DNA from: an uncultured Candidatus Saccharibacteria bacterium
GTDB lineage: Bacteria > Patescibacteriota > Doudnabacteria > UBA920
Reading direction: 5' to 3'
DNA: 36,936 nucleotides
NCBI GenBank assembly: GCA_964523855.1
Contig: CAZGAF010000005.1
Coordinates: forward strand, 3,357 to 40,292
In this document: piece by piece, positions 1 through 36,936 of the stretch
How positions within the stretch are numbered: position 1 is the first letter of the stretch
Layout: each line of letters begins with the position of its first letter
Program-made: the position numbers and the translations under genes
The notes under the pieces: generated by a model
The model's input: only the letters and a program-made list of their open reading frames with translations
Database searches by the model: none
What the model was told of the DNA's origin: nothing

Positions 1-1434
1 AGGAAGTAAGACTAGATTTACATACACGCTAAAAATTAAAAAGAGCAACGCTATGTTCATGAGAGTTTTGGTAACGGTCGGCAAGTTAAAAGCGACAACA
101 GTTTTTAAAAACTCATCACCGCCAATAAACAGAGGAAGCCAGCCTAATGAAGAAATTATAATGCTGGCTGCTGCCCAATTAAAATTTCCTTCCACATACT
201 GGAAAAGTTTATAGATTTTATCCCAAAAAGGAGCTTTGTTTTTTAAAATAGGCCATATTAAATGCGGGTAGTACTCGACGTTATATGCCCATCGGCGTTT
301 CTGCTTGTATTGGTTCTTTAAAGTTTGCCATGTGGTGTCAGCCAAGCAGGTATCTAAGCTTATTGGAATAAATAAAGGTACAACTTGGTAGTCGCCGTTA
401 TATTTTAAATAACATTGCCAGTACACAAAACCATCTTCGTTAATAATGTCTTTTTTCCAATAACCAATCTCCACCAAGGCCTTTAAGGTCATAGTGTGAG
501 ACGAAAAAGTTCTAAGCCTGTCCGGTCTAGAGCTTTCCGTAAATTGCCAAAAAGAGTTGGAAACGCTGACGACCCGAATAAATGCAGGGCTGTCCCAAAT
601 ATTGTTATTATAAATTGCGATTGGCTGATAGCTTTTTTGGTAAGGTTTTTCAGCTGTTAAAAATTCGTAAATAACCCTTGCAAAATAGGAGGGGTGTATT
701 ATGGTGTCGGAGTCGAAGTTTGAAACCAAAACTTGCCCTATTCCGATATTTAACTTTTCTAAGTCGGATAAAACAGTTTGAACTGCGTAGCTGGCATTGG
801 CGCTTTTACCTTTTATTTCGCCGGGTAATCCGTCAGGATGGATAGTTATAAAGGTTTTATAAAATTTATCTTTATACTTTTCTTTTAAAGCCTCGGCGAT
901 TTTTAAAGCTTTCTCCCCTGCTCTTTCTTCGGCGGCTAAAAGTAAAATAAGTTTGCCAGTTGGATAACTGGTGCTAGCCATGGAATTTATACTGGAGTCC
1001 AAAACTTCCATACTTTCGTCGACAAAAGGCACCAAAATTAAATGGTAGTAGTTTTCTAAATTTTTACTTACAACCCCTCTGCTAACTAAGTCCGAGAGTC
1101 TCTTTACTTCGTCTTTTATAAATTTTTGCTCGACTTTATTTTGGGGTATTTTATTTTTTAAAAACTCAATAAAGTCCGGTATATTTTTTAGTTTAGATGC
1201 GTAATCCAACCAATCCAAAGTGACAAATACTTTAAACTTTTTGTAGCTCGCAATAAGATGCGTCGCAACATTTATGGCTTTTAAAACCCAGTAAAGGTCA
1301 AAACAAACTATAAACAAGGCTGCCCAGACTGGTTTGTAGTATGACAAAAGAACGGCTCCAATGAATACGCACCACAAGTGTAAGCCCGGAAGTATTTCCC
1401 ACATTCTTTCGATTTTTGTACGCTTACGAAACAT
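1..1434 (-). CDS. Family-2 (GT-A) membrane glycosyltransferase; C-terminus runs off the window start
   Basis: Absent from the ORF track because no stop lies inside the window. Manual translation from ATG (1432-1434) gives MFRKRTKIERMWEILPGLHLWCVFIGAV... It has N-terminal TM helices, a DxD-like 'NFDSDT', the Q-x-x-R-W motif 'QYKQKRRWAYN' of GT2 enzymes and C-terminal TM helices. The frame stays open to position 1. Confidence 0.7.
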   Translation of the reverse strand, partial: MFRKRTKIERMWEILPGLHLWCVFIGAVLLSYYKPVWAALFIVCFDLYWVLKAINVATHLIASYKKFKVFVTLDWLDYASKLKNIPDFIEFLKNKIPQNKVEQKFIKDEVKRLSDLVSRGVVSKNLENYYHLILVPFVDESMEVLDSSINSMASTSYPTGKLILLLAAEERAGEKALKIAEALKEKYKDKFYKTFITIHPDGLPGEIKGKSANASYAVQTVLSDLEKLNIGIGQVLVSNFDSDTIIHPSYFARVIYEFLTAEKPYQKSYQPIAIYNNNIWDSPAFIRVVSVSNSFWQFTESSRPDRLRTFSSHTMTLKALVEIGYWKKDIINEDGFVYWQCYLKYNGDYQVVPLFIPISLDTCLADTTWQTLKNQYKQKRRWAYNVEYYPHLIWPILKNKAPFWDKIYKLFQYVEGNFNWAAASIIISSLGWLPLFIGGDEFLKTVVAFNLPTVTKTLMNIALLFLIFSVYVNLVLLP

Positions 1435-1439
1435 TATAG

Positions 1440-1775
1440 TTAGTTAGCCAAAAAAATAAGGATTAAATAAAAAAATAGCACTATTTGAACAACTAAGTTT
1501 ACCCCTCCGATTAAAGGAGAATAAAATAGCTTGCCCTGCCTTAAAAATTTAAACAAAGTAAAATTAACAACGTTTAAAAAAAGCCCTGCAAGTGGAATTT
1601 GATAAAGGAATCTGACCGGTCCGTACCAATCGATGCCTGTTATGGTGTTATAGTGTAAGACAAAAGTATAATTATTTTGTCCAACTTTGTTCCAAACCAG
1701 CAAAAATGCTATACTATTCACAACAAAACCTAAAACCCACAGAAACCAAATTTTTTTAAAAAGGTCTTTTAACAT
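1440..1775 (-). CDS. Small polytopic membrane protein (unknown function), directly upstream of the GT2 gene
   Basis: 111-aa ORF with about 4 hydrophobic helices. Its stop lies 5 nt from the GT2 start on the same strand. No recognisable family motif. Confidence 0.5.
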   Translation of the reverse strand: MLKDLFKKIWFLWVLGFVVNSIAFLLVWNKVGQNNYTFVLHYNTITGIDWYGPVRFLYQIPLAGLFLNVVNFTLFKFLRQGKLFYSPLIGGVNLVVQIVLFFYLILIFLAN

Positions 1776-1848
1776 AAGTTCAAATTAGCTAAATTATAGC
1801 TTTTTTGACCAAAATAAACAACCTTACAAAGTAAGGCTGTATAAAGTC

Positions 1849-3591
1849 ATGACAAAAAAACAAAAACTGCTTTTTTTAGCAATAATTTTTTTAGCTATTT
1901 TCTTTCGCTTTTACCGCATAGCTGAAATGCCCGGCGGCTTATTTCCAGATGAAGCGGCGAATGGTTTAGATATAAATTCAATGCAGAATGGGCATCTACA
2001 GCCCTTCTACGAGCGTGGCAATGGGCGCGTCGCTCTGTTTTTTTACATGTTATGGGGCAGTGTGGAGCTGTTTGGCAAAGGCGCTTGGCAACATCATATT
2101 GTTTCTGCAACGGTTGGAGTTTTGTCGGTGATTTTATGTTTTTTTGTTACCAGAAAACTTTTTTCCCTTAGTTTTAGTCCACTGACCATCGCAACCGAAG
2201 AACTTAAAAAGAGGTTGTATAAAGCTACCAACATAGGACTTTTAGCTGCGTTTTTTATGGCAGTTTCTTCTTGGTATGTGGTTTTGTCCAGAACTGCTTT
2301 TAGGGCTAACTTAATACCTCTCTTTGCTACACTGACAATTTACTTACTCTTAAAGACATACGAGGCATATTCTAGTAAAGCCTCGGTAAAAAAAGTATTT
2401 GTGTTTAGTCTGTTAACCGGAGCGGCGTTTGCTTTAGGTTTTTATACATATATTGCCTATAGAATTTTGGTGTTAATTTTAGCCGTAGCCATAGCATGGC
2501 CACTTATGCTTCAGTTAAGAGAAAATGGCTTTCTAAAAACTTTACTAAAGTTTAAAACTGCAATCTTTGGTTTCTTTCTAGCTTTTGTTGTATTTTTTGC
2601 CCCGTTATTTATATATTTTTACACCCACGAAGGATCTTTTGTTGGCAGAAGTGGACAAGTTAGTGTGTTTAACACCGAGTTGAATAAGGGCAATTTACTT
2701 GGAACCGTTGGTACTGTAGCTTACTTGTCAGTTAGGGCTTATTTTATAGATGGTGATTTAAATTGGAGACATAATGTTTCAGGTTATCCATTTTTGTCAG
2801 AAATAATAAGTCCGTTCTTCGCTGTCGGCTTAATAATAATCACTCTTCTTGCGGTTGTTTACATGCTCAAACCGATAGAGAAAAGCCACTTTTGGAAATT
2901 TTTCCTGCTCGCCGGCTGGTTTTGGGGTATGCTTGTACCGGTTATTACTACCGCTGAAGGTATACCTCATGGGCTTAGGGCCATCGGGACGATTCCACCC
3001 GTTTTTATTATTACCGCTTGGGCGGTGTATTGGGTTGGGCATTTTGTATATGAAGCTCATAAAAAAATTTGGCATCGCTGCGAAAAGTGTCACGAAGAGC
3101 ATTACGAAACTTTAGGTAGGGCTTTTAGAAAAAATATTGCCACTTATGCACTTAAATTTTTAGCTGTTTGTTTTTTTGTAAGTTTAATTTCCCAAACCTA
3201 TATTGCTTACTTTATTTACGCTTACAATAGCCCGGAAAATTTCTATGCATTTAGGTCCGACTTAACTCCGGTGGCTAACTATTTAAAACAAAGATGCATA
3301 AAAGACAGTACGTATTTGGTCTTAGATAAATTTTCAGTTCAAACAACGGACTATACGACAAGTAACGAAAAAGGTGACTTTTCGAATGCCTGCTCTGTCC
3401 CCTACAAGCAAGTCGACCCCGAAGATTCTTGGAAACTTTCAGGTTTACAGTTTGGAGACGAAATTGTTTTTACTCAATCCTCTATATTTGATATTAAAAA
3501 ATTTAAAGCCTTTCACCCCAATACTCGTTTGGTTTATGAAGCTAGAAATAAGTTTGGTCAAGCGGTGGTTGCGGTTTATCGAGTTGAGTAA
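1849..3591 (+). CDS. GT-C fold glycosyltransferase, ArnT/PMT (family 39/83)-like
   Basis: 580 aa and multi-TM. The N-terminal 'FYRIAEMPGGLFPDEAANGLD' matches the first-loop D/E motif typical of ArnT/PMT_2 enzymes. A large C-terminal soluble domain follows. Confidence 0.75.
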   Translation: MTKKQKLLFLAIIFLAIFFRFYRIAEMPGGLFPDEAANGLDINSMQNGHLQPFYERGNGRVALFFYMLWGSVELFGKGAWQHHIVSATVGVLSVILCFFVTRKLFSLSFSPLTIATEELKKRLYKATNIGLLAAFFMAVSSWYVVLSRTAFRANLIPLFATLTIYLLLKTYEAYSSKASVKKVFVFSLLTGAAFALGFYTYIAYRILVLILAVAIAWPLMLQLRENGFLKTLLKFKTAIFGFFLAFVVFFAPLFIYFYTHEGSFVGRSGQVSVFNTELNKGNLLGTVGTVAYLSVRAYFIDGDLNWRHNVSGYPFLSEIISPFFAVGLIIITLLAVVYMLKPIEKSHFWKFFLLAGWFWGMLVPVITTAEGIPHGLRAIGTIPPVFIITAWAVYWVGHFVYEAHKKIWHRCEKCHEEHYETLGRAFRKNIATYALKFLAVCFFVSLISQTYIAYFIYAYNSPENFYAFRSDLTPVANYLKQRCIKDSTYLVLDKFSVQTTDYTTSNEKGDFSNACSVPYKQVDPEDSWKLSGLQFGDEIVFTQSSIFDIKKFKAFHPNTRLVYEARNKFGQAVVAVYRVE

Positions 3592-3616
3592 GTTCAATTT
3601 AAATTAAAATTATTTT

Positions 3617-5203
3617 ATGAAAAAATATTTACCCCTTTTATTTATACTCGTTACGGCAACAATTCTTCGGTACTATAACAATGTTTCGATAAGTTTATGG
3701 CATGACGAAGCTTTTTCAGCCCTGCTTATTAAATATAGTTGGCCAGAAATGATGTACAGAATAGGTTTAGATGTACACCCGCCCATGTACTATATATTTT
3801 TAAGGTTTTGGAGCTATATGTTTGGTGATACTTTATTGGCCTTGCGGTCGATGACTGTGTTTTTTAGTGTTGCTACAGTTTGGTCGACTTGGTTATTTGT
3901 AAAAGAAGCATTTAAAAATGAAAAGGCGGCACTTTGGGCTGCGCTTTTAGTGGCTTTCAACCCTTTTCAAATTCAATACGCTTCTGAGGCTAGAATGTAT
4001 ACCTTGGGAGCCTTTTTCACTGTTTTAGCCGCATATTTTTTAACCAAAGCTCTAAACATGGAATCTGGAATTTACAAAACAGAATTACAGAACATGCCTA
4101 ACCTGCCGGAGGAGATAAGGGCGAAAAGAATTAGACTTTGGTCGTATGTTGGATTTGTGGTTTCTGCGAGCATTATGCTGTATACGCACTACTACCTGCT
4201 TTTTTCGGTAGCGGCATTATGTGCATACGGAATTATTTATAAAATGATTCATCACGAAGGCGGCATAAAAAAGTATTTGCACTTATTACTCAGTTTTGTG
4301 TTTATTGGTCTTTCTTTCGTACCCTGGTTGCCCAAGTTTTTATACCAGTATAAGCAGGTGGGGGCTGGGTATTGGATCCCTCCTATGGACAGATGGAGTG
4401 TTCCTTCGACAATATGGACATTGCTGTTAGGTTTTTCGCATAACATTCAAAATGTTACTACGCAAAAATGGTTAATCTTTGTCAGTGTGCTTGTATTAAT
4501 TATTACTATTTGGTTTGTGAGGAAAACGAACTTCTTTCACAAGTGGTTAGTTATTTTGGCAATATTAGCGCCGTTTTTTGGTAGTTTGCTTTTCCTAATT
4601 TTAGCCAAACTGAAGGGGAGTTCTTCCTCGGTTTATTTGGTTAGGTACTTTCTTTATACATCCGCGTTCTTAAGCACGCTCATAGCATTATGGCTTTGGC
4701 AGTTAAAATATAGATGGTTGGCTGCTGGGTTGCTGCTTTGTTATTTAGTTTTAAATATCACTGCCTTTGTTAGCTACTGGAAAGATGTTAAAGTAAGTAC
4801 CAGGCCGGGCATGAAAGCGGTTGCCGCTTACTTAAGTACAAATGTAGAGCCGGGGCAACCTGTCTTTGTTGGGACAAGCTTTGAATTCTTTAACTATAAA
4901 TACTATAGAAACGTTTATTCAAATACTCCCACTCCCCCGCTTCTTTTTACCGGGGGCGAAAAGTATGCAAAAAATATATCGCATTTTGCCGGTAGCGCAC
5001 TTCTAACCGACCAAGACCTAGCTCCTACTTTTGAAGAAAAGGCAAAACCTGGTCAAACAGCTTGGCTTATTTGGACCTATGCTTTCGGGTCCAATAAACC
5101 AAATGTACCAAAAGGCTGGCAAGAATTAAGCGAAATAGAGTACCCCGACGTTAGACCCTATTTGGGCACTAGTATTTACGTGACTCAGTATAGAGTGGAT
5201 TAA
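3617..5203 (+). CDS. Second GT-C fold glycosyltransferase, ArnT/PMT-like
   Basis: 528 aa and multi-TM, with an 'ISLWHDEAFSAL' first-loop motif. It sits in tandem, 25 nt after the previous GT-C gene. Confidence 0.75.
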   Translation: MKKYLPLLFILVTATILRYYNNVSISLWHDEAFSALLIKYSWPEMMYRIGLDVHPPMYYIFLRFWSYMFGDTLLALRSMTVFFSVATVWSTWLFVKEAFKNEKAALWAALLVAFNPFQIQYASEARMYTLGAFFTVLAAYFLTKALNMESGIYKTELQNMPNLPEEIRAKRIRLWSYVGFVVSASIMLYTHYYLLFSVAALCAYGIIYKMIHHEGGIKKYLHLLLSFVFIGLSFVPWLPKFLYQYKQVGAGYWIPPMDRWSVPSTIWTLLLGFSHNIQNVTTQKWLIFVSVLVLIITIWFVRKTNFFHKWLVILAILAPFFGSLLFLILAKLKGSSSSVYLVRYFLYTSAFLSTLIALWLWQLKYRWLAAGLLLCYLVLNITAFVSYWKDVKVSTRPGMKAVAAYLSTNVEPGQPVFVGTSFEFFNYKYYRNVYSNTPTPPLLFTGGEKYAKNISHFAGSALLTDQDLAPTFEEKAKPGQTAWLIWTYAFGSNKPNVPKGWQELSEIEYPDVRPYLGTSIYVTQYRVD

Positions 5204-5210
5204 GCATTAT

Positions 5211-5245
5211 AAAAAGCCTACCCGAAACTTGAGGGTAGGCTTTTT
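5211..5245. terminator. Bidirectional intrinsic terminator between convergent genes
   Basis: AAAAAGCCTACCC-gaaacttga-GGGTAGGCTTTTT forms a 13-bp stem with A/T runs on both sides. It lies between the GT-C stop (5203) and the pyrH stop (5250). Confidence 0.7.
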
Positions 5246-5249
5246 ATAA

Positions 5250-5945
5250 TTAACTAATTTCGGTTCCAATAAATTTTTGCCCGTTTAAAATCGCATTCAA
5301 ATTTTTTAAATTTTTGCCGTTTGCAATAATAGCTTTGAGTTTTATGTCTTTAGCAAGCTTTGCGGCGCTTGGGTCGAAGGGGAAATTTGCACCAGGTTTC
5401 CACTTGCTCCCAGTAATTTGTAAGAGTTCTGCCCAGCTTGTTTTAAAAATTTTCTTTGCTTGAGGGAACTTTTTAGGATCTTTGTCGTATAGGTAGTCAA
5501 TATTGCTTAAATTAATTACCGTGTCTGCTTTGTAAGTTTTAGCTATCAAAACTGCATCTTTGTCAGTACTGCAGCCTGGTTTCCAACCGCCTGCTAGCAA
5601 AACCTTTTCTTTAAAATTTAGTTTTTCTTCCGGGTTGTCTACAATTTTAGGGTGACTTTGCTTTTTAAAAAGCAGTCTTATAAAATTTGCATTGGTTTTG
5701 GTGACATAAATACCCATCCAGTCTAGGTCTGAGTGCTCAACCTTGTTTAAAATTTGCAAAGCTCCTTGATACTTTCTGCAAACTTTGCCGCCACCGGTAA
5801 TAAGTATGAATCGCTTGCCTTTTTTTATATGCGATTCGATTAACGCTTTAAAATTTTTTAAAAAATCTAAATCTAATTCTTCAGGAAAAATTAAAGAACC
5901 GCCTAAAGAAATTACAAACAAATTCGATGAAATATTTTTTTTCAT
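5250..5945 (-). CDS. pyrH: UMP kinase, archaeal-type
   Basis: The ORF-track frame is 5250..6044. I place the start at the internal ATG 5943-5945 (MKKNISSNLFVISLGGS...) because the upstream extension overlaps the FtsQ-like gene. Motifs are 'ISLGGSLIFPEELDLDF', 'ITGGGKVCRKY', 'DKDPKKFPQAKKI' and 'FDPSAAKLA'. This is the amino-acid-kinase fold with the archaeal PyrH pattern rather than the bacterial 'LKLSGEAL' N-terminus. Confidence 0.8.
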   Translation of the reverse strand: MKKNISSNLFVISLGGSLIFPEELDLDFLKNFKALIESHIKKGKRFILITGGGKVCRKYQGALQILNKVEHSDLDWMGIYVTKTNANFIRLLFKKQSHPKIVDNPEEKLNFKEKVLLAGGWKPGCSTDKDAVLIAKTYKADTVINLSNIDYLYDKDPKKFPQAKKIFKTSWAELLQITGSKWKPGANFPFDPSAAKLAKDIKLKAIIANGKNLKNLNAILNGQKFIGTEIS

Positions 5946-5971
5946 AATTTTAAGCCTTAGAATTAAACTTT

Positions 5972-6898
5972 TTAAAAAGGCGTGGAGCTTGCTGTTGGAA
6001 TTATGTTTTCTGTCTGTTTTGCGCAGAGAGCGCTCTTTTGACATGTATAAGCTCGCTCAGGAACTCTTAAATCAATATAGGCTAAGCTTCTAATGTCGGG
6101 GTTTTGGCTAAGTAAAGCTTGTAAGTTTTTTAAAACCTTTTCCCACTCGCTGGTTATTTCAAATTTTAATTCCAGGTCAGAAATAGTTTTTATGGACAAA
6201 GCGGACTCGCCCCTTTTAGGAGCTATGATTTGCACCGGATTTAAACCAATTTTTTTTAAGTCCTCAAAGGATCTGTCGGCAAATAATAAGGTATCTTTGT
6301 CTATAATTTGCTGTCCTATTACCCAATTATTCTCAGTCTCCGTAATAAGTTCCTTTAAGCTGGGCTTGAGCTCGGAAAAGTTATTTTTTACTCCAAGTAA
6401 AATACCGTCTTTAGATATTTCATAGACAGTGCTGGAAGCTTTTATGTAGAACTTAGCATATCTGGGTACTGTGTAGACCTTCAAAGTACTCGGAAAATCT
6501 TTTTTTATACTATCCAAACTTAAAACATTTAAATTTTGCCTTAGCAGGTACTCTTTTAGACTATTTTTTTTAAGCAAAACTAAATTTTTTTGAGGCCAAA
6601 ATTTGTTTTTATTTAAATACTCCGCCACAGTCTTATTAACTGAATCTCGTTCGGAAATTTTTAAGCCGTAAATCTCAACATTTTTTATAAACAAAAAATT
6701 GGGAATGAAAACTAAATAACATAAGACTGCTACAAACAGTAAGGCTGCTATAAATTCAAAACGAGACTTAAGCAAAAATTTTTTTAAAGCAGTTTGCTCA
6801 ACATTTAGACTTTTTGCCTGTCTTTTGTAACCACGTGCAAAGTCCAGTTTTTCTTTAAAATCTCTTTTTTTAAATCTGATTTTTATGTTTTTATTCAT
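5972..6898 (-). CDS. FtsQ/DivIB-like cell division protein (single TM plus POTRA-like region)
   Basis: 308 aa. A basic N-terminus is followed by one TM helix (FEFIAALLFVAVLCYLVFIP) and then 'IKNVEIYGLKISERDSVNKTV', resembling the POTRA start of FtsQ. The call rests on weak sequence-level recognition only. Confidence 0.45.
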   Translation of the reverse strand: MNKNIKIRFKKRDFKEKLDFARGYKRQAKSLNVEQTALKKFLLKSRFEFIAALLFVAVLCYLVFIPNFLFIKNVEIYGLKISERDSVNKTVAEYLNKNKFWPQKNLVLLKKNSLKEYLLRQNLNVLSLDSIKKDFPSTLKVYTVPRYAKFYIKASSTVYEISKDGILLGVKNNFSELKPSLKELITETENNWVIGQQIIDKDTLLFADRSFEDLKKIGLNPVQIIAPKRGESALSIKTISDLELKFEITSEWEKVLKNLQALLSQNPDIRSLAYIDLRVPERAYTCQKSALCAKQTENIIPTASSTPF

Positions 6899-6962
6899 TG
6901 CTTAACATGTAGCGGGTAATAAGAAAAAGGCCAAGGTAAAAGACTTTAGACCGCCTTATAAG

Positions 6963-8303
6963 CTACCGTTTGATTACATCTTTACCCACATAAGGCCTTA
7001 AAATTTCCGGAACTAAAATACTGCCGTCTTCTTGTTGGAAATTTTCCCAAATCGCAATTAGTATTCTTGGACTAGCTACTACGGTGTTGTTAAGCGTAAA
7101 AACGTGTTTAGTTTTACCGTCTTGAGTTTTATATTTTATATTAAGTCTTCTGGCTTGCCAGTCCGTTAAATTGGAATCTGAGTGAGTTTCGCCGTACGAA
7201 TTTCTTGCCGGCATCCAAGTTTCAATATCATACATTTTGTATTTGCCAGCACCCATATCCCCTGTGCAAATATTTAAAACTCTATGTGGTAATTTTAAAT
7301 CTTTTAAAATTTCCTGCGCTATATCTCTCATATCTTCTAGCCATTTGTCGCTTTCAAAAATATCTGCCTTGCACAAAACAACTTGCTCAACTTTCATGAA
7401 CTCGTGAATTCGGTAAATGCCTTTAGTGTCTTTCCCGTAAGAACCGATCTCGCCTCTAAAGCATGGGCTTATTCCGCAAACTTTAATAGGTAAATCTTTC
7501 TCTTCTAAAGTTTTATCGGAATAATACGCAAGTAAGCTAGGTTCAGACGTTCCGGCCAAATAGGTGGGTTCACTTACGCCATTTTTTATATCTTCTTCGG
7601 TCAAAACCTGATATTGTTCCGCTTTCCCGAATGGAAAATGTCCGCTGCCAAAGTAAGCAAACTCCCTGCCTAAAACTGGAGGCACCATAAGGTTGAAGCC
7701 TTTTTCTTGCATCTTTTTCATCGCATGCCACAGTAGCCCATAGTGCATTAAAACTGCCTCATTTTTTAAATAATAACCCCTAAAACCGGAAGTTTTTACA
7801 CCGGCTTCCAAATCAAGCAAGCCCAAAGAAACACCCAAGTCTACGTGGTCTTTTACCGGAAAACTAAATTTAGTTGGAACTTGGGCGGCCTTATCTAAAT
7901 CTTTGGCGTCTAAATCCCCCAAAGCCGGACTCCAGTACCTCCAGGGTATATTACCGCTGTCGTCCGGTCCAATTGGAGTTTCGGGGCTTGGAATATTTGG
8001 GACTAAATACATTAGCTCGTTAAACTCTGGCTCAACTTGGCTTAGCGCAAGCTTAACTTCAGAAGCTTTGCTGTCTACTTCTTTCATTTCCAAAAGCTTA
8101 ACCTTTTTTTGGTCGTCTGGTAGTTTTGGTATTTCTTTTGAAGCTTGGTTTTTTGTAGCCTGAAGACCCTCTAATTCTGTTTTTAAATCCCTTCTTTTGC
8201 TGTCCAGTTCTAAAAGCCTGTCTATGTCTAAGTTAATGCGTTTATTTTTAACGGTTTCTTTTAGTTTGTCCGCGTTTTCGCGAATAAATTTTATATCGAG
8301 CAT
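6963..8303 (-). CDS. serS: Seryl-tRNA synthetase
   Basis: The 446-aa product starts 'MLDIKFIRENADKLKETVKNKRINLDIDRLLELD', the coiled-coil tRNA-binding arm. Class II motifs include 'FRGEIGSYGKDTKGIYRIHEF' and 'TLNNTVVASPRILIAIWEN'. Confidence 0.95.
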   Translation of the reverse strand: MLDIKFIRENADKLKETVKNKRINLDIDRLLELDSKRRDLKTELEGLQATKNQASKEIPKLPDDQKKVKLLEMKEVDSKASEVKLALSQVEPEFNELMYLVPNIPSPETPIGPDDSGNIPWRYWSPALGDLDAKDLDKAAQVPTKFSFPVKDHVDLGVSLGLLDLEAGVKTSGFRGYYLKNEAVLMHYGLLWHAMKKMQEKGFNLMVPPVLGREFAYFGSGHFPFGKAEQYQVLTEEDIKNGVSEPTYLAGTSEPSLLAYYSDKTLEEKDLPIKVCGISPCFRGEIGSYGKDTKGIYRIHEFMKVEQVVLCKADIFESDKWLEDMRDIAQEILKDLKLPHRVLNICTGDMGAGKYKMYDIETWMPARNSYGETHSDSNLTDWQARRLNIKYKTQDGKTKHVFTLNNTVVASPRILIAIWENFQQEDGSILVPEILRPYVGKDVIKR

Positions 8304-8328
8304 ATTGTTTATAACTAAGCTTTAAAAG

Positions 8329-8775
8329 CTAATCTAAAAAATTGTTAGCTTCTATCCATTCGACTGTTTTGGATATGTTGTTAAAACTTCTTAACTTTAT
8401 AACTTCACTTAAAGACATGTATTTAAGCTCGGCTATTTCTTCTTCAGCGTCAACGCCAATTTTCATTTCTCCACCAACTACTTCACAAATGTAAGTTAGC
8501 ACCAACACATGTAAATGAACTTTGTCTTCAACCTTAAGTTCTTCTGAAAATACTTTGGGAAGAAGACTTAAAACTTTTACATCTAACCCCGACTCTTCTT
8601 TGACTTCTCGCATGACAGCAATTTCTGGGTCTTCGGCGAACTCTATACCTCCGCCAATAAATTCCCAAATATCATGGATTTGCGGAGTGTTGGGCGCGTG
8701 CCGTCTGGCCATTAAAATTTCGTTTTTTGAATTTTTTATTAAGGCTACAGCTATAGTAAGTTGTTCCGTTTTCAT
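8329..8775 (-). CDS. Nudix hydrolase
   Basis: The Nudix box 'GGGIEFAEDPEIAVMREVKEESGL' matches GX5EX7REUXEEXGU. 148 aa. Confidence 0.85.
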   Translation of the reverse strand: MKTEQLTIAVALIKNSKNEILMARRHAPNTPQIHDIWEFIGGGIEFAEDPEIAVMREVKEESGLDVKVLSLLPKVFSEELKVEDKVHLHVLVLTYICEVVGGEMKIGVDAEEEIAELKYMSLSEVIKLRSFNNISKTVEWIEANNFLD

Positions 8776-8777
8776 GA

Positions 8778-10235
8778 TTATTTATTTTTCATTAGAGGAA
8801 AAACAACGGTTTCTCGTATTGACTTGTCCATTAAGACGGAAAAAAGCCTTTCGGAAACCCCAAAACCAGCCGCCGGAGGCATGCCGTACTCCATAGCTTC
8901 AACGTAAGACTCGTCTAACATTTGCGCTTCGTCGTCACCACTAGCCCTAAGCTTCATTTGTTCGTCGAACCTAAGTCTTTGGTCGACGGGGTCATTTAGC
9001 TCGCCAAAACCTTTGCCTAATTCAGTACCGTAAGCTAAAATTTGCATTCTTTGAACAAGTTTTGGGTTTTTAGGGTCACGTTTTGCTAAAGGTTCTAATT
9101 CAATAGGTTGGTCTACTAAAAATATTGGTTTTCCGGTGGGGATATTCTGCCTAACTTTTTTAAATATTAAGTCTATTAAACGTCCTTTCCCAGCAGACTC
9201 TTCGTATTTTATACCATGTTCTTTGGCATAGTTTTTTAGGGTTTCTTCATCGGCATTTTCTAAGTCTATGCCGGTATGCTGTTTAAAAAGACCCACGTAG
9301 CTAACTGTTTGCCATTCTCCACTCCAATCACACAAAGTACCGTTGCTGGTAATTTGAAGTGTGCCAAAAGTTTCTTGGATAATAAACTGGTACATGTTTT
9401 GAACCATTTTCATCATTTGCTCAAAACTTGCGTACGCCCAATAAAACTCCATTTGGGTGTAATCTTGTAAGTGTTCCGTGTCTATGCCTTCGTTTCTAAA
9501 AATCCTACCAATTTCAAAAACTTTTTCGTAACCGCCTACCAACATTTTTTTAAGGGGGAGTTCTAAGCTAATGCGTAAATAAAATTCTCGGTCCAAAGCG
9601 TTGTGGTGAGTAATAAACGGCCTAGCTTCAGCTCCGCCTGGAATTGGTTCCAGAATTGGCATATCTATATGCAAAAAACCTTTTTCTTCCAGATACTTTC
9701 TCATACTTCCCCAGAATTTGGATTTTTTGACAAAAATTTCTTTAGCTTCCTTATTGAGCAGTGTGTCCAAATAACGTTTCCTTAAGCGAATTTCTTCGTC
9801 CTGAATGCCAAAATGCTCTGTTGGTAAAGGCAGTAAGGACTTAGCGATTAGCTTGTAGCTAGTAGCTTGTAAGGTTTTTTCGTTAGTTTTGGTAACGAAC
9901 AACTTTCCAGTTGCCTGCAAAAAATCTCCTGTGTCTAAATTTTTTAATGCAAACTTAAAATTATCAACACCGATTTCGTCTTGTTTTAATAAAATCTGAA
10001 TTTTGGCTGTACCGTCTTCAATGTGAACAAAAATTAGTTTGCCCATATCCCGAAAAGATCGAATACGGCCAACTAAGGTGACTTCTGTATTTTCAAATTT
10101 CTCAAAACCATTTATAACCTCTTCATTGGTATGAGTTCGTTCGGTTTTAGAGGGGTATGCTTCTGTACCCGTAGCCAGAATATTTTGTAATTTATTCTTT
10201 CTGGCTTGAATAATATCTTCTAGTCTTTCAGACAT
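8778..10235 (-). CDS. lysS: Lysyl-tRNA synthetase, class II
   Basis: 485 aa with an N-terminal OB anticodon-binding domain (VTLVGRIRSFRDMGKLIFVHIEDGT). Class II core motifs are 'EIGRIFRNEGID', 'YGMPPAAGFGVSERL'. Confidence 0.95.
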   Translation of the reverse strand: MSERLEDIIQARKNKLQNILATGTEAYPSKTERTHTNEEVINGFEKFENTEVTLVGRIRSFRDMGKLIFVHIEDGTAKIQILLKQDEIGVDNFKFALKNLDTGDFLQATGKLFVTKTNEKTLQATSYKLIAKSLLPLPTEHFGIQDEEIRLRKRYLDTLLNKEAKEIFVKKSKFWGSMRKYLEEKGFLHIDMPILEPIPGGAEARPFITHHNALDREFYLRISLELPLKKMLVGGYEKVFEIGRIFRNEGIDTEHLQDYTQMEFYWAYASFEQMMKMVQNMYQFIIQETFGTLQITSNGTLCDWSGEWQTVSYVGLFKQHTGIDLENADEETLKNYAKEHGIKYEESAGKGRLIDLIFKKVRQNIPTGKPIFLVDQPIELEPLAKRDPKNPKLVQRMQILAYGTELGKGFGELNDPVDQRLRFDEQMKLRASGDDEAQMLDESYVEAMEYGMPPAAGFGVSERLFSVLMDKSIRETVVFPLMKNK

Positions 10236-10309
10236 GTGAATTGTGGCTTTTACTAAAAATTAATGTATTTATTATACCAAAAAGAGCCTAAAAAAGCCAA
10301 CTGTAAACA

Positions 10310-10346
10310 AAAAATACGACCTTGTTCTTTACAGGGTCGTATTTTT
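10310..10346 (-). terminator. Intrinsic terminator downstream of greA
   Basis: On the minus strand AAAAATACGACCCTG-taaagaa-CAAGGTCGTATTTTTTG forms an imperfect stem followed by a T-run. It lies 9 nt past the greA stop. Confidence 0.6.
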
Positions 10347-10354
10347 ATAAAACC

Positions 10355-10816
10355 TTATTCGATACTGACTATTTCGTAATCCATTTCGCCAGCGGGGGTA
10401 GAAACCTTAAGCTTATCTTTTACTTTTCTTCCAAGCAGCGCTTTTCCAACCAAAGACTCGTTTGAGATTTTGTTTTCTTTCGGGTTAGCTTCGTTACTTC
10501 CTACAATAGTATACTTTCTTTCCTGGCCGTTGGCATTAACAATGACTGTTGACCCAATACTAACGCTATTACTGTGCCCGTTGGTATTTATAATCTCAGC
10601 ATTTTTTATCATATCTTCTATTTCGGCAATACGGCCTTCTATAAAAGATTGCTCTTCTCTTGCTTGTGCATAATCAGCATTTTCGCTTAAGTCACCATGA
10701 GCTGCTGCTTCGCGGATGCGTTCGATAACTTCTTTTCTTTTTACTTCAATTAAGTTTTTAAGTTCTTCGTTAAGCTTATGAAGACCTTCCGGAGTCAGTA
10801 AATATTTTTTTGACAT
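10355..10816 (-). CDS. greA: Transcription elongation factor GreA
   Basis: 153 aa. 'LTPEGLHKLNEELKNL...RIREAAAHGDLSENADYAQAREEQSFIEGRIAEIE' is the GreA coiled-coil with the DLSENA acidic tip. Confidence 0.9.
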   Translation of the reverse strand: MSKKYLLTPEGLHKLNEELKNLIEVKRKEVIERIREAAAHGDLSENADYAQAREEQSFIEGRIAEIEDMIKNAEIINTNGHSNSVSIGSTVIVNANGQERKYTIVGSNEANPKENKISNESLVGKALLGRKVKDKLKVSTPAGEMDYEIVSIE

Positions 10817-11078
10817 AGGGTAGATATTACTTTACACATTAACGCAGTGCTCGATTCATCAAGTCTGACAAGTCAGGCAGCTACATTAAGGTTCTGTTTT
10901 ACTAAAATATTCCCGCTATTATACGGGAATGAAAAGTTTAATTAGTGGGTTAATTTTAATTGATTTCTGCTTTGGTGTCAATGATATTAGCTAACAGTAA
11001 GTAGTTAGTAGGTTTGTAGCCAGAATGCTGTTTAAATGTGCCCGGTTACTTTCTACTAGCTACTCACCGCCTCCTATT

Positions 11079-13181
<2,103 letters not shown>

Positions 13182-13199
13182 TTAAAAATTTACCTATAT

Positions 13200-13229
13200 A
13201 TTATAGCAAATTTTTGCTACTTTAACCAA
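13200..13229 (-). promoter_or_regulatory. Candidate sigma70-type promoter for gyrB
   Basis: On the minus strand: TTGGTT (13229-13224), an 18-nt spacer ending in TGC, then a perfect TATAAT (13205-13200). It lies about 35 nt upstream of the gyrB ATG. Confidence 0.35.
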
Positions 13230-13294
13230 TCTAAAATCGTTATTTTTTGGTTTATATATGGGGTAAAATAAACCACATTTGTTAGCTTATTATA

Positions 13295-13311
13295 GCAGGC
13301 CAGGGGCCTGC
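13295..13311. repeat. REP-like palindrome copy 1 (GCAGGCC-agg-GGCCTGC)
   Basis: 7-bp GC stem with a 3-nt loop, 2 nt downstream of the RAYT stop. The flank 'GCCTGCACTACAT' recurs at copy 3 as 'GCCTGCAATACAT'. Confidence 0.75.
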
Positions 13312-13312
13312 A

Positions 13313-13786
13313 CTACATGTACAGATTTTTGGTGTTATTTTTTTCCAGCTCCCAATTCAAAGGATTATTTCTGATATATTCTCGAATTTTTTCTAAATCT
13401 TCTTCTTTTCTAATAACATGATCATAAAAGGAAGGTTGCCATGCAAATTCTGGGTTAAGCCGTTGGCGGATATTTTTTGTGACAACATTTTTGTACGTTC
13501 CTACAATTTTAGATAAATTGTAGTGCAGGCCCGTGGCCTGCTTGTTAATAATCACAATTGCATGAATATGATTAGGCATTATTATATATCCATCCAACTC
13601 TATATCCTTATAAATTTTTGGGGTGCGCTGCCAAATTGCTTCGGCAATTTTTCCGCATTCATTAAGAATAATTCCCCCTTCTTTTATCTTGCCAAAATAC
13701 TCTTGTCTTTGGTCAGTGCATGCAGTTATAAAGTAATATCCCGGAGTTGAATAATTATATTTTTGTAACCGGTTTACTTTTCTCAT
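13313..13786 (-). CDS. IS200-like / RAYT HUH (Y1) tyrosine transposase
   Basis: 157 aa. The HUH motif is 'MPNHIHAIVII' and the catalytic-Tyr region is 'WQPSFYDHVIRKEEDLEKIREYIRNNPLNW'. The N-terminal 'YNYSTPGYYFITACT' is typical of the family. Confidence 0.85.
   Translation of the reverse strand: MRKVNRLQKYNYSTPGYYFITACTDQRQEYFGKIKEGGIILNECGKIAEAIWQRTPKIYKDIELDGYIIMPNHIHAIVIINKQATGLHYNLSKIVGTYKNVVTKNIRQRLNPEFAWQPSFYDHVIRKEEDLEKIREYIRNNPLNWELEKNNTKNLYM
13525..13541. repeat. REP-like palindrome copy 2, inside the RAYT coding sequence (GCAGGCC-cgt-GGCCTGC)
   Basis: It encodes '...KQATGLHY...'. With flanks (tgtagtGCAGGCCcgtGGCCTGCt) it matches the reverse complement of copy 1 (tgtagtGCAGGCCcctGGCCTGCt) at all but one loop base. 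Confidence 0.75.
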
Positions 13787-13802
13787 TTAGAATATTTTTG
13801 TG

Positions 13803-13818
13803 GCAGGCCCGGGCCTGC
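13803..13818. repeat. REP-like palindrome copy 3 (GCAGGCCCGGGCCTGC)
   Basis: Perfect 16-nt palindrome 17 nt upstream of the RAYT ATG and 17 nt downstream of the pheS stop. Confidence 0.75.
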
Positions 13819-13834
13819 AATACATTAATCAATA

Positions 13835-14977
13835 CTAGCGCAACTCCGCATTATAAATACGTTTGGTCTCTTCATATAACTTGTTATGAAGGGGTTCAAC
13901 TTCTTCTGTTGTAAGTGTTCTTTCAGGACTCCTGTAGACAATGTGGTATGTATAACTCAAACGGTCTTTGCCAAACTTGGCTTCGTTTTCATATTTGTCC
14001 ATTAAAGAAACTTCTTCTACCAAGTCGCCGCCAATTTCTCTAATTAAATCAAAATAGTTATTCGGTACAAAGCTTTTGTTTACTATAAACGAAATATCTC
14101 GAGGTACTGGGGGAAACTTGCTAACTTCCTGAAATTTGTTCCCAAGTTTTAGCTGTTTTTTAACTCTAGGATCTTCGCTCCAAAGAAGTCTAATGTCTGG
14201 AAGTTCCATGCTGGAAATGGCAAGTCGTTCCAGGCCAAATCCAAATGCCCAGCCGGTGTAGTTATTGCTGTCTACACCAAGTTTTTCCAACACACTCCCT
14301 TTTACAACACCGCAACCGGTAACTTCTACCCACTTACCATTTAAGTCCACTTCCATTTCAAGAGAAGGATTTGTGTATGGGAAAGTGTCCGGATTTAGGC
14401 GATATTTAACATTTGGTCCAAATACAGCTTTGGCAATGTTGCCTAAAGCCTCTTCCAGGTCTTTTTGATCTATGGTTTTAACAGATTTTGGTGCTAAGTA
14501 CCAACCGTCTATTTGATGAAAGACGTTCATGTGTTTGCTGTCAATTTCGTCTTTTCTGTAAACTTTACCAAAACTAAAAGCACCAACAGGCTTGTTTTCC
14601 GAAATAGCTTTTTTTACACCTTCGTCTTTAAGAAAGTAATACCACATAACCGTCGTATGTGTACGTAAAATGTTTTTATCATCAATGTAGTAAGTGTCGC
14701 TCTTGCTCCTGGCTGGGTGGTCGGCAGGGAAATCAAACAAGTCAAAGCTTATATCAGCCGGAACTATTTCCGGCGTTTGTATGGTATCTAAATCTTTAAA
14801 ATATTCGCTATTTAAAATTCTGTCTACAGCTTCTTTTATTGGACTACCTTCTGTTCTAGACAAGTCGGGCATACTTAAATAGCGCCTAATGCGCATTGCT
14901 TCAAAATCTGCTCTGTTGTTAAGTTGTTTTTTAAGCTCTTGTTCCTCAGCTAGATCTACAAATATTTTACGCGGCAT
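13835..14977 (-). CDS. pheS: Phenylalanyl-tRNA synthetase, single-chain mitochondrial-type architecture (PheS catalytic core fused to a C-terminal FDX-ACB domain)
   Basis: 380 aa. Class IIc motifs are 'FPADHPARSKSDTYYI', 'FPYTNPSLEMEVDLNGKWVEVTGCGVV' and 'GWAFGFGLERLA'. Then 'PDIRLLWSEDPRVKKQL' leads into 'SKFPPVPRDISFIV...FDLIREIGGDLVEEVSLMDKY...YTYHIVYRSPERTLTTEEV', a ferredoxin-fold anticodon-binding domain that normally forms the C-terminus of PheT. Confidence 0.85.
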   Translation of the reverse strand: MPRKIFVDLAEEQELKKQLNNRADFEAMRIRRYLSMPDLSRTEGSPIKEAVDRILNSEYFKDLDTIQTPEIVPADISFDLFDFPADHPARSKSDTYYIDDKNILRTHTTVMWYYFLKDEGVKKAISENKPVGAFSFGKVYRKDEIDSKHMNVFHQIDGWYLAPKSVKTIDQKDLEEALGNIAKAVFGPNVKYRLNPDTFPYTNPSLEMEVDLNGKWVEVTGCGVVKGSVLEKLGVDSNNYTGWAFGFGLERLAISSMELPDIRLLWSEDPRVKKQLKLGNKFQEVSKFPPVPRDISFIVNKSFVPNNYFDLIREIGGDLVEEVSLMDKYENEAKFGKDRLSYTYHIVYRSPERTLTTEEVEPLHNKLYEETKRIYNAELR

Positions 14978-15153
14978 AAATAAATAAAATTATTCTCACC
15001 CAGCGGGTGATCTGTTTTAGGTAGGATAATTAACCAAATTATACTAATTATTCTAAAAAATCTTAAATCCAACGTTAAAATCTACTGGTTGATTAGTTTT
15101 AGTTATTGGGTATTATTTAGACAACTTAGAGCGCTTAGTATAATTAGAATAAT

Positions 15154-15585
15154 TTATTTTAGCATCTCTTGGCTGAACTGACTACCCGCTTTAGTGCTCG
15201 ATTTCAAAATCATTATCTCCGGCTTTTCTTCTATAGGACCAAGTCCAAGTTCAAACTTGGCACATATCATACCTTGGCTTTCTACGCCACGGAGCTTTGC
15301 TGTGCCTAAAGTAAAGCCTTCGTGAGTTTCCGAGTGAATATTTTTGGGAATATAAGCTCCAGGCAAAGCTAAAGCCACTATGTCTCCGGCTTCAAAATTC
15401 CAAGCTCCGCAAACCACCGGGTCAATCACCCGGTCGCCAATATCTAACTTAACAACTCGTAATCTGTCTGCATTCGGATGCTTTTTAACTTCTAAAACTT
15501 TCGCCGCGAATATGTTTTTAAAAGTTGGTTGCGGATTACTTGAAAAAAGTTTTTTTAAAAAATTAAACATATAAATATTTATCAA
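15154..15585 (-). CDS. Stand-alone OB-fold tRNA-binding domain protein (PheT-B2 / Trbp111 / CsaA-like)
   Basis: 143 aa. 'KKHPNADRLRVVKLDIGDRVIDPVVCGAWNFEAGDIVALALPGAYIP...GTAKLRGVESQGMICAKFELGL' matches the tRNA_bind domain at the N-terminus of bacterial PheT. The start could instead be the internal Met 6. Confidence 0.8.
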   Translation of the reverse strand: MINIYMFNFLKKLFSSNPQPTFKNIFAAKVLEVKKHPNADRLRVVKLDIGDRVIDPVVCGAWNFEAGDIVALALPGAYIPKNIHSETHEGFTLGTAKLRGVESQGMICAKFELGLGPIEEKPEIMILKSSTKAGSQFSQEMLK

Positions 15586-15643
15586 ATCTTAATAAAATTA
15601 TCATTTCCACATCTGCGGCATCTAAAATCTGCGCATCTGCGAA

Positions 15644-17089
15644 CTAATATTCCCTGCATTCTTCCTGGTTACACATATAGCCAGTTTTTCCCGTTGGCGG
15701 AGCATCGTACATCGCTTTTAAAGTAAAAGTGTCGAAAGTTTCTGATACTTGGTAGTCATAGTCGCCTTGAGTCTTTGGGTCTTTAGGCAAACTGGAAATA
15801 TATTTTGGGACCAGCGAAGTTACGTATTTTTCCTTAGTCGGGAAAACGTAAATTTCATTACCTGCGACGTTATCTTCCGAGTAAACTAAGAGCGTAGAGC
15901 GTATCATTTCTAGGTCGTTTCTTCTTTGGTCATCTAGACTTGCGCTTTCTTGTTTTAACTTATCTTCTTTTGCATCTTTGGCGGTTTTTTTAATCAGTTG
16001 GTTAAGAGTCTCGCTGTAATAGCTTAAAGTAAAATCGTTTCTGTCTTCGTTTGCGGTATAAGAATATACGTATTTATCGGCATTTAATGGGTCGTTTGGG
16101 TTGGTGGCAGTTTTTAAATACACCTTGACCGTCGTGTACATTTGGTTAAACCCACCGGAAGACGGGTACTTTCCGGCATTATCTTGGCTATATTTGACTA
16201 AAGCAATACCAATATTTTTTATGGTTAGAGACCTTTGGGTATCTCTGTCCTGCTTTGCCGCAGGAGATAAGTCTGTGTCTTTCGGCAGATTACTTGCCGT
16301 GGTCGAAGACGCAACTGAGCTTTGAGTTGCTGGTGTAGAAGTAGAAAACGGAGACTCTTCATTAAATTTATAAATATTTAAAAGCGCTTCTTCTAAAGAA
16401 GTTATGGTTGGCTGATGCAGACTGTACTGCTTCATTCTGGCATGCAGATCTTTTAACTCATTGTCGGAATACTTAGAGTCGGTTTTTGGGTCGTAACCAT
16501 TTTTAGTGTAGTCTGAGTCAGAATAATCTTTATTTACGCCTGAGTGTTCGTTTAAAGGGTCGGTTAAAAATACGTACTTTTCATCCCCATCGGCAATACC
16601 GTCTTTGTCTGAGTCGGCGTTATTGGGGTCTGTTTTTATAGAAAACTCTTCCAAATTTTTTAGACCATCTCTGTCCGGATCCGCTTCGTCACCACACAAA
16701 ACCGCGTCGCAATCTGTTTTTCCAAAAAAATCCTGCAACCATTTTGACTTTTCTGCGGACAAAGAACCCCCAGGAATATTCTGATTTGCTAAATAGTTTT
16801 CGTTTTTATAATCACCGACTAAAAACGAAGGTAAGTAAAAATAAGCAGCAGCGCCTAAAACCGCAATCAAAACGACAACAAAAACATACTTTTTATTTTT
16901 TGAAAAAAACCCGGGAGCTTTTGGTAAATCTTGGGTCAGTGTTTTTTCTTCTTGGGGCGTGCTTTTTATAACTGGTTTAACTAAATTTTGACTTCTTATT
17001 TTTGGCATTACGTTAAAAAAAGTCAGGTTTTCCTGGGTTTCGTTTTTTTGCTCCGGAGAGGCTTTTGTATCTTTATTTGTTTCTGGCAT
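15644..17089 (-). CDS. Membrane-anchored extracytoplasmic protein with thrombospondin-type-3-like Ca-binding repeats and two pilin-like (GspG-like) globular repeats
   Basis: 481 aa with one TM helix (YVFVVVLIAVLGAAAYFYL). DxDxDG-type repeats are 'DPDRDGLKNLEEF' and 'DSDKDGIADGDE'. Two repeats, 'RDTQRSLTIKNIGIALVKYSQDNAGKYPSS' and 'DDQRRNDLEMIRSTLLVYSEDN', resemble the start of pilin globular domains. Confidence 0.5.
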   Translation of the reverse strand: MPETNKDTKASPEQKNETQENLTFFNVMPKIRSQNLVKPVIKSTPQEEKTLTQDLPKAPGFFSKNKKYVFVVVLIAVLGAAAYFYLPSFLVGDYKNENYLANQNIPGGSLSAEKSKWLQDFFGKTDCDAVLCGDEADPDRDGLKNLEEFSIKTDPNNADSDKDGIADGDEKYVFLTDPLNEHSGVNKDYSDSDYTKNGYDPKTDSKYSDNELKDLHARMKQYSLHQPTITSLEEALLNIYKFNEESPFSTSTPATQSSVASSTTASNLPKDTDLSPAAKQDRDTQRSLTIKNIGIALVKYSQDNAGKYPSSGGFNQMYTTVKVYLKTATNPNDPLNADKYVYSYTANEDRNDFTLSYYSETLNQLIKKTAKDAKEDKLKQESASLDDQRRNDLEMIRSTLLVYSEDNVAGNEIYVFPTKEKYVTSLVPKYISSLPKDPKTQGDYDYQVSETFDTFTLKAMYDAPPTGKTGYMCNQEECREY

Positions 17090-17467
17090 TTATATTTTTA
17101 AGTTTAAAAAAACTTCAAGCGTTAAAAAAGGCAATAGTAACGAAAACCCGACCCACCAAAACAGTAAACCAAAAGAAGAAAGTAAGAGGCAAACTATTAA
17201 ATATAGGCTAATAAACAAAGCTTGTCTTAAACTGTTTGAAAAGCTATCAGAAAACCTAGAAGAAAAAAACAAGTTTCTTATAAGCAATCCTATACCGGTT
17301 AAAATCCCGACTGAAGTTAAAAAAATACTTAAGTACAGAAAAAGCATTATATACCAACTGGCATTTTCCGGGGACTTATAAACCAAAATGCTTACCAAAG
17401 AAAAACCAGATAAACCGGTGGCAAATAAAATCGTAAATAAATATTTTCTAGGATCCGAGTTCGTCAT
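17090..17467 (-). CDS. Small polytopic membrane protein (unknown)
   Basis: 125 aa with about 4 TM helices. It abuts the downstream gene with a 0-nt gap. Confidence 0.5.
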   Translation of the reverse strand: MTNSDPRKYLFTILFATGLSGFSLVSILVYKSPENASWYIMLFLYLSIFLTSVGILTGIGLLIRNLFFSSRFSDSFSNSLRQALFISLYLIVCLLLSSFGLLFWWVGFSLLLPFLTLEVFLNLKI

Positions 17468-17500
17468 AATTATAGCATAAAACCTATATCTAAACCAAAT

Positions 17501-19330
17501 TTATTCTAAATCCAAAAATTCACACTTATGTTCTTTTGTTTTTTGGTGCAAGTCTTTAAACGAATTATACTTAACGGCTTCAACAATGTCGTGCATGGTT
17601 TTTTTTAGCTTTTCCTGTAGCTCGCTAAGTTCCTCAGTGCTTGCCAAGCTTTCCTCAACAAAAGTGTTTTCCTGCAAATACCAATACTTTAAGCTTAGCA
17701 CCTTCTCGTGCATAAATTCTTGAGCTGCCCATTGGTAAATATACAACTGGTCTAAATCCTTTTTATTTTTTGGAGTTTTTCCTGTTTTATAGTCAATAAT
17801 TTGCAAACCACCATCTAGTTGGTCAGCTCGATCAATTTTACCCACAAATTCAAAGTCACCCAAATGAAGTTTAAAAAACTTTTCAATAAACTTGGCCTTA
17901 GGTTGGCCTTTTTTCAAATCCTCGTAAAAAAAATTTAGCATTTTAGAGCCAGTACGTCTGTATTTTTCTTTTTCCTCTTTGGTTGGGTACCACTCGTCTA
18001 TCCAATATTTTTGGTAAAATTGTTCCAGAACTTTAAACTCCGGCAGCGGGTCATCGCTGGGCTTTTTACCAAAAAGATCAAGTTGCGTAAGCTCTTGGTT
18101 ATTTTGATATATCTTTAAGAATTCTTCAAAAGTCTTATGTATAGACGAGCCAAAGCTCATATGATGACTCCCCGCCCACGGAATTTTCAAATAGTGAATA
18201 TATTTATATTTAAGAGGACAGGTTTCAAAGTCAGTTAGTTGAGTGTAGGAAAAACGTTTAGGTAAGGTTTTATAAACTTCATTTAATTTAGTGCTTTGAA
18301 GAACCAACGGTTTTGTAAAAACAACTTTTCCGGTTGCTTGGCTCACCTTTTCACTTGGCACCAGCCCAGTTTCAACTAAAAACTGAGAAGGTTTTTTTGC
18401 TCTAGAACCTCCATAGTCCTTTGACCAAGTTAAATAAAGCCTGTTTTTAGCGCGAGTTATGGCAACATAAAACAAACGTCTTTCTTCTTGTAAGTGAAAG
18501 TCTCCTTCCGGCAAAATGTCTTTTATTAAGTCGGTTGGTATTTCTATAGATTCACTTTTTTGGCGAGTAGGAAAACGCTGGTCAACCATGTTTATTATAA
18601 AAACATTTTTAAACTCCAAACCCTTGGAAGCATGGACTGTCATGACTTTGACGCTTTCAGGTCCGCTGTTCGGATCGAACTTTATATTTCCATCGCTACC
18701 TGCCTTAAACTCTAATTCCAAGTCCACTAAAAATTCATGCAAACTTTTATGTTCGTTCTGCTTTTCGAATTCCTCGACGCGCTTATAAAACTGCTCTAAA
18801 TACTCTCGGCTTTGTGCGGCAACTTGAGTTTCCTGGCTTAGCTCCTTCTCGAAAGATAGGTCATGCACAATACTTACTAAAATTTCGGTGGCAGAAAGTT
18901 TTTTGGCCAAAACAGAATGCTTTTGTATATTTTCCCATAAAAAATTTAAAGACTTTTTGGCAGTTTCTGAAAGCTCCGGAAAAGTTAAACTCGGAAATAT
19001 GGTTTCGTATAAGCTTAAAGTCTTTTTGTGAGCATAACCCGTCAGTAACGACATCTCAAAATGACTTAAGTTAAATTTTGGCAAACTTAAAACCCTATAT
19101 AAAGACTTTGAGTCAAGAGTATTGTCTAGAATTTTTAAATAACTCAAAATATCTAAAATTATTGGTTTCTTATATAAGCCTTTGTTTGCAAAAAACGCAT
19201 AAGGAATATGGTACGAATCAAGCACCGGCATTATTTCGTCTGCCGCTGAATTAGCCCGCATCAAAATTGCAAAGTCATTCCAATTCGCTTTTTCCCCTGC
19301 TTCTTTATATAACTCAATAGCCCCATACAT
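17501..19330 (-). CDS. UvrD/PcrA/AddA-type helicase, C-terminal part (2A/2B domains) fused to a PD-(D/E)XK RecB/Cas4-like nuclease
   Basis: 609 aa. 'NDFAILMRAN', 'VMTVHASKGLEFKNVFII' and 'RRLFYVAITRAKNRLYL' are helicase motifs IV-VI. The C-terminal 'SYTQLTDFETCPLKYKY...GKIDRAD...IIDYKTGK' is a RecB-family nuclease. The start ATG is created by the insertion described in the findings. Confidence 0.75.
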   Translation of the reverse strand: MYGAIELYKEAGEKANWNDFAILMRANSAADEIMPVLDSYHIPYAFFANKGLYKKPIILDILSYLKILDNTLDSKSLYRVLSLPKFNLSHFEMSLLTGYAHKKTLSLYETIFPSLTFPELSETAKKSLNFLWENIQKHSVLAKKLSATEILVSIVHDLSFEKELSQETQVAAQSREYLEQFYKRVEEFEKQNEHKSLHEFLVDLELEFKAGSDGNIKFDPNSGPESVKVMTVHASKGLEFKNVFIINMVDQRFPTRQKSESIEIPTDLIKDILPEGDFHLQEERRLFYVAITRAKNRLYLTWSKDYGGSRAKKPSQFLVETGLVPSEKVSQATGKVVFTKPLVLQSTKLNEVYKTLPKRFSYTQLTDFETCPLKYKYIHYLKIPWAGSHHMSFGSSIHKTFEEFLKIYQNNQELTQLDLFGKKPSDDPLPEFKVLEQFYQKYWIDEWYPTKEEKEKYRRTGSKMLNFFYEDLKKGQPKAKFIEKFFKLHLGDFEFVGKIDRADQLDGGLQIIDYKTGKTPKNKKDLDQLYIYQWAAQEFMHEKVLSLKYWYLQENTFVEESLASTEELSELQEKLKKTMHDIVEAVKYNSFKDLHQKTKEHKCEFLDLE

Positions 19331-20499
19331 ATTTCCCCTGCTTCTTTATATAACTCAATAATTTTTTTTGCCACACAGTCCATTTCCCCACCTATATCGC
19401 TGGCCTCTAAAACAGAAATTACCCCTTCGTTTTTTTCAGCTCCTGCTTTAAGCCTTTTATCTATTTTAAGCTTAACCTCCAGTCTGTCTGGATTATTTGT
19501 CTGTATAAAGTTATAAGCCAAGTCTAAAATGTTTTGGCTAGAGCGGTAATTTTGGACCAAAGTTACTTCTCTGCTTTTTGGAAAATCTTCTTTAAACTTT
19601 AAAATGTTTGAAACACTCGCGCCTCTAAATTTATATATAGACTGGTCGTCGTCGCCTACAACTGTTAAATTAGAACTGCCACCAGCCAAAAGTTTTACTA
19701 ACTGATATTGAGCAAAGTTAGTGTCCTGAAATTCGTCCACCATTATGTATTTAAACTTACTCTGGTACCTTTGTAATAGCTGAGGTCTTTTTTTAAACAA
19801 CTCCAAAGTGCAATTTATTAAGTCGCCAAAATCTAGCAAGTCATTGTCGTGCAAAAGTTTTTGGTAAACAGAAAAAGCGTTTGCCAGCTCTTCAATTCTG
19901 GCAATTTCTGTTTCGTCAGGCGCTTCTAACAAAACCTTTGCGGCTTTAGCTTTTTTATTCGGTAAGTTGATTTTTAATTTCAAACTTTCGGAGTATTTTA
20001 AATATTCACTTGGCGAAATAAGCTCGTCCTTACAACGCGAAAAGTGGCTGAGCAAAGAGTCAATAAACCTGTTTGGGCTGCCCAAAGGCCTGTAGTAATT
20101 TAAGTTCAGTTTTTCAAAATTGTTATGAAGCAAAATCCAGGCCTGTATGTCGTTGACCAGCTTAAAGTCGTTAGGTAGTCCAATGTCTAAACCATGCGCC
20201 TTTAAAATTCTCTCACCAAAACTATGGAAAGTAGATATCCAAAGGTCGTGATAACCCATTGGCAAAAGTAAATCTACCCTTTCTTCCATTTCACCTGCGG
20301 CTTTATCTGTAAAAGTTAGAGCTAGTATTTCGTCTGGTTTTGCCAAACCTTGCTCAATAAGATAAGCAATTTTTCTGGTTATAACTGTTGTCTTTCCAGT
20401 ACCGGCTCCGGCCACTATTAAAAGCGGACCGGTTGTATGAGTAACGGCCGTTGTCTGTTCGGCATTAAGTCCTGCTAATAGTGTTTTTGAAGTAGACAT
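19261..20499 (-). CDS. UvrD/PcrA/AddA-type helicase, N-terminal part (1A/1B domains), terminated by a frameshift
   Basis: 412 aa. 'LNAEQTTAVTHTTGPLLIVAGAGTGKTTVI' is Walker A, with 'ILALTFTDKAAGEM' and 'YIMVDEFQDTNFAQY' (motif II). The last about 27 aa (ICMGLLSYIKKQGKKRIGMTLQF) are out-of-frame read-through. Confidence 0.75.
   Translation of the reverse strand: MSTSKTLLAGLNAEQTTAVTHTTGPLLIVAGAGTGKTTVITRKIAYLIEQGLAKPDEILALTFTDKAAGEMEERVDLLLPMGYHDLWISTFHSFGERILKAHGLDIGLPNDFKLVNDIQAWILLHNNFEKLNLNYYRPLGSPNRFIDSLLSHFSRCKDELISPSEYLKYSESLKLKINLPNKKAKAAKVLLEAPDETEIARIEELANAFSVYQKLLHDNDLLDFGDLINCTLELFKKRPQLLQRYQSKFKYIMVDEFQDTNFAQYQLVKLLAGGSSNLTVVGDDDQSIYKFRGASVSNILKFKEDFPKSREVTLVQNYRSSQNILDLAYNFIQTNNPDRLEVKLKIDKRLKAGAEKNEGVISVLEASDIGGEMDCVAKKIIELYKEAGEICMGLLSYIKKQGKKRIGMTLQF
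19291..19360. repeat. 29-bp perfect direct repeat (19291-19319 and 19332-19360) separated by 12 nt, at the helicase split point
   Basis: TTTCCCCTGCTTCTTTATATAACTCAATA occurs twice. Both copies encode IELYKEAGE on the minus strand. Confidence 0.9.
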
Positions 20500-20601
20500 T
20501 TTGATTAAAGCACCAAATCTTAGATATCAAATCCCAAACAAAATTTAATACCAAGTTTTTATTTTCAAATTCGTACTTTTGAATTTTAAATTTGAAGTTT
20601 G

Positions 20602-21048
20602 TTATTTTGAATTTTTTACATAACTCACCCATTGCTTCCACCATTCCATACCTTCGTCTTTATAATTTTTCCAAAATTCAATCGGGGTGACGATTTTAAT
20701 ATTTTTAAAATTATTTAACTCAAGTAAATCTTTATCGTTGGTAACTAAATACTCGGCTTTAGCCTCCACTGCGCTTTCTAAGATTTTATTGTCTTCGGGG
20801 TCCCGAACAATTCGTATTTGCCTTCTGTTAACTACGTCGTTTACCTGCGCAAAAAAATTATTTAGCTCCTTTTTATATTCTTCGTCTTCTACCCGCATGC
20901 CCAAAAGCAAACGATTTTCGCGTAAAGTCTGTTTATTGGCAAACGCCTCGACTTCGCCGGTTATAACCGCATTTATAATTTTCTTTTCGTAAGAATATTC
21001 GTCTTTGAAGCCGTCTATAAGCACGTTTGTGTCTAAAACTATTTTCAT
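20602..21048 (-). CDS. PIN-domain protein (PIN_3 / putative TA-toxin family)
   Basis: 148 aa. The N-terminal 'MKIVLDTNVLIDGF' is followed by '...DPEDNKILESAVEAKAEYLVTNDKDLL', the acidic quartet pattern of the TIGR00305-like PIN family. Confidence 0.8.
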   Translation of the reverse strand: MKIVLDTNVLIDGFKDEYSYEKKIINAVITGEVEAFANKQTLRENRLLLGMRVEDEEYKKELNNFFAQVNDVVNRRQIRIVRDPEDNKILESAVEAKAEYLVTNDKDLLELNNFKNIKIVTPIEFWKNYKDEGMEWWKQWVSYVKNSK

Positions 21049-21075
21049 AATTCACCGATAAACACAGATTAATAA

Positions 21076-21514
21076 TTACAGATTAACACGGAATTTTTTT
21101 CTATCATTTGTATAAATAAATCGTTTTATATAAAGCTCTGGTGTATTAAAATTAGCTAATATACCGACTTCAAACTTACTTGCTTTTAAATAAGAAAAGC
21201 CCTTGCTCTTGATTTTGCTGGCTCGTAAATTCTGTTGCCTTAAGCTCAACAATAACTTTTTCTTCAACTATAAAATCAGGTGTGTAATAACCAAGTACCT
21301 TGCCGCTCTCCACTGAATAAACAGAAACACGTTTTTCTCTTTCGTATTTTATTTCCATCAAGTCAAACTGCTCTGCCAAAGCATTTTGATAAATTAATTC
21401 CTTAAAACCTTTTCCGTATTTATTCGAAACCTCCATAATCACCCCTCTTATTCTATAAGTGAGGTCTTTATAAAGCAGCTCCGTGTTTATCTGTTTGCTA
21501 TTATCAGCGTTCAT
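21076..21514 (-). pseudogene. GxxExxY protein (PD-(D/E)XK superfamily) with a single-nt frameshift
   Basis: ORF 21176..21514 carries 'GKGFKELIYQNAL' (G-x-x-E-x-x-Y) and 'YTPDFIVEEKVIVELKA'. The expected C-terminus 'SYLKASKFEVGILANFNTPELYIKRFIY' is in another frame (ORF 21076..21267). The ELKA to YLKA spacing is 43 nt, which is 14 codons plus 1. Confidence 0.75.
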
Positions 21515-22026
21515 CAGTTTTTCCTAATCGGCATTAAAAACTTTTTAGGGTTGTCGTCTAAGTCTATGAAGTGGTCCGTTAATTCTTTAACTTTTGCACT
21601 ACAAGACTTTCCAAAAGCCAGAGTTTCTGTAAATTGCCCTGACATTTGCATGTATTCCAAAAGTGGTACGTAGTCACCATCTCCGCTGCATAAAACCACT
21701 ACGTCGAGCTTGTTCATGAGCTTAACTATATCCATAGCAATGCCCACGTCCCAGTCCCCCTTTTGGTGTCCACCGGCAAAAGTTTGAAGTTCCTTCCTTT
21801 TAACTTCGAAACCTGCTTTTTCCAAAGCTTCAAAAAAGTTTTCTTCTTCCGGCATTTTTGCCTCGACAACATACGCAATTGCACGAATTAGCTTTCTACC
21901 AGCAACAGCAGCGTCTAAAATTTCGTTAAATTTGATTCTGGCTCCGTAAATATTACGGGCGCTATAATACAAATTTTGAACATCTACAAACACACCAACT
22001 CTTTGGTCCGGGTTTCTTATTGACAT
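21514..22026 (-). CDS. NYN-domain (LabA/DUF88-like) putative RNase
   Basis: 170 aa. 'RVGVFVDVQNLYYSAR' and 'VVVLCSGDGDYVPLLEYMQ' match the NYN/PIN-like acidic residue pattern. Its stop overlaps the next start (TGATG). Confidence 0.75.
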   Translation of the reverse strand: MSIRNPDQRVGVFVDVQNLYYSARNIYGARIKFNEILDAAVAGRKLIRAIAYVVEAKMPEEENFFEALEKAGFEVKRKELQTFAGGHQKGDWDVGIAMDIVKLMNKLDVVVLCSGDGDYVPLLEYMQMSGQFTETLAFGKSCSAKVKELTDHFIDLDDNPKKFLMPIRKN

Positions 22027-22038
22027 AGCTTTTTAAAA

Positions 22039-22662
22039 TTAATGCAAATACTCACTTAGATTTGTTTTTTTACTCTCTTGAACCCAAAGCTCGTTAAGTC
22101 TGTTTAAATACCCCAGGGCTTTACTATTTAAGGTTTCGTCAGAAATATTTTGCAACTGTTCTGAAAGTTTTTCTAAATTTACATTCAGCTCCAATCTATA
22201 TTTTGTTTGGTTAACCGCAGATTTGTCATAAACTTTTATAACTTGCCAAGGTAAAACTGTATCAACATATTCTGCCTTGCCTTCCGGGTTAATAATGTAG
22301 TTTCTTCCGCTTTTGTTGTCGCTGTAAATTCCTAGCGCTAAAAGTTTGTTGTTTAATTCCTTAACCCTTTCATCATTTTCCGCCTCCGCCTCTTTCAAAC
22401 TTTCTAGCCCAGCCTCAACAGAATGTTGAATTTCTTCGTGCCTTTGGTCATGAGGTACAAAATCCGCCACATACTTATTTGCCCAAGCTTTTTGCATGTG
22501 AGGGATTTGACCCGGCAGTAAAATTTCTAAAATATTGTTTAAATAATACGCAGCCTTAATTAAATTTTGGGGGACTTTGAACCTATATTCTGCTTCTATA
22601 TGAGTCTCATCTGTTCTTTCTACTAACTTTTCAGTTCCCTCCCAATGATTTTCACTTTTCAT
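22039..22662 (-). CDS. Hypothetical cytoplasmic protein, no recognisable motif
   Basis: 207-aa ORF with no TM helix, containing a His/Glu-rich stretch (PHDQRHEEIQHS). It lies 12 nt from both neighbours on the same strand. Confidence 0.55.
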   Translation of the reverse strand: MKSENHWEGTEKLVERTDETHIEAEYRFKVPQNLIKAAYYLNNILEILLPGQIPHMQKAWANKYVADFVPHDQRHEEIQHSVEAGLESLKEAEAENDERVKELNNKLLALGIYSDNKSGRNYIINPEGKAEYVDTVLPWQVIKVYDKSAVNQTKYRLELNVNLEKLSEQLQNISDETLNSKALGYLNRLNELWVQESKKTNLSEYLH

Positions 22663-22674
22663 AAATGAACTTTA

Positions 22675-23172
22675 TTAATTTGGACACACAAAATGGGTTA
22701 TATTTGCCTGAATATCGTCCACGACGCCAGCGTTATTTATACCATTAGGACCAGCACTCCATACAGAGTCATAGCGACAATCGTTACTTCCGGCCTCCAA
22801 TTCGTTTTCATCAATTAAATATGGGGTTCCCCAAGGATCACGTGGACTATCTCCAAAGCCAAGTTGCCTCCAAGAGTTTTGCAGAGTTGTCATATTTGAA
22901 GCATTGTTTATAACCTTGGTGTCCCTGCTTGCGCAGTCAGAACACCCGCTACCGGTTATTTGCAGTACAGTGGCATTGCGTCTTAAACGAGTTACGTCAA
23001 TTTGCTTTTGAATTTGCACTAAATCCGCGCTTACTCTTGTTGTCAAAGCCTTAGTCCTGGCATTACGTAAACCTACTAAGGCTATGCTGGCCAGTAGACC
23101 TATTATAGAAACGACAACTAAAGTTTCAATAAGCGTAAAACCCTTTGTGTTTATCTTTATTTGCTTAAACAT
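22675..23172 (-). CDS. Type IV pilin / type II pseudopilin-like protein
   Basis: It has a prepilin cleavage/methylation signal 'KGFTLIETLVVVSIIGLLASIAL'. The GspG-like 'DPWGTPY' and paired Cys residues are also present. Confidence 0.85.
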   Translation of the reverse strand: MFKQIKINTKGFTLIETLVVVSIIGLLASIALVGLRNARTKALTTRVSADLVQIQKQIDVTRLRRNATVLQITGSGCSDCASRDTKVINNASNMTTLQNSWRQLGFGDSPRDPWGTPYLIDENELEAGSNDCRYDSVWSAGPNGINNAGVVDDIQANITHFVCPN

Positions 23173-24192
23173 TTATTCAATAAGCTTTGGAGGTTCTTTA
23201 TTTAAATTTTCTGTGTCCAATTCTAAATTTGCAGCATTTTGAATATTTGCACGCAAACGCACAAAGTCAGTCGTTACGGTACCCATACTATTGCCAGCAT
23301 TTTTTATGTGAGTACCCAGAATATCTAGATTTTTAGCAAATTTATCGCTTTCAGTTTTTATGCCTGAAATCATTTTTAAAATTTCTTGGGCTTTTTTGTT
23401 TATTTCCTGACCGCGCAAAGAAAGCATAATGTTACGCAAGTAAATGTACATGGTGTTTGGCGAAACCGGGATAACTGCCTTGCTTCGGCAGTACTCTATT
23501 ATATCTTCCGCTTCAATAACTTCCTGGTAAATGCCTTCGCTGGGTACATACATAAGCGCAAAGTCAAAAGTGCCTTCTTGAGGAAGGATGTATTTTTTAC
23601 AAATTTCGTCCACACGTTTTTTTACATCTTTCAAAAAAGCTTTTTTTAGAGCAGCCTGCGACTCTTCTGTTTGAGCTTCTTTATAGAGCCTAAAGTTTTC
23701 CAAAGAGAATTTACTGTCTATAGAAAGAATAGTTTGCCCTATAAATATACAAGCATCTACCGTCTCGCCATTTTTAAACCTGTACTGGATTTTAAAACTG
23801 TCTTTGGGCAGTATCTGCGAAAGCATGTTCTCTAACATTTCTTCTCCAAAATTTCCACGCATTTTAGGGCTTGCCAAAGTTTCGCTTAGTCTTCGTATGT
23901 CGGGACCGATTTGGGAAATACCTCCTAGCTCTTTTGAAAGAGAGCCTATTACGCGAGCGGCATTGTCCAGTCTTTCATTTATAGCCTTATTGGTCTCGTC
24001 TATGCTTCTTTGCATACCTTCCCGTGTTTTTTCGGTACTTTGCTTCATCTCTTTCATCCATTCCATCATAACTTTTAAGCCCTGGTCGTCCTTTGGCTCT
24101 TGGGTTTTACGCTTTAAATCGACTAAAAAATAGAACAAAATTCCAAACCCAGCTACTAAAATTGCAATAATAAGATATAAAAAATTTATCAT
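23173..24192 (-). CDS. rmuC: DNA recombination protein RmuC
   Basis: 339 aa. An N-terminal TM helix and coiled coil precede the RmuC nuclease-like core ('DACIFIGQTILSIDSKFSLENF', 'ALMYVPSEGIY'). Confidence 0.8.
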   Translation of the reverse strand: MINFLYLIIAILVAGFGILFYFLVDLKRKTQEPKDDQGLKVMMEWMKEMKQSTEKTREGMQRSIDETNKAINERLDNAARVIGSLSKELGGISQIGPDIRRLSETLASPKMRGNFGEEMLENMLSQILPKDSFKIQYRFKNGETVDACIFIGQTILSIDSKFSLENFRLYKEAQTEESQAALKKAFLKDVKKRVDEICKKYILPQEGTFDFALMYVPSEGIYQEVIEAEDIIEYCRSKAVIPVSPNTMYIYLRNIMLSLRGQEINKKAQEILKMISGIKTESDKFAKNLDILGTHIKNAGNSMGTVTTDFVRLRANIQNAANLELDTENLNKEPPKLIE

Positions 24193-24220
24193 AAAAAAAT
24201 TTTACCATATTTTATATATA

Positions 24221-24249
24221 TTGACAAAAAAATATTTTTATGGTAAAAA
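24221..24249 (+). promoter_or_regulatory. Candidate sigma70 promoter for the 50-aa sORF
   Basis: TTGACA (24221-24226), a 17-nt spacer ending in TGG, then TAAAAA (24244-24249). This fits an extended -10 'TGnTA' context. Confidence 0.45.
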
Positions 24250-24283
24250 AAATGTGAAGTAAATCCTTGCGGAGGCGTGCACA

Positions 24284-24436
24284 ATGTCTTGGAATGCTGA
24301 TAAGGGCCTTGGCCCAATAAACACTGAAGCGTTGGAAGAAAAACCAACAGTTAGAAAAGAGCCTGATACCGAATATCAGGCTTATCCCAGAACGCCCTAC
24401 GGGCCTGAGTTTGCCCCTCCACGCGACGACGACTAA
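24284..24436 (+). CDS. Unannotated small ORF (50 aa), acidic/Pro-rich, likely disordered
   Basis: It falls below the ORF-track cutoff. The product is MSWNADKGLGPINTEALEEKPTVRKEPDTEYQAYPRTPYGPEFAPPRDDD. GGAGG (24271-24275) lies 8 nt upstream of the ATG, with a promoter upstream and a hairpin plus T-run downstream. Confidence 0.5.
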   Translation: MSWNADKGLGPINTEALEEKPTVRKEPDTEYQAYPRTPYGPEFAPPRDDD

Positions 24437-24437
24437 C

Positions 24438-24466
24438 AACCGGTAAATTTAGCCGGTTTTTTATTT
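24438..24466 (+). terminator. Intrinsic terminator after the sORF
   Basis: AACCGG-taaatttag-CCGGTT followed by TTTTATTTT. Confidence 0.5.
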
Positions 24467-24472
24467 TATCTC

Positions 24473-24502
24473 TTGACAAATTATCACTCTAGGGTGTAGA
24501 GT
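24473..24502 (+). promoter_or_regulatory. Candidate promoter of hsp20
   Basis: TTGACA (24473-24478), an 18-nt spacer, then TAGAGT (24497-24502). It overlaps the palindrome below. Confidence 0.4.
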
Positions 24503-24507
24503 GATAA
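24481..24507. promoter_or_regulatory. CIRCE-like inverted repeat (putative HrcA operator variant)
   Basis: TTATCACTC-N9-GAGTGATAA compared with the CIRCE consensus TTAGCACTC-N9-GAGTGCTAA. One symmetric substitution per arm keeps the palindrome perfect. It lies about 70 nt upstream of hsp20. Confidence 0.6.
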
Positions 24508-24576
24508 TAGATTTAATAATTAATTCCTATATTAACCTTAGTATTTTAGGGTTATTAAGGAAAGGAGAATTATTAT

Positions 24577-24987
24577 ATGGCATTTGACCTCATACCTAGG
24601 GCCTTTATGGGTCCGTCTAGGCTTTCAAACTGGCTCGACGACGAAGATTGGTCTGCTTTTTTACCTTCTTCCGGCCTAACAGTTTCGGAAGACGAAAAAA
24701 CTGTTAGCGTCGAAGCGGCAGTACCGGGATTAGACCCAAAAAAAGTAGATGTCACTTACGACAAAGGTATTCTTTGGATACGCGGTAGTCAGGAACAAGA
24801 GGAAAATAACGAAAATAAAAAGTATTATAGAAAGGCCTCTTCTTCTTTCTCTTACCGAGTGGCCGTGCCGGGCGAAATTGACGAAGCTAAAGAACCGGAA
24901 GCAACTTGTAAAAATGGCGTTATGAAAGTAATTTTTCAAAAAAAGGCACAAGTTGAACCAAAAAGAATAAATGTAAAAAACGAATAA
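24577..24987 (+). CDS. Small heat-shock protein, Hsp20/alpha-crystallin family
   Basis: 136 aa. The alpha-crystallin domain reads 'VSEDEKTVSVEAAVPGLDPKKVDVTYDKGILWIRG...FSYRVAVPGEID...ATCKNGVMKVIFQK'. The SD is AAGGAGA. Confidence 0.9.
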   Translation: MAFDLIPRAFMGPSRLSNWLDDEDWSAFLPSSGLTVSEDEKTVSVEAAVPGLDPKKVDVTYDKGILWIRGSQEQEENNENKKYYRKASSSFSYRVAVPGEIDEAKEPEATCKNGVMKVIFQKKAQVEPKRINVKNE

Positions 24988-25000
24988 TTTAGAAAGTTTA

Positions 25001-25035
25001 ATAACCGCTATCTATAGAAGATAGCGGTTATTTTA
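25001..25035. terminator. Intrinsic terminator after hsp20
   Basis: ATAACCGCTATCT-ataga-AGATAGCGGTTAT forms a 13-bp stem followed by TTTT. Confidence 0.7.
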
Positions 25036-25070
25036 ATATTCCATACAGGTTTAAAAGCTAGCATTTAAAT

Positions 25071-26135
25071 ATGAAAATAGGTATTATAGCTCCCATCATA
25101 GAAAGCGTGCCTCCAAAAAAGTACGGCGGCACCGAAAGAGTGGTATATTGGCTAACTGAAGGTTTGGTAAAAAGAGGCCATAAAGTCACTTTGTTTGCCA
25201 GCGGTGATTCCAAAACTTCGGCCAGACTTAAAACTTTAAACCCCAAACATTTAAGGCAATATAAAGACGAAAATGTTTACCGCCCCAACGTACAAAATTT
25301 AAGACACGCTGGATTTGCTTACCAAAACAACCAAAACTTTGACATAATTCACGACCACTTTTCCCTCCCCTCTCTTCCCACGGCCAATATGTCAAAAGTT
25401 CCGGTTTTGGTTACTTGGCACGGCGCCTTTGACAAAGAAACAGCGGAATACTTTTCTACTTTAAACCGGCCTTACTTGGCCGGGATATCTAGCTCTCAAA
25501 TTAGCTTTTTGAAAAGCTTTCCTAAAGTTAATTTAGTCGACAAAGTATACAACGGACTGAATTTTAAAAATTACAAATTTGGCGAAAAGCCCGAAAACTT
25601 TTTACTCTTCGCAGGCCGAATGGACCCGGAAAAAGGGCCGCATTTGGCAATTGAAGCGGCAATAAGCTCGAAAATTAAACTAGTTATGGCAGCTAAATAC
25701 GACGCCCAAATGCCCGGCATTAAGGCGTATTTTGAAAAGTTTATAAAACGCAAGCTTCAAAAACATTCTAAACTTATAAAATTTGTAGGCGAACTACCCG
25801 AACCTAAACTTCAAAAACTTTTTCAGCGCGCAATGTGTACATTACACCCGGTAACGTGGCCGGAGCCATTTGGCTTAACAATTATTCAAGCCTTGGCTTC
25901 AGGTTGTCCGGTTATTGCAAATAACTTAGGCTCCATACCGGAAATAGTTAAACATGGCGAAACTGGTTTTGTTGTAGGCAACACAAAGCAAATGCTTTCT
26001 GCTATAAAGAATATTCATAAGATTAACAGACTTAAGTGCAGGCAACACGCTTTGGAAAATTTTAGCGACGATAAAATGGTTACGGAATACGAAAAACTCT
26101 ATACAAGAATTTTAAACAAAACCCCAGGCGAGTAG
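25071..26135 (+). CDS. Family-4 (GT-B) glycosyltransferase
   Basis: 354 aa. 'MKIGIIAPIIESVPPKKYGGTERVVYWLTEGLVKRGHKVTLFA' and the C-terminal 'EPFGLTIIQALASGCPVIANNLGSIPEIVKHGETGF' (E-x7-E region) are typical of GT4. Confidence 0.85.
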   Translation: MKIGIIAPIIESVPPKKYGGTERVVYWLTEGLVKRGHKVTLFASGDSKTSARLKTLNPKHLRQYKDENVYRPNVQNLRHAGFAYQNNQNFDIIHDHFSLPSLPTANMSKVPVLVTWHGAFDKETAEYFSTLNRPYLAGISSSQISFLKSFPKVNLVDKVYNGLNFKNYKFGEKPENFLLFAGRMDPEKGPHLAIEAAISSKIKLVMAAKYDAQMPGIKAYFEKFIKRKLQKHSKLIKFVGELPEPKLQKLFQRAMCTLHPVTWPEPFGLTIIQALASGCPVIANNLGSIPEIVKHGETGFVVGNTKQMLSAIKNIHKINRLKCRQHALENFSDDKMVTEYEKLYTRILNKTPGE

Positions 26136-26151
26136 CCTGAGGGTTTTTGTT

Positions 26152-26574
26152 TTATTCACACTCCCCTTTTTCGAACTGCTTTAAAGTGCAGTTCGGCAAA
26201 GCATTTAAATCTATTTGCCAAACCCCCTCTGTTTTCTTTAAAAATAAAACTGCGTGCAAATCGCTTTGCGCTTGTTGAGGTTCCGTTTCAACTTGAAGTG
26301 CGTTGTTTATACGTTCTTGAATTTGCAAAGTATAAGAACTTTCCACCCCTTTAGGTAACTTATACTCCTTCATAAACGCGTCTATGGCTGCCTTAATTTG
26401 ATTTTTCTCGTTTGTTTCAAGCCCGACACTGTCTACTATAGTAATAGAATTCTTTATTTCCGGCGTCAAACTTTGAGTTTTGTCTGCGGGTTGTTTGTTT
26501 AAAAAAATAAAACCTGCGACAAGAAGCACTATTATAAAACCCACGCTCACTATATCTTTTTTATTTAAATTCAT
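26152..26574 (-). CDS. Hypothetical N-terminally anchored extracytoplasmic protein
   Basis: 140 aa with one N-terminal TM helix (VSVGFIIVLLVAGFIFL) and two C-terminal Cys residues. No family motif. Confidence 0.5.
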   Translation of the reverse strand: MNLNKKDIVSVGFIIVLLVAGFIFLNKQPADKTQSLTPEIKNSITIVDSVGLETNEKNQIKAAIDAFMKEYKLPKGVESSYTLQIQERINNALQVETEPQQAQSDLHAVLFLKKTEGVWQIDLNALPNCTLKQFEKGECE

Positions 26575-26707
26575 ATATTTTTTTTAATATATATAACTAT
26601 AACATTTTAAACGAAAATAAAAAAACAGCGGTAAATTTGAAACCTTTTATCTCGTCGCTAATCAGTTAACTAAAAGACACGTTACACTAAACATGATCGT
26701 TTATAAA

Positions 26708-26760
26708 TGGCGGGGCTTCCACCTTCGCTAAAGCTACGGCAGATAAACTTCTCACTCCTT
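26708..26760 (-). pseudogene. Degenerate tRNA-Asp-derived 3' fragment, copy B
   Basis: The minus strand reads ...GTGAGAAGTTTATCTGCC...GGAAGCCCCGCCA. It shares 'GAGAAGTTTATC' and 'GGAAGCCCCGCCA' with copy A but lacks the GGTCCC acceptor segment. Confidence 0.5.
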
Positions 26761-26812
26761 CGCAATCATCACCCATTGAAAAACAGTTCACCTTGTGTGG
26801 ACTGTTTTTCAA

Positions 26813-26864
26813 TGGCGGGACCGGCGGGGCTTCCGCCAGAGGCGGATAAACTTCTCGCCCTGCC
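26813..26864 (-). pseudogene. tRNA-Asp 3'-half copy A with inserted hairpin
   Basis: 19 nt (26813-26831) are identical to the 3' end of tRNA-Asp (26917-26935, AGCCCCGCCGGTCCCGCCA). Next comes the hairpin TCCGCC-aga-GGCGGA (26832-26846), then 'taaacttctcgc' resembling the variable/anticodon-stem segment. There is no 5' half. Confidence 0.65.
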
Positions 26865-26916
26865 TTAGTACAGCATACAAAAAAGCCGATTGTCGCAAGG
26901 ACATCCAGCTTTTTTG

Positions 26917-26993
26917 TGGCGGGACCGGCGGGGCTCGAACCCGTAACCTCTCGCGTGACAGGCGAGTGCTCTAACCAATTGAGCTACGGTCCC
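26917..26993 (-). tRNA. tRNA-Asp (anticodon GUC), CCA encoded
   Basis: The minus strand reads GGGACCG TA GCTC AATTGGTTA GAGC A CTCGC CTGTCAC GCGAG AGGTT ACGGG TTCGAGC CCCGC CGGTCCC G CCA. The cloverleaf folds by hand, with one A:C at the first T-stem pair. Confidence 0.9.
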
Positions 26994-27159
26994 AGAATTA
27001 TATAATAGCTTGTTTTATGACATTTTTGAACTTTACACAACCAACCTCGACGCCTCGGTCGGGGCTCCGACTTTACGTCGGAGTTGAACTAAAGTCCCAA
27101 TAAATATATTTTTTCAATAATTTTGGCTGTGCCATGTACCCGAGTCTGCGAATGGTTCA

Positions 27160-27216
27160 TGGTAGCGGAGGGTGGAATTGCACCACCGATCCGCCTGAGG
27201 CGGACTTATGAGTCCC
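27160..27216 (-). pseudogene. tRNA-Met 3'-half copy with inserted hairpin
   Basis: 30 nt (27160-27189) are identical to the 3' end of the adjacent tRNA-Met (T arm, acceptor and CCA). Next comes the hairpin TCCGCC-tga-GGCGGA (27190-27204) in place of 'CCCAAGG', then CTTATGAGTCCC, which is the anticodon loop plus stem. It starts 2 nt after the full tRNA. Confidence 0.7.
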
Positions 27217-27218
27217 TT

Positions 27219-27295
27219 TGGTAGCGGAGGGTGGAATTGCACCACCGACCTTGGGCTTATGAGTCCCACGCTCTAACTAACTGAGCTACTCCGCC
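27219..27295 (-). tRNA. tRNA with CAU anticodon (elongator Met or Ile2), CCA encoded, non-canonical T-loop
   Basis: GGCGGAG TA GCTC AGTTAGTTA GAGC G TGGGA CTCATAA GCCCA AGGTC GGTGG TGCAATT CCACC CTCCGCT A CCA. It has a G1:U72 wobble, an A31/G39 mismatch and the T-loop UGCAAUU (G at position 55). Confidence 0.8.
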
Positions 27296-27551
27296 GCGCT
27301 AAGCGCGGCATCAGTCACGCTAAGCGTGACCGCCACGCGCTATTCCGAACAAAATAAATCCCGCGGACAGCGGGAAAATCTGTCACGATTTTATATTATA
27401 CTTGTCGCCTACGCAACCACGGTACAACCATTAAAAAATGGGGCCCCCGAATTTTTGCTTTGAAAAATTTGGGGCAAGGAGCAATATCCTGAACGATGTG
27501 TAGTTCCAAATCTGAATTTGGAACGAAACTAAGTGATGGATGATTGACCCG

Positions 27552-27607
27552 TGGTTGCGGGACCCGGACTCGAACCGGGAATCCGCCTGGGCGGATTATG
27601 ATTCCGC
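27552..27607 (-). pseudogene. tRNA-fMet 3'-half copy with inserted hairpin
   Basis: 30 nt (27552-27581) are identical to 27904-27933 (T arm, acceptor and CCA). Next come TCCGCC-tg-GGCGGA (27582-27595) in place of 'CCTGAAGG' and then TTATGAT (anticodon-loop-like). It abuts the GIY-YIG stop codon. GCGGA-AUCAUAA-UCCGC can alternatively fold as an anticodon-arm mimic. Confidence 0.7.
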
Positions 27608-27853
27608 TTAAGATTTTATCACACTTTTTAAAAATGCGCGTCCTTTACCCGTTTTAAAAAACTTTTCTCGCTTTAACGCATCGGTTCGCGTTTCAAACTT
27701 TTCAAAATATACCAACTCCCAAGGCCCCTTACCCTTTGTATAGTATGGTTACCAACTCTCACCTTTATGTTGATCAATTCTAAAGGACAAATAACGAGTT
27801 GACCCTTTATACAAAATCCCTTCGGGATTTTTTAAAATATATACGTAATACAT
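27608..27853 (-). pseudogene. GIY-YIG nuclease-domain ORF (about 81 codons) interrupted by one in-frame TAA
   Basis: It is invisible in the ORF track because both pieces are under 60 aa. Manual translation gives MYYVYILKNPEGILYKGSTRYLSFRIDQHKGESW*PYYTKGKGPWELVYFEKFETRTDALKREKFFKTGKGRAFLKSVIKS*. This shows the GIY (YVYIL), YIG (LYKGST), R and E (ALKREK) pattern of small URI-domain proteins. The internal TAA is at 27749-27751. Confidence 0.75.
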
Positions 27854-27903
27854 AGGGCAACCAAGAGAAAACTCCAATTATAATTTATATTGAAGGGCTC
27901 GCT

Positions 27904-27979
27904 TGGTTGCGGGACCCGGACTCGAACCGGGAACCTTCAGGTTATGAGCCTGACGAGCTGCCAATTGCTCTATCCCGCG
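27904..27979 (-). tRNA. Initiator tRNA-fMet (CAU), CCA encoded
   Basis: CGCGGGA TA GAGC AATTGGCA GCTC G TCAGG CTCATAA CCTGA AGGTT CCCGG TTCGAGT CCGGG TCCCGCA A CCA. The C1/A72 mismatch and the A11:U24 pair are bacterial initiator hallmarks. Only two of the three usual G:C pairs are present at the bottom of the anticodon stem. Confidence 0.85.
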
Positions 27980-27998
27980 ATGTATCTTTGCTTCTGTA

Positions 27999-28027
27999 AT
28001 TATACTTAAAACTTTTAAAAATAGCAA
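27999..28027 (-). promoter_or_regulatory. Candidate promoter for tRNA-fMet
   Basis: On the minus strand: TTGCTA (28027-28022), a 17-nt spacer, then TATAAT (28004-27999). It lies about 20 nt upstream of the tRNA 5' end. Confidence 0.5.
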
Positions 28028-28036
28028 GCACAAGCA

Positions 28037-28078
28037 GGAACATAAAACCACCCTAGTTTTGGGGTGGTTTTATGTTCC
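28037..28078. terminator. Strong bidirectional hairpin/terminator
   Basis: GGAACATAAAACCACCC-8 nt-GGGTGGTTTTATGTTCC forms a 17-bp stem. On either strand the GC core is followed by TTTTATGTT. Confidence 0.65.
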
Positions 28079-28100
28079 GTAAAACGGATTTGTAAGAAGA

Positions 28101-28172
28101 CTAGCTGCGCTTCTTTTTGGAAGCGGTTTTTTTCTTAGCTACTTTCTTCTTAGCTTTTTTCTTGACAGCCAT
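28101..28172 (-). CDS. Candidate 23-aa lysine-rich small ORF
   Basis: MAVKKKAKKKVAKKKTASKKKRS*. The SD AAGGGAGAG ends 4 nt before the ATG, a 9-bp hairpin (28186-28220) lies just upstream, and the terminator hairpin starts 23 nt after the stop. The case rests on compositional and positional evidence only. Confidence 0.3.
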   Translation of the reverse strand: MAVKKKAKKKVAKKKTASKKKRS

Positions 28173-28330
28173 GTGGCTCTCCCTTGAAAGCATTCTGCTG
28201 AGTTTTGGCCTAATGCTTTCTTAATTTTCTACTTCCGCATAAATGCGGATTAGTAGTAAAAAAATTTCGCTGCTGACGTTTCTGTTTTTTCTTGGTTTCT
28301 TTTGCGACTTTTTATTTCAATAAAATAATT

Positions 28331-29047
28331 TTATCGTGTTTTAAAAAATTTGTCAAGATTTTTTTCGTCAATTAAACACTTCAACAACTTTTTTTTCTGT
28401 GTTGAATTTTTTAACTTATCTACTTCACTTAAAATTTTATTTCTGCTTAAAGTTCCCAAACAAGAAAATTTATTTTTTATTGCTAAGTAGCTTTCTGTTT
28501 CGATTTTAAAATCTAATTCTAAAGCAAACCTAAAAGCTCTAACAATTCTTAACGGATCTTCTATAATTCTTTTTTTCGGCTCACCAACAAATTTAATTTG
28601 TTTCTTTTTTAAATCTTCTATTCCGCCATGAAAGTCCAAAACTTTACCGTCTTTTAAGCTTAAATATAAGGAGTTTATGGTAAAATCTCTTCTTTCGCTG
28701 TCTTTTTTTACGTCAGTAATAAATACAGTTTTAGGGTAACGAGATGTACCATAGACTTCTTTTCTAAAAGTAGCAACAGCAACAGCTTCGGTATCTTTTA
28801 AAGCAATTATAATACCAAGGTTTTTATAGGTTTGGTTAAAATCCAAATAATGTTTTTTTAAAATTTCTGCCACTGCTTCCGGCTTTGCGCTAGTTGCGAT
28901 GTCTATGTCTTTTGGTGTGCGGCTTAAAAGTATATCGCGCACTGTACCGCCAACGAAAAAAGTTTGCTTGAAGTTTTCCACAAGCAAACTATATATTTCG
29001 CAACCAAACTTTTCCATTTCAGAAGATGGCTGATATTTAAATTTCAT
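28331..29047 (-). CDS. Short tRNA nucleotidyltransferase / poly(A) polymerase family protein (CCA-adding-type head and neck only)
   Basis: 238 aa. Motifs are 'FFVGGTVRDILLSRTPKDIDIAT' (GGxVRD..DxD), 'ERRDFTINSLY' and 'EDPLRIVRAFRFALEL'. The body/tail region of full-length class II enzymes is missing. It starts 10 nt after the atpC stop. Confidence 0.75.
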   Translation of the reverse strand: MKFKYQPSSEMEKFGCEIYSLLVENFKQTFFVGGTVRDILLSRTPKDIDIATSAKPEAVAEILKKHYLDFNQTYKNLGIIIALKDTEAVAVATFRKEVYGTSRYPKTVFITDVKKDSERRDFTINSLYLSLKDGKVLDFHGGIEDLKKKQIKFVGEPKKRIIEDPLRIVRAFRFALELDFKIETESYLAIKNKFSCLGTLSRNKILSEVDKLKNSTQKKKLLKCLIDEKNLDKFFKTR

Positions 29048-29057
29048 GCTAAATAAA

Positions 29058-29510
29058 TTATTCTTCTAGCACACCTTCGGAAGTAATAGGATTTTTTCGG
29101 CGTGATTTTTTTCGAGCAATATTTAACCTGGCCAAACTTCTTTCCAAAGCAGCCGCAACCTTTGCATACTCTTCTTGGTTTGCTCTAACTTCTTTCATCG
29201 CAACCTCCGCGCGCTTTTTTGCTTCCTCGGCACGCTTTAAGTCTATTTCAAAGGAGTGCTCCGCCGCATCTGCCAACACAACAACTTTGCTCTGTGCTTG
29301 AATCTGCACAAACCCGCCGGCAACATTTAACAAATATTCTTCGTCCTTGGTTTTAGCTTTCATTTCACCCGGAACTAAAGTGGCAACCAAGGGCTCATGG
29401 TTAGGCAAAATAGTTATTTGTCCCATAGAAGTTGGGCAAGTCAAACTCAACAATTCCATATCCAGAACTGTTTTTTCAGGAGTTACTAATTTGAAGTTGA
29501 TTAAGTTCAT
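29058..29510 (-). CDS. atpC: F1 ATP synthase subunit epsilon
   Basis: 150 aa. 'FKLVTPEKTVLDMELLSLTCPTSMGQITILPNHEPLVATLVPGEM' is the beta-sandwich, followed by the C-terminal helical hairpin. Confidence 0.9.
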   Translation of the reverse strand: MNLINFKLVTPEKTVLDMELLSLTCPTSMGQITILPNHEPLVATLVPGEMKAKTKDEEYLLNVAGGFVQIQAQSKVVVLADAAEHSFEIDLKRAEEAKKRAEVAMKEVRANQEEYAKVAAALERSLARLNIARKKSRRKNPITSEGVLEE

Positions 29511-29564
29511 ATTTATTAAGTTATCTACCAGACACTCTGTAGCTTATTTCGTAATTAGTAGAAT

Positions 29565-30956
<1,392 letters not shown>

Positions 30957-31060
30957 TCAGATATATGCAGACAGTACAGATAATGTCGATACCACAAATG
31001 TTTTCACATCTGCATTATCGGTATCATCGGTATTTTATCCGCTGATCTGTATCTTACTTA

Positions 31061-31945
31061 TTATTCTAAAGCGATTTTGCCGGATGTAATTTCGGCAAGT
31101 TCGGTTGTTATCTTATTTTGTCTTAATTGGTTAAAGGTAAGAGTCAGGTCAGAAATCAAATCCCCAGCCGCTTCTGTTGCATTTTTCATCATTATCATTC
31201 TTGCGCTATGTTCGCCAGCTTCTGCTTCCAACACCGCTTGGTAAATTTGACTTTCTAGAATTCTCGGAACCAAATGGTTAAGTACTTCATCTAAACCCGG
31301 TTCAAAAACATAGTCTATGTCGTTGGCTGTTGGAGCATTATCTGTATCTTCCAGTTCTTTAAGTAATTCGTCAGAGAAAGGCAAAAGTTGTTTTAAAACC
31401 GGCTTTTGACTTAGGGTGGAATTAAAAAAGTTATAAATTAAATAAAATTTACTATATTCCCCTTTTTCGTAGGCTTCGCTTATAAAATGCGACAAAGGAT
31501 AAATGTCTTCGATTTTAGGACTTTTCTCTACTTTTTGGAAATCTGCTGTTATAGCTTTACCAATTCTGCTAGCCAGTATCTGTCCCTTTTTTCCGTAAGT
31601 TATAAGCTCAATCTCGCCTTTCTCGCCCGCTTCGGCCAAAACCTGCTTTAAGGAATATAAAAGGTTAGCATTTAAACTTCCTACCAAACCTTTGTTAGAG
31701 GAAATTAGCATTACGCCAACTTTTTTTGCTTCCGGATAAGCTTTTAACAGCGGGTGGCTAAATGGTCCTTTGCGGCTTAAATTCTTTATGATCTCCCAAG
31801 CCATTTCAGAGTAACTACGGGACGAGACGGTAGCGTTTTGCGCACGCTTCATTTTTGCCGCAGAAACCATTTGCATAGCACGCGTAATCTTTCTTGTACC
31901 TCTTATGCTTTTTATTCGAATTTTTAATTCTTTAATTCCTGCCAT
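31061..31945 (-). CDS. atpG: F1 ATP synthase subunit gamma
   Basis: 294 aa. The N-terminal 'IKELKIRIKSIRGTRKITRAMQMVSAAKMKRAQ' and the C-terminal 'LTLTFNQLRQNKITTELAEITSG' are both typical of gamma. Confidence 0.95.
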   Translation of the reverse strand: MAGIKELKIRIKSIRGTRKITRAMQMVSAAKMKRAQNATVSSRSYSEMAWEIIKNLSRKGPFSHPLLKAYPEAKKVGVMLISSNKGLVGSLNANLLYSLKQVLAEAGEKGEIELITYGKKGQILASRIGKAITADFQKVEKSPKIEDIYPLSHFISEAYEKGEYSKFYLIYNFFNSTLSQKPVLKQLLPFSDELLKELEDTDNAPTANDIDYVFEPGLDEVLNHLVPRILESQIYQAVLEAEAGEHSARMIMMKNATEAAGDLISDLTLTFNQLRQNKITTELAEITSGKIALE

Positions 31946-31946
31946 A

Positions 31947-32408
31947 TTATTTTTTTACAGAATCTGGGTTGATTATTATTAAATCTGCGCTTTTTATACT
32001 TGAATTAGAAATGTGCTCTACTAAGTTCGGATTATAAATATAAACGTATAAGTCCGGGTTTAAACCTTTCCTTGCTGCCATACTCGTCAGCATTTCTACA
32101 GTTGTTACTTCTTCAACCAATAAGTACTTCTGTGGGTATTGTTGTAACTCCGTAACTCTTTGCAAACCAACGACCGAAGTAATTTCCGGTTTTATACTTT
32201 CTCTGTTTCCCAACTCACTTTGAAACCTGTTTCTTAACTCGCTTTTTCCAGCATTAGGTTCGCCCGTTATAACAATTAAAACCATTCCGCCTTTTTCTGT
32301 GTATTTTTTTTCGGCTATGCTTTTCAAGCGAGCCAGCCCGGACTCCAAACCAGTCTCGGTTTTTTCCGAACTTTGCAGTCGTTCAAAATTTCCAAATTCA
32401 GGAGGCAT
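31947..32408 (-). CDS. Small P-loop NTPase-like protein of unknown function, embedded between atpA and atpG
   Basis: 153 aa. Walker A is 'ITGEPNAGKS' and a possible Walker B is 'KYLLVEEV'. Its start overlaps the atpA stop (TAATG) and its stop is 1 nt from the atpG ATG. Confidence 0.65.
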   Translation of the reverse strand: MPPEFGNFERLQSSEKTETGLESGLARLKSIAEKKYTEKGGMVLIVITGEPNAGKSELRNRFQSELGNRESIKPEITSVVGLQRVTELQQYPQKYLLVEEVTTVEMLTSMAARKGLNPDLYVYIYNPNLVEHISNSSIKSADLIIINPDSVKK

Positions 32409-33907
32409 TATTTTACAGTTTCTACAAAAGCCTTAATTGCTTCTTTTAACTTAGTTTCAGTTTCTTCGCTAATCTCTTTCTTTTCAGCAATCGCCTGCAA
32501 AACTTCTTTAGCGTTAACTTTCATGTGCTGGTGAAAAGCTTTTTCAGTTTCAGCCATTTTTTCTACAGCAATAGAATTTAAGTAGCCGTTAGATACGGCA
32601 TAAATTATAGTCACTTGCTGTTCCAAAGAAAGCGGAGAGTACTGCGGCTGCTTCAAAATTTCAGTCAGTCTTCGGCCAAGCTCAAGCTGATTCTTTGTAT
32701 TTTCGTCTAAGTCAGAGCCGAATTGGGCAAAGGCTTCAAGTTCTCTAAACTGAGCCAAACTAAGCTTTAGCTTACCAGCCACCTTTTTCATAGCTTTAGT
32801 TTGAGCCGCGCTACCTACACGAGACACGGAGATACCAACGTTTAAAGCTGGACGAATACCTTTGTAGAAAAGGTCTGACTCCAAGAATATCTGTCCGTCC
32901 GTAATAGAAATAACATTAGTCGGAATATAGGCAGAAACGTCACCAGCTTGGGTTTCAATAATAGGCAAAGCTGTCAAAGAGCCGCCGCCAAAATTTTTAT
33001 TAAGCTTTGCTGCTCTTTCCAAAAGTCTGGAGTGTAAATAAAATACATCTCCAGGATAAGCTTCGCGTCCCGGCGGTCTTCTTAAAAGCAAAGAAATTTC
33101 TCTATAGGCAACAGCCTGTTTAGATAAATCATCATAGACCACCAAAACATCTTTGCCCTGATCCATAAAGTATTCGCCCATAGCGGTAGCAGCATAAGGA
33201 GCTAAGAAAGACATGGCCGAAGGCTCGGAAGCGGAAGCGGAAACTACAATAGTGTAGTCCATAGCCCCGTTCTCTTTTAAAACTTCGGTAATTTTAGCGA
33301 CCTTGCTTTCTTTTTGTCCGACAGCAACATAAATACAAACCATGTTCTGATTTTTTTGGTTTATAATTGTATCTATAGCCACAGCCGTTTTACCTGTTTG
33401 ACGGTCGCCAATTATAAGTTCACGCTGTCCTCTACCGATTGGAATGAGCGCGTCTATGGCCTTAATGCCGGTTTGTACCGGCTGGTTAACTCCCTGCCTG
33501 GTAATAACGCCAGGCGCAATTTTTTCTACTGGATAAAACTTAGCTGCTTTAATTTCACCTTTACCATCTTTAGCTTCGCCCAATGCACCCACGGTCCTGC
33601 CTATTAAAGATTCACCGACAGGCACAGACAAAATTTTACCGGTAGGTTTTACAACGCTACCCACTTTAATATCGGCAAAATCACCTAGCACAATCGCTCC
33701 AACCTGGTTTTCTTCCAAGTTTAGCGCAACACCCATGGAGCCATTTTCAAACTGAAGCATTTCCATGCTGGCAGCTTCGGTTAAACCAGCTACACGAGCT
33801 ATACCGTCCGCAACTTCCAAAACATACCCAACTTTTTCAACTTTGGCCGAAGGCTCAAAAGCGTTTATCTTACTTTTTAACTGTTCAATTAAATTTGTTT
33901 GCGACAT
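32408..33907 (-). CDS. atpA: F1 ATP synthase subunit alpha
   Basis: 499 aa with the 'GDRQTGKTA' P-loop, '[27 protein letters not shown]' and 'ITDGQIFLE'. Confidence 0.97.
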
Positions 33908-33980
33908 AATATTATTATCCTTTATCTTTTATCGTTAATCCTTTACCGTAAAAGATGAAGGATTAAAGATCAAGGATGCT

Positions 33981-34373
33981 CTACTCCTGTAAGCTTTTAC
34001 TTAATTTATTTAGTTGCTCTTTAATGCTGGCATCGACAAGCTTATCGCCAACTCTCATAACTAACCCACCCACCAAGCCTTCATCGACTTTTTTTTGAAT
34101 CTCCAGGTCAGTTTTTACAGCTTTATTTAAACCCTCTACCACTCCAGAACTTAAATTCATTTCACGAGCCGTGCTGACTTCGGCAATTTTTATACCACTC
34201 TCGCCAAGCTTTAGTTCTGTAAGTTCTTTTTCAATTTCAGAATATTTACCAACGTCGCCGTTCTGGGCCAAAATTTTTACAAAGTTATCCAAAACTTTTT
34301 CTTGGTCTCCTGGCTGAGTCTCACTCAAAGCCTCATAAAGACTTTGGGCATATTGTTTAGAAGTATACCTCAT
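33981..34373 (-). CDS. atpH: F1 ATP synthase subunit delta (OSCP), short form
   Basis: 130 aa, which I recall as shorter than the usual bacterial delta. The N-terminal 'YAQSLYEAL' and the C-terminal 'GGLVMRVGDKLVDASIKEQLNKL' are typical of delta. Confidence 0.8.
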   Translation of the reverse strand: MRYTSKQYAQSLYEALSETQPGDQEKVLDNFVKILAQNGDVGKYSEIEKELTELKLGESGIKIAEVSTAREMNLSSGVVEGLNKAVKTDLEIQKKVDEGLVGGLVMRVGDKLVDASIKEQLNKLSKSLQE

Positions 34374-34377
34374 GCTT

Positions 34378-34935
34378 TTATGCTGTTATGCTTTTTACTG
34401 TTTTTTCTATAAGCTCTTTATCCTTTTTATCGGTAATTTTCTCCATTAAAATCTTTTCGGTAGCTGTTGTAACCATGCCAGCAATTTCTCCCTTTGCTTC
34501 CTGAATAGACTTTTTCTTTTCTTCTTCAATTTTATCTTTTGCCTGTCTAACTACCTGCTCTTGCTCTTGTTTAGTTTTTAAAAGCGCCTCTGCTTTTTCT
34601 TTACTCGCTTCATCTTGCGCCAACAAAACTATTTCGGAAGCCTTCTTGTTTGCAGCAGCAACCGCTTCGTTCTTCCACTTCTCGAATTCCTGCTTTTCTT
34701 TTTCTATATCTTCAGCATCCTGCAAAGCTTTTTCGATTTTAAGTCTTCTCTCTTCCAGCTTTTTTCCAACTGGAGTAAACACGTACCTATTTAAAACAAA
34801 TAAAACAATACTAAAATTCAACAACTGGGCCAAAAAAAGCTTCCAGTTAATTCCAAGCGTACCTAAAACCCCGGTTTCAGCTTCGACTGCAGCTGCTTCA
34901 GAAGCCGCGTGAGCAATATGCACAAATTCGATCAT
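34378..34935 (-). CDS. atpF: Fo ATP synthase subunit b
   Basis: 185 aa. One TM helix (WKLFLAQLLNFSIVLFVL) is followed by a long charged helix. Confidence 0.85.
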   Translation of the reverse strand: MIEFVHIAHAASEAAAVEAETGVLGTLGINWKLFLAQLLNFSIVLFVLNRYVFTPVGKKLEERRLKIEKALQDAEDIEKEKQEFEKWKNEAVAAANKKASEIVLLAQDEASKEKAEALLKTKQEQEQVVRQAKDKIEEEKKKSIQEAKGEIAGMVTTATEKILMEKITDKKDKELIEKTVKSITA

Positions 34936-35008
34936 AAAATTCTTAAAATTATTATATATTAAGTATCAAATCTAGTCTGAGTTTTTAAAACTCAGACCGA
35001 TTTAAAAC

Positions 35009-35275
<267 letters not shown>

Positions 35276-35356
35276 TTAAATTTTAACGTCCGCTGGTGGA
35301 ATTAATTAGCGTCTAATTCCAAACCCCAAAAAAGGGTCTGGTATTAAAAGCTTATT

Positions 35357-36226
35357 TTAAGCAGCCTTCTGTTCAACTTTATGGCTTTCATGGCCCTCAT
35401 GCTCTTCGTCGTGACCGCCGTGTTCCATTGTTGCCATGTTAAAGTAAACCAAAGTTAACATCGAAAATACTGTAGCTTGAATGAGACCAACCAAAATTTC
35501 CAAGGCTATAAAAGGCAAAGGTACAAAAACAGCAACTAAACCAGCCAACACGGTTAACAAAACCTCTCCGGCAAATACGTTACCGTACAGCCTCAAAGAC
35601 AAGGAAACCATTTTAGCGACTTCCGAGAAAATTTCGATAATTCCAACAAAGAATTCAACAACAGCTGTTAAAATTTTAACCGGGTTTAAAGAAATCACAG
35701 CTTTATACAAATCACCAAGTTTTATAAACTTATTTAAATACTTAAAGAACCCAATAGCTGCAATGCCAAACAAATGAGAGGTAACGACAGCTAAAACAGC
35801 CATAGCCAAAGTCATGTTTAAGTCTGTATTACTGGGTCTGAGTAATGGCAACATATGAACTTCTCCATGGTGGAGTCCCCACATATATATAGAACCCGTA
35901 CCCGGCATAAGCCCCAGCCAGTTTGCAAATAAAATAAAGAAAAAGAAACCACCAATAAAAGGCAAAAACTTTAAAGATTTTTTTCTATCGCCAGTTACCT
36001 GGTCCAAATAACCAAACATATACTCAACCAAAAATTCAAAAAAGTTTAAAAAACCTTTAGGTGCAATATTTTTTGTATAATACTTTTTAATTCCTCGCTG
36101 AATAAAAAACGCCACAACTATAAAAACAATAGTTGCTAAAGTGGTGTTTACATAAGAATTAGTAATTGGCAAACCTCCAATATAAAATAAGGTTTCAGCC
36201 TGAAGTGGGGGTAGTGCTAGTAACAT
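35357..36226 (-). CDS. atpB: Fo ATP synthase subunit a
   Basis: 289 aa. 'LSLRLYGNVFAGEVLL' carries the essential Arg. A His/Glu-rich C-terminal tail (MEHGGHDEEHEGHESH) is present. Confidence 0.93.
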   Translation of the reverse strand: MLLALPPLQAETLFYIGGLPITNSYVNTTLATIVFIVVAFFIQRGIKKYYTKNIAPKGFLNFFEFLVEYMFGYLDQVTGDRKKSLKFLPFIGGFFFFILFANWLGLMPGTGSIYMWGLHHGEVHMLPLLRPSNTDLNMTLAMAVLAVVTSHLFGIAAIGFFKYLNKFIKLGDLYKAVISLNPVKILTAVVEFFVGIIEIFSEVAKMVSLSLRLYGNVFAGEVLLTVLAGLVAVFVPLPFIALEILVGLIQATVFSMLTLVYFNMATMEHGGHDEEHEGHESHKVEQKAA

Positions 36227-36571
36227 TTACTTTTTTTTAATTAATTCTGAGAGCTTCTTTATCTGTTTGGCTATAGCTAGACTACTGACCATAATTGCCA
36301 ACAATAAGCCAATAATAACAAAAAACTTTTGATCATACTTCTGGTCAAACCATCTACCTAAAAGAACAAAGCCAACAAGGGGCAAGGCTAAAATTAAAGC
36401 AAAATCTATAGCAACACTAAACATAGACATTGCATTTAAAAGCTTAGGTCCGGGATTTTTTACTCCCACAGCCTTTGCTTCTTTAAGCTCGGCTTGCTCT
36501 TTGTGCAGCTGGTCCAAACTCATTCGACCGGGGACTTGGTAATTAGGATTTTCTAAGTCTTCGTTAGCCAT
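36227..36571 (-). CDS. AtpZ/AtpI-like small membrane protein (ATPase_gene1 family)
   Basis: 114 aa with two TM helices ('LILALPLVGFVLLGRWFDQKYDQKFFVIIGLLLAIMVS'). It is the first gene of the atp operon, with a 0-nt gap to atpB. Confidence 0.65.
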   Translation of the reverse strand: MANEDLENPNYQVPGRMSLDQLHKEQAELKEAKAVGVKNPGPKLLNAMSMFSVAIDFALILALPLVGFVLLGRWFDQKYDQKFFVIIGLLLAIMVSSLAIAKQIKKLSELIKKK

Positions 36572-36618
36572 AAATAGTTTTATTTAAGCCAAATTATTTA
36601 AATATTTTATTTGTTTTA

Positions 36619-36647
36619 ATTTTACAAAGAAGTGTGAGGAGTGTCAA
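36619..36647 (-). promoter_or_regulatory. Candidate sigma70 promoter of the atp operon
   Basis: On the minus strand: TTGACA (36647-36642), a 17-nt spacer, then TAAAAT (36624-36619). It lies about 48 nt upstream of the atpZ-like ATG. Confidence 0.6.
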
Positions 36648-36803
36648 TCCTTTAAGCACTTGACTCGTGTGGTATTTTATGCTTAGATATCGGCTTTTTA
36701 AAAACTAAATTAAATTTAACTTATTGTTTAAAGTTGACTTAAAACCTAACATCCCCGCTTTAGCTATACATCCCCAGATCTGATTCATCTGGCTATTTAC
36801 TTC

Positions 36804-36833
36804 TGGAGCCAAGACCGGGAATCGAACCCGGAA
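36804..36833 (-). other. tRNA-like 3' fragment (T arm, acceptor 3' strand and UCCA) without a recognisable 5' half
   Basis: The minus strand reads TTCCGGG TTCGATT CCCGG TCTTGGC T CCA. In the 63 nt between it and the neighbouring tRNA I found no GCCAAGA-type 5' acceptor strand, D arm or anticodon arm. Confidence 0.4.
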
Positions 36834-36896
36834 CCTATGGTTTACCCGCCCGACTTCGTAACGACCTAAATATTTTTTAGAAAAGTCCGTACCCAA

Positions 36897-36936
36897 TGGA
36901 GCCGGCTGTCGGACTTGAACCGACCACCTGCGGTTT
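36897..36936 (-). tRNA. 3' portion of a tRNA truncated by the window end (possibly tRNA-Cys)
   Basis: The minus strand reads ...AAA CCGCA GGTG GTCGG TTCAAGT CCGAC AGCCGGC T CCA. The U73 discriminator plus an anticodon loop ending in AAA (A36) fits Cys-GCA, but the anticodon itself lies outside the window. Confidence 0.6.

Follow-up and report, generated by a model that had tools for sequence, protein, structure and literature searches.

Introduction

The canonical PheRS is an (alpha-beta)2 heterotetramer of PheS (TIGR00468) and PheT (TIGR00472), and has been described as conserved across all known prokaryotes; the monomeric chimera that joins the alpha core to the B8 domain has been described as a mitochondrial peculiarity and as the sole monomeric class II synthetase (PMC3275996). 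This mitochondrial form (human FARS2, yeast MSF1; TIGR00469; "PheRS-M" of AARS Online) carries the alpha module and the B8/FDX-ACB domain in one chain, without the N-terminal coiled coil, the beta-subunit domains or the editing site, and has been described as having lost B2 (PMC3275996). AARS Online files the single-chain form as "mitochondrial-like" (PMC11580382). In CPR genomes, the PheRS beta subunit was reported to be present in many lineages, and the B2 module to be reused with other synthetases as B2-TyrRS and B2-LysRS fusions (PMC5370408). OB folds of the PF01588 family are also found free or fused to synthetases in YtpR, Trbp111/CsaA, MetRS-C, Arc1p/EMAP II and TapR (NF045867). Our literature search returned no description of a bacterial single-chain PheRS or of missing pheT in CPR.

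Herein, we describe a bacterial locus that encodes a PheRS of the mitochondrial type next to a free-standing B2-like protein.

Organization of the locus

The features below lie within the window, that is, the whole stretch of 36,936 nucleotides that was analysed.

13835..14977, minus strand: gene of the 380-aa single-chain PheRS of mitochondrial (PheRS-M/FARS2) type, stop codon included (ORF; Pfam PF01409 and PF03147)
14153..14842, minus strand: class IIc catalytic module, aa 46-275 (PF01409; motifs and Phe pocket intact)
13838..14122, minus strand: C-terminal FDX-ACB (B8-type) anticodon-binding domain, aa 286-380 (PF03147, profile positions 1-94)
14978..15153, minus strand: 176-nt spacer separating the synthetase and B2-like genes (sequence)
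15010..14996, minus strand: small hairpin inside the spacer (sequence)
15066->15038, minus strand: promoter-like hexamers inside the spacer (consensus scan)
15154..15570, minus strand: gene of the free-standing 138-aa OB-fold tRNA-binding protein of PheT-B2/YtpR type (PF01588)

The number of promoter-like matches in the spacer, as counted by the consensus scan of this region, was not above the shuffled expectation. The spacer length varied among the relatives, being 26 nt in one locus (L101), replaced by overlapping ORFs in another (L001), and nonexistent in those where the two parts are fused (e.g., L002). A scan of the window and of 44 related loci yielded no gene for tRNA-Phe.

Domain architecture and closest relatives

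The Pfam search identified only two domains in the 380-aa chain, PF01409 at aa 46-275 (E 2e-55, 188 bits) and the full profile of PF03147 (FDX-ACB) at aa 286-380 (E 8e-22, 78 bits, with a cutoff of 31 bits). An earlier note, made from the letters of the window, had claimed that a PheS core is joined directly to a C-terminal FDX-ACB domain and had named beforehand a failure of the last 95 aa to match FDX-ACB as grounds for refutation; these residues matched the profile, and the observation is confirmed. The fusion of the alpha catalytic core and B8/FDX-ACB in one chain is shown alike by the profiles, the sequence, the predicted fold and the alignment.

The resemblance to FARS2 that the note had pointed out proved to be real, since a phmmer search with the 380-aa query placed human mitochondrial PheRS (3cmq/8p8x) first in the PDB (E 4e-59, 204 bits), ahead of all bacterial PheS alpha chains (at most 127 bits, E 7e-36 or weaker). 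The C-terminal domain was aligned with the anticodon-binding domain of FARS2 within a 160-bit stretch, compared with approximately 33 bits for bacterial PheT B8. The predicted fold was likewise best matched in Foldseek by 3cmq in its closed state (E 1e-32, TM 0.67), with the bacterial alpha chains reaching E 7e-22. The closest relative of the 380-aa protein is therefore FARS2, both by sequence and by predicted fold.

With the canonical enzyme the protein shares a homologous core and the same Phe-pocket residues, its FDX-ACB domain corresponding to PheT B8 and the neighbouring protein to PheT B2. In contrast to the canonical enzyme, alignment with the E. coli and S. aureus PheS revealed that the N-terminal coiled coil of approximately 85 aa is missing, B8 resides on the alpha chain, and the beta domains B1, B3/B4 (editing), B5 and B6-7 are absent, so that the chain holds no editing module, as the earlier note had read it. 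Furthermore, the order B2 followed by alpha-B8 is not derivable from pheS-pheT by a single deletion. Compared with the mitochondrial enzymes, to which it is 38% identical in the case of the fern and choanoflagellate proteins, the window enzyme is a core gene product of a bacterial chromosome without a targeting peptide, has a conserved N-terminal helical segment of approximately 45 aa, and lacks an insertion of approximately 30 residues found in the human and choanoflagellate enzymes. Some related ORFs (L054, L021, L078 and L040) bear N-terminal extensions that contain no extra Pfam domain and are probably start-codon artefacts of ORF calling.

The TIGR00469 (pheS_mito) search proposed in the earlier note did return the window protein, at 235.2 bits, under the curated cutoff of 258.35, whereas a 62%-identical relative (P0121) scored 264.3 bits and exceeded it; the clade of the window protein thus lies on both sides of a cutoff derived from eukaryotic training sequences. 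The TIGR00468 (pheS) score was 165.7 bits against a cutoff of 237.45, and the protein fell under every curated NCBIfam cutoff, with SrmL (NF051887, named "PheS-related mystery ligase" by NCBI) as the top model at 249.7 bits. Judged at the level of sequence, the 380-aa protein fits the PheRS-M class in architecture, residues and nearest relatives, although its curated TIGR00469 score falls short. The NCBI records name these proteins "hypothetical protein".

Active site

Alignment of the window protein with the PheS of E. coli and S. aureus and with mitochondrial PheRS identified R141, H149, Q155, T202, A244 and R251 as conserved, of which R141 and R251 are the motif-2 and motif-3 arginines, and T202 and A244 correspond to T251 and A294 of the E. 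coli enzyme. The aligned signature strings in the window protein were DHPAR, LRTHT, FHQ155xDG (FHQIDG), FPYT202 and GWA244FG. The catalytic and Phe-pocket residues are intact, in contrast to those of SrmL.

The B2-like neighbour protein

The product of the neighbouring gene matched PF01588 (tRNA_bind) with an E value of 4e-17 (62.5 bits), and NCBIfam pheT_bact (TIGR00472) only at positions 40-152, the B2 part (105.8 bits; cutoff 402.65). Against YtpR (NF045760), it scored 84.2 bits over profile positions 80-185 of 185 (cutoff 100), the N-terminal half of YtpR being missing, and it was also below the cutoff of TapR (NF045867). The AF2 model of the 138-aa protein (pLDDT 90.4) was best matched in Foldseek by PheT B2 of E. 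coli and P. aeruginosa (rmsd 1.8-2.5 A, 35-37% identity) and by the YtpR-like 3bu2, which was also the best PDB sequence match; Trbp111 and MetRS-C were weaker fold matches than PheT B2. The claim that this neighbour consists of the OB-fold tRNA_bind domain alone accordingly stood, together with its PheT-B2 fold, but its extent probably did not: the earlier note had taken the gene up to an in-frame TTG at 15585, and the ATG at 15570 is the most likely start codon, because the resulting 138 aa equals the length of the sole database entry for the exact protein (P0286). JGI labels the B2-like proteins "PheRS beta chain".

Of 83 loci, 17 had a B2-like gene, in each case directly upstream of the synthetase gene and on the same strand, and the same two-gene order was found on an 811-kb contig (JAXOUH010030583.1) and a 1.21-Mb contig (CAYYWQ010000001.1). 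In three relatives from different sources (P0059, P0065 and P0082), the B2 domain is itself the N-terminus of the enzyme, giving single-chain fusions of approximately 505 aa. These three independent fusions and the conserved gene order are evidence beyond that of the earlier note. The AF2 model of one natural fusion (P0082) had a pLDDT below 50 in its B2 part, which is attributable to the fact that only three sequences cover this part. Among the best 120 matches listed in the B2 search, all were free-standing orthologues.

Such a protein could also belong to the general tRNA-binding proteins of Trbp111/YtpR type, neighbouring the synthetase gene by chance and without a specific role in phenylalanylation. 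The top PDB sequence match mentioned above is in line with this explanation, as are the spacer of 176 nt with its promoter-like hexamers in the window and the lack of any such neighbour in most Parcubacteria having the enzyme; moreover, PF01588 domains serve several synthetases, and are fused in CPR to TyrRS and LysRS as well (PMC5370408). We nevertheless consider this explanation unlikely, since B2 is attached to the N-terminus of the very same enzyme in three natural fusions, all 17 of the 17 B2 genes lie directly upstream on the same strand with overlapping ORFs in one locus (L001), the PheT B2 domains are the best structural matches with Trbp111 and MetRS-C weaker, and the YtpR score is under the cutoff with the N-terminal half of that family missing. 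The 138-aa protein would instead be a tRNA-binding accessory dedicated to PheRS, acting in trans here and in cis in the fusions, and by analogy with the appended OB-fold domains of other synthetases it would probably supply non-specific tRNA affinity. What distinguishes it from the other appended or free OB-fold modules, with which it shares the PF01588 fold, is its PheRS-M-type partner and a fold nearer to PheT B2 than to Trbp111.

In most loci with the enzyme, no B2 gene was found nearby, indicating that B2 is not required for this enzyme class. The B2 partner, paired or fused, is specific to the subclade of the window and not a general trait of the bacterial single-chain enzyme; this sets the subclade apart from the mitochondrial form, described as devoid of B2.

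Distribution, genomic context and comparison with SrmL

At least 566 pattern-matched stretches in a collection of genome contigs encode a relative of the synthetase, and the best 80 were examined. Each of these 80 loci came from the genome of a different GTDB species and encoded the enzyme at 56-82% identity, the species belonging to Doudnabacteria and many Parcubacteria groups; further named groups carry it as well. More than 120 orthologue clusters of the window synthetase were found at 75-93% identity. The surroundings of the gene show conserved bacterial synteny (uvrD, gyrB, greA, serS and F-ATPase) on contigs of up to 1.2 Mb; gyrB adjoins it in approximately 52 of 83 loci, and nusG-rplK, thrS, tsf-rpsB and dnaE are among the other neighbours. 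Closed or near-closed genomes with the gene are represented by the contigs CAYYWQ010000001.1 (1.21 Mb, GCA_964474825.1), JAXOUH010030583.1 (811 kb), CAYMNZ010000001.1 (528 kb) and JACPKU010000006.1 (420 kb) and by a 785-kb Staskawiczbacteria contig (P0481). Over 50 loci, the mean identity to the window protein was 66%, compared with 64% for GyrB, and the identity of the synthetase was usually above that of the class II synthetase and SerRS encoded nearby. Across at least 80 related species, the synthetase gene thus behaves as part of the conserved core. Two relatives from outside CPR, P0124 and P0411, carry the gene amid transposases, an integrase and accessory enzymes.

As the earlier note had stated, no beta subunit bearing B3/B4 was visible: the window ORFs of at least 100 aa contained neither B3_4 nor B5, and a tblastn search of the window with E. 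coli PheT matched only the B2-like gene. The same was true on a larger scale, as neither the window nor the 82 related loci searched to ±10 kb (1.25 Mb altogether) contained B3_4, B5, B6-7 or a second PheS-like gene. A search of viral contigs with the S. aureus and E. coli PheT yielded 15 full-length pheT genes, none of which bore any sign of a CPR origin.

We then have to consider that the protein might be an extra PheS-derived paralogue that, like SrmL, acts on another substrate beside a normal pheS-pheT pair elsewhere in the genome. SrmL, a prokaryotic and phage family, has the same core and FDX-ACB layout and a similar length, is the top NCBIfam match of the window protein, and clusters phylogenetically with the CPR enzymes (bootstrap 86% or 71%, depending on whether one or eight outgroups were used). 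The absence of pheT, too, covers only the window and ±10 kb in 82 loci, and the surroundings of the two non-CPR relatives look accessory. However, the score of 249.7 bits falls short of the 300 bits set as cutoff for SrmL, true SrmL proteins reach 359-423, and the identity to SrmL is approximately 30%, while the close relative P0121 clears the pheS_mito cutoff (264.3 vs 258.35). The signatures DHPxR, FHQ, FPF (FPYT here) and GWAFG, all kept in the window protein, are lost in SrmL: the motifs DHPAR, FHQIDG, FPYT and GWAFG were not kept in the aligned SrmL sequences of P0265 and of a phage, and SrmL shows degenerate forms, IIHHMD or EPHQMD for FHQxDG, NNISRS for DHPxRS and HYYT for FPFT, where the window protein is canonical. 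SrmL membership of the window protein was therefore ruled out by its score under 300 and its intact PheRS motifs. In addition, the enzyme is conserved at the level of GyrB in a housekeeping neighbourhood in 80 or more species whose genomes measure approximately 1 Mb or less, and a redundant synthetase would be unlikely to persist in genomes of this size. A paralogue of other specificity appears unlikely. One true SrmL was found to be encoded by a 635-kb uncultured phage.

Phylogeny and origin

The single-chain family was monophyletic in 100% of the bootstraps against eight canonical PheS sequences. Within it, the prokaryotic single-chain clade was recovered as sister to the eukaryotic (mitochondrial) clade and not nested in it, the bootstrap value of the prokaryotic clade being 86% for a single outgroup and 71% for eight. 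That the gene is eukaryotic, through assembly contamination or recent transfer of a mitochondrial PheRS from a eukaryotic host, is suggested by the nearest characterised relatives, every one of them a mitochondrial enzyme of a eukaryote, and is rejected as extremely improbable, given the bacterial synteny on contigs of up to 1.2 Mb, the occurrence of the enzyme in the best 80 loci from genomes of different bacterial species, the position of the prokaryotic clade beside and not inside the eukaryote-type clade (86% / 71%), and the missing insertion of approximately 30 residues.

The bearing of such an enzyme on CPR biology and on how the mitochondrial form arose, as put forward in the earlier note, is backed by this distribution and the sister-group phylogeny, and the interpretation given there is supported. 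A more far-reaching scenario can be offered only tentatively and is less likely to hold than to fail: the heterotetramer would be absent from a large part of Parcubacteria/Doudnabacteria, where translation would depend on a single-chain PheRS devoid of editing, the alpha-core/B8 fusion would be bacterial and pre-mitochondrial, and eukaryotes would have inherited or acquired their PheRS from that lineage, instead of losing domains after endosymbiosis.

Proposed role and significance

We propose that this editing-free enzyme of the PheRS-M type is probably active as the PheRS of the cell, with the B2 protein as a lineage-specific helper. The class II alpha catalytic module would activate Phe and then transfer it to tRNA-Phe, and the C-terminal FDX-ACB domain of the same chain would read the GAA anticodon. 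On the model of human FARS2, the synthetase would work as a monomer, its anticodon-binding domain changing from a closed into an open position so that the tRNA is admitted. Because the chain has no B3/B4 editing site, accuracy would rest on discrimination at the synthetic site. The enzyme may be the housekeeping PheRS here and in a large part of Parcubacteria/Doudnabacteria, having replaced the (alpha-beta)2 form.

The labels "alpha chain" and "beta chain" that JGI gives to the pair mask the missing beta subunit. Both pheS and pheT belong to the standard bacterial marker-gene sets, and the completeness and phylogenomic estimates of these genomes may be affected. The three states of B2 (in trans, in cis, absent) provide a natural experiment on the contribution of an accessory tRNA-binding domain to a minimal synthetase, and the question of the origin of FARS2 gains a concrete bacterial sister group. 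If the enzyme is the sole PheRS in these bacteria, the rule that prokaryotic PheRS is always a heterotetramer would fail for a major bacterial radiation, these cells would have no PheRS editing against Tyr and m-Tyr, and the handling of mistranslation in minimal genomes would become directly testable.

Domain architecture of the two genes

The earlier note had read two open reading frames on the same strand, at 13835..14977 (-) and 15154..15585 (-), and both were present. The start codon of the second is likely the ATG at 15570 rather than that at 15585, since P0286, the sole database entry for the exact protein, has 138 aa and the orthologues are of similar length:

13835..14977, minus strand: single-chain PheRS gene (380-aa ORF)
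15154..15570, minus strand: B2-like OB-fold gene (138 aa; PF01588 tRNA_bind)

A Pfam search identified exactly two domains in the 380-aa protein, the PheS class II core (PF01409; aa 46-275, E 2e-55, 188 bits) and a full-length C-terminal FDX-ACB domain (PF03147; aa 286-380, E 8e-22, 78 bits against a cutoff of 31), which bore out the proposed junction of the two. The product of the upstream ORF matched the tRNA_bind OB fold (PF01588, E 4e-17), again as had been proposed. No ORF of at least 100 aa in the 36.9-kb window contained a B3_4, B5 or beta catalytic-like domain, and a tblastn search of the window with E. coli PheT matched the B2-like gene only, in keeping with the claim that no editing-domain beta subunit is visible there. 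The observation in the earlier note is confirmed, and its interpretation is supported.

Similarity to the mitochondrial enzyme and to curated families

The suspected likeness to human FARS2 was evident in the PDB, where the six top sequence matches of the 380-aa protein were all human mitochondrial PheRS (3cmq, 8p8x and others; E ~4e-59, 204 bits), whereas bacterial PheS alpha chains reached 127 bits at most. The C-terminal domain scored ~33 bits to bacterial PheT and was aligned to the FARS2 anticodon-binding domain within a 160-bit stretch. In an AlphaFold model of a relative 77% identical to the window protein (pLDDT ~75-94 over the synthetase part), Foldseek ranked closed-state FARS2 (3cmq) above all bacterial alpha chains (E 1e-32, TM 0.67, rmsd 4.2 Å, 388 columns).

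A residue alignment including E. coli and S. aureus PheS, fern and choanoflagellate mitochondrial PheRS, and one true SrmL ('PheS-related mystery ligase', NF051887) revealed that the 380-aa protein keeps DHPAR, LRTHT, the motif-2 R141, H149, FHQ155xDG and the motif-3 R251, as well as the Phe-pocket motifs FPYT202 (E. coli T251) and GWA244FG (E. coli A294, by which the size of the pocket is set). Unlike bacterial PheS, it has no N-terminal coiled coil of ~85 residues, and unlike human and choanoflagellate mitochondrial PheRS, it has no insertion of the kind present in those two. We consider it quite likely that the protein is an active enzyme of the monomeric mitochondrial type (PheRS-M).

Scores of the window protein against curated models
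Model; score (bits); cutoff (bits)
SrmL, 'PheS-related mystery ligase'; 249.7; 300
pheS_mito (TIGR00469); 235.2; 258.35
pheS (TIGR00468); 165.7; 237.45

The window protein falls between the curated models, which is why proteins of this kind are entered as 'hypothetical protein' in NCBI records. A 62%-identical relative, P0121, scored above the pheS_mito cutoff (264.3 bits). We classed the window protein as one that would act in the manner of PheRS-M, and as a borderline member of TIGR00469 that has the complete architecture and narrowly misses the curated score. Assignment to SrmL was rejected: true SrmL proteins scored 359-423 bits, share ~30% identity with the window protein and are degenerate at the motifs of the active site (with IIHHMD or EPHQMD where FHQxDG is expected, NNISRS for DHPxRS, HYYT for FPFT). 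A true SrmL with degenerate PheRS motifs (423 bits against the cutoff of 300) was found in the uncultured huge phage LR745206.1 (634,780 bp; L084:3986-5065), and thus the SrmL family reaches huge phages.

The B2-like partner

In NCBIfam, the 138-aa protein matched the PheT B2 segment best (105.8 bits over positions 40-152); YtpR came second at 84.2 bits, which is under its cutoff. Its model (pLDDT 90.4) superposed best on E. coli and P. aeruginosa PheT B2 (rmsd 1.8-2.5 Å, 35-37% identity) and on YtpR, whereas Trbp111 and MetRS-C were weaker structural matches. Among 83 loci (the window and 82 related ones), the B2-like gene lay directly upstream of the synthetase gene in 17, all of the window's Doudnabacteria-like subclade and including contigs of 811 kb and 1.21 Mb. 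Three relatives, P0059, P0065 and P0082, each from a different source, encode B2, core and FDX-ACB in that order in a single ORF of ~505 aa. Of the evidence for a joint function of the two window genes, the fusion is the strongest.

The loci from other Parcubacteria had the single-chain enzyme without a B2-like neighbour, and B2 is therefore an add-on outside its basic design. PMC5370408 describes CPR genomes with B2-like domains fused to TyrRS and LysRS, and with B2 dropped from PheRS beta. No single deletion in pheS-pheT would yield the order B2, alpha-B8. Simple decay of an operon does not account for the locus.

Distribution and genomic context

A search of 5.8 billion proteins returned at least 120 clusters at 75-93% identity, nearly all of ~380 aa, the named ones being Doudnabacteria, Wolfebacteria and other Patescibacteria. 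When one genome per GTDB species was scanned, at least 566 stretches encoded a relative; the best 80 of these (56-82% identity to the window protein) came from Doudna-, Giovannoni-, Zambryski-, Yanofsky-, Nomura-, Lipton- and Vogelbacteria and 'Paceibacterota', and a later search added Staskawicz-, Nealson- and Portnoybacteria. A single locus greatly understates how widespread the single-chain enzyme is.

The distant members P0123 and P0127 have W where G is conserved ('WHP' for 'GHP', 'LW' for 'LG'). Replacements of this kind mark UGA=Gly genomes that have been translated with another code, and the family therefore probably extends to Gracilibacteria/Absconditabacteria-like lineages. Three proteins of 348-357 aa on metagenomic contigs of up to 340 kb (P0134, P0136 and P0160) scored above the mitochondrial PheRS cutoff, small eukaryotes, giant viruses or other prokaryotes being candidate sources.

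The single-chain PheRS gene behaves as a core gene in CPR. By clustering of the neighbours, it adjoins gyrB in ~52 of the 83 loci, with nusG-rplK, thrS, tsf-rpsB and dnaE as other neighbours. Over 50 loci its mean identity to the window protein was 66% against 64% for GyrB, and it was usually better conserved than the nearby genes for SerRS and for a class II synthetase. The few non-CPR relatives have another context: P0411 and P0124 (the latter from an Oligoflexia-labelled MAG), at loci L103 and L104, lie amid IS110 and DDE transposases, a phage-type integrase and accessory enzymes, which points to extra copies gained by horizontal transfer in ordinary bacteria.

Several neighbours showed peculiarities of their own. 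Between the PheRS gene and gyrB, the window has an ORF for a 157-aa IS200-like Y1 transposase (13313..13786 (-); PF01797, E 1e-8); it looks like a recent insertion in this genome, since its counterpart is missing from the syntenic loci L001, L002 and L101 (in L101, an unrelated gene of 89 aa lies at that place). A UvrD/AddB-like helicase-nuclease is broken into ORFs of 609 and 412 aa that overlap (17501..19330 (-) and 19261..20499 (-)), its orthologues in the same three loci being single genes of 974-997 aa; the split is a frameshift, reflecting either a pseudogene or an assembly error. A 238-aa ORF (28331..29047 (-)) adjoining the ATP synthase epsilon gene is limited to the head domain (PolyA_pol) of CCA-adding enzymes, a short form also found in L101 (the L002 copy is cut by the locus end); other Parcubacteria loci encode a ~483-aa protein resembling the full-length enzyme. 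The PheRS-adjacent GyrB of L036 (11439-14861; ~1140 aa), read as representative of neighbour cluster 44 (with L028, L030, L077 and L081), has a large insertion resembling an intein with a homing-endonuclease-like region.

Relationship to eukaryotic PheRS

A complete HMMER search over 1.84 billion representatives gave only 250 clusters at E <=1e-30. The scored members outside the prokaryotic groups were all above the TIGR00469 cutoff, and the two named ones, Pteridium and Salpingoeca, are eukaryotic. Neighbour-joining trees with 100 bootstraps were built from the full alignment with E. coli PheS as outgroup and from the core only with eight canonical PheS as outgroup.

Bootstrap support
Group; E. 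coli PheS outgroup, full alignment; eight canonical PheS, core
Main CPR clade; 97%; 80%
CPR, recoded and Oligoflexia-like; 77%; 79%
All prokaryotic forms including SrmL; 86%; 71%
Eukaryote-type sequences as one clade; 45%; 67%
Whole single-chain family; not scored; 100%

On these supports, the bacterial proteins are a sister group to the eukaryote-type proteins and no recent offshoot of one eukaryote; being distance-based and moderately supported, the trees do not fix the direction of transfer. PMC3275996 describes human mitochondrial PheRS as a chimera in which the alpha catalytic module is joined to B8 after massive domain loss, no other class II synthetase being monomeric, and PheRS-M is treated as 'mitochondrial-like' in AARS Online and its companion paper (PMC11580382, PMC10810186).

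A probable sole PheRS

The intact active site, the core-gene conservation and the context count indirectly in favour of the single-chain enzyme being the only PheRS of the cell, and the gene is kept in at least 80 species with very small genomes. Neither B3_4/B5/B6-7 sequence nor a second PheS-like gene was found in the 1.25 Mb of the window and 82 loci (±10 kb each). Two points weigh on the other side: a canonical pheS-pheT pair could lie more than 10 kb away in the same genome, and PheRS beta is present in many CPR lineages according to PMC5370408. On balance, we regard the single-chain enzyme as probably the sole PheRS.

The heterotetrameric enzyme is described in PMC3275996 as conserved in all known prokaryotes, and full-text literature searches returned no description of a bacterial counterpart of PheRS-M. 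What is new in the window protein is that it is bacterial and a core gene, and that its subclade adds a B2 module, either in trans or fused in cis. In JGI the single-chain enzyme is called 'PheRS alpha chain' and the B2-only 138-aa protein 'PheRS beta chain', and NCBI lists both as hypothetical. The JGI labels hide the absence of a real beta subunit, and with such naming an automated pathway table would score PheRS as complete, or as missing, on false grounds.

Follow-up and report, generated by a model that had tools for sequence, protein, structure and literature searches.

Half-tRNA copies with a shared GC-rich hairpin as probable scars of GIY-YIG nuclease cassettes in bacterial tRNA genes

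Introduction

In a stretch of DNA from an uncultured Candidatus Saccharibacteria bacterium (36.9 kb, referred to here as the window), three different tRNA genes are each followed by a partial copy of their own 3' half, and all three copies contain nearly the same GC-rich hairpin. What generates such half-tRNAs, and why do different parents share one hairpin? A preliminary description of the locus had argued for a common mechanism, possibly a mobile cassette tied to a GIY-YIG open reading frame (ORF); the copies at Met and Asp would then be scars without their former cargo. This proposal is supported by the recurrence of the same arrangement in other bacteria, as described below.

Three half-tRNAs and one hairpin

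The features of the window that concern the tRNA copies are as follows.

27904-27979, minus strand: functional initiator tRNA-fMet (CAU, C1xA72), the parent of the fMet copy (ARAGORN; Rfam tRNA, 63.6 bits)
27608-27853, minus strand: GIY-YIG (UPF0213/SLX1-like) ORF of 81 codons, catalytic domain only (Pfam PF01541, E=6.8e-15; tblastn 27853-27611)
27552-27601, minus strand: fMet pseudo-tRNA 3' copy, consisting of TCATAA, the hairpin and positions 47-76 plus CCA (same module in L169 and L001)
27582-27595, no strand: hairpin H, TCCGCC-ca-GGCGGA, in place of the 3' anticodon-stem strand and variable loop of the fMet copy (pattern search)
27219-27295, minus strand: functional elongator tRNA-Met (CAU) (ARAGORN; Rfam)
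27160-27216, minus strand: Met pseudo-tRNA 3' copy, consisting of positions 29-39, the hairpin and positions 47-77, no ORF (alignment to parent)
27190-27204, no strand: hairpin H, TCCGCC-tca-GGCGGA, in the Met copy (same site as the hairpin in L126, where the Met pseudo copy is GIY-associated)
26917-26993, minus strand: functional tRNA-Asp (GUC), then a non-native terminator at 26878-26916 (ARAGORN; Rfam; comparison with relatives)
26813-26858, minus strand: Asp pseudo-tRNA 3' copy 1, consisting of positions 39-47, the hairpin and positions 58-76 plus CCA (alignment to parent)
26832-26846, no strand: hairpin H, TCCGCC-tct-GGCGGA, in place of the 5' T-stem strand and T loop of Asp copy 1
26708-26755, minus strand: Asp pseudo copy 2, decayed, with arms TCTGCC / GGTGGA, an expanded loop and an acceptor strand shortened by 9 nt

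The half-copies with a common hairpin are real. A search for TCCGCC-N{2,4}-GGCGGA found exactly three matches in the window (26832-26846, 27190-27204 and 27582-27595) against an expectation of zero, and 100 dinucleotide-preserving shuffles of the window gave none. Each hairpin lies within a partial 3' copy of the tRNA immediately upstream, and none occurs elsewhere in the 36.9 kb. The 3'-terminal identity to the parents was also reproduced (30 nt for fMet, 30 nt for Met and 19 nt for Asp). The fMet and Met copies are longer than described and retain anticodon-loop remnants 5' of the hairpin (TCATAA at 27596-27601 and GGGACTCATAAG at 27205-27216, respectively). Asp copy 1 retains GCGAGA-GTT at 26847-26858, and the second, decayed Asp copy at about 26708-26755 had been overlooked. 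The Met copy begins only 2 nt past the CCA of its parent.

When mapped onto tRNA numbering, the hairpin substitutes positions 40-46 in the Met copy and approximately 39-46 in the fMet copy. In Asp copy 1 it substitutes the 5' T-stem strand and the T loop through position 57; 'tct', the loop it has here, is commonly seen in other genomes when a hairpin occupies the T loop. The window copies fold as a hairpin plus T arm (-24 kcal/mol, z -2.0 to -2.7), while folding analysis gave no stable structure for Asp copy 2. A mini-tRNA fold of the fMet copy with a GCGG/CCGC stem was rejected, as it is not conserved in L169 or L001.

Two familiar kinds of interrupted tRNA gene were also set aside. A group I intron in the anticodon loop does not fit, as the parent tRNAs are uninterrupted (63-67 bits, Rfam tRNA) and no Rfam intron model matched. 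Split or permuted tRNA genes do not fit either, as an intact copy adjoins each half and the copies lack essential arms and gather disabling changes (U8C in L034, for example).

A minimal GIY-YIG nuclease beside the tRNA

The fMet cassette was said to be the only one that still has cargo. The ORF is indeed present there alone, the Met and Asp cassettes having lost theirs, but it is interrupted by an in-frame TAA at 27749-27751, where relatives have a Phe codon, and is therefore probably a pseudogene. Across the family, 85 of 90 ORF copies are intact, and the Y, G, R, H and E columns of the alignment are invariant. Intact members include the proteins of L169, L001, L010 and L031. The encoded proteins (76-84 aa) consist of the catalytic domain and, unlike the I-TevI/Seg design, have no separate DNA-binding domain. 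A PDB profile search with the ORF family gave UPF0213 structures as best matches (1zg2, 8.2e-13; 1ywl, 2.6e-12), followed by SLX1 at 6.6e-6 to 3e-3.

The ORF does not lie in an intron or intein; an intact tRNA stands on one side of it and a partial copy or flank on the other. Rfam searches of the window region, its relatives and 17 further loci returned no ribozyme at the GIY-YIG loci; they matched tRNAs only, plus Flavo-1 elsewhere, and left the copies, the hairpins and the two fMet flanks described below (X190 and Y200) unmatched.

The arrangement recurs across bacteria

The preliminary description had suggested looking in related genomes for the hairpin pattern together with GIY-YIG ORFs. 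Homologous ORFs were collected from 79 species-level genomes of many phyla, and the arrangement recurs among them. The ORF, of about 80 codons, is co-oriented with a complete tRNA gene 0-200 nt away: a same-strand tRNA lies within 200 nt in 68 of the 79 loci and an opposite-strand tRNA in none. Beyond the other side of the ORF, 56 of the 79 loci have a partial copy of the neighbouring tRNA, and two tRNA stretches therefore bracket the ORF. In layout A (n=40) the order is tRNA, ORF, 3' copy, and in layout B (n=27) it is 5' copy, ORF, tRNA; the ORF starts 5-60 nt past the tRNA 3' end or stops 0-25 nt ahead of the tRNA 5' end. GC-rich perfect hairpins are found in 69 of the 79 loci, exactly TCCGCC-N2-4-GGCGGA in 35, and the cassettes involve 15 tRNA isotypes. 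Tandem pseudo-tRNA arrays occur at L031, L043 and L049.

A scan of species-representative genomes found at least 413 loci, in candidate-phyla bacteria, Bacteroidota, Desulfobacterota, Planctomycetota, Acidobacteriota and other groups. Searches of phage and plasmid collections gave one weak phage match, no plasmid match and two IMG/VR loci. The family is thus almost absent from the phage and plasmid sets and is chromosomal in many bacterial phyla.

Alleles in close relatives

Two further features of the window become relevant when the fMet gene is compared among close relatives.

27854-27903, minus strand: spacer 's48', native flank downstream of fMet, which runs directly into the AAAATCGTGACAGATTTT motif in cassette-free relatives (allele series, alignment)
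27393-27551, minus strand: 'X190', a native flank allele directly behind the intact fMet tRNA in L146 and behind the pseudo copy in the window

The empty allele of relatives reads fMet-s48-motif, and L111 has an ORF-only allele. Filled alleles are found in the window and L169, both with flank X190, and in L001 with flank Y200; thus, one module (ORF, CTCATAA, hairpin and positions 47-76) precedes two unrelated flanks. The forms fMet-X190 in L146 and fMet-Y200 in L178 are as expected of recipients or deletion products. L169 comes from an independent assembly, and its layout is identical to that of the window. The syntenic L001 has the same layout of tRNA, GIY-YIG ORF, partial tRNA and hairpin, showing conservation in relatives, with the covarying variant TCAGCC-aa-GGCTGA at the fMet site.

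Similar observations were made at the other parents. Relatives carry a GIY-YIG ORF at the Met gene (L126) and the Asp gene (L033), and at both genes the ORF is present in some relatives and absent in others. In the window, the Met copy is followed by a native-type flank, as found behind Met in L116, and the terminator behind Asp copy 1 (26776-26812) is the native one, shared with L156 and L159. At L126 and L147 the partial copy corresponds to one tRNA variant and the working gene to another, and at L008 the copy differs from its parent by compensatory changes. Because the native downstream flank is retained, the partial copies can be read as displaced halves of the resident gene, and the Asp locus as two successive cassette scars. 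That these are nuclease cassettes and that the half-tRNAs are their scars is very probable, and is the firmest part of our interpretation.

The working fMet tRNA beside the cassette is identical in sequence to that of cassette-free alleles. A link between the cassette and a resistant tRNA allele was therefore rejected for fMet, as carriers and non-carriers have the same tRNA sequences.

A different, ORF-less inverted-repeat element also produces tRNA halves in these relatives (L156 and L178), and its halves have no hairpin.

Position and conservation of the hairpin

Across 82 loci, hairpins number 5.2 per kb at distances of up to 200 nt from the ORF vs 0.31 per kb elsewhere, a 17-fold enrichment, and most of the distant instances also lie inside pseudo-tRNAs. 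The hairpin occupies the D loop, the anticodon arm or the T loop of the redundant copy and never the working tRNA. Its boundaries are recurrent (26|44, 24|35, 21|22, 35|36 and 56|57 in tRNA numbering); those at 21|22, 35|36 and 56|57 are clean insertions, and double units are also found. Hairpin type tracks nuclease clade across isotypes and phyla, which suggests that the hairpin belongs to the cassette lineage rather than to the local tRNA. No hairpin is present at L111, where the ORF has no partial copy.

The pairing itself is under selection. Among 311 GCC-N2-3-GGC cores, 125 are fully paired at the three outer positions vs 29.7 in permutations. The L034 copy, for example, has an acceptor-stem mismatch in addition to U8C, yet its hairpin is perfect.

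Three roles had been proposed for the hairpin. In most cases it lies inside the pseudo-tRNA and so is not simply a cassette end; of the remaining two candidate roles, the data favour a variant immune to the nuclease over a processing signal. Other structural readings were rejected or weakened. If the arms were terminal inverted repeats of the ORF unit, a lone TCCGCC or GGCGGA would stand at the other ORF end, where there is none. If it were the point where the 3' and 5' strands of the acceptor stem join in a permuted or tandem tRNA, the window Met would fit (GGCGGAG), though only by coincidence, and the Cys, Arg and Asp hairpin types do not match. A pure 'homology breaker' that prevents deletion is weakened by long perfect repeats at other loci (61 nt at L010; 52-54 nt at L020, L050 and L085).

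How the cassettes may spread

Taken as a whole, the reading we favour, with somewhat better than even confidence, traces the half-tRNAs to homing cassettes that reside in tRNA genes, each built around a free-standing GIY-YIG nuclease gene. Homing through tRNA arms carries similar, moderate confidence. The two tRNA stretches around the ORF would serve as portable homology arms, and break repair would copy the cassette into that tRNA gene of any genome, irrespective of its flanks. As the cassette would supply a replacement, the host would keep one working tRNA, and the displaced resident part would remain as a partial copy with its native flank attached.

The hairpin could be a protective loop cap, a role that we consider tentatively and at less than even probability. 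In the redundant copy it would interrupt a loop or arm or take its place, so that what was a 7-8-nt loop becomes a tight 2-3-nt hairpin, which in many cases stays in register with the former stem. Loops of tRNA genes are the presumed site of action of the SLX1-like nuclease (compare SegB at the T loop), and capping them may spare the redundant copy from cutting; a break there would delete the cassette via annealing of the two tRNA repeats. Several points speak against a cap. An immunity patch needs neither a palindrome nor one sequence throughout phyla, some copies have intact loops, the window fMet and Met copies retain a T arm, and the 61-nt perfect repeat of L010 has a hairpin only at its edge.

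Against the homing reading as a whole stand the 80-aa protein, which has no separate DNA-binding domain, and the scarcity of the family in phage and plasmid collections. Moreover, the working tRNA has the cassette-free sequence, which should leave the host gene itself open to cutting by a nuclease directed at tRNAs; tolerance has to be assumed, as for SegB. A more speculative variant, to which we give about a one-in-four chance, joins nuclease and GC palindrome in a mobile system of two parts. The first part would break the hairpin loops of tRNA-gene DNA; the second, as a non-coding 'homing insert', would be copied into those loops by break repair, with conserved tRNA blocks as homology, and would survive only in redundant copies.

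Relation to known systems

The closest precedent for the cassette is SegB of phage T4, whose cuts have been mapped with SITE-seq. SegB is a protein of about 220 aa with a DNA-binding part, whereas the cassette protein has about 80 aa, only the catalytic domain, and belongs to the UPF0213/SLX1 branch. SegB is also a phage gene, unlike the chromosomal cassette family. Seg-like features of the cassette include the GIY-YIG domain, a location outside introns and inteins, and presence/absence polymorphism among close relatives. SegB is a GIY-YIG homing endonuclease in the T4 tRNA cluster that recognises the TpsiC stem-loop motif RAWTSGAAC of tRNA genes (PMC2330249); SegB-driven tandem amplification of tRNA and segB (PMC13096335) resembles the pseudo-tRNA arrays noted above. 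Both systems combine a free-standing nuclease gene among tRNA genes (T4/T6) with spread, proposed in the case of the cassette, alongside neighbouring tRNA genes, and in both the donor's tolerance of self-cutting has to be assumed; SegB is not known from these reports to involve pseudo-tRNA arms or hairpin modules (PMC2330249, PMC13096335).

Other elements share parts of the design. The Allomyces atp6 element (Paquin et al., 1994) is reportedly a free-standing homing endonuclease ORF with a duplicate of the target gene's 3' end. There, too, the ORF brings a replacement gene piece, the displaced 3' part becomes a downstream pseudogene and GC-rich double-hairpin elements lie nearby; however, its targets are protein-coding and organellar, and the hairpins are not at defined structural positions in the displaced copy. 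By sequence, the ORF belongs with UPF0213/YhbQ proteins and the SLX1 nuclease domain (PDB 1zg2, 1ywl, 4xlg and 6seh; profile E-values 8e-13 to 5e-5). SLX1 cleaves branched as well as stem-loop DNA, but it requires SLX4 and a RING domain, both absent from the cassette. The literature and database sources searched recorded no role for UPF0213 at tRNA genes or in mobility.

Alternative explanations

A different role for the hairpin, which we regard as unlikely though worth weighing, is that the nuclease itself binds it specifically. The small dimeric SLX1-like protein would recognise it as palindromic DNA or as a hairpin of DNA or RNA, and binding would either make it an autoregulatory operator or mark it for a nick that initiates copying or amplification; it would have no capping function. 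TCCGCC is better conserved than the protein, which is just 40-58% identical, and the clade-specific hairpin types, the perfect two-fold symmetry maintained via compensatory changes and the structure-specific SLX1 nucleases as nearest characterised relatives all fit; tandem arrays of hairpin units would suit nick-induced amplification. However, an operator or handle could sit anywhere in untranslated regions, whereas the hairpin occupies canonical tRNA loop and arm positions. Its placement relative to the ORF is variable: layout B has it ahead of the ORF and layout A behind it, and in arrays the distance reaches 400 nt. Furthermore, a cut at a hairpin between direct tRNA repeats should delete the cassette. 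A role at the RNA level seems a little less likely still. Here, the pseudo-tRNA would be co-transcribed with the tRNA and ORF, and the hairpins, as processing or stability signals, would prevent treatment as tRNA and misfolding with the real tRNA, and would protect or define the ends of the nuclease mRNA. This agrees with ORFs that have no evident promoter of their own and lie close to tRNA ends, with in-register replacement of the anticodon arm (26|44), which preserves a tRNA-like arm length while the anticodon is gone, with the selected pairing and with the stable folds of the window copies. Yet imperfect hairpins show no clear excess of G.U-compatible mismatches over A.C (31 vs 27, strand-asymmetry comparison), ORF-less arrays still have hairpins, and sequence conservation beyond stability is left unaccounted for. 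Many copies also lack the acceptor strand, so recognition by RNase P or RNase Z is unlikely.

Two further explanations place the origin of the copies or hairpins elsewhere. Autonomous palindromic micro-elements that enter dispensable tRNA-like DNA, with incidental ORF co-occurrence, are very improbable. Mobile palindromic GC clusters are known from yeast mitochondria (PMC4478555, which cites Yin 1981 and Paquin 2000), and these clusters and double-hairpin elements are likewise short, GC-rich, perfect palindromes that spread, form double units, are constrained and tend to lie near tRNA genes. The clean insertions, fixed double-hairpin units and longer nested GC palindromes seen here recall them. 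However, the cassette hairpins are bacterial, much shorter (14-20 nt) and specific to nuclease clades, and they are confined to pseudo-tRNA loops and arms by one nuclease family rather than dispersed genome-wide in spacers, as the 17-fold enrichment beside the ORF, the window's zero hairpins outside pseudo-tRNAs and the hairpin-free halves of the ORF-less element illustrate. Least probable of all, to the point of being negligible, are att-site scars of integrase islands or repeat-induced misassembly. Integrated elements classically leave a partial 3' copy of a tRNA behind the tRNA gene, and tyrosine recombinase elements also restore the tRNA, leave a partial copy at the far end and form tandem scars (PMC9897764). 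Nevertheless, no tyrosine or serine recombinase gene is present in or near the units, where the GIY-YIG gene is the sole ORF between the repeats and the cargo is one 80-codon ORF or none; the 'islands' would span just 2-350 nt (2-100 nt for the Met and Asp units of the window). Both 5' and 3' copies occur, with a 5' copy upstream instead of a distal 3' repeat in 27 of the 79 loci; breakpoints are located in the D, anticodon or T loop, and the copies have hairpins within them. Misassembly, raised in the preliminary description, is contradicted by the same layout in independent assemblies of other samples (L001, L169 and L002-L007).

Implications

What appeared as an odd local repeat is a recognisable and very common genome feature. 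The cassette family marked by the hairpin is found widely among bacterial phyla, and no description of the combination of GIY-YIG ORF, pseudo-tRNA and hairpin was found in the literature searched or in Rfam. Such cassettes account for some pseudo-tRNA calls and collapsed assembly repeats: the Rfam tRNA score of one partial copy is 34 bits, and coverage of one 666-nt contig is 753-fold. Cultured carriers include Melioribacter sp. Ez-97, Flagellimonas iocasae KCTC 62196, Chryseobacterium koreense CCUG 49689, Algoriphagus hitonicola DSM 19315 and Algibacter pectinivorans DSM 25730, in which the function of the conserved hairpin, and the way a minimal GIY-YIG domain locates tRNA genes, can be tested.

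If the two-part system were true, it would represent a new class of mobile element that targets the shape of tRNA genes and not one sequence, and would explain the presence of one nuclease clade in 15 tRNA isotypes. If the hairpin were instead the nucleic-acid partner of the nuclease, the pair would be a compact and possibly retargetable system. For part of the uncharacterised UPF0213 family, the cassettes suggest a likely role as selfish nucleases resident in tRNA genes.

Hairpin-bearing copies in the tRNA cluster

The window comes from a bacterial chromosome of the candidate-phyla type and includes genes for ATP synthase, a PolyA_pol/CCA-enzyme and a GT4 glycosyltransferase. Its tRNA cluster contains the following features.

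26917-26993, minus strand: tRNA-Asp
27219-27295, minus strand: tRNA-Met
27904-27979, minus strand: tRNA-fMet
26832-46, 27190-204 and 27582-95, by pattern search of the window: TCCGCC-N2-4-GGCGGA hairpins
27608-27853, minus strand: GIY-YIG ORF of 81 codons with an in-frame TAA, between fMet and the fMet copy

The claim of the preliminary description that three tRNA half-copies share one hairpin was borne out, with three pattern matches in the window against none in 100 shuffles. Every hairpin lies inside a partial copy of the tRNA immediately upstream (in the tRNA sense), and 19 (Asp), 30 (Met) and 30 (fMet) 3' nucleotides are identical to the parent, as first described. Three points had been overlooked: the Met and fMet copies retain an anticodon loop on the 5' side of the hairpin, the Met copy begins 2 nt past its parent, and there is a second, decayed Asp copy at ~26708-26755.

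Because of its in-frame TAA (27749-27751, minus), at a Phe codon in relatives, the window's own nuclease is probably dead. Internal stops occur in only 3 of 90 ORF copies, this one among them, and 85 of the 90 are intact; all three window hairpins are still perfect.

In elongator tRNA-Met, the anticodon stem is closed by an A31.G39 mismatch and the T loop is unusual (TGCAATT); relatives share both features. Directly upstream, overlapping its 5' end, are two neighbouring hairpins with a common CTTAG loop (GTCACG-cttag-CGTGAC and GCCGCG-cttag-CGCGGC; 27293-27330, minus). The stretch separating the PolyA_pol gene from fMet contains a tiny, conserved lysine-rich ORF (MAVKKKAKKKVAKKKTASKKKRS; 28101-28172, minus), which the syntenic contig L001 has as well (2023-2091).

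A widespread cassette family

The same design of tRNA, GIY-YIG ORF, partial copy and hairpin was found in related genomes, for example at L001, L002 and L008. The nearest homologue (70% identity, intact) lies in L001, in the order fMet tRNA, ORF, CTCATAA, TCAGCC-aa-GGCTGA, T arm, acceptor strand and CCA; its hairpin retains the window position with a compensatory double change. In L008, tRNA-Ile and the ORF are followed by ATCGGCC-ta-GGCCGAT and the Ile sequence from D loop through CCA, with compensatory stem changes between copy and parent. The L002 ORF is flanked on both sides by fMet pseudo copies, with the anticodon arm swapped for TCCGCC-taa-GGCGGA.

A protein profile search of species-representative genomes gave 80 loci among the matches listed (79 non-redundant), and at least 413 relatives were present among the 600 candidate stretches listed. 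Hosts include Gracilibacteria, Peregrinibacteria, Dojka-, Doudna-, Uhr- and Saccharibacteria; Bacteroidota, including cultured Flavobacterium, Chryseobacterium, Flagellimonas, Algoriphagus and Algibacter; and Melioribacter, Desulfobacterota, Planctomycetota, Acidobacteriota, Verrucomicrobiota and Gammaproteobacteria. Almost no matches to the family came from phage and plasmid collections. The ORF protein is a member of UPF0213, and among characterised proteins it is closest to the structure-specific SLX1 nucleases.

At 68 of the 79 loci the ORF has a same-strand tRNA no more than 200 nt away, and at none (0/79) an opposite-strand one. A partial copy of the adjoining tRNA stands across the ORF at 56. 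Of the 79 loci, 40 are in layout A (tRNA-ORF-3' copy) and 27 in layout B (5' copy-ORF-tRNA). The loci cover 15 tRNA isotypes, with GC hairpins at 69/79 and exact TCCGCC-N2-4-GGCGGA at 35/79.

Hairpin placement and pairing

Hairpins are confined to loops and arms of the redundant copies, and a working tRNA never contains one. Their shared effect is to turn a 7-8-nt loop into a tight 2-3-nt hairpin.

Recurrent hairpin boundaries (tRNA numbering)
26/44: entire anticodon arm replaced; outer stem pairs often retained, so the hairpin extends the helix
24/35: replaced up to the first anticodon base
21/22: clean insertion, D loop
35/36: clean insertion within the anticodon
37/56: replaced from anticodon loop to T loop
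56/57: clean insertion, GGTTC^GAATCC; usually a double unit, TGCGCC-aaa-GGCGCA + TCCGCC-tct-GGCGGA

Pairing is under selection, since all three outer pairs are complementary in 125 of 311 GCC-N2-3-GGC cores against 29.7 in permutations. Palindromy is also kept in variants (TCAGCC/GGCTGA, TGCGCC/GGCGCA, CCCGCC/GGCGGG, TTCGCC/GGCGAA). In L034 the copy carries U8C and an acceptor mismatch beside a perfect hairpin, and such disabling changes mark the partial copies as true pseudogenes.

Hairpin type by nuclease clade
TCCCGAG-ta: Asp clade
CCCGCC-tta: Cys clade
CCTGCCTGC-cg: Arg clade
TCCGCC: four clades, ten isotypes, five or more phyla

Since hairpin type matches nuclease clade, it is the hairpin that moves with the cassette; the pseudo-tRNA sequence around it is local.

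Alleles of the fMet-Met-Asp cluster

With an 18-nt intergenic motif as query, about 25 relatives with this cluster were retrieved, and the interval from fMet to the motif proved polymorphic. Here, s48 is the spacer directly 3' of fMet (27854-27903), and X190 and Y200 are alternative flanks.

Alleles of the fMet-to-motif interval
fMet-s48-motif (empty): six loci
fMet-s48-ORF-motif, no copy or hairpin: L111
fMet-s48-ORF-CTCATAA-hairpin-(47-76)-X190-motif, tRNA positions 47-76 kept: window, L169
fMet-s48-ORF-CTCATAA-hairpin-(47-76)-Y200-motif: L001
fMet-X190-motif: L146
fMet-Y200-motif: L178
Layout B: L033, L174

The ORF/hairpin/3'-copy module therefore precedes two unrelated flanks, each of which directly follows an intact tRNA in other loci. 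The right-hand arm of the cassette is the tRNA sequence itself. In the window, the native Asp terminator follows the Asp copy and not the working Asp gene, whose terminator differs; the flank after the Met copy is that after Met in L116. At L126 and L147, the working gene is of Met variant 2 and the copy of variant 1. These native flanks and variants identify the copies as displaced resident parts. Linkage of the cassette to a resistant fMet allele was ruled out, as carriers and non-carriers have identical fMet sequences.

Proposed mechanism and alternatives

The copies are best explained as scars of GIY-YIG homing cassettes. The nuclease would break tRNA-gene DNA, and the cassette would be copied by repair from a carrier, with tRNA sequence on both sides as homology. 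Where flanks are unlike, one junction would be illegitimate and land in a loop. The hairpin may shield the redundant copy, although such a role does not account for its nearly constant palindromic sequence or for the intact loops of some copies. A break between two direct tRNA repeats would lose the ORF by annealing; the L146 allele is the remainder expected once two such repeats anneal. Arrays, such as five 99-nt units in L031, may come from repeated events or nuclease-driven recombination.

In Melioribacter isolates (L031 1410-1905; L053), at least five tandem 99-nt pseudo-tRNA-Cys units with CCCGCC-tta-GGCGGG lie upstream of tRNA-Cys and the ORF. L053 is a 666-nt contig at 753x coverage, which suggests repeats collapsed in assembly.

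Other readings of the hairpin were considered. That it is a binding or nicking site of the nuclease is unlikely. A role at the RNA level, in stability, insulation or processing, for which the selected pairing speaks, is somewhat less probable again; imperfect hairpins have 31 G.U-compatible mismatches against 27 A.C ones. Autonomous palindromes akin to GC clusters are very improbable: perfect GC hairpins, most commonly TCCGCC, reach 5.2 per kb within 200 nt of the ORF against 0.31 elsewhere (17-fold), and most of those far from an ORF belong to ORF-less pseudo-tRNA arrays adjoining the same tRNA.

Integrase scars or misassembly are scarcely credible as the source of the partial copies.

Other elements in the tRNA cluster

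Several further elements were observed. X190, a conserved ~160-190 nt element immediately past the tRNA CCA (window 27393-27551, L146, L169), has an internal hairpin (CCCCAAATTT...AAATTTGGGG), and its 3' end (CCGTGGTTGCG) is complementary to CGCAACCACGG, the tRNA 3' end joined to the first bases of X190. It had no Rfam match; a structured RNA and a small inverted-repeat element are both possible. The Y element, also immediately past CCA (window 27100-27159, L001 2700-2860, L178, L116), carries a 12-13-nt inverted repeat (TAAACCAGTCGC...GCGACTGGTTTA), follows fMet in some genomes and Met in others, and likewise had no Rfam match. Between fMet and Met, AAAATCGTGACAGATTTT and then a terminator-like hairpin (27359-27392, minus) are kept in ~25 metagenomic relatives, unusually strong conservation for a spacer.

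At the Met tRNA of L156, L178, L109 and L033, a different tRNA-invading element of ~190 nt splits the resident gene at the anticodon loop; it is bounded by 14-bp terminal inverted repeats (CCCCGCACCAAAAT / ATTTTGGTGCGGGG) and brings a complete replacement tRNA-Met, with neither ORF nor GC hairpin. In the same tRNA cluster of L109, the displaced 3' half of Met is followed by an ORF with LAGLIDADG-type motifs (by eye), and endonucleases of several families seem to favour this cluster as a hot spot. A ~70-nt element (CCCAAAAATTAGGAGCGC-hairpin-GAGCACGGATTTTTGGGAAAGAGG) recurs near Met/Asp in L142, L146, L154, L159, L169 and L033, sometimes twice per locus; it is absent from the window and had no Rfam match.

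Precedent and implications

The closest precedent is SegB of phage T4. It recognises 27 bp of DNA, of which the 11 conserved bp correspond to the TpsiC motif found in tRNA genes (PMC2330249). It cuts within tRNA genes at RAWTSGAAC and drives amplification of tRNA+segB in tandem, with donor survival left unexplained (PMC13096335). This box is exactly what the T-loop hairpins of the GIY-YIG cassettes split.

No Rfam family covers the copy/hairpin feature. Full-text searches of a literature with few subscription journals did not find the cassette design, so an earlier description is possible. Its minimal nuclease, the tRNA arms built into it and its hairpin-capped pseudo-tRNAs set it apart as new from SegB-type cassettes and from islands that target tRNAs, and the hairpin module may be a novelty in kind. 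In L020 (2234-2314), a pseudo-tRNA-Arg with hairpin reaches 34 bits with the tRNA model of Rfam (gathering score 29); hairpin-bearing scars of this type can therefore be annotated as tRNA genes.

Follow-up and report, generated by a model that had tools for sequence, protein, structure and literature searches.

An orphan minimal P-loop protein encoded between atpA and atpG in the ATP synthase operon of a Patescibacteria genome

In the ATP synthase operon of the window, as we call the whole 36,936-nt stretch of DNA that was analysed, an additional gene (ORF-X, hereafter X) is located between atpA and atpG. X is a genuine protein-coding gene under purifying selection, and the family to which it belongs is very small, undescribed, and common to CPR/Patescibacteria and DPANN archaea. 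On balance we lean toward the view that X is an orphan minimal P-loop NTPase that hitch-hikes on the atp mRNA, and that it is dispensable and not a stoichiometric F1Fo subunit. We regard X as more likely an operon hitch-hiker than a new part of the ATP synthase because the atpA-atpG junction collects unrelated genes in related genomes. The features of the locus are given below, each with the evidence for it.

31947-32408 (stop codon included), minus strand: ORF-X, a 153-aa orphan minimal P-loop protein (ORF listing, homologs, dN/dS, AlphaFold)
32406-32410, minus strand: TAATG stop/start overlap of atpA and ORF-X (read from the sequence)
31943-31949, minus strand: TAA-T-ATG junction of ORF-X and atpG (read from the sequence)
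32408-33907, minus strand: atpA, F1 alpha, 499 aa (ORF listing; 91% identity to the L001 gene, Pfam ATP-synt_ab)
31061-31945, minus strand: atpG, F1 gamma, 294 aa (ORF listing; 88% identity to the L001 gene, Pfam ATP-synt)
29058-30941, minus strand: the remaining F1 genes, atpD (29565-30941) and atpC (29058-29510) (ORF listing; order as in L001 and L007)
33981-36571, minus strand: upstream part of the operon, with the atpI-like gene (36227-36571), atpB, atpE, atpF, and a short atpH (33981-34373) (ORF listing, Pfam)
32292-32348, minus strand: N-terminal helix, residues 21-39, ahead of the P-loop strand (AlphaFold secondary structure, block pLDDT 92-93)
32241-32264, minus strand: Walker A/P-loop GEPNAGKS, residues 49-56 (read from the sequence; alignment)
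32109-32126, minus strand: Walker-B-like strand YLLVEE, residues 95-100 (strand 95-100 in the model)
32025-32036, minus strand: family signature Y-N-P-N, residues 125-128, at the end of strand 4 (alignment; strand 120-125)
31950-31988, minus strand: C-terminal family signature ADLIIINPDSVKK, residues 141-153 (alignment)

Along the minus strand, the genes are arranged in the order atpI-like, atpB, atpE, atpF, atpH, atpA, X, atpG, atpD, and atpC (ORF listing; assigned by Pfam for the same order in relatives), and all eight canonical F1Fo subunits are already encoded in the operon apart from X. The atpI-like gene scores 29.5 bits (cut-off 26.6) for Pfam ATPase_gene1 (PF09527), and the short atpH matches the OSCP profile over positions 56-172 only. 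At the upstream end of X, the TAA of atpA (32410-32408) and the ATG of X (32408-32406) have one base in common, giving TAATG; at its downstream end, the TAA of X (31949-31947) is followed by a single T (31946) and then by the ATG of atpG (31945-31943). The extra 153-aa P-loop ORF, overlapping the atpA stop codon and ending 1 nt before the atpG start, can thus be read directly from the sequence as the original prediction had described it. Because the longest spurious ORF of the operon region is only 99 aa, X is beyond what chance would produce, and its GC and GC3 are those of the adjoining genes. X has no space for a promoter of its own in the window; the best promoter-like site of the operon lies at 36647-36619, and the promoter and terminator scan detected nothing above chance within or around X. 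X would be carried on the atp mRNA, and its translation would begin by termination-reinitiation at the TAATG that it shares with atpA, in which case its expression would ride on that of the ATP synthase. The original prediction had gone further, proposing that X is made stoichiometrically with the F1 subunits, but a stop/start overlap does not imply this. Within a single atp operon, the products of the individual genes differ in ratio from 1 to about 10, and X sits between the genes of a three-copy subunit (alpha) and a one-copy subunit (gamma).

About 18 homologs of X were found among roughly 15 billion proteins, with lengths of 149-164 aa and with no frameshifts or internal stops, and 11 representatives, plus a few more, were found among 1.84 billion cluster representatives. 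One of the homologs (P0018, on a 12.6-kb contig) shows 36% identity. The alignment of all 13 sequences offered no conserved stretch that could serve in scans for further loci, and such scans returned only the already known Doudnabacteria contig from the genome collection and none from the JGI metagenomes. The dN/dS of X was 0.31 between the window and its closest relative (L003) and about 0.08 between the window and L001, so that the coding constraint called for by the original prediction was observed. Within the same genome pair, dN was 0.081 for X and 0.0089 for gamma, X evolving about nine- to tenfold faster.

The AlphaFold model of X (pLDDT 83.5, pTM 0.79) has the beta-alpha-beta order of the P-loop type and the alternating beta-alpha units of the three-layer, parallel-sheet alpha/beta architecture of P-loop NTPases, which establishes its fold class. 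In the predicted layout, an N-terminal helix precedes an alpha/beta core of about 110 residues with five strands. The first 40 or so residues had been thought to be disordered, but the model contradicts this: residues 21-39 form a helix at pLDDT 92-93, G24 at its start is nearly invariant, archaeal homologs included, and pLDDT falls below 50 in residues 1-5 only. The previously noted Walker A motif (GEPNAGKS, residues 49-56) and hydrophobic stretch with two glutamates (YLLVEE, residues 95-100) were both confirmed. Walker A comes directly after strand 43-49 of the model; every aligned homolog, bacterial or archaeal, has G49, P51, G54, and K55, with S or T at position 56. Within YLLVEE, E99 is a conserved acidic residue in 11 of the 13 bacterial members (H or T in the other two), the second acidic position is variable, and the archaeal members have no recognisable motif of this kind. 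Two further regions complete the signatures of the family, GxPNxGK[ST], YNPN, and NPDSxxK. Y125, N126, and P127 are invariant in the alignment (A6), archaeal homologs included, and at the C-terminus N147 and K153 never vary and D142 hardly does, also in archaeal homologs located away from atpG. Because archaeal copies that do not adjoin atpG keep the C-terminal motif, its conservation is at the protein level and is not just that of the atpG start region. From these residues, X is expected to bind a nucleoside triphosphate, and probably to hydrolyse it or transfer its phosphate; the NTP-handling residues would be Lys55 and Ser56 of Walker A and Glu99 on the neighbouring strand, and the invariant YNPN and NPDSxxK are likely determinants of the substrate or of a partner.

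The order atpA-X-atpG is found in eight bacterial lineages, down to 28% identity (the window, L001, L002, L003, L004, L005, L007-9, and L010), and the synteny with atp genes that the original prediction required of X homologs is thus present. The junction between atpA and X is TAATG in L002, L003, and L007, TAAATG in L004, TAGATG in L005, and a spacer of 4-5 nt in L001 and L010. That between X and atpG is as in the window in L001 and L003, about 7 nt in L002, 3 nt in L005, 21 nt in L007, and a 14-nt overlap in L010. We also considered whether X is an extension of alpha produced by readthrough or frameshifting, which is ruled out by the varying phase between atpA and X (TAATG, TAAATG, spacers of 4-5 nt). 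The retention of the exact position by eight lineages, with tight or overlapping junctions and down to such low identity, speaks against the hitch-hiker reading, as does the closeness of the relocated copy (L096) to the atp-cca cluster, and such persistent linkage of X to the atp genes would be expected if X were functionally tied to the ATP synthase.

A reading that we consider unlikely, though it deserves weighing here, is that X serves the F1Fo ATPase as an accessory factor particular to the lineage, made beside its partners by translational coupling. Such a factor could be a nucleotide-dependent chaperone of alpha/gamma assembly or an ATP/ADP-sensing regulator that gates hydrolysis in cells without a full respiratory chain. 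In line with it, atpA-X-atpG is kept on both sides of the deepest split in the bacterial X tree, X is flanked on both sides by stop/start overlaps or very short spacers, Walker A is invariant, and the single bacterial copy that has moved (L096) remains next to the atp operon. A complete F-type ATPase in the absence of a full electron transport chain is usual in CPR bacteria (PMC9166423), which makes unusual regulation of the enzyme plausible. However, the nine- to tenfold faster evolution of X relative to gamma is unfavorable to this reading, as is the lack of any likeness to alpha/beta past the P-loop or to known assembly and inhibitor proteins. The short delta subunit is likewise a property of the whole clade and is not tied to X; compensation by X for the short delta (130 aa) was ruled out, delta being 127-141 aa clade-wide with or without X. 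Somewhat more doubtful still is the specific form in which X is a nucleotide-binding accessory subunit or regulator of the Patescibacteria-clade F-type ATPase that aids F1 assembly or gates hydrolysis by nucleotide state, and in that case the DPANN relatives of X would have a different or parallel partner.

A metagenome survey gave 80 loci with a related atpG, 58 of which show the ends of both atpA and atpG. The X profile detected X in none of the 80. In 37 of the 58 Patescibacteria loci, the gap between atpA and atpG is at most 121 nt and holds no gene, and in the other 21 it measures 165-1637 nt and holds unrelated genes, mostly ORFs on the same strand without a match to the X profile. The Pfam families among these occupants are 23S_rRNA_IVP, PDDEXK_3 (PD-(D/E)XK), HicB with HicA, and a GDSL hydrolase. 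The atpA-atpG junction is therefore a recurrent landing site for unrelated small genes in related genomes. The operons that carry X were monophyletic in 0 of 200 bootstraps (neighbour-joining, atpA plus atpG), and with host trees built by neighbour-joining on two proteins the number of X losses is uncertain. X is accordingly not present wherever the F1Fo enzyme of the lineage is: it is absent from all 80 loci, alpha and gamma are adjacent in 37 of 58, and the carriers are polyphyletic. Because the presence of X is polyphyletic on the host tree, the ATPase works without it. The empty junctions (37/58), the unrelated genes (21/58), and the polyphyly all count against an accessory factor. The assembly factor, feeder kinase, or regulator envisaged by the original prediction, each a role specific to the ATP synthase, is weakened by the unrelated junction genes, by the patchy presence of X, and by its homologs outside atp operons.

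The same survey could be taken to mean that a spacer is needed at this junction and not a particular protein, since many different ORFs, or none, are found there in relatives. X would then act in cis only, as an ORF that uncouples or steps down translation from three-copy alpha to one-copy gamma, with an irrelevant product, or would not be a gene at all. We regard this as very improbable, and the conservation pattern largely refutes it: X is under purifying selection at the amino-acid level (dN/dS 0.08-0.31), its motifs are invariant across homologs only 28% identical, including archaeal copies outside operon junctions, the predicted fold is confident, and most of the surveyed relatives (37/58) manage with no more than 121 nt between atpA and atpG.

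Outside the junction, the P0008 homolog lies between two tRNA-Met genes downstream of atpC-cca; this relocated bacterial copy, in L096, is only about 1.2 kb beyond the end of the atp-cca cluster. The P0012 homolog adjoins a convergent non-atp gene, and the P0014 and P0016 homologs are in archaeal contexts without ATPase genes. The archaeal (DPANN) homologs keep the signature motifs yet are far from ATPase genes, which again disfavors an accessory factor. The tRNA slot occupied by the X homolog in L096 carries a broken GIY-YIG gene in the window. This shared slot, the occupation of the atpA-atpG junction by HicAB, PDDEXK_3, and 23S_rRNA_IVP, and a weak, sub-threshold similarity to Zeta-toxin/PezT kinases that includes the N-terminal helix would fit a selfish or conflict cargo (for instance a small kinase resembling a toxin, or part of a defence system) that persists as its excision from an essential operon is risky. 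We judge this improbable. No antitoxin-like partner gene was found beside X in any locus, PADLOC and PHROG gave no significant match, X is half the size of the kinases in question and scores 15 bits for Zeta_toxin against a cut-off of 22.3, and its long vertical persistence, amino-acid-level constraint, and host-like composition are not as expected for such cargo. As a separate observation that tells against hitch-hiking, the genes that otherwise occupy the junction are of typical selfish or defence type, a class to which X does not recognisably belong.

Returning to the favored reading of X as a hitch-hiker, we suggest that a copy of X lodged in the atpA-atpG junction in the ancestor of one Patescibacteria clade (Doudnabacteria-like), was then inherited with the operon, and was many times lost or replaced. 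X would be an accessory, dispensable gene whose cellular target need not be the ATP synthase. Even as a hitch-hiker, X defines a tiny undescribed minimal P-loop family, with a core of about 110 residues, in CPR and DPANN, and an operon that is essential and in other respects rigid has, unexpectedly, a recurrent landing site for unrelated small genes at its alpha-gamma junction, a warning against reading function from operon position alone in these lineages. Should X prove to act on the ATP synthase, bacterial F-type ATPases would gain their first P-loop accessory protein, and X would offer a handle on ATPase control in ultra-small symbionts that have no complete respiratory chain.

The original prediction had assigned X to no known family, and this held in all of our searches, X falling into no family of Pfam, NCBIfam, PDB, Foldseek, PADLOC, or PHROG. 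Pfam, NCBIfam, and PDB searches, run both with X alone and with the profile of its family, returned sub-threshold matches only, driven by Walker A. In Foldseek searches of the model against the PDB, all of the matches were P-loop NTPases or kinases and none reached E ≤ 1e-3 (probabilities up to 1.0, E-values ≥ 1.9e-3, best TM-score 0.57); against BFVD there was no match at E ≤ 1e-3. PADLOC and PHROG gave nothing significant (best E 0.0011 and 0.00018, respectively; single members, P-loop only). Two candidates from within the operon were rejected. X is not a homolog of a canonical F1Fo subunit, all eight being already encoded and the alignment to alpha/beta covering the P-loop only; nor is it a duplicated fragment of the alpha/beta nucleotide-binding domain, since hhalign aligns 14-42 columns at the P-loop only (probabilities of 0.2 and 0.6 when the X family is compared with alpha and beta from the window).

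Among known systems, the best sequence matches of X are the Era/Der/TrmE-type GTPases (MMR_HSR1, PF01926), which share with it the Walker A region G-x-P-N-x-G-K-S-x-L-x-N (Pfam 17.8 bits; PDB Der/EngA profile E 1e-5 to 1e-4). The Pfam score is, however, under the cut-off of 21.9, and unlike these GTPases, X has no DxxG (G3) after strand 3 and no NKxD (G4), with YNPN and NPDS, not NKxD, after strands 4 and 5. X also has a helix between strands 2 and 3 where the GTPases have a hairpin, and its core comprises about 110 residues, compared with about 170. With G3 and G4 missing and the score under the cut-off, a TRAFAC GTPase of the MMR_HSR1 type was ruled out. The P-loop kinases (uridine kinase/PRK type, APS kinase, PPK2, Zeta toxin) resemble X in the N-terminal helix ahead of the P-loop strand, in the order beta1-alpha-beta2-alpha-beta3(hhhhE)-alpha-beta4-alpha-beta5, and in the acidic residue that ends strand 3. 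Structurally, X overlaps best with the uridine-kinase-like domain of TTM1 (7z67; TM 0.57), and 1rz3, UCK2, and APS kinase were also matched by Foldseek. X differs from these kinases in having no lid segment with conserved arginines, no Arg being conserved between strands 4 and 5 of the alignment, and no substrate-binding subdomain. A nucleoside/nucleotide kinase of the Udk/PRK, AAA_18, Zeta toxin, or KTI12 kind was rejected on the lack of lid arginines and on HMM scores that are all under the cut-offs (Zeta_toxin 15.0 vs 22.3, KTI12 16.6 vs 22, AAA_18 13.2 vs 29.4).

The TsaE/YjeE-type minimal ATPases (about 150 aa), which are stand-alone proteins acting on a partner complex, are similar to X in size and in the N-terminal strand and helix ahead of the P-loop. 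Foldseek matched X to B. subtilis YdiB (5mvr) with a probability of 0.93 and an rmsd of 4.8 over 105 columns, but the match is weak (E-value 0.04, TM-score 0.35), and Pfam TsaE is weakly matched by 2 of the 13 X members. YNPN and NPDSxxK have no known relation to TsaE motifs. As non-core genes co-transcribed with ATP synthase genes, as X would be, atpI/AtpZ-type genes (PF09527) and atpQ/atpR of N-ATPases parallel X. X is not itself AtpI/AtpZ (PF09527, PF03899), having no such Pfam match and standing apart from the atpI-like gene at 36227-36571, and it matches none of the F1 regulators and assembly factors (epsilon, zeta subunit, IF1, Atp11, Atp12). To our knowledge, the known extra genes of atp operons and F1 factors are small membrane or non-P-loop soluble proteins, none of them encoded between atpA and atpG, and in the literature we found no description of an extra gene at this position or in CPR atp operons. 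In setting, the closest comparison is with the CPR cargo genes (23S rRNA-intervening-sequence protein PF05635, PDDEXK_3, GIY-YIG, HicAB) that in sister lineages are found at the same junction or in the tRNA slot next to it and that are, as X is, on the same strand, compact, and patchy in distribution. X is not homologous to them, and in contrast to them it is joined more tightly to its neighbours (an overlap and 1 nt) and has been kept over a much deeper divergence.

The entire F-type ATP synthase operon of the window lies on the minus strand, the same strand as ORF-X (hereafter X), the P-loop gene between atpA (alpha) and atpG (gamma).

Genes of the atp operon (from the ORF listing)
36227-36571, minus, atpI-like gene (Pfam ATPase_gene1, 29.5 bits)
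35357-36226, minus, atpB
35009-35245, minus, atpE
34378-34935, minus, atpF
33981-34373, minus, atpH, the delta (OSCP) subunit, 130 aa
32408-33907, minus, atpA
31947-32408, minus, ORF-X, 153 codons
31061-31945, minus, atpG
29565-30941, minus, atpD
29058-29510, minus, atpC

The atpA stop overlaps the X start in TAATG (32410-32406, minus), and the X stop is followed by one T and then the atpG ATG (31949-31943, minus). Residues 49-56 read GEPNAGKS (Walker A) and residues 95-100 YLLVEE, so the original prediction had described the DNA correctly, from the 153-codon ORF to the overlap, the 1-nt gap and both motifs. A PolyA_pol-type (CCA-adding enzyme-like) gene directly follows atpC in the window (28331-29047, minus) and in three relatives (L001, L007, L096); its GC in the window is 0.30, well under the 0.36-0.43 of the atp genes.

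Searching 5.8 billion protein clusters by word index gave four X proteins, exhaustive HMMER searching of 1.84 billion representatives gave eleven, and profile searches added P0014, P0015/P0016 and P0018. The homologs are 149-164 aa throughout, and none carries a frameshift or internal stop. Between the window and L003, X (86% aa identity) has dN 0.081, dS 0.26 and dN/dS 0.31, while atpG (98%) has dN 0.0089, dS 0.32 and dN/dS 0.028; against L001, X (58%) has dN 0.34 and dN/dS ~0.08 with dS saturated. From these values X is constrained, yet its protein-level change is ~9 times that of gamma; neither the dN/dS near 1 nor the frameshifts that would mark a non-coding ORF were seen. The GC (0.377) and GC3 (0.344) of X are those of the neighbouring genes, so X is no newly acquired foreign gene. 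X is a real gene, and it is very improbable that the ORF is a purely cis-acting spacer or no gene at all.

The original prediction would have been refuted had no relative kept a homolog beside atp genes; homologs do sit there in the loci below, so it survives that test.

X homologs at the atpA-atpG junction (identity to the window protein)
L001, Candidatus Doudnabacteria MAG GCA_016788665, 57%, atpA-X-atpG
L002, P0004, 40%, atpA-X-atpG
L003, 86%, X-atpG the only part visible
L004, P0005, 38%, upstream ORF is the atpA C-terminus
L005, P0009, 28-32%, flanks encode ...KSFLQGIK* and MPGTKE
L007-L009, P0011, Patescibacteria MAG GCA_023484515, 28%, atpA-X-atpG
L010, P0013, 29-32%, atpA-X-atpG

The atpA-X junction is TAATG in four syntenic lineages and 0-5 nt in the remainder, and the X-atpG junction ranges from a 14-nt overlap to ~21 nt. 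The deepest split in the bacterial X tree has syntenic lineages on either side, so the bacterial members probably descend from an ancestor whose X was already embedded in the operon. Outside the junction, P0008 (31% identical; MAG GCA_964589415, L096:4026-4487) follows atpD-atpC-cca and sits between two tRNA-Met genes, before tRNA-Asp. The window has the same tRNA-Met/tRNA-Met/tRNA-Asp arrangement, with a frameshifted gene in place of the X homolog:

27608-27877, minus, GIY-YIG nuclease gene spanning two frames (N-terminal part against PF01541, 24.1 bits)
27904-27979 and 27219-27295, the flanking tRNA-Met pair

The gene next to P0012 is convergent and non-atp. P0014 (L011:488-970; the neighbouring gene encodes an HTH_10 protein) and P0016 (L097/L098:6001-6462; a Candidatus Pacearchaeota MAG, adjoining a TrmB-type regulator) carry all family signatures in archaeal contexts, with no ATPase genes near either, and the family spans ultra-small bacteria and DPANN archaea. 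The depth of the X-atp linkage and the relocated P0008, which still adjoins the atp operon, are the main support for X being a dedicated F1 accessory protein. CPR bacteria generally have a complete F-type ATPase without a full electron transport chain (PMC9166423), which keeps this reading interesting; the present evidence nevertheless leans away from it, and we consider it unlikely.

Metagenome contigs scanned for atpG relatives of the window's clade gave 80 loci (35-63% identical to the window gamma), and a six-frame profile search found no X-family ORF in any of them, the flanks covering only ≤3.5 kb, beyond which these genomes could still carry X. Many contigs are short, and the atpA end and atpG start are both visible in 58; the two genes are ≤121 nt apart in 37 of these and 165-1637 nt apart in the other 21 (within the set L017-L094). 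The larger gaps are occupied mostly by same-strand ORFs unrelated to X, including 23S-rRNA-intervening-sequence proteins (23S_rRNA_IVP; L026:708-1103, with L089 and L091 near-identical by sequence), a PDDEXK_3 nuclease-fold protein (L028:3037-3462), a HicB-HicA pair with a 323-aa ORF (L054:1878-3498) and a GDSL hydrolase (L038:256-861), all by Pfam, and several ORFs without a Pfam family. In this clade, then, small genes have landed repeatedly between alpha and gamma, which makes the junction a hotspot. By eye, four loci (L017:1022-1303, L022:1384-1677, L027:3150-3467, L083:272-529) hold junction ORFs of 85-105 aa sharing a motif like (R/K)LSEKGR, which may be another junction-resident family; the L022 copy has no Pfam match. 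Elsewhere in the operon, extra ORFs lie between atpG and atpD in L001:7344-7754 (136 aa), L007:8440-8745 (101 aa) and L002:6243-6443 (66 aa), only 32-34% alike and without Pfam matches, and a 107-aa ORF lies between atpH and atpA (L002:2974-3297); the 119-nt atpG-atpD spacer of the window (30942-31060) is ORF-free.

In a neighbour-joining host tree of concatenated atpA and atpG (two proteins, 784 columns from 40 loci), the operons with X are spread over three separate subclades (window and L001; L002; L007), each interspersed with operons whose junction is empty or otherwise occupied. Monophyly of all X carriers appeared in 0 of 200 bootstrap replicates, and the single-gene trees agree on the carriers. 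Either X was present early and suffered many losses or replacements, or it spread site-specifically, and in both cases the ATP synthase does without it; the embedding is probably old, vertically inherited and often lost. On balance we incline towards X being a hitch-hiking orphan NTPase, whereas selfish or toxin-like cargo is an improbable description of it. More generally, sitting in the operon at this junction says little, in these genomes, about what a gene does.

The window delta matches only positions 56-172 of the 172-position OSCP Pfam profile, so roughly the first third of the N-terminal domain normally present is missing. We rejected the idea that X fills this gap, because delta is short clade-wide (127-141 aa across ~35 related loci) regardless of X.

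No Shine-Dalgarno-like sequence precedes X or the other atp genes inspected, and the promoter/terminator scan gave no signal above chance around X. The best promoter-like site, TTGACA-17-TAAAAT (36647-36619, minus; 11/12 sigma-70-like match), lies ~50 nt upstream of the atpI-like gene and is a candidate operon promoter. We reasonably infer that X is co-transcribed with the atp genes and translated by termination-reinitiation coupling, being made from the atp mRNA by reinitiation after alpha. The genes of atp operons yield widely differing amounts of protein from a single mRNA, and X sits at the step from a three-copy (alpha) to a one-copy (gamma) subunit, so the predicted stoichiometric production with F1 subunits is unsupported.

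AlphaFold, run with a 13-sequence alignment, gave a model with mean pLDDT 83.5 and pTM 0.79.

Predicted elements of X (residues)
17-19, short strand
21-39, long helix (block pLDDT 92-93)
43-49, strand, then the P-loop, then helix 55-66
76-80, strand, and a short helix
95-100, strand (LLVEE), and a helix
120-125, strand (YVYIY, NPN after), and a helix
143-146, strand (LIII), then the C-terminal NPDSVKK

The N-terminal 40 residues, thought to be disordered, are mostly a confidently predicted helix, with low confidence at residues 1-5 only. G49, P51, G54, K55, Y125, N126, P127, N147 and K153 are invariant among bacterial and archaeal members; G24, D119 and D142 are nearly so, G24, which starts the N-terminal helix, even among archaeal homologs. 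The family motifs are GxPNxGK[ST], D-x-x-x-x-I-Y-N-P-N and D-h-h-h-x-N-P-D-S-x-x-K. E99 is present in 11 of the 13 bacterial members and the second Glu of 'EE' is unconserved, so X lacks a conserved catalytic-Glu-after-Walker-B pattern. X is a constrained protein with an invariant P-loop and a predicted fold, embedded in the operon by stop/start overlap; it would bind a nucleoside triphosphate via Lys55 and Ser56, with Glu99 as a possible metal or water ligand, and may be an accessory protein, not necessarily one that acts on the ATP synthase.

Pfam, NCBIfam and PDB sequence searches gave only sub-threshold matches around Walker A (MMR_HSR1, 17.8 vs 21.9 bits; TniB, KTI12, AAA_22, Zeta_toxin). 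Der/EngA matched the single sequence at E ~0.01 and the family profile only at E ~1e-5, again via the G-x-P-N-x-G-K-S-x-L-x-N stretch. Foldseek against 350,542 PDB chains returned no match at E≤1e-3 and a list of mixed P-loop proteins (MeaB, NSF-D2, PPK2, APS kinase, TsaE/YdiB, UCK2), the best TM, 0.57, being to the uridine-kinase-like domain of TTM1. BFVD, PADLOC and PHROGs gave no further lead, and the earlier failure to assign X to a known family stands. An F1-subunit fragment was rejected, as profile comparison with the window alpha and beta aligns the P-loop alone. We found no published description of the family or its motifs in the literature searched; as far as this and the libraries show, the fold class is already known, and the family, motifs, very small size and CPR/DPANN distribution are undescribed. 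In strand/helix order and in the helix before the P-loop, X is nearer to small P-loop kinases and TsaE-like ATPases than to GTPases; it lacks the DxxG, NKxD and hairpin after strand 2 of GTPases as well as the kinase lid bearing conserved arginines, and the most fitting label for it is an orphan family of minimal P-loop NTPases.
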